Part shown: positions 1 to 15,404 of the stretch, in pieces
Position numbering within the stretch: position 1 is the stretch's first letter
Layout: each line of letters starts with the position of its first letter
Origin: Candidatus Hermodarchaeota archaeon
Lineage (GTDB): Archaea; Asgardarchaeota; Lokiarchaeia; Sigyniarchaeales; SOKP01
Direction: 5' to 3'
Assembly: GCA_048885535.1 (NCBI GenBank)
Contig: JBHLLO010000029.1
Span: forward strand, 20,420 to 35,823
DNA: 15,404 nucleotides
The notes under the pieces: model-generated
Databases searched by the model: none
Told to the model about the DNA's origin: nothing
What the model saw: the letters and a program-made list of their open reading frames with translations, nothing else
Program-made: the position numbers and the translations under genes

Positions 1-185
1 TCCTTAATAATAATAATATCTCTTTAATTCTATAAATTTTAAGGTTCAAATTTATTCATATCTTTTTAGCTTTGATTTAAATAATTATACTTGTTAAATA
101 ATTTAACTATTCTAAAGGTTTAAAAAATTGTACATACTACTATGCAAATAATTAAATAGATTAAATGCAACTAGGAGAGTTTTAA

Positions 186-734
186 ATGGCTGAAATTAAA
201 TTTAAAATTGTAGTTATCGGGGATGCAGCAGTAGGAAAAACATCCTTAATAAGAAAATATACAAAGGGAGACTTTCAGGAAGATTATATTGCAACGCTTG
301 GTGCCCAATTCACTCAGTACGAGGAAAAGATCGAAGATGTTAACTTAAAATTCATATTTTGGGATATTGCGGGACAAGAGATATTCGAACAGATGCGCAA
401 AAAGTTTTACTCAGGAACTAAAGGAGCCATCATAGTTTTTTCACATTCTTCCGATGAACAGAATAGTTTCAGAAGAATTAGTAAATGGCTTTCGGAAATC
501 AGAAAGTATTGTGGAAAAATTCAAATAGCATTATTTGGAAATAAAATAGATTTAGTGAATGAAGAAGAATTACGCAGAAATGAGAATTTAGATACTTCTG
601 ATTTAAATGTAGAAAGATATGTCAGAGAAAATGATTTCTTGGGTTATTATAAAACGAGTGCATTAACAGGTCAAGGTGTTTACGATGCATTTCGTGCTCT
701 AGCAAAAAGACTCTATTCTTTGGGAAAATTTTAA
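186..734 (+). CDS. Rab/Ras-superfamily small GTPase (Asgard Rab-like), paralog 1
   Basis: G1 GDAAVGKT, G2 region YIATLG, G3 WDIAGQ, G4 NKID, G5 TSA; N-terminal FKIVVIG strand; GGAG SD-like motif at 174-177; no C-terminal Cys/prenylation tail. Confidence 0.93.
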   Translation: MAEIKFKIVVIGDAAVGKTSLIRKYTKGDFQEDYIATLGAQFTQYEEKIEDVNLKFIFWDIAGQEIFEQMRKKFYSGTKGAIIVFSHSSDEQNSFRRISKWLSEIRKYCGKIQIALFGNKIDLVNEEELRRNENLDTSDLNVERYVRENDFLGYYKTSALTGQGVYDAFRALAKRLYSLGKF

Positions 735-827
735 GTTATTTTTTGATTATTTTTCTATTTCTAAATATTTAAAAAATTATATTATTATAAAATAAACAAG
801 AATACGTATTTTTGGTTGAATAATTGA

Positions 828-1367
828 ATGGCGGACGTTAAATTTAAAATAACTGTAATTGGAGATGCTGCGGTTGGAAAAACATCCTTGATTAAGAAAT
901 ATACTAAAGGTGAGTTTCAGAGAAATTACATTTCTACTCTTGGCACCCAATTCACACGACATGAAGAAGTTATTGAGGGTGTTGCTATTGAACTTATTTT
1001 ATGGGATATAGCAGGACAAGCTGCATTTGAAGTTATGCGCCAAAATTTTTACACGGGTAGCAGTGGTGCAATTATTGTATTTTCCCATTCTCCAAATGAG
1101 ACGAAAAGTTTTAATAACATTGATAAATGGCTTTCTGAAGTGAGAGAGCATTGCGGTAATGTGCAGATTGCATTATTTGGGAACAAAATTGATTTAATAA
1201 GTGAAGAAGAACTGCAATCTACGGCATTATGTGATTCAAATGTTGAAGGATATGTAAAATCTCATAATTTTTTGGGTTATTATAAAACAAGTGCATTAAC
1301 AGGTGAAGGAGTATATGAGGCTTTTTACGCGTTAGCAAAAAGGTTGCACTCTTTAAAAAATTATTAA
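828..1367 (+). CDS. Rab/Ras-superfamily small GTPase (Asgard Rab-like), paralog 2
   Basis: Same G1-G5 motifs (GDAAVGKT, WDIAGQ, NKID, TSA); co-linear with paralog 1 over its whole length (shared GAIIVFSHS, QIALFGNKIDL, FLGYYKTSALTG). Confidence 0.93.
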   Translation: MADVKFKITVIGDAAVGKTSLIKKYTKGEFQRNYISTLGTQFTRHEEVIEGVAIELILWDIAGQAAFEVMRQNFYTGSSGAIIVFSHSPNETKSFNNIDKWLSEVREHCGNVQIALFGNKIDLISEEELQSTALCDSNVEGYVKSHNFLGYYKTSALTGEGVYEAFYALAKRLHSLKNY

Positions 1368-1406
1368 AAAAGTAAATAATGTAAAAGAAACGGTAAATTT
1401 AAATAA

Positions 1407-3659
1407 TTATGTACGCTTATAGATAAATCTTTCCCAAGATTTCGTTGAAGGCATTTCTTCGGGCATTCCTTTACGTTTTCTTATTTCTAATATTAAATCT
1501 TCTTCCAATGATGGAGGTACTTTCTCAAAATTTTTAAATTCATAACCAAAGAAAGCTCTACCCTGTGTTGAACTTCTTATTTCATCAGCTATGCCCACTA
1601 TTTCAGCAGCAGGAATCTGTCCTTGAACTCTAACGTACTCTCCTTCTGGGATAACATTATTAATTCTCCCTCTATGTTTACTAATAATTGTACTTATGGA
1701 TCCCTCAGTCCCTTGTGGTGTTTTTACATCTATTTTTTGAACTGGTTCGAAAAGATGAGGTTCTGCATTTAACATAGCAAGTGAGAGAGCTGAGTATGCC
1801 ATTGATGCTGTTTGAGCAAATTGAGTATGACGGGGATCTTCATGTATTACTAAATCCGTAAACACCGCTCTGATACCCATAGCGGGTTCTTTCGCTATAA
1901 TACATTCGTCTATCCAATTCCTAAATGAACTAACAAGATCATTTTTAATTCTATCAAATCTTTGTAGACCTGCGGCTCCATTTACAAGCAGATTTCCTTT
2001 ATAGACGTCAATAATACGACGCGCTTCTTTAGCATCCCAACCTGCCTTTTCTCTTAATATTTGAGCTCGTTCTTTTTCATCTTGCAAGTCTGTAATATAT
2101 CCTTCATCGATTAATTGTTCTGTTGTTTCATCTAAAGGTTCAACATATAAAATAATTCGATTATGAGCATTGGATGATTTTGTATTAAACTCTTTACTTT
2201 TACTAGTGATTTTTTCTCTGTAAACTATGATGGGTTCTCCAATATCAATTTGAACTTGGATATTAATTCTTTTAGTAAGAATTTCAATTTGTAGTGGGTC
2301 AATCCCACTTAAAATGTACTCCATCGACTCTTTATTCAATCGAAATTCAGCAGTTGGGTCAGCTTGTAACCATTTATTAACCACTTCACCTAATTTTGCA
2401 AGTTCATGTGGGTCCTTTGCTTTAATGCTTCTTGAAACAACAGCTTTACAGGCATAATGTATTTTTTCAAACGTTGGAATTTTTGAAATCTCATCTTTAT
2501 CTTTAGGAATTGTATCAGCATGAACAAATGTTTCACCAGAAGGACAAATAAATCCATATAAAGCAAATAAATTTCCAGCGGGAATTTTTGGAATATCTAA
2601 GATATCTGTAATTTCCATAACACCTAGCCTTTTAACTCTGTTTGAAGTACGATTTCCAAGAAGATAAATACTGTCTGTTTGATCAAAAGTCCCTGAAAAT
2701 ACACGACCAATCAGAGTAGCTTGATAATTTCGTTTTGGATCTAAGAAAATCTTAGTAATCATACCATAGAGTGGTCCTTTAGGGTCACTCTTTGTTAATG
2801 ATTGACCAAGTTCTGAATTCAAGTCTCCACCCCAGAGATGAGGAATTCTATATTTAGCTGCCGAGATAGGGTCAGGTAGATGATCAACAACCATTCTTAG
2901 CATTGGTTCATCAAGGGGAAGATTATCTCTTAACCACTGAATGTCCCCTTCGTTATATTTCTCAAAAACCGTAATAGGAGTCAGCCCTTTTTCCTTTAAT
3001 ATCTCATAGGTAAACCCCCAGCCATGTTTTGCTGAACCTACAGCCACACTATTCTTGGCAAAGTCAACTCCCCAGTCTGATCCCTCAGGTCTAACTTTCT
3101 TAATCAATTCATTTACTTGTTTAGTTATTTCATCTATCTTGGCATAAGTATCTTTAGGACTTAGTTTTAATTCACTAATTAATCTGTCAACTTTATTTAT
3201 AAAAAGGACAGGTTTACAGTATTCTTCACCAACTGCAAGACGAATATTTGTTTCTGTTTGAGTCATAACACCTTCTAAAGCATCAACCAATATCATAGCA
3301 CCATCACTACCTCTTAATGCTCGAGATACTTCTCCAGTGAAGGAAATATGACCAGGTGTATCATTCAATTGAAGAATATATGGTTCATTGTCATCAGGGT
3401 TTCTTTCATCTTTAAAAGCAAGTAAAACGACACTTGTGAAAATTGTGATGCCTCGTTCTTGCTCTTCATCATCCGAGTCCGTCATTTGGAGTTGTCCAGC
3501 ATCTTCAGGACGCATAAGACCTGCTCGTCTTAATAAGTAATCCGTAGCAGTGGTTTTTCCATGATCAATATGAGCAGTTATGCTAAATATTCTTTTCTTC
3601 TCATATGAACCAGAAGTCACCAGCTTCGCGATTTCCTCCGGATTCTTTACTTTAACCAT
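1407..3659 (-). CDS. fusA: Archaeal elongation factor 2 family GTPase (EF-2 or divergent aEF-2 paralog)
   Basis: AHIDHGKTT, ERGITI, DTPGH, NKVD; domain IV/V signatures PIIVYRE, HED..H, LFEPVQK, IRSSTQGRA, IRKRKG; 750 aa fits aEF-2. The diphthamide loop is non-canonical (HEDPRHTQFAQ). Confidence 0.93.
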   Translation of the reverse strand: MVKVKNPEEIAKLVTSGSYEKKRIFSITAHIDHGKTTATDYLLRRAGLMRPEDAGQLQMTDSDDEEQERGITIFTSVVLLAFKDERNPDDNEPYILQLNDTPGHISFTGEVSRALRGSDGAMILVDALEGVMTQTETNIRLAVGEEYCKPVLFINKVDRLISELKLSPKDTYAKIDEITKQVNELIKKVRPEGSDWGVDFAKNSVAVGSAKHGWGFTYEILKEKGLTPITVFEKYNEGDIQWLRDNLPLDEPMLRMVVDHLPDPISAAKYRIPHLWGGDLNSELGQSLTKSDPKGPLYGMITKIFLDPKRNYQATLIGRVFSGTFDQTDSIYLLGNRTSNRVKRLGVMEITDILDIPKIPAGNLFALYGFICPSGETFVHADTIPKDKDEISKIPTFEKIHYACKAVVSRSIKAKDPHELAKLGEVVNKWLQADPTAEFRLNKESMEYILSGIDPLQIEILTKRINIQVQIDIGEPIIVYREKITSKSKEFNTKSSNAHNRIILYVEPLDETTEQLIDEGYITDLQDEKERAQILREKAGWDAKEARRIIDVYKGNLLVNGAAGLQRFDRIKNDLVSSFRNWIDECIIAKEPAMGIRAVFTDLVIHEDPRHTQFAQTASMAYSALSLAMLNAEPHLFEPVQKIDVKTPQGTEGSISTIISKHRGRINNVIPEGEYVRVQGQIPAAEIVGIADEIRSSTQGRAFFGYEFKNFEKVPPSLEEDLILEIRKRKGMPEEMPSTKSWERFIYKRT

Positions 3660-3826
3660 TATAAGTTCACATTAAGTTAATTCTAATTGATTTAAAATGA
3701 TGTAATTGTAGAAAAAAATATGTCAAATCATAAAAATTTTATGTTTTCAATGTATAAAATTGAGATCTTCAAAAGATTCAATTTTTTTAAATCAGAAAAA
3801 TTAAAAAAAGATTTAAATAAATATTT

Positions 3827-4138
3827 TTAATCTGGAATTCGTTCTATTTTGAAACAAACCGGTCGTATACCGTCTGGACATGCAGTATATATCATATCCT
3901 TTCCAGTCCAAGTAGGAAATCCACCACCACATTGTAGAATAGAAATATTTTTATATAGTCCATACCAAGCATGATGACAGAAGCCCTCAGGCATATTTCC
4001 GCTTTCATCTACTATAAATTCTTTACCTTCAGTCATCCCGCATTTTGTTATGGGTATTCCGTTAGGTCGGATGAATTCATGACCGAGAACATCCTCAGGA
4101 CCAAATTGTTTCACAACTTTAATCTTTATTTTACTCAT
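3827..4138 (-). CDS. TIGR04076-family small Cys-containing protein
   Basis: Pattern KIKIKV...C...G.EF.V......PEGFC..AW...Y.......C.DG.RPV.FKIERI, recognised from memory as TIGR04076-like; paralog of the adjacent ORF. Confidence 0.8.
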   Translation of the reverse strand: MSKIKIKVVKQFGPEDVLGHEFIRPNGIPITKCGMTEGKEFIVDESGNMPEGFCHHAWYGLYKNISILQCGGGFPTWTGKDMIYTACPDGIRPVCFKIERIPD

Positions 4139-4169
4139 GATTGTCTCATTTTTTTTTTTTAATTATCAT

Positions 4170-4481
4170 TTAATCATTAATTCTCTCTAACTTAAAGCAA
4201 ACAGGTTTTCGTCCATCAGAACATGAAGTATGTTGAATTCCTTCCTCGTGTCCATAGAAGTTTCCATTGAAATATAGCACAGATAAGTCTTTATAAATAT
4301 CTCGCCATGCCCAACCGCAAAATCCTTCTGGCATCTTTTCGATATGTTCTACTATAAATTCTTGACCTTCATCAAAAGCGCTACATATTGTGATTTTTGT
4401 ACCATTTTTCGAGTATATTTCATGTCCAAAGACATCAATCGGGCTGAACTTTTTAATTACTGTAATTTTTATTTTTGACAT
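4170..4481 (-). CDS. TIGR04076-family small Cys-containing protein
   Basis: Same pattern (C, MPEGFCGWAW, CSDGRKPVCFKLERI) and same length (103 aa) as its neighbour. Confidence 0.8.
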   Translation of the reverse strand: MSKIKITVIKKFSPIDVFGHEIYSKNGTKITICSAFDEGQEFIVEHIEKMPEGFCGWAWRDIYKDLSVLYFNGNFYGHEEGIQHTSCSDGRKPVCFKLERIND

Positions 4482-4604
4482 TCTGACATTTCACATTCAC
4501 TTTTAAGTACTTAAATTAATGAACTTTATTAATTTATAGTTTATAATATTGAAGTTCAACCTAACTTAGAATAAGAAATGAACTAATAATAATCTTTATT
4601 AGCA

Positions 4605-6050
4605 TTAAAAAGGTAAAATATAATTTTTTAATACGTAGATGGCCCTTTTAGCACTTCTTGATTTCGCATTAAAGGATATTGATATATTTAAGATATCTAA
4701 ATTCTTGGGTATCTTATCTATTACAAAATTTTTAATAAAAGATAAAAAGTCCGTATATTCTCTTTTTGTTTTAGCCCATAAATAGTTATCCTTTTCAACA
4801 TAATTTGGATTTTTATGTTTAAATCTTTCAACATGGACTTTTGAAGTCAAAGGAGGACCTCTTCTTAAGAATGATTCGGTAAGTGTTGATCTTTCACTAC
4901 TGAGAACAAGATTGTATTCATCCTCTTCAAAATAGACTTCAAACTCAATTTTTCCGAATCTATCTTCATGAGAGATTTCTTTTTCTCCATTAGTTTTAAT
5001 ATGGTTTCCTAGCGAATATAGTTTATCCCGAATTACAGTATAATGGACTTGTGGGTTTTTATTTCTTAGTTCAATTATAGAAATTCTTGAAAGAATCAGA
5101 TCATTTCTATTTGAAAGGTCTTCTTCAGGTATGGGCATAATATAAAATAACTCTTTTCTAGGGTTTTTTAGAAATTGTTTGATTCTATAATTGCAGTATT
5201 TAAAAGCTTGTTTTGAAATAGCTGAAGCAACATTTCTATTTTTATCTATAGGATCTATTATAATAAAATAATCATTTCGAAAATGGCTAATCTGCTTTAA
5301 TTCTTTAGAGGTTCGATTATAATAATCTAAAGGGTTATTTCTTAGAGAAGCAAAATTATTGAATAGATTTATCAAAGAACCATAATAATAAATTAAAAGT
5401 TCAGCACTGTATCCAAAAAAACCCATTTTACCTACAACGCTTTTGTCTCCATAACTATAACTTGCTTTAAAAAATTGTTTTAGTAGTCTTACCTCATTTT
5501 TTTGTGTAGGAGATAAATTGTTTCTAATAAATTGCCCATGCCATGGAGATCGATCAACAGCAGTTATTGGGCCATTTTTTTTTATATAATCTAAATCTAC
5601 ATTGAAATAGAGTACGAGATCGATTTTAACTGTAAGATTTTCAGTATAATAATCCGCTGTTACATAAGGATGTTCAGCATATAGTAACCGAGCATTTCGA
5701 AATTCCTTATTAGTTAGTGATTTAATAATCCATCCTCGACACAATTTAAGAAAATCTTTTTTTGATTCTGCTTTTAATCTACTTTTTGTCAAGCCTTGAT
5801 ATTTTGATTTGTAAAAAGAATAATCCAGTCCAATAAAGAGATCAATATCGTAATCTCCTTTTAATTGAGTCTGTTTTATCCCTGTTGACCCTTGTGCTTC
5901 AATAGTTGTATAAGGTATTTTTTTCTTCCTTGCGGATTCCTTTAGCAACTCTTTCAATTTGTCAATAAGATTCTTAATTAGATTAAGTTCCTCTCCAGTT
6001 GGGGTGATTTCATTAAGTACTTGTTCAAATACTGCTTTAATTGAATTCAT
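4605..6050 (-). CDS. cca: Archaeal class I CCA-adding enzyme (tRNA nucleotidyltransferase)
   Basis: Pol-beta NTase motif QGS...DYDIDLF, YAEHPYV, TAVDRSPWH, VRLLKQF, GYSAELLI, IIDPIDKNRNVASA, RRGPP. Confidence 0.93.
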   Translation of the reverse strand: MNSIKAVFEQVLNEITPTGEELNLIKNLIDKLKELLKESARKKKIPYTTIEAQGSTGIKQTQLKGDYDIDLFIGLDYSFYKSKYQGLTKSRLKAESKKDFLKLCRGWIIKSLTNKEFRNARLLYAEHPYVTADYYTENLTVKIDLVLYFNVDLDYIKKNGPITAVDRSPWHGQFIRNNLSPTQKNEVRLLKQFFKASYSYGDKSVVGKMGFFGYSAELLIYYYGSLINLFNNFASLRNNPLDYYNRTSKELKQISHFRNDYFIIIDPIDKNRNVASAISKQAFKYCNYRIKQFLKNPRKELFYIMPIPEEDLSNRNDLILSRISIIELRNKNPQVHYTVIRDKLYSLGNHIKTNGEKEISHEDRFGKIEFEVYFEEDEYNLVLSSERSTLTESFLRRGPPLTSKVHVERFKHKNPNYVEKDNYLWAKTKREYTDFLSFIKNFVIDKIPKNLDILNISISFNAKSRSAKRAIYVLKNYILPF

Positions 6051-6162
6051 AAAGCTATAATAATAAGGTAAATGGTAAAAATTATTGAGTATATAAACAA
6101 ATATTTTACAGAATTAAAAAAATCTTAGTATTCCAATAATAAACCTTTTTAACCATTTTTTT

Positions 6163-6257
6163 AATTTGTCAATGAGATTCTTAGCTAAATTAAGCTCATC
6201 CTCAGAAGGAGTGATTTCCTTAAGTACTTGTTCAAACGCTGCTTTAATTGAATTTAT
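6163..6257 (-). pseudogene. Decayed duplicate of the 5' end of cca
   Basis: Ungapped match to 5956-6050 at offset 207 with 15 mismatches in 95 nt by hand count; encodes INSIKAAFEQVLKEITPSEDELNLAKNLIDK versus MNSIKAVFEQVLNEITPTGEELNLIKNLIDK; ATG replaced by ATA; frame stops at 6114-6116. Confidence 0.85.
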
Positions 6258-6321
6258 TGATTTAAGCGGTTAATCTTTCTATTTAATTATAAATTTCTAT
6301 GTTTTTTTTAATTTAGTTATT

Positions 6322-7029
6322 TTAAACTTTTATTGTATTAAATGAGATTTGAATTTCATTATAAAATTCTTTTATATATGCTCGAATTAATTTTGCTTTT
6401 GATTCAATTTCTTGCTTTTTACCAGCAACTCCTTTAATCTCATCTAAGCTTTCTATCCAAATTCCTTTATAAATATGTTCAGACTCTTGAAACTTTACTT
6501 CTAATTCTTGGCAAAGCAATTCAATGTTTTCTTCAATGATTTCATTTATTGATGTATTTAAAACAATAGTAACCATAAGCAATTCCTTATTCCCTCGGGA
6601 CCACTCAGATTCTATTTCAAAATAGTAATTCATTGATGAAAAAAATATCGTTTGATAAGTAAAAAACTTCTCCCTTGTTGCTATTTCAAAGAGATTACTT
6701 GCATTATATTTTTCTCTCTCAGTAAATACATCTTCTGGATATGAATAAAAAATAAGCGGTCCTTTTTTTCTATGAAAATATGTAAATAGAACTCCTGATT
6801 TTAAAGATATTTTCGCTTCTGGAATTAGAATTAGACTATATGAAGCGTCTGGATTTATTAATTTGTCTTCGAGATATACTTTACTTATTGTAAATTTAGC
6901 TCCATTCTTATGCAGACGAAGTGATTGACTTCTGAGTCCTAATCCTCCATATTTTTTTGCTTCTGAAATTATCTTTTTTCTATCTTTTTCGTGCATTATT
7001 TCCATTTCATGAAATGAAATAAATATCAT
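6322..7029 (-). CDS. Hypothetical protein with a probable longin/uDENN-like C-terminal domain and a possibly degenerate PAS-like N-terminus
   Basis: 235-aa ORF. VLFTYFHRKKGPLIFYSYP resembles the F-x4-GP-x6-P start of longin/uDENN folds, followed by MNYYFEIESEWSRGNKELLMVTIVL. IMHEKDR...RLHKNG resembles PAS/PAC motifs. Domain calls are by eye; start uncertain (several Mets). Confidence 0.6.
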   Translation of the reverse strand: MIFISFHEMEIMHEKDRKKIISEAKKYGGLGLRSQSLRLHKNGAKFTISKVYLEDKLINPDASYSLILIPEAKISLKSGVLFTYFHRKKGPLIFYSYPEDVFTEREKYNASNLFEIATREKFFTYQTIFFSSMNYYFEIESEWSRGNKELLMVTIVLNTSINEIIEENIELLCQELEVKFQESEHIYKGIWIESLDEIKGVAGKKQEIESKAKLIRAYIKEFYNEIQISFNTIKV

Positions 7030-7094
7030 TATATTTAAATCTAGCGAACATTTAAATGAAGGATATATGAACGGAAAGTGAACAATTGAGAAAA

Positions 7095-7128
7095 ATTTGT
7101 ATAAGAGCAGTATTTGTATAAGAGCAGT
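7095..7128. repeat. Perfect 17-bp tandem duplication (ATTTGTATAAGAGCAGT x2)
   Basis: Copies at 7095-7111 and 7112-7128, just downstream of the aIF5B stop codon. Confidence 0.95.
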
Positions 7129-7137
7129 ATAAATAGG

Positions 7138-8946
7138 TTACATCCCCCACCAGGGGTGGTTGACTTTTCTCATTAGAATTACAAACTCCCTTAATGCTTC
7201 TTTCTGATCTGTGCTTAACTCATTCGCAAATCTACCCATTAATTGTCTTACATGTGATTCTGGAATATTAACATATAAGGTTTCATCTTTTCCAATATCT
7301 TTTCCTATTTCTATACCACGAATAGATATAGCTACTTCAGAATCTCTTGTTGCTTTATCTAAAGTTTGTCCTTTATCTTGAATTTGATGAACTCGTCTAA
7401 CTTTTTTTCCATTAGCAGTTATTAATGATACTTTTGGATATAAAGTACCTGCTTCTACATGTACTCCAAATACAGCGGGATCAGAATTTCTAAAAATAAA
7501 CTGTGGTAACATTTTTAACTTTGCTGGTAAAATCAATTCACTTAGCCCTTTTGCAGTATCCTCAGCTTTCCTTGTTTCAGCGTATTCTATATAATCTTCT
7601 AATAAACGATATATTACATCATTAGTAAAGATTCTAATATTATCAATATAAGCTTGTTCTTTAGCTTCAGGTAGTATTGAAACGTTGAAACCTAGAACCG
7701 CAGCGGAATATGGATCAAGGTGTTTAACAATGTTAGCATTAATAATGTCCTCCTTTTTGATGGGACCTACATCAGCAACACTGATTTTTACACCATTTTG
7801 AGAAAAATGATTATTTAGGGCTTCAAGAGATCCAAGAGTATCTGCTTTTAATACTACTCCTGCTTTTTCTGTTTTTATTCTAATACTCTGCACTTCTTCT
7901 TCAATTTGTTTATAAATAACATCTTCCTCAGAAGGGCTTCCAATACCCCTTAAGGGTGATCCTGCTACTACATCATCTATATTAGGTGCCAAAATTTTAA
8001 CTCCGGCTGCCGCACTTACCATTTCCTCTGAATCAAATCTCTGACGTGGATCTCTTATTTCATCTAAAGGTTTTGGCCTTAATAATGCTCTAACTTTAGA
8101 CTTAATTGGTTTCTCTAAACCGCCAACAATAATTTCGTCTCCCTTCTTTAGTATTCCATCATAGATTAAAACATCTAACGTTATCCCTTGTCCTTTCTCC
8201 TTTTTAACTTCTAGAACAACCCCTTTTGCAGGACCTTCAGAAAATTTAAGATTTTGTGTTAAATATTGTTGTACTAATCCCATTAATACCATTAACAAAG
8301 TCGATATTCCTTCACCGCTTTTAGCACTTGTAGGTACTATTGCGATTTTTTTGGTGAAATCTTTAATTTTATCGTATCTATCAATACCCTTAAATCCTTC
8401 TTCTAAAAAATTTCCCATTATTTGCAAAATCCTTTCATCTAAATAATCCTTCACATGTGGTTTTTGAGTATTATATGTGTCAAGAAAATCAGCATCTGTT
8501 TTTGATTTCCATCCAGAAATTCTATCGATTTTATTTGCTGCTATTACAAATGGTGTCTTTCTTTCTCTTAATATTCTTACAGATTCCCACGTTATGGGTT
8601 GTGTTCCTGCTGTAACATCAATAACTAAAATCGCTATATCTGCCACTGCACCCCCTCTTCTTCTTAAATTTAAAAATGCTGCGTGCCCAGGAGTATCTAC
8701 AACAAGTATTCCTGGAAGTTTTATCTCCTTTTCAGCGAATTCATGTTTTGATTTTTTAAGAAATTCTTTAATGTCTTCAGTTGGGAAATAAGATGCACCA
8801 ATGTGTTGAGTGATCCCTGCTGCCTCTCTCTGTTGAACTACTGTACCTCGAATATAATCTAAAAGTGATGTCTTTCCATGATCTATATGTCCTAAGATAC
8901 AAGCTATAGGAGCTCGTATAACCTTAGATTCTTCGATTTCTGTCAT
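7138..8946 (-). CDS. infB: Translation initiation factor IF-2 (aIF5B)
   Basis: IRAPIACILGHIDHGKT, AGITQHIGA, DTPGHAAF, RGGAVADIAILV, NKID, KADTLGSLEAL, FRNSDPAVFGV. Start set to the ATG at 8946 because the GTG at 8955 is part of an AGGTG SD-like motif 6 nt upstream of that ATG. Confidence 0.96.
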   Translation of the reverse strand: MTEIEESKVIRAPIACILGHIDHGKTSLLDYIRGTVVQQREAAGITQHIGASYFPTEDIKEFLKKSKHEFAEKEIKLPGILVVDTPGHAAFLNLRRRGGAVADIAILVIDVTAGTQPITWESVRILRERKTPFVIAANKIDRISGWKSKTDADFLDTYNTQKPHVKDYLDERILQIMGNFLEEGFKGIDRYDKIKDFTKKIAIVPTSAKSGEGISTLLMVLMGLVQQYLTQNLKFSEGPAKGVVLEVKKEKGQGITLDVLIYDGILKKGDEIIVGGLEKPIKSKVRALLRPKPLDEIRDPRQRFDSEEMVSAAAGVKILAPNIDDVVAGSPLRGIGSPSEEDVIYKQIEEEVQSIRIKTEKAGVVLKADTLGSLEALNNHFSQNGVKISVADVGPIKKEDIINANIVKHLDPYSAAVLGFNVSILPEAKEQAYIDNIRIFTNDVIYRLLEDYIEYAETRKAEDTAKGLSELILPAKLKMLPQFIFRNSDPAVFGVHVEAGTLYPKVSLITANGKKVRRVHQIQDKGQTLDKATRDSEVAISIRGIEIGKDIGKDETLYVNIPESHVRQLMGRFANELSTDQKEALREFVILMRKVNHPWWGM

Positions 8947-8952
8947 TTCTAA

Positions 8953-8957
8953 CACCT
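8953..8957 (-). promoter_or_regulatory. Shine-Dalgarno-like AGGTG upstream of infB
   Basis: Minus strand reads AGGTG-ttagaa-ATG; GGTG is a typical archaeal SD core. Confidence 0.6.
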
Positions 8958-9264
8958 AATAAAATTATTTTCTTTCGATTAATGATCTAAATATTTTCTA
9001 AAATATAAAATAAGATATAAGTTAATTAGTAAATTACTATTTCTAGAATTCCTTCTGCTGCAATGAATTATGGATTTAAAAATAAATGTAATACATTATA
9101 CAAACTTTCATTTTTTTTCTACATCCGCATTAATTGAACCAGACGCCCAATTTTCCATACACGTGGTCATATTTAAATCTGCTTATCTCTCAAAAATAAT
9201 GACATTTTTAAGCTAAAAGTCAAAAAGGAAATATTTTTTTAACTGATTATTATTCATTCTTATA

Positions 9265-9888
9265 TCATTTACGGAGGATTTCCTTATACAAAGTCTCGAT
9301 AAATTTTTTAAAATTTTCTTTTGTGAATTCCACAAGTATTTTTGGCATTAGTAATGTTGGAACATATTCCTGGTTTTCATAAATTGGGATGATTTTCACT
9401 TTCTTCGTCTTTCCTAACTGATAAGCAGCTTTCCATTCACCTTTTACTGATTTTGATTTAGTAGCATTCCTAGTACAGAATAGGATAAAGACCTGGCTTA
9501 TTTTCAAAGTTCGCTCCATATAATCAACAACATCTTCACCACTATCGGCTTCCCAATAAAAAACTCTATCGATTTCTGGGTATAATTCTAGATTTTTCGC
9601 AATTTCAGATATTGTAAAATAATTCGAATCCTTCGTTGAGTAACTTAAAAAAATATTAAAACTTTTCGAAAAGCAATTTGTAATACTGTAAATATAGAGA
9701 GCGGATTCACGAATTTCTTCGAGCGTTGCAATATTTTGATCTAACTTAGTTTTGAATGTTCTTAATTTTTCAATATTTTCATTAAAACTTTCCTTATCAG
9801 AGAAAATTTTTGAAAAAATATTTTCCCAATTATATTTCTCTGTGACTATTGGAAGATAGTACTCAATATCTAATTTTATTTTAGTCAT
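9265..9888 (-). CDS. TIR-domain protein with an N-terminal helical segment (probable second half of a Swt1/HEPN-like domain); possibly the C-terminus of the upstream membrane protein
   Basis: TIR box 1 FNIFLSYSTKDS, YMERTLKISQVFILFCT, SKSVKGEWKAA (Glu at the usual catalytic position), KIIPIY, VPTLL; TIR spans about 9265-9660; ATGA overlap with the upstream ORF. Confidence 0.88.
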   Translation of the reverse strand: MTKIKLDIEYYLPIVTEKYNWENIFSKIFSDKESFNENIEKLRTFKTKLDQNIATLEEIRESALYIYSITNCFSKSFNIFLSYSTKDSNYFTISEIAKNLELYPEIDRVFYWEADSGEDVVDYMERTLKISQVFILFCTRNATKSKSVKGEWKAAYQLGKTKKVKIIPIYENQEYVPTLLMPKILVEFTKENFKKFIETLYKEILRK

Positions 9889-12800
9889 ATATTTTCTGGT
9901 AGTTTTTTGATTTTTTCTATTTGAGTTTTAATATTATCTGGTATACCTTTTTTAAACCATTCCTCATTATAATACTCTTTTAATTTTGTTATAATAAAGT
10001 TACTCATCTTGTCCTCAAATTTGGTTAGCTCATTCTTAGCTATAGATTTCTCTTTTTTAAATTGTCTGGATTTTCTAATTTTCTGTTTAGTTATTAAGAT
10101 AACAGTTGAAATTATGGCAATTCCAAGGAAGGAAGTAATTATTAAGATTAACCATTCTCCTGGTATCCCATCTTGTGGAGATCTTATTTTATAAATAAAA
10201 ACATCCTCCCATCCAAGATTACCTAATGTATCGTTTGCATAAAATCTGATCCATACTGCACCTGGAGAAATCTCTTCCCACAGTTCTTGATCTATTATTC
10301 CTACCAAACTTGAAATTGAGATATTAGTATTACCTTCATCTAAAGTATACCAAATCTTATCTAAATTTCCCTCAATCATAGAGAGCTCATATACGGGAGC
10401 TAAATAAAACTCATCATCGCGAGTTGGATCATGGATCGTAATTATTGGTCCTAAAATATCTTTTCTAACTTTTATTTCCTTTATCCCAATATTTCCATCT
10501 GTGTCATTAGCATAAAATTTTATTGTTACAGTTCCATTTCCTACAGTATCCCATAAAGTTTGATATATTGAACCATTATTAGTAAATGTGGTATTAGTAA
10601 TTCCACCATCAAGAGAATACCACATAGCATCTAGAAACAAATCTTCAATCTTTACTATAAAATTAGGGGCAAGTTTTCCAAATAAATTGTTATTTGGATT
10701 TGGAGATATAATTGTAATTATTGGTCCTAAAAGATCAGTTATTGTGACTGTAACAGTATCAGGAATCCCAAATTGATTACGATCATCAAAATATTCTATA
10801 GTATAGCTATAAATACCCTTATTTGTAATATTAACTGGTACGGTAATAAGAGAGTTGTTATACCATGTAGTCCAATTTTTCCATATGTAGAAATTTCCTA
10901 CTGTGTTGTTTGCCAATATTCGATATTTTCCTGCACCAAAATCATCTATTAGTGTCCAATTAATAGTTTTTGGTTTATTAATGTCTATTAATATAGATAT
11001 TGGGTGAGTACACCTTGGTAATCTGTCTACTATTGTAACTATAACAATATTAGGAATGCCATATTGAATGTGATAGTCATAATATTCAATTGTATATTCA
11101 TATGTTCCTGGAGCACTACGATTAATAGGTACGTTAATTAATGTGTTACTTTCCCATGGAGTCCAATTTATACAAGTATAGAAATTTCCAACTGTATTAT
11201 TTGCCAATACACGGTACATTCCCCCACCTAGATCATCATAGAGCGTCCAATTAATAGTTTCAGAACCATTCCTAAATGTTATTATAGAATTTGGATGATT
11301 TGAAGTTGGAACGCTACTTCTTATACGCTGTGCGTAAACATCAGCATGAGATCCGCTCCTTAAATCAGACCACGTGATAATGGCCCCCCCTACTCCGTCA
11401 TTGATCATTTTAGGAGCATTTTGGTCATTATTTGCTAAAGATATGAACGTGCCATTAGCTGTCCACTTAACCATCCCATTAGAATCAATTCGTTGCGCGT
11501 AAATATCGCAGTTAGAACCGCTTCTAAAATCCTCCCAAACAATAATTGCACCACCTACTCCGTGCTTAGTTATTTGAGGGGAAATTTGGTCATTGATTGA
11601 TGTGGATATAGCCGTACCGTTAGGCATCCATTGTGCGTTTCCATTAGAATCGATTCGTTGTGTGTAAATATCGGAATCAAAATCGCTTCTATAATCCCCC
11701 CACGCTATTATTGCGCCTCCTAATCCATCGCTAGTTATTTGAGGTTCTCCTTGGCTTTCGCTTGCGGTGGATATAGCTATACCGTTAGCCATCCATAGGG
11801 TAACCCCGTTGGAATCAATGCGTTGTGCATAAATATCAGAATTCCCTGTCCCATTTCTAGCATCCTCCCATGCAATAATTGCTCCTCCCAATCCGTCGGG
11901 GGCTATCTGAAATCTAAATTGGTGGTTAATGGCAGTACATAAAGCCGTTCCATTAGCAGCCCATTGCGTGATCCCATTAGAATCAATCCGCTGTACATAA
12001 ATATCATAGTCAGTTCCGCTTCTATAATCCCCCCACGCTATTATTGCGCCTCCTGCTCCGTCACTAGTTAATTGAAGATATCTTTGGTTTTCGTTTGCAG
12101 TGGATACAGCCGTACCGTTAGCCATCCACAGGGAAGCCCCATCGGAATCGATACGTTGTGCATAAATATCAGAATTCCCTACCCCATTTCTAGTATCCTC
12201 CCATGCAATAATCGCACCCCCTAATCCGTCGCTGATAATTTGAAGATATCTCTGATCGTTAATTGCTGTAGAAATGATCGTGCCATTAGCTGTCCACTTC
12301 ACCATCCCATTAGAATCGATTCGTTGCGCGTAAATATCCCAGTTAGAACCGCTTCTAAAATCCTCCCAAACAATAACCGCACCCCCTATTCCATCACTGG
12401 CTATTTGGGGAGTCCATTGATGACCACTTGCCATGCTTATGACCGTTCCATTAGCAATCCATTGTGTTATCCCATTATGATTGATTCTTTGAGCATAAAT
12501 ATCCGAATTTGTTCCGCTTCTAAAATCCCACCATGTGATGATCCCACCCCCCGTTCCATCGCTAGTTATTTGAGAAGAATATTGGTCACTAATTGCCGTG
12601 CATATAACCTTGCCATTAGCCGTCCATTTTGGGATTCCATTAGAATCTATTAATGTAGAATAAATGTCTGAAAATAATCCACTCCTAAAATCTTCCCACG
12701 TAATAATAGCATCACCTTTTCCGTTGTTGGTTATTTGAACATCTACTTGTTCCCCACTTGCCGTGATTATAGCCGTACCATTACCAATATACTGCGGGTT

Positions 12801-14120
12801 TCCTTCGGAATCGATCCGTTGTGCGTAAATATCGTAACCTCCAATTGCATTATTTGACCAAACAATGATCGCTCCCCCTACTCCATCACTGGTTATTTTA
12901 GGAGACAATTGGGAACCACTTGCGGTTGATATAGCCATTCCATCAACAGTCCACTGCACATTTCCTTTGGAATCGATCCGTTGTGCGTAAATATCTTGAC
13001 CTGAAATACTGCTTCTATAATCCCACCATGTGATGATCCCACCCCCTGCTCCATCATTGATAATTTGAGGATTTTCTTGTGTACCGCTTGCTGCACATAC
13101 GGATGTGCCATTTGCTGTCCATTGCACGATCCCATTGGCATCGATCCTTTGAGCGTAAATGTCGTAACTCACTCCACTTCTAGAATCTTTCCATGCTATA
13201 ATAGCACCCCCTCCTCCATCACTGGTTATTCTAGGAGACAATTGGGAACCACTTGCAATGCTTATGACCGTCCCATTAGCAATCCACTGTGTTATCCCAT
13301 TATGATTGATTCTTTGAGCATAAATATGCAAATTTGTTCCGCTTCTATAATCCTGCCATGCAATGATAGCACCCCCTACTCCGTCGCAAGTCATTTGAGG
13401 AATCATCTGGTTATGGGTTTCAGTACTAATGATAGTACCGTTAGCCATCCACTGCGTAATCCCGTTGGAGTCGATCCGCTGTGCGTAAATATCATATCCT
13501 GAAGTTTCGATGCTTCTCGCATCCCACCATGCAATGATTGCACCCCCTGCTCCATCGCTGGTTAATTGAGGGTCTATTTGGTCTTCACTTGCAGTGCTTA
13601 TAGCAATCCCATTGGTAGTCCACTGCACGATCCCATTAGAAGCGATCCGCTGAGCGTAAATATCGTAGTCAGTTCCACTTCTATAATCATTCCACACAAT
13701 GATTGCCCCGCCTCTTCCATCGCTAATTATTTGGGGATCTCTTTGATCATTATTTACTGTACTTATTGCTGTACCATTATCTATCCACTGTGCGATCCCG
13801 TTAGAATCAATCCGCTGTACGTAAATATCATAGTCAGTTCCGCTTCTATAATCATGCCACACAATAATAACGCCTCCTTCCCCATCATTGGTTAATTGAG
13901 GGTCTCTTTGGTCATCTACTGCCTTGGTAACGACTGTTCCATTAGGCGCCCATGAAAGTGTAGAGGATAATGAAGGGATATCTTTTTTAGATTTTAATAA
14001 GTCTTCGGGAGCTTGGTTCTTTGAGAAAAAAAATTGATTTAAGTTTATATTGATTATAATGAAAGAATGTGAAATTACCAGTAATATAAAGATTAAATAT
14101 TTGAAATTTTTATTCTTAAA
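9885..14120 (-). CDS. Giant single-pass membrane/surface protein: signal-peptide-like N-terminus, 16 beta-propeller-type repeats, 4 Ig-like domains, TM helix, cytoplasmic tail
   Basis: The frame is open beyond the ORF-track GTG (13862) up to 14123, adding most of repeat 1 and KNKNFKYLIFILLVISHSFIII. Two pairs of ~90-95-aa beta-rich repeats (TINWTL.DD.G.G.YR.LANNTVGNFY; GPIITI..P...WY.LD.G...FYANDT.GN.G). GIPG-WLILIITSFLGIAIISTVILIT-KQKIRK TM at about 10089-10154. Start codon unresolved. Confidence 0.85.
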   Translation of the reverse strand, partial: FKNKNFKYLIFILLVISHSFIIININLNQFFFSKNQAPEDLLKSKKDIPSLSSTLSWAPNGTVVTKAVDDQRDPQLTNDGEGGVIIVWHDYRSGTDYDIYVQRIDSNGIAQWIDNGTAISTVNNDQRDPQIISDGRGGAIIVWNDYRSGTDYDIYAQRIASNGIVQWTTNGIAISTASEDQIDPQLTSDGAGGAIIAWWDARSIETSGYDIYAQRIDSNGITQWMANGTIISTETHNQMIPQMTCDGVGGAIIAWQDYRSGTNLHIYAQRINHNGITQWIANGTVISIASGSQLSPRITSDGGGGAIIAWKDSRSGVSYDIYAQRIDANGIVQWTANGTSVCAASGTQENPQIINDGAGGGIITWWDYRSSISGQDIYAQRIDSKGNVQWTVDGMAISTASGSQLSPKITSDGVGGAIIVWSNNAIGGYDIYAQRIDSEGNPQYIGNGTAIITASGEQVDVQITNNGKGDAIITWEDFRSGLFSDIYSTLIDSNGIPKWTANGKVICTAISDQYSSQITSDGTGGGIITWWDFRSGTNSDIYAQRINHNGITQWIANGTVISMASGHQWTPQIASDGIGGAVIVWEDFRSGSNWDIYAQRIDSNGMVKWTANGTIISTAINDQRYLQIISDGLGGAIIAWEDTRNGVGNSDIYAQRIDSDGASLWMANGTAVSTANENQRYLQLTSDGAGGAIIAWGDYRSGTDYDIYVQRIDSNGITQWAANGTALCTAINHQFRFQIAPDGLGGAIIAWEDARNGTGNSDIYAQRIDSNGVTLWMANGIAISTASESQGEPQITSDGLGGAIIAWGDYRSDFDSDIYTQRIDSNGNAQWMPNGTAISTSINDQISPQITKHGVGGAIIVWEDFRSGSNCDIYAQRIDSNGMVKWTANGTFISLANNDQNAPKMINDGVGGAIITWSDLRSGSHADVYAQRIRSSVPTSNHPNSIITFRNGSETINWTLYDDLGGGMYRVLANNTVGNFYTCINWTPWESNTLINVPINRSAPGTYEYTIEYYDYHIQYGIPNIVIVTIVDRLPRCTHPISILIDINKPKTINWTLIDDFGAGKYRILANNTVGNFYIWKNWTTWYNNSLITVPVNITNKGIYSYTIEYFDDRNQFGIPDTVTVTITDLLGPIITIISPNPNNNLFGKLAPNFIVKIEDLFLDAMWYSLDGGITNTTFTNNGSIYQTLWDTVGNGTVTIKFYANDTDGNIGIKEIKVRKDILGPIITIHDPTRDDEFYLAPVYELSMIEGNLDKIWYTLDEGNTNISISSLVGIIDQELWEEISPGAVWIRFYANDTLGNLGWEDVFIYKIRSPQDGIPGEWLILIITSFLGIAIISTVILITKQKIRKSRQFKKEKSIAKNELTKFEDKMSNFIITKLKEYYNEEWFKKGIPDNIKTQIEKIKKLPENI
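11313..13952 (-). repeat. Intragenic array of 16 ~165-nt (~55-aa) repeats
   Basis: Consensus W.ANGT.ISTA...Q..PQI.SDG.GGAII.W.D.RSG...DIYAQRIDSNG..Q, counted by hand 16 times including the upstream extension. Confidence 0.92.
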
Positions 14121-14344
14121 ATCTTACACCTATTTAGAGATTATTATGATTTATTAATGAATTTATAAACTGACAATTATGTAATAACATGTATGAAAAA
14201 TTCTGAAAGTTTTTATGCTTAATAGCTCTCTCTTACAGATTACATCAAAAATTTTTTGGATTAATTATGAAATTGATAAAAAAGTATTTAATATTTATGT
14301 AAAGACAATCCAAGGCTCTTAAACATTTATTCTTAAATAGTTAT

Positions 14345-14570
14345 AGGTATATCAAGATTAAAAGTGATTATACCTTGAATATTCGATGTTTGACTAACTC
14401 CACACTTTTAATATCTTCGGTAGTAATTTCAAAAGATCTTTTTTACTACTCAAGAGAATTTTACCTTGGTTTGTAGTTAACTTCCCTTCATCCCAATATT
14501 TGTGTGAAATTGCTGTTAATCCCTTTACTTTTCCTTTACCAAAATTAACCTCACGTTTTATAAAGATCAA
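14345..14570 (-). pseudogene. Probable decayed small gene of unknown function
   Basis: TTG-initiated 58-codon ORF at 14394-14570 (LIFIKREVNFGKGKVKGLTAISHKYWDEGKLTTNQGKILLSSKK...). A protein-like continuation RSFEITTEDIKSVELVKHRIFK appears in a shifted frame after an A-run. Confidence 0.35.
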
Positions 14571-14645
14571 ACATGTTATGAGAAATTATTTTCTGAATTT
14601 CCCTCATTTACACATAATACAAAATAATTATTATAAATTTACATT

Positions 14646-15404
14646 TCAATTTAAATAATTTTTAAGGTAGATAGCAGTATGAGATTCTTTATCAGTAATT
14701 ATTTGTTCTGGAATACCTTCAGTCACAATATTTCCGCCTTTCTCTCCTCCTTCAGGCCCAAGATCAATGATATAATCAGCTGATTTTATGATATCCATAT
14801 TGTGTTCAATAACTATAACTGTGTTACCTTTATCAACTAATTTTTGGAGCACATTTAGTAAAAATTGAATATCATACATGTGTAAGCCCACAGTTGGTTC
14901 ATCTAGTATGTAAAGAGTGTTTCCTGTGCTTGTCTTTCTTAACTCCCTAGCAATTTTGATTCGCTGGGATTCTCCACCACTTAACGTTGTAGATGATTGT
15001 CCTAGTTCTAAATATCCTAATCCAACATCGACTACAGTTTTTAAGGTTCTCTTTAATTTAGGAAAACTATCAAAAAATTCTAGAGCTTGAGTAAATGTCA
15101 TTTCTAACACATCAGAAATAGTTTTATCACGATATTTAATTTCTAAAGTTTCGTTATTATAACGTTTGTTTTTGCACAAATCGCACGTTATGAAGACATC
15201 AGGTAAAAAATACATCTCCTTAAGTATATATCCAGTACCCTTGCATTTACGGCAATGTCCTTTCTTTGTATTAAAACTAAATCTCCCTTTTTTATAGCCT
15301 CTTTCTCTAGCTTCTGGAAGTCCCGCAAAAATATCTCTGATATAATCTAATGCTTTAGTATATGTTGCAGGTACAGAACGAGGTGTTCTACCAATTGGAG
15401 ATTG
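14646..15404 (-). CDS. uvrA: Excinuclease ABC subunit A, 3' part (runs off the window edge)
   Basis: Frame open to the window end: [20 protein letters not shown], Zn finger C..C.G.G...[16 protein letters not shown] signature [10 protein letters not shown], Walker [21 protein letters not shown]. Confidence 0.97.

Follow-up and report, generated by a model that had tools for sequence, protein, structure and literature searches.

A candidate two-chain membrane receptor with a cytoplasmic TIR domain in a Loki-type Asgard archaeon

Organization of the receptor and TIR locus

The window, i.e. the whole stretch of 15,404 nucleotides that was analyzed, comes from Candidatus Hermodarchaeota archaeon, a Loki-type Asgard archaeon, and carries on its minus strand a locus for a receptor-like protein and a TIR protein. 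The first product, chain A, lies in an open frame of 1,412 codons (stop-to-stop 9888-14123, minus strand), which from the N- to the C-terminus comprises a hydrophobic N-terminus, 16 repeats, four β-sandwich-type units, one transmembrane (TM) helix and a basic tail of 67 residues. The second (chain B) is encoded by a TIR ORF of 207 aa (9265-9888, minus strand). A sequence-only reading of this DNA had noticed that the tail abuts the TIR ORF, and the two frames indeed overlap as ATGA at 9888-9885, the classic arrangement for termination-reinitiation coupling. The neighboring genes code for aIF5B, a CCA-adding enzyme, small GTPases and UvrA, and no conserved effector gene adjoins the split locus either in the window or at a paralogous locus on contig C95. 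The individual features are as follows:

14127-14131, minus strand: Shine-Dalgarno-like AGGTG upstream of the chain A frame (read directly)
14118-14126, minus strand: in-frame TAA (14126-14124), GAT and then TTT (14120-14118) at the expected start site (read directly)
14043-14099, minus strand: hydrophobic, signal-peptide-like segment YLIFILLVISHSFIIININ, residues 9-27 (sequence read and hydropathy)
11319-13955, minus strand: 16 repeats of about 55 residues, probably two eight-bladed β-propellers as extrapolated from a model of eight repeats (anchors, AlphaFold2, Foldseek)
10731-11318, minus strand: two type A β-sandwich (Ig-like) units, residues 936-1131 (mutual identity; first unit modelled as a 7-stranded sandwich)
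10188-10730, minus strand: two type B units, residues 1132-1312, a presumed Ig-like stalk (mutual identity; same units in a 1,018-aa protein)
10089-10151, minus strand: single TM helix LILIITSFLGIAIISTVILIT, residues 1325-1345 (Kyte-Doolittle scan)
9888-10088, minus strand: cytoplasmic tail, 67 residues, N-terminal half of a degenerate Swt1-like HEPN module (collinear with fused relatives)
9885-9888, minus strand: ATGA overlap of the chain A stop (TGA) and the TIR chain start (ATG) (read directly; also in the C95 paralog)
9664-9888, minus strand: N-terminal part of the TIR ORF, retaining the R but not the H of the HEPN motif (alignments; interface residues 4-74)
9436-9438, minus strand: codon of Glu151, the catalytic position of TIR NADases (alignments)
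9310-9654, minus strand: TIR domain, residues 79-193 of the 207-aa ORF (Pfam TIR_2, PF13676)

The repeats of chain A are marked by 16 DIYAQRI-type anchors, spaced 54-57 residues apart over residues 57-935, and match the NCBIfam β-propeller repeat TIGR04275 with an E-value of 5.4e-18, a score under the cut-off of that model. An AlphaFold2 model of repeats 9-16 with the next unit (pLDDT 91.3, pTM 0.85) consists of eight four-stranded blades followed by a 7-stranded β-sandwich, and its Foldseek matches are β-propellers, namely CylK (E 1.7e-12), sialidases, TolB, the designed Cake8 and the BT4663 sensor. Both the count of 16 repeats and the propeller ectodomain suggested by the sequence-only reading are thus upheld, the latter by the model of eight repeats and its matches. 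The four Ig-like units of that reading resolve into two pairs: 1) the type A units, which are mutually 58% identical (55/95) and the first of which is the modelled sandwich; 2) the type B units, mutually 42% identical (38/91), for which an Ig-like nature is presumed. Type B units also precede the TM helix in a fused TIR protein of 1,018 aa from the same genome. Pfam detected no LRR in the chain A ORF.

TM helices were called throughout by an in-house Kyte-Doolittle hydropathy script rather than a trained predictor. The helix of chain A is flanked by two K/R residues in the 15 positions before it and eight in the 15 after it, and in 58 related proteins the corresponding means are 0.98 and 5.10. 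The N-x-S/T sequons are likewise unevenly spread, with 29 in the 1,289-residue ectodomain versus one in 274 cytoplasmic residues. Both biases place the tail inside, in agreement with the single, positive-inside helix read from the sequence earlier, and predict a cytoplasmic location of the TIR end.

Fused relatives and the divided helical module

Outside this genome, the six nearest homologs of the TIR ORF, with 46-55% identity, each lie at the C-terminus of one open frame. These fused ORFs, from related Promethearchaeota MAGs, are 1,697, 1,802, 1,608, 1,250, 1,001 (cut by a contig end) and 1,642 aa long, and are ordered as signal, ectodomain, TM, degenerate Swt1-like HEPN module and TIR, with one TM helix in the body of each, predicted about 280-290 residues before the end. 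In all six, the final 280-290 or so residues can be aligned over their full length with the tail of chain A followed by the TIR ORF, and the break falls in a loop. Given this collinearity with single ORFs of relatives, the locus is best described as a split gene. The window's genome itself encodes the fused 1,018-aa protein (signal, propeller, Ig-like units, TM and TIR), and fusion of these TIR domains to TM proteins is accordingly found both inside and outside it. The two genes could alternatively be functionally unrelated, with a surface adhesin or S-layer-type propeller preceding a soluble ThsB-like defense TIR: the propeller ectodomain family is common in stand-alone proteins of about 530-660 aa, present in 130/154 genomes of the order, and PADLOC gives weak matches of the TIR ORF to bSEFIR (E 1.2e-6) and ThsB (E 3.1e-5 and 7.3e-5). 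However, the six fused relatives have as one uninterrupted module what is here divided between the tail and the N-terminus of the TIR ORF, the 4-base overlap is kept in the C95 paralog, and the ThsA-type effector gene of Thoeris is absent from among the neighbors of the window TIR gene; we regard this as the least probable of the explanations considered.

Examination of the cytoplasmic part of a natural fused relative with Pfam recovers both HEPN_Swt1 (E 6.3e-6) and TIR_2 (E 9.7e-16). The HEPN_Swt1 profile (PF18731) is found in 8/10 members at E<=0.05, its best score, 26.9 bits in a fused relative, being just under the curated cut-off of 27.5, and the module between the TM and TIR of the fused relatives matches profile positions 8-86 of 115. 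In contrast to the Swt1-like HEPN domains, the module of the window is divided over two polypeptides, and Pfam finds no HEPN match in its two separate halves; the earlier HEPN-like assignment hence stands as a sub-threshold likeness of the fused relatives and does not extend to the halves taken singly. At what we take to be the position of the Rx4-6H motif within the PF18731 profile, the arginine is kept in 6/10 sequences read, and a histidine 4-6 residues after the conserved arginine occurs in 0/10 aligned sequences. Judging from these alignments, the module is HEPN-like, lacks the Rx4-6H motif, and is degenerate and probably non-catalytic. In the account of Swt1-like HEPN domains by Anantharaman et al. 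(2013, PMC3710099) this motif is described as only partly conserved, and the eukaryotic Swt1 copy as probably inactive.

An AlphaFold2 model of the fused relative's cytoplasmic part (pLDDT 83.2) has helices from residue 12 to residue 144, followed by a TIR fold; the structure-search rows for this model all span residues 148-280 only and are filled by TIR matches. Complex prediction for the tail and the TIR ORF gave ipSAE values of 0.75, 0.75 and 0.78, versus 0.01 for the best of three controls, against a mark reached by 58/80 solved complexes and 2/110 mismatched pairs, which holds only roughly here as in-house alignments were used. The runs share at least 91% of contacts with a partner pLDDT of at least 88 (89 for the window TIR ORF folded within the complex run), and the predicted interface joins tail residues 9-64, of a 71-residue folded piece, with residues 4-74 of the TIR ORF. 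Good scores are to be expected of any two halves of one divided domain, and this result is therefore to be read as likeness to an intact domain and not as binding. According to these models, the two halves would come together again as a single helical domain that tethers the TIR to the membrane receptor.

An alternative is that programmed -1 ribosomal frameshifting joins the two overlapping ORFs into one protein of about 1,619 aa; in its favor, the TIR reading frame is the chain A frame minus 1, and the products are halves of one domain. We consider it very improbable: the slippery X XXY YYZ heptamer is absent at both junctions (GAAAATATATGA in the window, GGTAAGAAATGA in C95), in C95 a TAA stands in the -1 frame two codons ahead of the ATG, leaving almost no room to shift, and both TIR ORFs have a conserved Met-Thr/Ser-Lys-x-Lys start, the same Met at which gene calling begins P0023, a third ORF of the split type, as a gene of its own.

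The ATGA split is common to the window and the C95 paralog, neither of which has internal stops. The two are 64% identical in the TIR ORF (dN 0.232, dS 1.42, dN/dS about 0.16) and 46% identical in the big ORF (dN 0.50, dS about 1.98, which is near saturation, dN/dS about 0.25). P0023 has the same start position, shares 55% and 61% identity with the two paralogs, and belongs to a cluster with three members from other collections. By these sequence comparisons, the pair is a stable and old split of an ancestrally fused gene, under purifying selection.

The start region of chain A departs from this picture of an intact gene. In the C95 paralog AGGTG is followed after 6 nt by an ATG, from which the N-terminus begins MKSKREIRVISLILITV, whereas the window has TTT at this distance from its AGGTG; the start proposed earlier at 14120 falls on this codon and is not borne out. 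Between the upstream in-frame TAA (14126-14124) and a GTG at 13862 there is no ATG, GTG or TTG, and chain A is left without any of these upstream of open-frame residue 88. The signal-like N-terminus noticed from the sequence is nevertheless there, as hydrophobic residues 9-27. In four runs of one sediment metagenome study, three of which may be the assembly's own source, contigs cover 13824-14200 and 9200-10366 with 0 differences, and this match argues that neither the in-frame TAA nor the ATGA junction is an assembly slip. The C95 paralog is intact. The window copy itself may be impaired, as it lacks a canonical start codon, and its chain A may remain unexported or may fail to be produced altogether. 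Taken further, these features could mark the copy as a decaying pseudogene, in which a fused gene was broken by a frameshift and by start loss and no working receptor is left; fused forms are the rule among the relatives, and one relative (L064) has a fragmented β-helix/TM ORF, a gap and then a TIR ORF. However, the split is shared by two diverged paralogs with the low dN/dS values given above, the third lineage keeps the same start position, and the start codon, missing from the window copy alone, could have been lost recently. We judge decay into a pseudogene to be unlikely, and favor the two-chain receptor reading.

The TIR domain and its candidate catalytic residue

Pfam TIR_2 matches the window TIR ORF at E 1.5e-14 (54.9 bits against a cut-off of 28), over profile positions 1-114 of 122. 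VIA-align comparisons of the model of a fused relative, 54% identical to the window ORF, gave Z-scores of 14.8 for Cat1 (rmsd 1.8 over 116 residues), 14.4 for RPS4/RRS1, 14.2 for MyD88, 12.7 for the SARM1 TIR and 12.4 for ThsB, and its Foldseek target TM-scores to MyD88 and AbTir are 0.71-0.74, with further fold matches including TLR1, TLR2, Hydra TRR-2, IL-18Rbeta and IL-1RAcPb. The TIR assignment is thus confirmed by an HMM score above cut-off and by the fold of the fused relative. In a sequence search of the PDB with the TIR, Cat1 is the sole match (E 0.0054), so that likeness to the enzymatic TIRs at the sequence level is weak. Beyond the PADLOC matches given above, the TIR ORF matches TIR-NLR and the tail PDC-M34B; these matches include no 2TM_1TM_TIR model (Rst_2TM_1TM_TIR), which the library copy may lack.

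The glutamate in SKSVKGEWKAA, singled out in the sequence-only reading, is E151; it is invariant in 8/8 and in 10/10 aligned sequences, aligns with the glutamate in the WDEL stretch of the Cat1 TIR NADase, and falls, in the model, in the helix that follows the third strand, where enzymatic TIRs have their conserved glutamate (between strands C and D). A survey describes this glutamate as critical for the NADase activity of TIRs (PMC7075850), and we infer NADase activity from this one conserved residue. Alternatively, the TIR might be a scaffold rather than an enzyme, like those of animal TLRs, and upon clustering would recruit other TIR proteins of the cell without cleaving NAD+. The genome has a varied TIR repertoire that would suit such a role (nine TIR_2 matches in eight proteins, including TIR-NTPase-LRR and small soluble TIR proteins), and MyD88 and MAL TIR filaments are among the top Foldseek matches. 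However, structural scores do not discriminate here, with Z of 12-15 for enzymatic and scaffold TIRs alike, and the glutamate required by NADases is invariant in the subfamily; a purely scaffolding role appears to us rather unlikely, and an enzymatic TIR the better reading.

Spread of the architecture and proposed function

As the sequence-only reading had suggested, Asgard relatives were searched for single ORFs combining an ectodomain, a TM helix and a TIR, and these were found in many of them. A TM helix lies upstream of the TIR in the same ORF in 16/23 related loci, and in 58 of the best 150 representatives a stretch of at least 150 aa precedes one TM helix, which is followed by a TIR end of at least 120 aa. 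All of the full-length proteins scanned (35/35) have TIR_2 above cut-off, and their ectodomains are predominantly NosD/β-helix (27), followed by SBP_bac_5 (4), PKD (2) and one each of Peripla_BP_6, FG-GAP, SBBP and WD40, some proteins carrying two families. A RelA/SpoT-TPR-SLOG gene is seen near some fused relatives; it was not found in the window's genome, which is 91.6% complete. Full-text literature searches found no description of the ectodomain-TM-HEPN-like-TIR architecture, and the NCBI names of family members reflect their ectodomains only, which would make the family easy to overlook. The subfamily is almost entirely confined to the window's own Asgard class, so that the likeness to TLRs is one of analogy or convergence and not of ancestry; the earlier description as a prokaryotic analogue of animal immune receptor architecture is apt in layout, with a different descent.

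The TIR domains of prokaryotes have mostly been described from the cytosol, as components of anti-phage systems, and, to our knowledge, surface receptors with a cytoplasmic TIR have been regarded as an animal invention. With the animal TLR/IL-1R family the archaeal proteins share a signal peptide, a large ectodomain of repeat or Ig type, a single TM helix and a cytoplasmic TIR. In the relatives and in the 1,018-aa protein one chain carries this whole layout, as judged by hydropathy and the positive-inside rule; the window has its TIR on a chain of its own. Unlike TLRs, they have an ectodomain of propeller and β-sandwich (window) or of β-helix or solute-binding type (relatives) instead of LRRs, a TIR of the prokaryotic TIR_2 type with the catalytic glutamate, and a HEPN-like helical module between TM and TIR. 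The enzymatic TIRs (ThsB, Cat1, SARM1, AbTir and plant TIRs) share the fold and the position of the glutamate, but are cytosolic and switched by intracellular cues or second messengers.

The bacterial receptor-like TIR-ParA systems likewise combine a single-TM protein bearing a variable extracellular sensor with a TIR effector. The preprint describing them (10.64898/2026.10.19.760177) proposes that they intercept extracellular signals, and presents the membrane protein as type II, with a cytoplasmic ParA NTPase and a separate TIR. The archaeal receptor differs in being type I, in having no NTPase, and in that its TIR is fused or docked via the split helical module. Dictyostelium TirC is presented as a TIR NADase tethered to the membrane by a single hydrophobic helix, with the tether suggested to restrain activity; it is described as having this N-terminal anchor helix only, with no ectodomain, and as deriving from bacterial CAP12/Pycsar-type TIRs (PMC13142454). 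The archaeal receptors share the holding of a TIR at the membrane by one hydrophobic helix, and add an ectodomain. Finally, the Bacteroides hybrid two-component sensors BT4663 and BT4673 likewise have a propeller-based ectodomain, in their case glycan-sensing, a TM and cytoplasmic signaling domains; they rank 8 and 29 among the Foldseek matches of the ectodomain model with TM-scores of 0.13-0.19, and given such low scores the likeness is one of fold class only. Their output is a histidine kinase/response regulator and not a TIR.

In light of the above, we propose, and hold to be reasonably probable, that the locus encodes a two-chain version of a single-pass membrane receptor with a cytoplasmic TIR domain. 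The tail of chain A would provide the first half of the non-catalytic Swt1-type HEPN-like helical module, and chain B, starting inside the stop codon of chain A, would provide the second half together with the TIR_2 domain and its glutamate at the catalytic position. Clustering is a known mode of activation of enzymatic TIR families. A ligand or particle bound by the ectodomain might alter receptor clustering and allow TIR domains to meet, and the ensuing cleavage of NAD+ would either deplete it or generate a nucleotide signal. The outcome could be a surface-triggered defense or recognition response, directed at viruses or serving cell-cell or partner sensing. A broader and more tentative proposal, to which we would give somewhat less than an even chance, is that the Promethearchaeia evolved a large, diversifying family of type I receptors with propeller, β-helix, PKD/Ig or solute-binding ectodomains and a TIR output, of which the window represents a derived receptor-adaptor split by domain complementation. 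Here the receptor would keep half of the dead HEPN module as a docking site, and the soluble, co-translated TIR "adaptor" would bring the other half.

The receptor-TIR layout recurs many times in this archaeal class, and the swapped ectodomains include solute-binding domains, which are classic ligand-binding domains. If these proteins do signal across the membrane, archaea would possess a surface-triggered TIR response, that is, outside-in TIR signaling in a prokaryote. They would then offer a clean case of convergent receptor design and a tractable system for how clustering controls TIR enzymes, to which the two-chain form would add a natural, predicted split-domain docking device.

Putative receptor chain and TIR ORF in the window

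The genome carrying the window (at C29:20420-35823; 3.09 Mb in 112 contigs, completeness 91.6%) is that of an Asgard-like host, as the sequence-only reading had held, with relatives by protein search among Promethearchaeota, Promethearchaeia or Candidatus Lokiarchaeota MAGs. The locus of interest consists of a long frame encoding a putative receptor (chain A) and a TIR ORF at its end:

Chain A and the TIR ORF
14123 to 9888, minus strand: big open frame (chain A), 1,412 codons
9888 to 9265, minus strand: TIR ORF, 207 aa
Chain A residues 9-27: hydrophobic N-terminal segment
Chain A residues 57-935: 16 repeats, 54-57 residues each
Chain A residues 1325-1345: single TM helix, from a Kyte-Doolittle scan

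The stop codon of chain A and the start codon of the TIR ORF share an ATGA, the frame of the latter being that of chain A minus 1. All TM helices given here come from an in-house Kyte-Doolittle script (window of 19 residues, threshold 1.8). The anatomy claimed earlier for chain A is recovered: the count of 16 repeats holds; the four units that follow them are present as two pairs (within-pair identity 58% and 42%); and the one TM helix shows the positive-inside pattern, with 2 K/R among the 15 preceding residues vs 8 among the 15 that follow. N-x-S/T sequons number 29 outside vs 1 in the 274 cytoplasmic residues, and the TIR end of the pair is predicted to face inside.

An AF model of repeats 9-16 with the next unit, built on a 13-sequence alignment (pLDDT 91.3, pTM 0.85), contains eight four-stranded blades followed by a seven-stranded sandwich; the 16 repeats of chain A therefore probably form two eight-bladed propellers. 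Foldseek searches with the model of repeats 9-16 recovered propellers, namely CylK (E 1.7e-12), sialidases, TolB, the designed eight-bladed Cake8 and the BT4663 periplasmic sensor. The NCBIfam archaeal beta-propeller repeat TIGR04275 matches chain A with E 5.4e-18, under its cut-off, while the ESM Atlas offers for repeats 9-16 only unnamed or 'TolB family' clusters (0.91-0.92), a lead at best. The G+C content is 0.40-0.44 at window 11001-14000, where the propeller repeats are encoded, vs 0.26-0.34 in most of the window, which may reflect the Gly/Ala-rich composition of the repeats or an ectodomain of separate origin.

The in-frame TAA (14126-14124) is followed by no ATG, GTG or TTG until a GTG at 13862. 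An AGGTG is found 6 nt upstream of a TTT (14120-14118), and in a paralogous pair on another contig of the genome (C95) AGGTG is likewise followed after 6 nt by ATG; contigs of four sediment-metagenome runs match the window at this start region. Because a canonical start is absent and TTT occupies the position of the paralog's ATG, the window's chain A may be inactive or translated from a non-canonical start.

Split HEPN-like module and TIR domain

Single ORFs combining an ectodomain, TM helix and TIR domain, which were sought in related proteomes, do occur: in a homolog search of 154 genomes of the window's order, the closest TIR ORF homologs outside the window's own genome (46-55% identity over residues 6-206) lie within single frames, fused to TM proteins. 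Six such frames, of 1,697, 1,802, 1,608, 1,250, 1,001 (truncated where the contig stops) and 1,642 aa, each have one body TM helix ~280-290 residues from the C-terminus, and in four of the six one or both of two scans show a hydrophobic segment at the N-terminus. The tail of chain A (67 residues after the TM helix) and the TIR ORF are collinear with these fused homologs end to end, with the break falling in a loop; judged by this alignment, the pair is a split gene.

The earlier 'HEPN-like' label for the module thus divided stands in part: natural fused relatives give sub-threshold HEPN_Swt1 matches, whereas the window's tail and the N-terminus of its TIR ORF, run separately against Pfam, give no HEPN match. 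In the cytoplasmic part of the closest fused relative Pfam reports HEPN_Swt1 (profile positions 8-86 of 115; E 6.3e-6; 26.9 bits, just below the 27.5 cut-off) and then TIR_2; eight of ten members have HEPN_Swt1 at E<=0.05, with a PCI-like linker in the other two. The AF2 model of the closest fused relative's cytoplasmic part (pLDDT 83.2) has helices at residues 12-144 and then the TIR fold, and the matches listed in a VIA-align wide search span the TIR range 148-280 only. In none of the ten aligned sequences is the conserved Arg followed by a His, and so the module, on its sequence, is not an HEPN RNase. In keeping with this, an earlier study describes Swt1-like HEPN domains as incompletely conserved and in some cases inactive (PMC3710099).

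Two loci from the window's genus (L051:1328-3535 and L052:1276-3525) encode cytosolic LRR proteins of 736-750 aa that carry the same HEPN-like module and TIR but no TM helix; thus, the HEPN-TIR cassette is also coupled to intracellular LRR sensors. In another related locus (L064:5959-7396) a separate wHTH/PCI-like TIR ORF begins ~100 nt after a beta-helix/TM ORF, upstream of which lie several short ORFs in different frames; the locus is a degraded gene or else a second split that arose independently.

The TIR ORF earned its name by HMM, scoring 54.9 bits against Pfam TIR_2 (cut-off 28); PADLOC gave weak matches only, to bSEFIR, ThsB and TIR-NLR. The Glu previously noticed in SKSVKGEWKAA is Glu151, which is invariant in 8/8 and 10/10 aligned relatives and aligns with a Glu of Cat1, a CRISPR-associated TIR NADase. 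Cat1 was also the sole match (E 0.0054) when the TIR alignment was searched against PDB sequences, and matches the TIR fold of a fused relative in Foldseek/VIA-align with Z 14.8 and rmsd 1.8 over 116 residues. Further fold matches include RPS4/RRS1, MyD88, Hydra TRR-2, IL-18Rbeta, SARM1 and ThsB, the structural Z-scores of which do not separate the TLR, SARM1 and ThsB groups.

The split recurs beyond the window. The paralog on C95 has a frame of 1,289 codons that opens with a proper ATG and a signal-like start (MKSKREIRVISLILITV), likewise joined by ATGA to a 216-aa TIR ORF. The two TIR ORFs share 64% identity (dN 0.232, dS 1.42) and the two big ORFs 46% (dN 0.50, dS ~1.98, near saturation). 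A split-type TIR ORF of 216 aa (P0023), drawn from 1.84 billion representatives, starts at the same Met-Thr-Lys position as these TIR ORFs, shares 55% and 61% identity with the two paralogs, and clusters with three members from other collections. The ATGA junction shows 0 differences in Logan contigs of the four sediment-metagenome runs, all of one study and three possibly the source of the assembly; the runs listed as containing the region include no RNA data set. The split is stable and not an error. A programmed frameshift across the junction is unlikely, since a slippery heptamer is absent at both the window and C95 junctions and the -1 frame of C95 meets a stop two codons ahead of the ATG; termination-reinitiation would thus be the simple reading of the ATGA.

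Complex prediction for a 71-residue tail piece and the TIR ORF, with an own alignment for each, gave ipSAE values of 0.75, 0.75 and 0.78, vs 0.01 for the best of three controls, with at least 91% contact agreement between runs and partner pLDDT of at least 88; the predicted interface pairs tail residues 9-64 with TIR ORF residues 4-74. The docking mark used was reached by 58/80 solved complexes and 2/110 mismatched pairs, counts that are only approximate when own alignments are employed. Since two parts of a single domain should pass anyway, the modelled score shows that the halves still fit and is not proof of binding.

Distribution of the receptor layout

The window's genome has nine TIR_2 matches in eight proteins:

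TIR_2 proteins of the window's genome (G000)
Window and C95: two split pairs
G000:C47:11600-14653: fused 1,018-aa protein; signal, propeller (GLAVIDISDPTNP-type repeats), Ig-like units, TM, TIR
G000:C47:2451-7664: 1,738-aa LRR-TIR protein; ~1,400 residues of LRR, TIR at end, no TM helix
G000:C9:30580-33948: 1,123-aa TIR-NTPase-LRR protein; non-TIR domains called by eye
Three smaller proteins

The fused 1,018-aa protein shares with chain A both type-B units, the second pair after the repeats; its contig, C47, also carries the LRR-TIR protein. The TIR-NTPase-LRR protein has a layout like that of plant TNLs or bacterial TIR-NLRs.

A search for related loci with the single protein had no match, and the loci were obtained with an alignment query. 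In named MAGs, 16 of 23 such loci have a TM helix upstream of the TIR in the same ORF, the 23 including several from the same genomes and six that repeat fused ORFs already counted. The ectodomains of TM-bearing loci are NosD/beta-helix, Peripla_BP_6 plus beta-helix, or SBBP; TM-less loci encode LRR-PCI-TIR or small proteins. A profile of the cytoplasmic part retrieved 2,110 proteins from a representative library at E<=0.001 (648 at E<=1e-10, 156 at E<=1e-30), the best 150 of which were classified by layout:

Layouts among the best 150 of 2,110 representatives
58: 150 aa or more, a single TM helix, then a cytoplasmic part of 120 residues or more
9: short N-terminus plus TM helix
8: multi-TM
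6: other
69: without TM helix

Ectodomains of 35 full-length single-TM representatives
27: NosD/beta-helix, including 2 with SBP_bac_5, 2 with PKD, 1 with Peripla_BP_6 and fn3, 1 with WD40
8 without NosD/beta-helix: 2 SBP_bac_5, 1 FG-GAP, 1 SBBP, 4 with no named ectodomain family

The 58 single-TM representatives average 0.98 K/R before vs 5.10 after the TM helix (15 residues each), and 35 of them have an N-terminal hydrophobic segment. TIR_2 is above cut-off in all 35 full-length ones; four examples are named in NCBI by the ectodomain alone, e.g. 'ABC transporter substrate-binding protein'. The propeller ectodomain also occurs as stand-alone proteins of ~530-660 aa in 130 of the 154 genomes of the order.

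At E<=1e-15 the TIR subfamily is present in 74 of 332 genomes of the phylum, all at least 80% complete. With the window's own genome left out of per-family counts, it is found in 63/117 genomes of the window's family, 5/11 of the only other family of its order with matches, 4/5 in two other families of its class and 1/19 in one family of another class, and in none of the remaining families of the 332 genomes (e.g. 0/71 and 0/27). This distribution indicates that the subfamily is a lineage-specific expansion.

Neighbouring genes and proposed signalling

Other window genes encode EF-2, aIF5B, the CCA-adding enzyme, UvrA and two tandem Ras/Roc-family small GTPases (186-734 and 828-1367, plus strand; 182 and 179 aa; Pfam Ras E 2e-39 and 9.6e-40). 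A similar small GTPase lies near fused TM-TIR genes in three related loci (L057, L066 and L067). The window additionally has tandem paralogous Cys/His-rich 103-aa ORFs (3827-4138 and 4170-4481, minus strand) and, between the genes for the CCA-adding enzyme and aIF5B, a 235-aa ORF (6322-7029, minus strand), none with a Pfam match.

No conserved effector gene was found adjoining the split loci. Among 15 loci of relatives examined, two recurrent neighbours were seen:

Neighbours of receptor genes in relatives
L057:8033-10546, L062:10161-12731, L069:7861-10446: 838-aa RelA_SpoT + TPR + prokaryotic SLOG (LSDAT_prok), within a few kb of TM-TIR
L058:6959-8392, L059:7716-9293, L060:7689-9266, L062:7914-9491: ~478-526-aa ORF, no clear Pfam family

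The second lies directly downstream of four fused HEPN-TIR receptor genes. A 67%-identical copy of the 526-aa ORF occurs on another contig of the window's genome (G000:C104:5690-7267, at the contig end, the sequence upstream of it being unassembled). The ORF has the look of a conserved neighbour rather than of a partner. The RelA/SpoT-TPR-SLOG gene is present in 3 of the 15 loci and was not found in the window's genome (completeness 91.6%) at E<=1e-5. In other systems, ligands derived from nucleotides are bound by SLOG domains, and hence this protein is a candidate reader of a TIR product, or downstream sensor.

TIR domains are activated by clustering, as in SARM1, plant TIRs, Thoeris, Cat1 and TLRs. 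The architecture, the split and its conservation, and the Glu at the catalytic position are observed here, and established knowledge of TIR domains leads us to propose that binding of a ligand or particle outside would change the clustering of the receptor, which in turn would switch on the TIR; the halves of the split helical module are predicted to re-associate.

A search of full-text literature, with supplements and many subscription journals outside its scope, found no description of archaeal ectodomain-TM-TIR proteins. In its available text, an Asgard defence survey has TIR in system names only (PMC11291487), and that of a TIR survey presents diverse prokaryotic architectures without describing this layout (PMC7075850). 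The published ideas that come nearest concern bacterial receptor-like TIR-ParA systems (10.64898/2026.10.19.760177) and TirC, an amoeba protein tethered to the membrane (PMC13142454). We regard a TIR effector coupled to a sensor as known, and as probably new the type I receptor layout together with its split-domain form, in which the two chains are predicted to dock.

Follow-up and report, generated by a model that had tools for sequence, protein, structure and literature searches.

A predicted Swt1-like HEPN domain divided between a receptor-like protein and a separately encoded TIR protein in an Asgard archaeon

Introduction

When a protein domain runs across the boundary between two overlapping reading frames, is the gene broken, switched on and off by a change of frame, or divided into two working genes? 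The question is raised by a locus of a Candidatus Hermodarchaeota archaeon, within a 15,404-nt stretch of DNA (the window), where the stop codon of a large receptor-like open reading frame (ORF) overlaps the start codon of a small ORF encoding a TIR domain. A first-pass annotation, made from the sequence alone, had proposed that one Swt1-like HEPN domain is split over the two ORFs next to two runs of six A, and had offered as causes a 1-nt deletion, phase variation or slippage at the A runs, or an assembly error, while allowing that the overlap might serve coupled translation of a free TIR protein. Precedents exist for more than one of these readings: gene fissions with a stop/start overlap are common in prokaryotes, and programmed -1 frameshifting occurs in bacterial dnaX and in an archaeal alpha-fucosidase.

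Results

A receptor-like ORF overlaps a small TIR ORF

The locus lies on the minus strand and comprises the following features:

13863-14123, minus strand: upstream open-frame extension of the large ORF, with a hydrophobic signal-anchor-like stretch and no ATG, GTG or TTG
9885-13862, minus strand: receptor-like large ORF, 1325 aa from its first canonical start, GTG
10089-10160, minus strand: predicted single TM helix (aa 1235-1258), read from the translation as a hydrophobic stretch
9903-9916, minus strand (coding strand): two A6 runs, at 9911-9916 and 9903-9908, in Lys codons of an inter-helix linker
9885-9888, minus strand: ATGA stop/start overlap of the large ORF and the TIR ORF
9265-9888, minus strand: small TIR ORF of 207 aa (second HEPN half, then TIR)

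The large ORF encodes some 20 repeats of roughly 60 aa each, together with Ig-like modules and a single TM helix. A Lys/Arg-rich stop-transfer segment follows the helix, and the cytoplasmic tail is 67 aa long. The ORF has no Pfam family above cut-off and is homologous over its whole length to a 1289-aa paralog, C95 (39-52% identity). Its stop TGA occupies 9887-9885 and the ATG of the TIR ORF 9888-9886, the frame of the TIR ORF being -1 relative to that of the large ORF. The TIR frame extends 13 codons upstream of its ATG before it meets a stop at 9930-9928. Reading the three frames shows that one A added to either A6 run fuses the two with no intervening stop codon. The ORFs, the overlap, the 13-codon opening, the positions of the A6 runs and their capacity to fuse the frames had all been described by the first-pass annotation, and all check out.

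Here and in C95 the upstream stop overlaps the downstream start, the arrangement by which translationally coupled pairs are recognized. No Shine-Dalgarno-like motif is evident on reading the sequence upstream of the window's TIR-ORF ATG. The earlier suggestion that the ATGA overlap could couple translation of a free TIR protein is, in our judgment, plausible.

One HEPN domain is found in two halves

Two segments flanking the junction contain the putative halves of the HEPN domain:

9906-10040, minus strand: first HEPN half, helices 1-2, aa 1275-1319 in the receptor's C-terminal tail
9661-9876, minus strand: second HEPN half, helices 3-7, residues 5-76 of the small ORF

When compared with a local profile derived solely from six natural unbroken domains, the receptor tail alone scored 47.1 bits over profile positions 1-46 and the TIR ORF alone 72.4 bits over positions 62-133, while the read-through with an X at the break gave a single envelope of 114.7 bits spanning positions 1-133. 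Agreement of this kind is far beyond chance and argues, at the level of sequence, that the receptor's cytoplasmic tail and the N terminus of the TIR protein are two halves of one Swt1-like HEPN domain. Since the match across the junction is to a single domain, the initial reading of one divided domain stands.

General databases see less of the domain. The window's halves taken singly have no HEPN match in Pfam even at E ≤ 10, and a genome-wide scan with PF18731 (HEPN_Swt1) returned a sole match, the C95 tail (positions 3-40 of 115, E 0.06, 14.9 bits, below the 27.5 cut-off). The first half matches positions 64-106 of 192 of the PADLOC model PDC-M34B (E 2.1e-4); PADLOC otherwise matched no known named defence system, returning only weak TIR-type models and this candidate.

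Unbroken relatives show the same domain in a single frame, either as LRR-domain-TIR (L009, L010, L011 and L013, from four congeneric genomes) or as ectodomain-TM-domain-TIR (metagenome loci L038 and L039). L039 (about 1548 aa) matches the window's receptor tail over residues 1227-1323 and the window's TIR ORF over residues 1345-1546, with their order preserved. Further fused relatives (P0018-P0024, 1194-1803 aa) combine a large ectodomain with a single TM helix and end in a TIR. Of the 150 top-scoring matches to the domain profile, 149 cross the break position in one stretch.

The domain belongs with the Swt1-like HEPN family

The profile of six unbroken domains found 745 proteins at E ≤ 0.001, and PF18731 is present at the same threshold in 63 of the best 79 of these (best 3.8e-14), which points to homology, at the profile level, with bona fide Swt1-like HEPN members. 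The unbroken L009 domain matches PF18731 in one stretch (positions 3-75); the PF18731 gathering score of 27.5 is not reached by L009 (18.3 bits), L011 (15.7 bits) or the L009 domain alone (21.5 bits).

An AF2 model of the domain (pLDDT 92.9, pTM 0.85) is predicted to adopt the HEPN helical-bundle fold. Its top VIA-align match is the C-terminal domain of yeast Swt1 (4pqz_A; rmsd 2.5 Å over 99 residues) with a Z of 8.0, a modest value for a helical bundle, among which Z under 13 is common; AbiF follows (Z 7.0), then AbiA, Cas13, TT1696, AF0298, Csm6 and sacsin HEPN domains. Foldseek against the PDB gave nothing at E ≤ 0.001, its best TM-score being 0.49, also to 4pqz. The break site, which separates helices 2 and 3, coincides with the model's lowest-confidence block (residues 51-60, pLDDT 70).

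The Abi2/Swt1 clade of HEPN domains was defined by Anantharaman et al. (2013; PMC3710099), and the portions of that work consulted here describe the eukaryotic Swt1 HEPN as probably inactive and list TIR with DUF4145 and AbiJ N-terminal domains, with no Swt1-like HEPN-TIR fusion among the entries of those portions. The domain of this locus shares with Swt1-like HEPN (PF18731) the helix order and the aromatic/Trp and Asn-Trp landmarks. It differs in sitting between a sensor (a TM ectodomain or LRR) and TIR, in being divided between two polypeptides and, as in every TIR-linked member examined, in the residues of its active site.

The TIR keeps its glutamate and the HEPN module has lost its dyad

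Two sites in the small ORF bear on what its product may do:

9310-9654, minus strand: TIR domain, small-ORF residues 79-193, Pfam TIR_2 (PF13676), E 1.5e-14
9736-9753, minus strand: position of the HEPN Rx4H motif, degenerate here (K46-T47-x3-Q51), placed by alignment with the canonical domain of the L014 neighbour (R-N-x3-H)

The TIR_2 match, at 54.9 bits, lies above the cut-off of 28. Residues E151 (9436-9438) and W152 are invariant, E151 being present in 14/14 aligned relatives and aligning with the Glu of the W-x-D-E-L stretch in the Cat1 TIR NADase; we take this column to be the catalytic Glu of NAD-cleaving TIRs.

At the R, N and H columns of the HEPN motif, the window has K, T and Q, C95 has N, N and K, and L039 has N, N and Q. 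Both R and H are absent from all TIR-linked representatives (18/18), and both are kept in 91 of the 132 non-TIR representatives. From this loss of the dyad, the TIR-linked HEPN domain appears to be catalytically dead, and therefore presumably a scaffold rather than an RNase. HEPN domains in general tend to form dimers. The missing dyad had escaped the first-pass annotation.

The junction is supported by sequencing and lacks signals for recoding

Homopolymer indels are common and the break adjoins A6 runs, as would be expected if the true gene were unbroken and one A had been lost by sequencing or assembly. Against this, Logan contigs (1404-1405 nt) of three separately assembled runs, which may be the source samples, match 9300-10366 with 0 differences and 0 gaps at a word depth of 10.6-14.8, and a 243-nt contig from another study's run is identical over 9902-10144. 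The same split is also found in the C95 paralog, and independent metagenome proteins begin at the same column. The chance that the break is an error is, we believe, negligible.

Another reading holds that the fused receptor-HEPN-TIR is the functional form, produced by -1 frameshifting, transcriptional slippage or reversible A6/A7 variation, with the two-ORF form as an off or low state. The single-chain relatives suggest that a fused product would be functional in principle, and the 13-codon opening holds both of the runs at which one extra A fuses the frames; two overlapping frames in -1 relation with an A-rich overlap are also what programmed -1 frameshift genes present. Unlike in such genes, there is no in-frame slippery heptamer: the first-pass annotation had seen no X XXY YYZ, and the zero-frame codons, GAA AAA ATC AAA AAA CTA, confirm this. 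Nor is there a stimulatory structure, the 93 nt downstream folding with an MFE of -8 kcal/mol (z +0.57; 140/200 shuffles fold as well). The paralog does not share the overlap window either: C95 keeps the split although both of its A6 runs are interrupted and its TIR frame is open just one codon upstream of the ATG. At L042, the two ORFs lie 7 nt apart and their frame relation is the opposite one. Runs of A6+/T6+ number 12,952 in this 30%-GC genome (4.2 per kb), and the coding strand of the large and TIR ORFs alone has five A6 runs; those at the junction are nothing special for this genome. The contigs of 4 runs show no A-run indel, a weak argument, as contigs drop rare variants and a minor A7 allele could escape; no RNA run was found to contain the locus. 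On this evidence, we rate a recoding or phase switch as very improbable. As a separate matter, a genetic code read in four-letter steps was considered as a means of read-through and rejected: any one word that produced the required shift would shift the frame at other places too, and the code would have been contrived.

The split is old and the receptor tail is conserved

In the C95 pair, whose TIR ORF is 64% identical to the window's, the two genes meet at the same ATGA overlap. Seven small ORFs (207-216 aa) share their starting column in the alignment and group as a single clade (SH-aLRT 100), with 62-78% identity to the window's where compared; the overlap was verified in DNA at two loci of one genome, P0003, P0004, P0006, P0007 and P0037 being known as proteins only. 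At L042, too, the break falls in the loop between helices 2 and 3, with no overlap and a +1 frame relation. A further protein, P0168, ends directly after the first HEPN half, carries a repeat type different from the window's ectodomain repeats, and sits on a contig as long as that of P0003, a small ORF 76% identical to the window's. The loop appears to have been cut at least once and perhaps a second time.

Of the genus's 42 genomes examined, this one alone shows the split arrangement, the 41 others giving no further split locus with this query at E ≤ 1e-45. A word-based protein search with the receptor tail found, at near length, only the window's own protein and, among shorter ones, only P0168; this search overlooked the C95 receptor, an indication that such searches miss relatives.

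Because relatives keep two ORFs with the same ATGA, the switch and error readings lose their support. Taken together, these comparisons indicate that the split is most probably an old, conserved two-gene arrangement and neither a sequencing error nor an on/off switch. The causes first proposed (a recent 1-nt deletion, phase variation or slippage at the A runs, assembly error) are not supported, in view of the C95 split with its interrupted runs, the single clade of same-start small ORFs, the matching contigs of the three runs and the unstructured downstream region.

An old split could still reflect uncoupling or decay, in which the freed, soluble TIR works alone or with another partner and the half-domain on the receptor is a relic, or the receptor itself is being lost. 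Many TIR proteins, free or otherwise fused, exist in this genome and genus, and the C47 paralog joins an ectodomain and TM helix to a TIR with no HEPN module, which argues that the module is dispensable in some contexts. Set against this, the tail keeps all seven family-invariant positions in all three split receptors aligned; pN is 0.25 versus a pS of 0.54 between the tails of the C29 and C95 paralogs, a rough comparison over 51 codons; receptor and TIR ORF are adjacent, by overlap or 7-nt spacer, at every locus with DNA examined (C29, C95 and L042); and a bundle short of two helices would, judging from the model, expose its core. We find decay or uncoupling improbable.

The two halves are predicted to reassemble

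A complex prediction for the two halves scored 0.64 (runs 0.59-0.64) against 0.00 for the best control, a mark reached by 116/157 solved complexes and 2/215 mismatched pairs, this calibration being only rough given the shallow own alignments used (9 and 14 rows). The runs share at least 81% of contacts, with a partner pLDDT of at least 73. The result supports the rejoining of the two halves into one fold, with the qualification that they are halves of a fold with a solved relative, 4pqz, and that the pass may reflect learned intramolecular packing rather than binding between the two chains.

Discussion

The likely explanation, in our view, is that a natural fission divided the gene within a domain and has since been conserved, the two genes being translationally coupled and the TIR docking non-covalently on the receptor. 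The ancestor would have been a single chain of ectodomain, TM helix, dead Swt1-like HEPN and TIR, a form that persists in relatives. In one clade, the gene would have been cut within the flexible loop between HEPN helices 2 and 3, leaving a receptor whose cytoplasmic tail ends with helices 1-2 and a separate 207-aa protein bearing helices 3-7 and a TIR with the conserved glutamate. Ribosomes finishing the receptor would restart on the TIR gene at the ATGA overlap, and both chains would be made together, in similar amounts. The half-domains would then pack into one helical bundle, as modelled, docking the TIR non-covalently under the membrane receptor, with the HEPN module acting as a structural or assembly scaffold. 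Engagement of the ectodomain would presumably lead to clustering, TIR-TIR association and NAD+ cleavage or production of a signal nucleotide; this signalling scheme follows what is known of TIR proteins.

Naturally split overlapping genes and reassembling split domains offer close parallels: a break in a surface loop, collinear adjacent ORFs, an ATGA overlap and predicted reassembly of the fold are also seen here. The present case differs in that coupling is read from the sequence, with the ATG of the window preceded by no evident Shine-Dalgarno-like motif.

A bolder extension, which we think unlikely, is that the split dead-HEPN bundle is a genuine receptor-adaptor docking module, in which a two-helix "socket" on the receptor accepts plug-in half-HEPN-TIR proteins. 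Sockets would then sit on Asgard surface receptors with different ectodomains, such as those built from the repeat types of the window and of P0168, and receptors could recruit the TIR output, swap it with one another, as the C29 and C95 pairs might, or release it on signal. If true, prokaryotes would have their own counterpart of receptor-plus-TIR-adaptor signalling, one that works through domain complementation instead of TIR-TIR contacts.

Animal Toll-like receptors share the single-chain ectodomain-TM-TIR build of the fused relatives (L039, L038 and P0018-P0024), which differ from them by the dead-HEPN juxtamembrane module between TM helix and TIR; the locus of the window differs further in that its TIR part is a separate gene product. 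The likeness is one of build only: no ectodomain homology to the LRRs of Toll-like receptors is shown and no common descent is claimed.

A literature search, including the portions of PMC3710099 consulted, found no description of a dead Swt1-like HEPN paired with TIR, which is not proof of absence. For annotation, the gene-fission reading carries a caution: in an AT-rich genome, an ATGA overlap beside homopolymers should not on its own be taken to indicate error or phase variation. The locus also amounts to a natural split-protein experiment, the two-gene form having been kept through divergence down to 62% identity, which implies that the halves find each other in the cell. More broadly, our findings point to a sub-family of Swt1-like HEPN domains without the RNase dyad that would form, in Asgard-type archaea, the fixed module linking TIR effectors to their sensors, be these TM ectodomains or LRRs.

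An ORF pair with one HEPN-like domain divided between its proteins

The receptor-like protein and the TIR protein are encoded by overlapping ORFs:

9885-13862, minus strand: large ORF, stop TGA at 9887-9885; translated, it shows an ectodomain rich in repeats, Ig-like modules, a single hydrophobic helix (aa 1235-1258) and a basic tail of 67 aa
9265-9888, minus strand: small ORF (207 aa), start ATG at 9888-9886, overlapping the large-ORF stop as ATGA; TIR domain at residues 79-193 (Pfam TIR_2, 54.9 bits)
9911-9916 and 9903-9908, coding strand of the minus-strand ORFs: A6 runs in the overlap; one added A in either joins both frames
13863-14123, minus strand: upstream open-frame extension of the large ORF (~87 codons), encoding a hydrophobic signal-anchor-like segment

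Re-reading the sequence confirmed the junction described in the first-pass annotation, including the ATGA, the A6 runs and a small-ORF frame that is -1 relative to the large ORF and open for 13 codons upstream of its ATG. TIR residue Glu151 is invariant and lines up with the Glu in the NADase motif of the Cat1 TIR, a column that we take to be the catalytic position of TIR NADases. The first canonical start of the large ORF, GTG at 13862, lies mid-repeat and leaves no signal peptide; the extension at 13863-14123, which includes a T8 run around 14022-14031, holds no ATG, GTG or TTG. Translation may begin at a non-canonical codon, or the frame may have a second problem.

That annotation had also proposed that the tail and the small-ORF N-terminus are halves of one domain, which unbroken relatives and profile scores bear out. 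Searching relatives with the small ORF as query, we found in four congeneric genomes (loci L009, L010, L011 and L013) an open frame of at least 714 aa that runs through LRR repeats, a tail-like stretch, a stretch like the small-ORF N-terminus and a TIR domain. The metagenome loci L038 and L039 each encode ectodomain, TM helix, this same domain and TIR in one chain; in L039 (~1548 aa), residues 1227-1323 align to the tail and 1345-1546 to the small ORF, with order kept. Against a local profile (A4) built solely from six unbroken domains, the tail scored 47.1 bits (positions 1-46), the small ORF 72.4 bits (62-133) and a read-through with X at the break 114.7 bits in a single envelope (1-133). 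An exhaustive profile search of 1.84 billion representatives returned 745 proteins at E<=0.001, and 149 of the best 150 match without interruption across the break position, the sole exception being P0037 (216 aa), a second-half plus TIR protein like the small ORF.

The TIR-linked HEPN branch lacks the catalytic residues

A Swt1-like HEPN identity, as originally claimed, holds for homology and fold and fails for chemistry, the Rx4H dyad being absent. The unbroken L009 domain matches Pfam HEPN_Swt1 (PF18731) in one stretch (positions 3-75) at a sub-threshold 18.3-21.5 bits (cut-off 27.5), and neither half alone has a Pfam match. PF18731 is found at E<=0.001 in 63 of the 79 best profile matches, and their consensus shows the canonical R-N-x3-H. 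The AlphaFold2 model of the L039 domain is a seven-helix bundle (pLDDT 92.9, pTM 0.85), with the break in the loop between helices 2 and 3, its lowest-confidence block (pLDDT 70). Foldseek against PDB gave no match to this model at E<=0.001; VIA-align ranked first the yeast Swt1 C-terminal domain (4pqz_A, Z 8.0, rmsd 2.5 Å over 99 residues), then AbiF (Z 7.0) and a series of HEPN domains, Z values that are modest for helical bundles and carry weight only jointly with the sequence evidence.

The window carries K, T and Q in place of the HEPN R, N and H. Among the best 150 representatives, R and H are both kept in 91/132 non-TIR proteins (the other 41 include truncated alignments) and both absent in all 18 TIR-bearing ones, so the TIR-linked branch is, judging from these residues, a catalytically dead HEPN. 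The HEPN of eukaryotic Swt1, too, is given as probably inactive (PMC3710099, in excerpt). The literature searched yielded nothing that describes a Swt1-like HEPN-TIR module or its split form. At L014, a locus in the genus (G026:C372), a Swt1-like HEPN ORF with a canonical, intact R-N-x3-H (nt 1-480, plus strand) lies two genes upstream of a 537-aa protein starting with a TIR domain (1477-3087, plus strand); active HEPN and TIR are thus also neighbours as separate genes.

The split is real and maintained

A paralogous pair on contig C95 of the same genome comprises a receptor with 39-52% identity along its full length and a small ORF with 64% identity. Its ATGA overlap is as in the window (C29), the two cases seen in DNA both coming from this one genome. 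Neither A run is intact at C95, and the TIR frame extends upstream by a single open codon. Further database small ORFs (207-216 aa, 50-78% identical to the window's) share a common start alignment column. The seven small ORFs of window type group as one clade (SH-aLRT 100) in a 32-sequence tree; outside it falls the L042 protein, whose DNA is split in the same loop, here with a TTG start, a 7-nt spacer and frames related by +1. Two changes of state are needed and well-supported branches force only one; a single origin may be compatible with these branches.

The closest split pair outside this genome is P0168/P0003. P0168 (418 aa, cut by a contig end) stops just past the HEPN first half, and P0003 is a small ORF 76% identical to the window's; both are on contigs of equal size (2033 nt), putatively one metagenome contig. 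Because P0168 has an ectodomain repeat type unlike the window's on the same Ig-like/TM/half-HEPN base, ectodomains seem to have been swapped while the split module was kept. In 41 other genomes of the genus, the query used did not find the split form.

The first-pass readings of the A6 runs as a switch or an error are unlikely to be right: the same split occurs at C95 without intact A runs, and the junction is reproduced. Logan contigs from three runs cover 9300-10366 without difference, although these runs possibly derive from the source samples, and rare alleles do not show up in contigs; a contig of another study is identical over 9902-10144. An assembly error breaking a single gene is contradicted by these Logan contigs, the C95 paralog, the other small ORFs and P0168. 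Frameshifting or slippage that joins the two frames is unlikely: the junction has no slippery heptamer and no RNA structure downstream (z +0.57), the overlap window is not conserved in C95 or L042, and A6 runs are ordinary in this genome (4.2 per kb).

Genomic setting and other TIR proteins

The genome (3.09 Mb, 30% GC) places the pair among two Ras-family GTPases, aEF2, an archaeal CCA-adding enzyme and aIF5B; these surroundings are housekeeping genes, with no defence island evident. Taken as a set, the neighbours indicate an Asgard-type archaeon. Neighbouring features and other TIR proteins of the genome are:

186-734 and 828-1367, plus strand: tandem Ras-family small GTPase genes (Pfam Ras, E 2e-39 and 1e-39), typical for Asgard-type genomes
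3827-4138 and 4170-4481, minus strand: tandem 103-aa ORFs between translation-factor genes
6322-7029, minus strand: 235-aa ORF between translation-factor genes
C47:11600-14653, plus strand: L005, 1018-aa paralog with a different repeat ectodomain, Ig-like modules, TM helix and TIR, no HEPN module
C11:58760-59311, minus strand: L004, TIR protein
C47:7248-7556, plus strand: L007, TIR protein

The two 103-aa ORFs and the 235-aa ORF have no match in Pfam or PADLOC. L005 has the same Ig-like modules as the window (55% identical). L004 and L007 carry front ends other than that of the window pair (one protein, of 548 aa, has two repeated modules at its N-terminus, and the other, of 1738 aa, dozens of LRRs), pointing to a large and shuffled TIR repertoire.

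Harder to exclude is that the tail is a relic and the TIR protein free, as L005 joins its TM helix directly to TIR with the module absent. Against this stand the constant adjacency of receptor and small ORF and the conservation of the tail, which keeps all seven family-invariant positions and, between the window and C95 paralogs, has a pN of 0.25 vs a pS of 0.54 (51 codons, rough).

Predicted reassembly of the divided domain

When the tail (67 aa) and small-ORF residues 1-85 were predicted together as two chains, the score was 0.64 (runs 0.59-0.64) vs 0.00 in all three controls; 116/157 solved complexes and 2/215 mismatched pairs reached that mark. With 78-88 contacts, at least 81% of them common between runs, and a partner pLDDT of at least 73, the prediction supports reassembly of the halves, although the pass may reflect likeness, since both belong to a single fold of which a relative has been solved. 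The ATGA overlap would couple translation of receptor and small ORF, and both chains would rebuild the helical bundle, tethering the TIR module under the receptor.

Taken together, the pair joins elements that are each of a known kind (TIR receptor, dead HEPN domain, gene fission). Its main value would be as a natural split-domain system with predicted docking, open to experiment.
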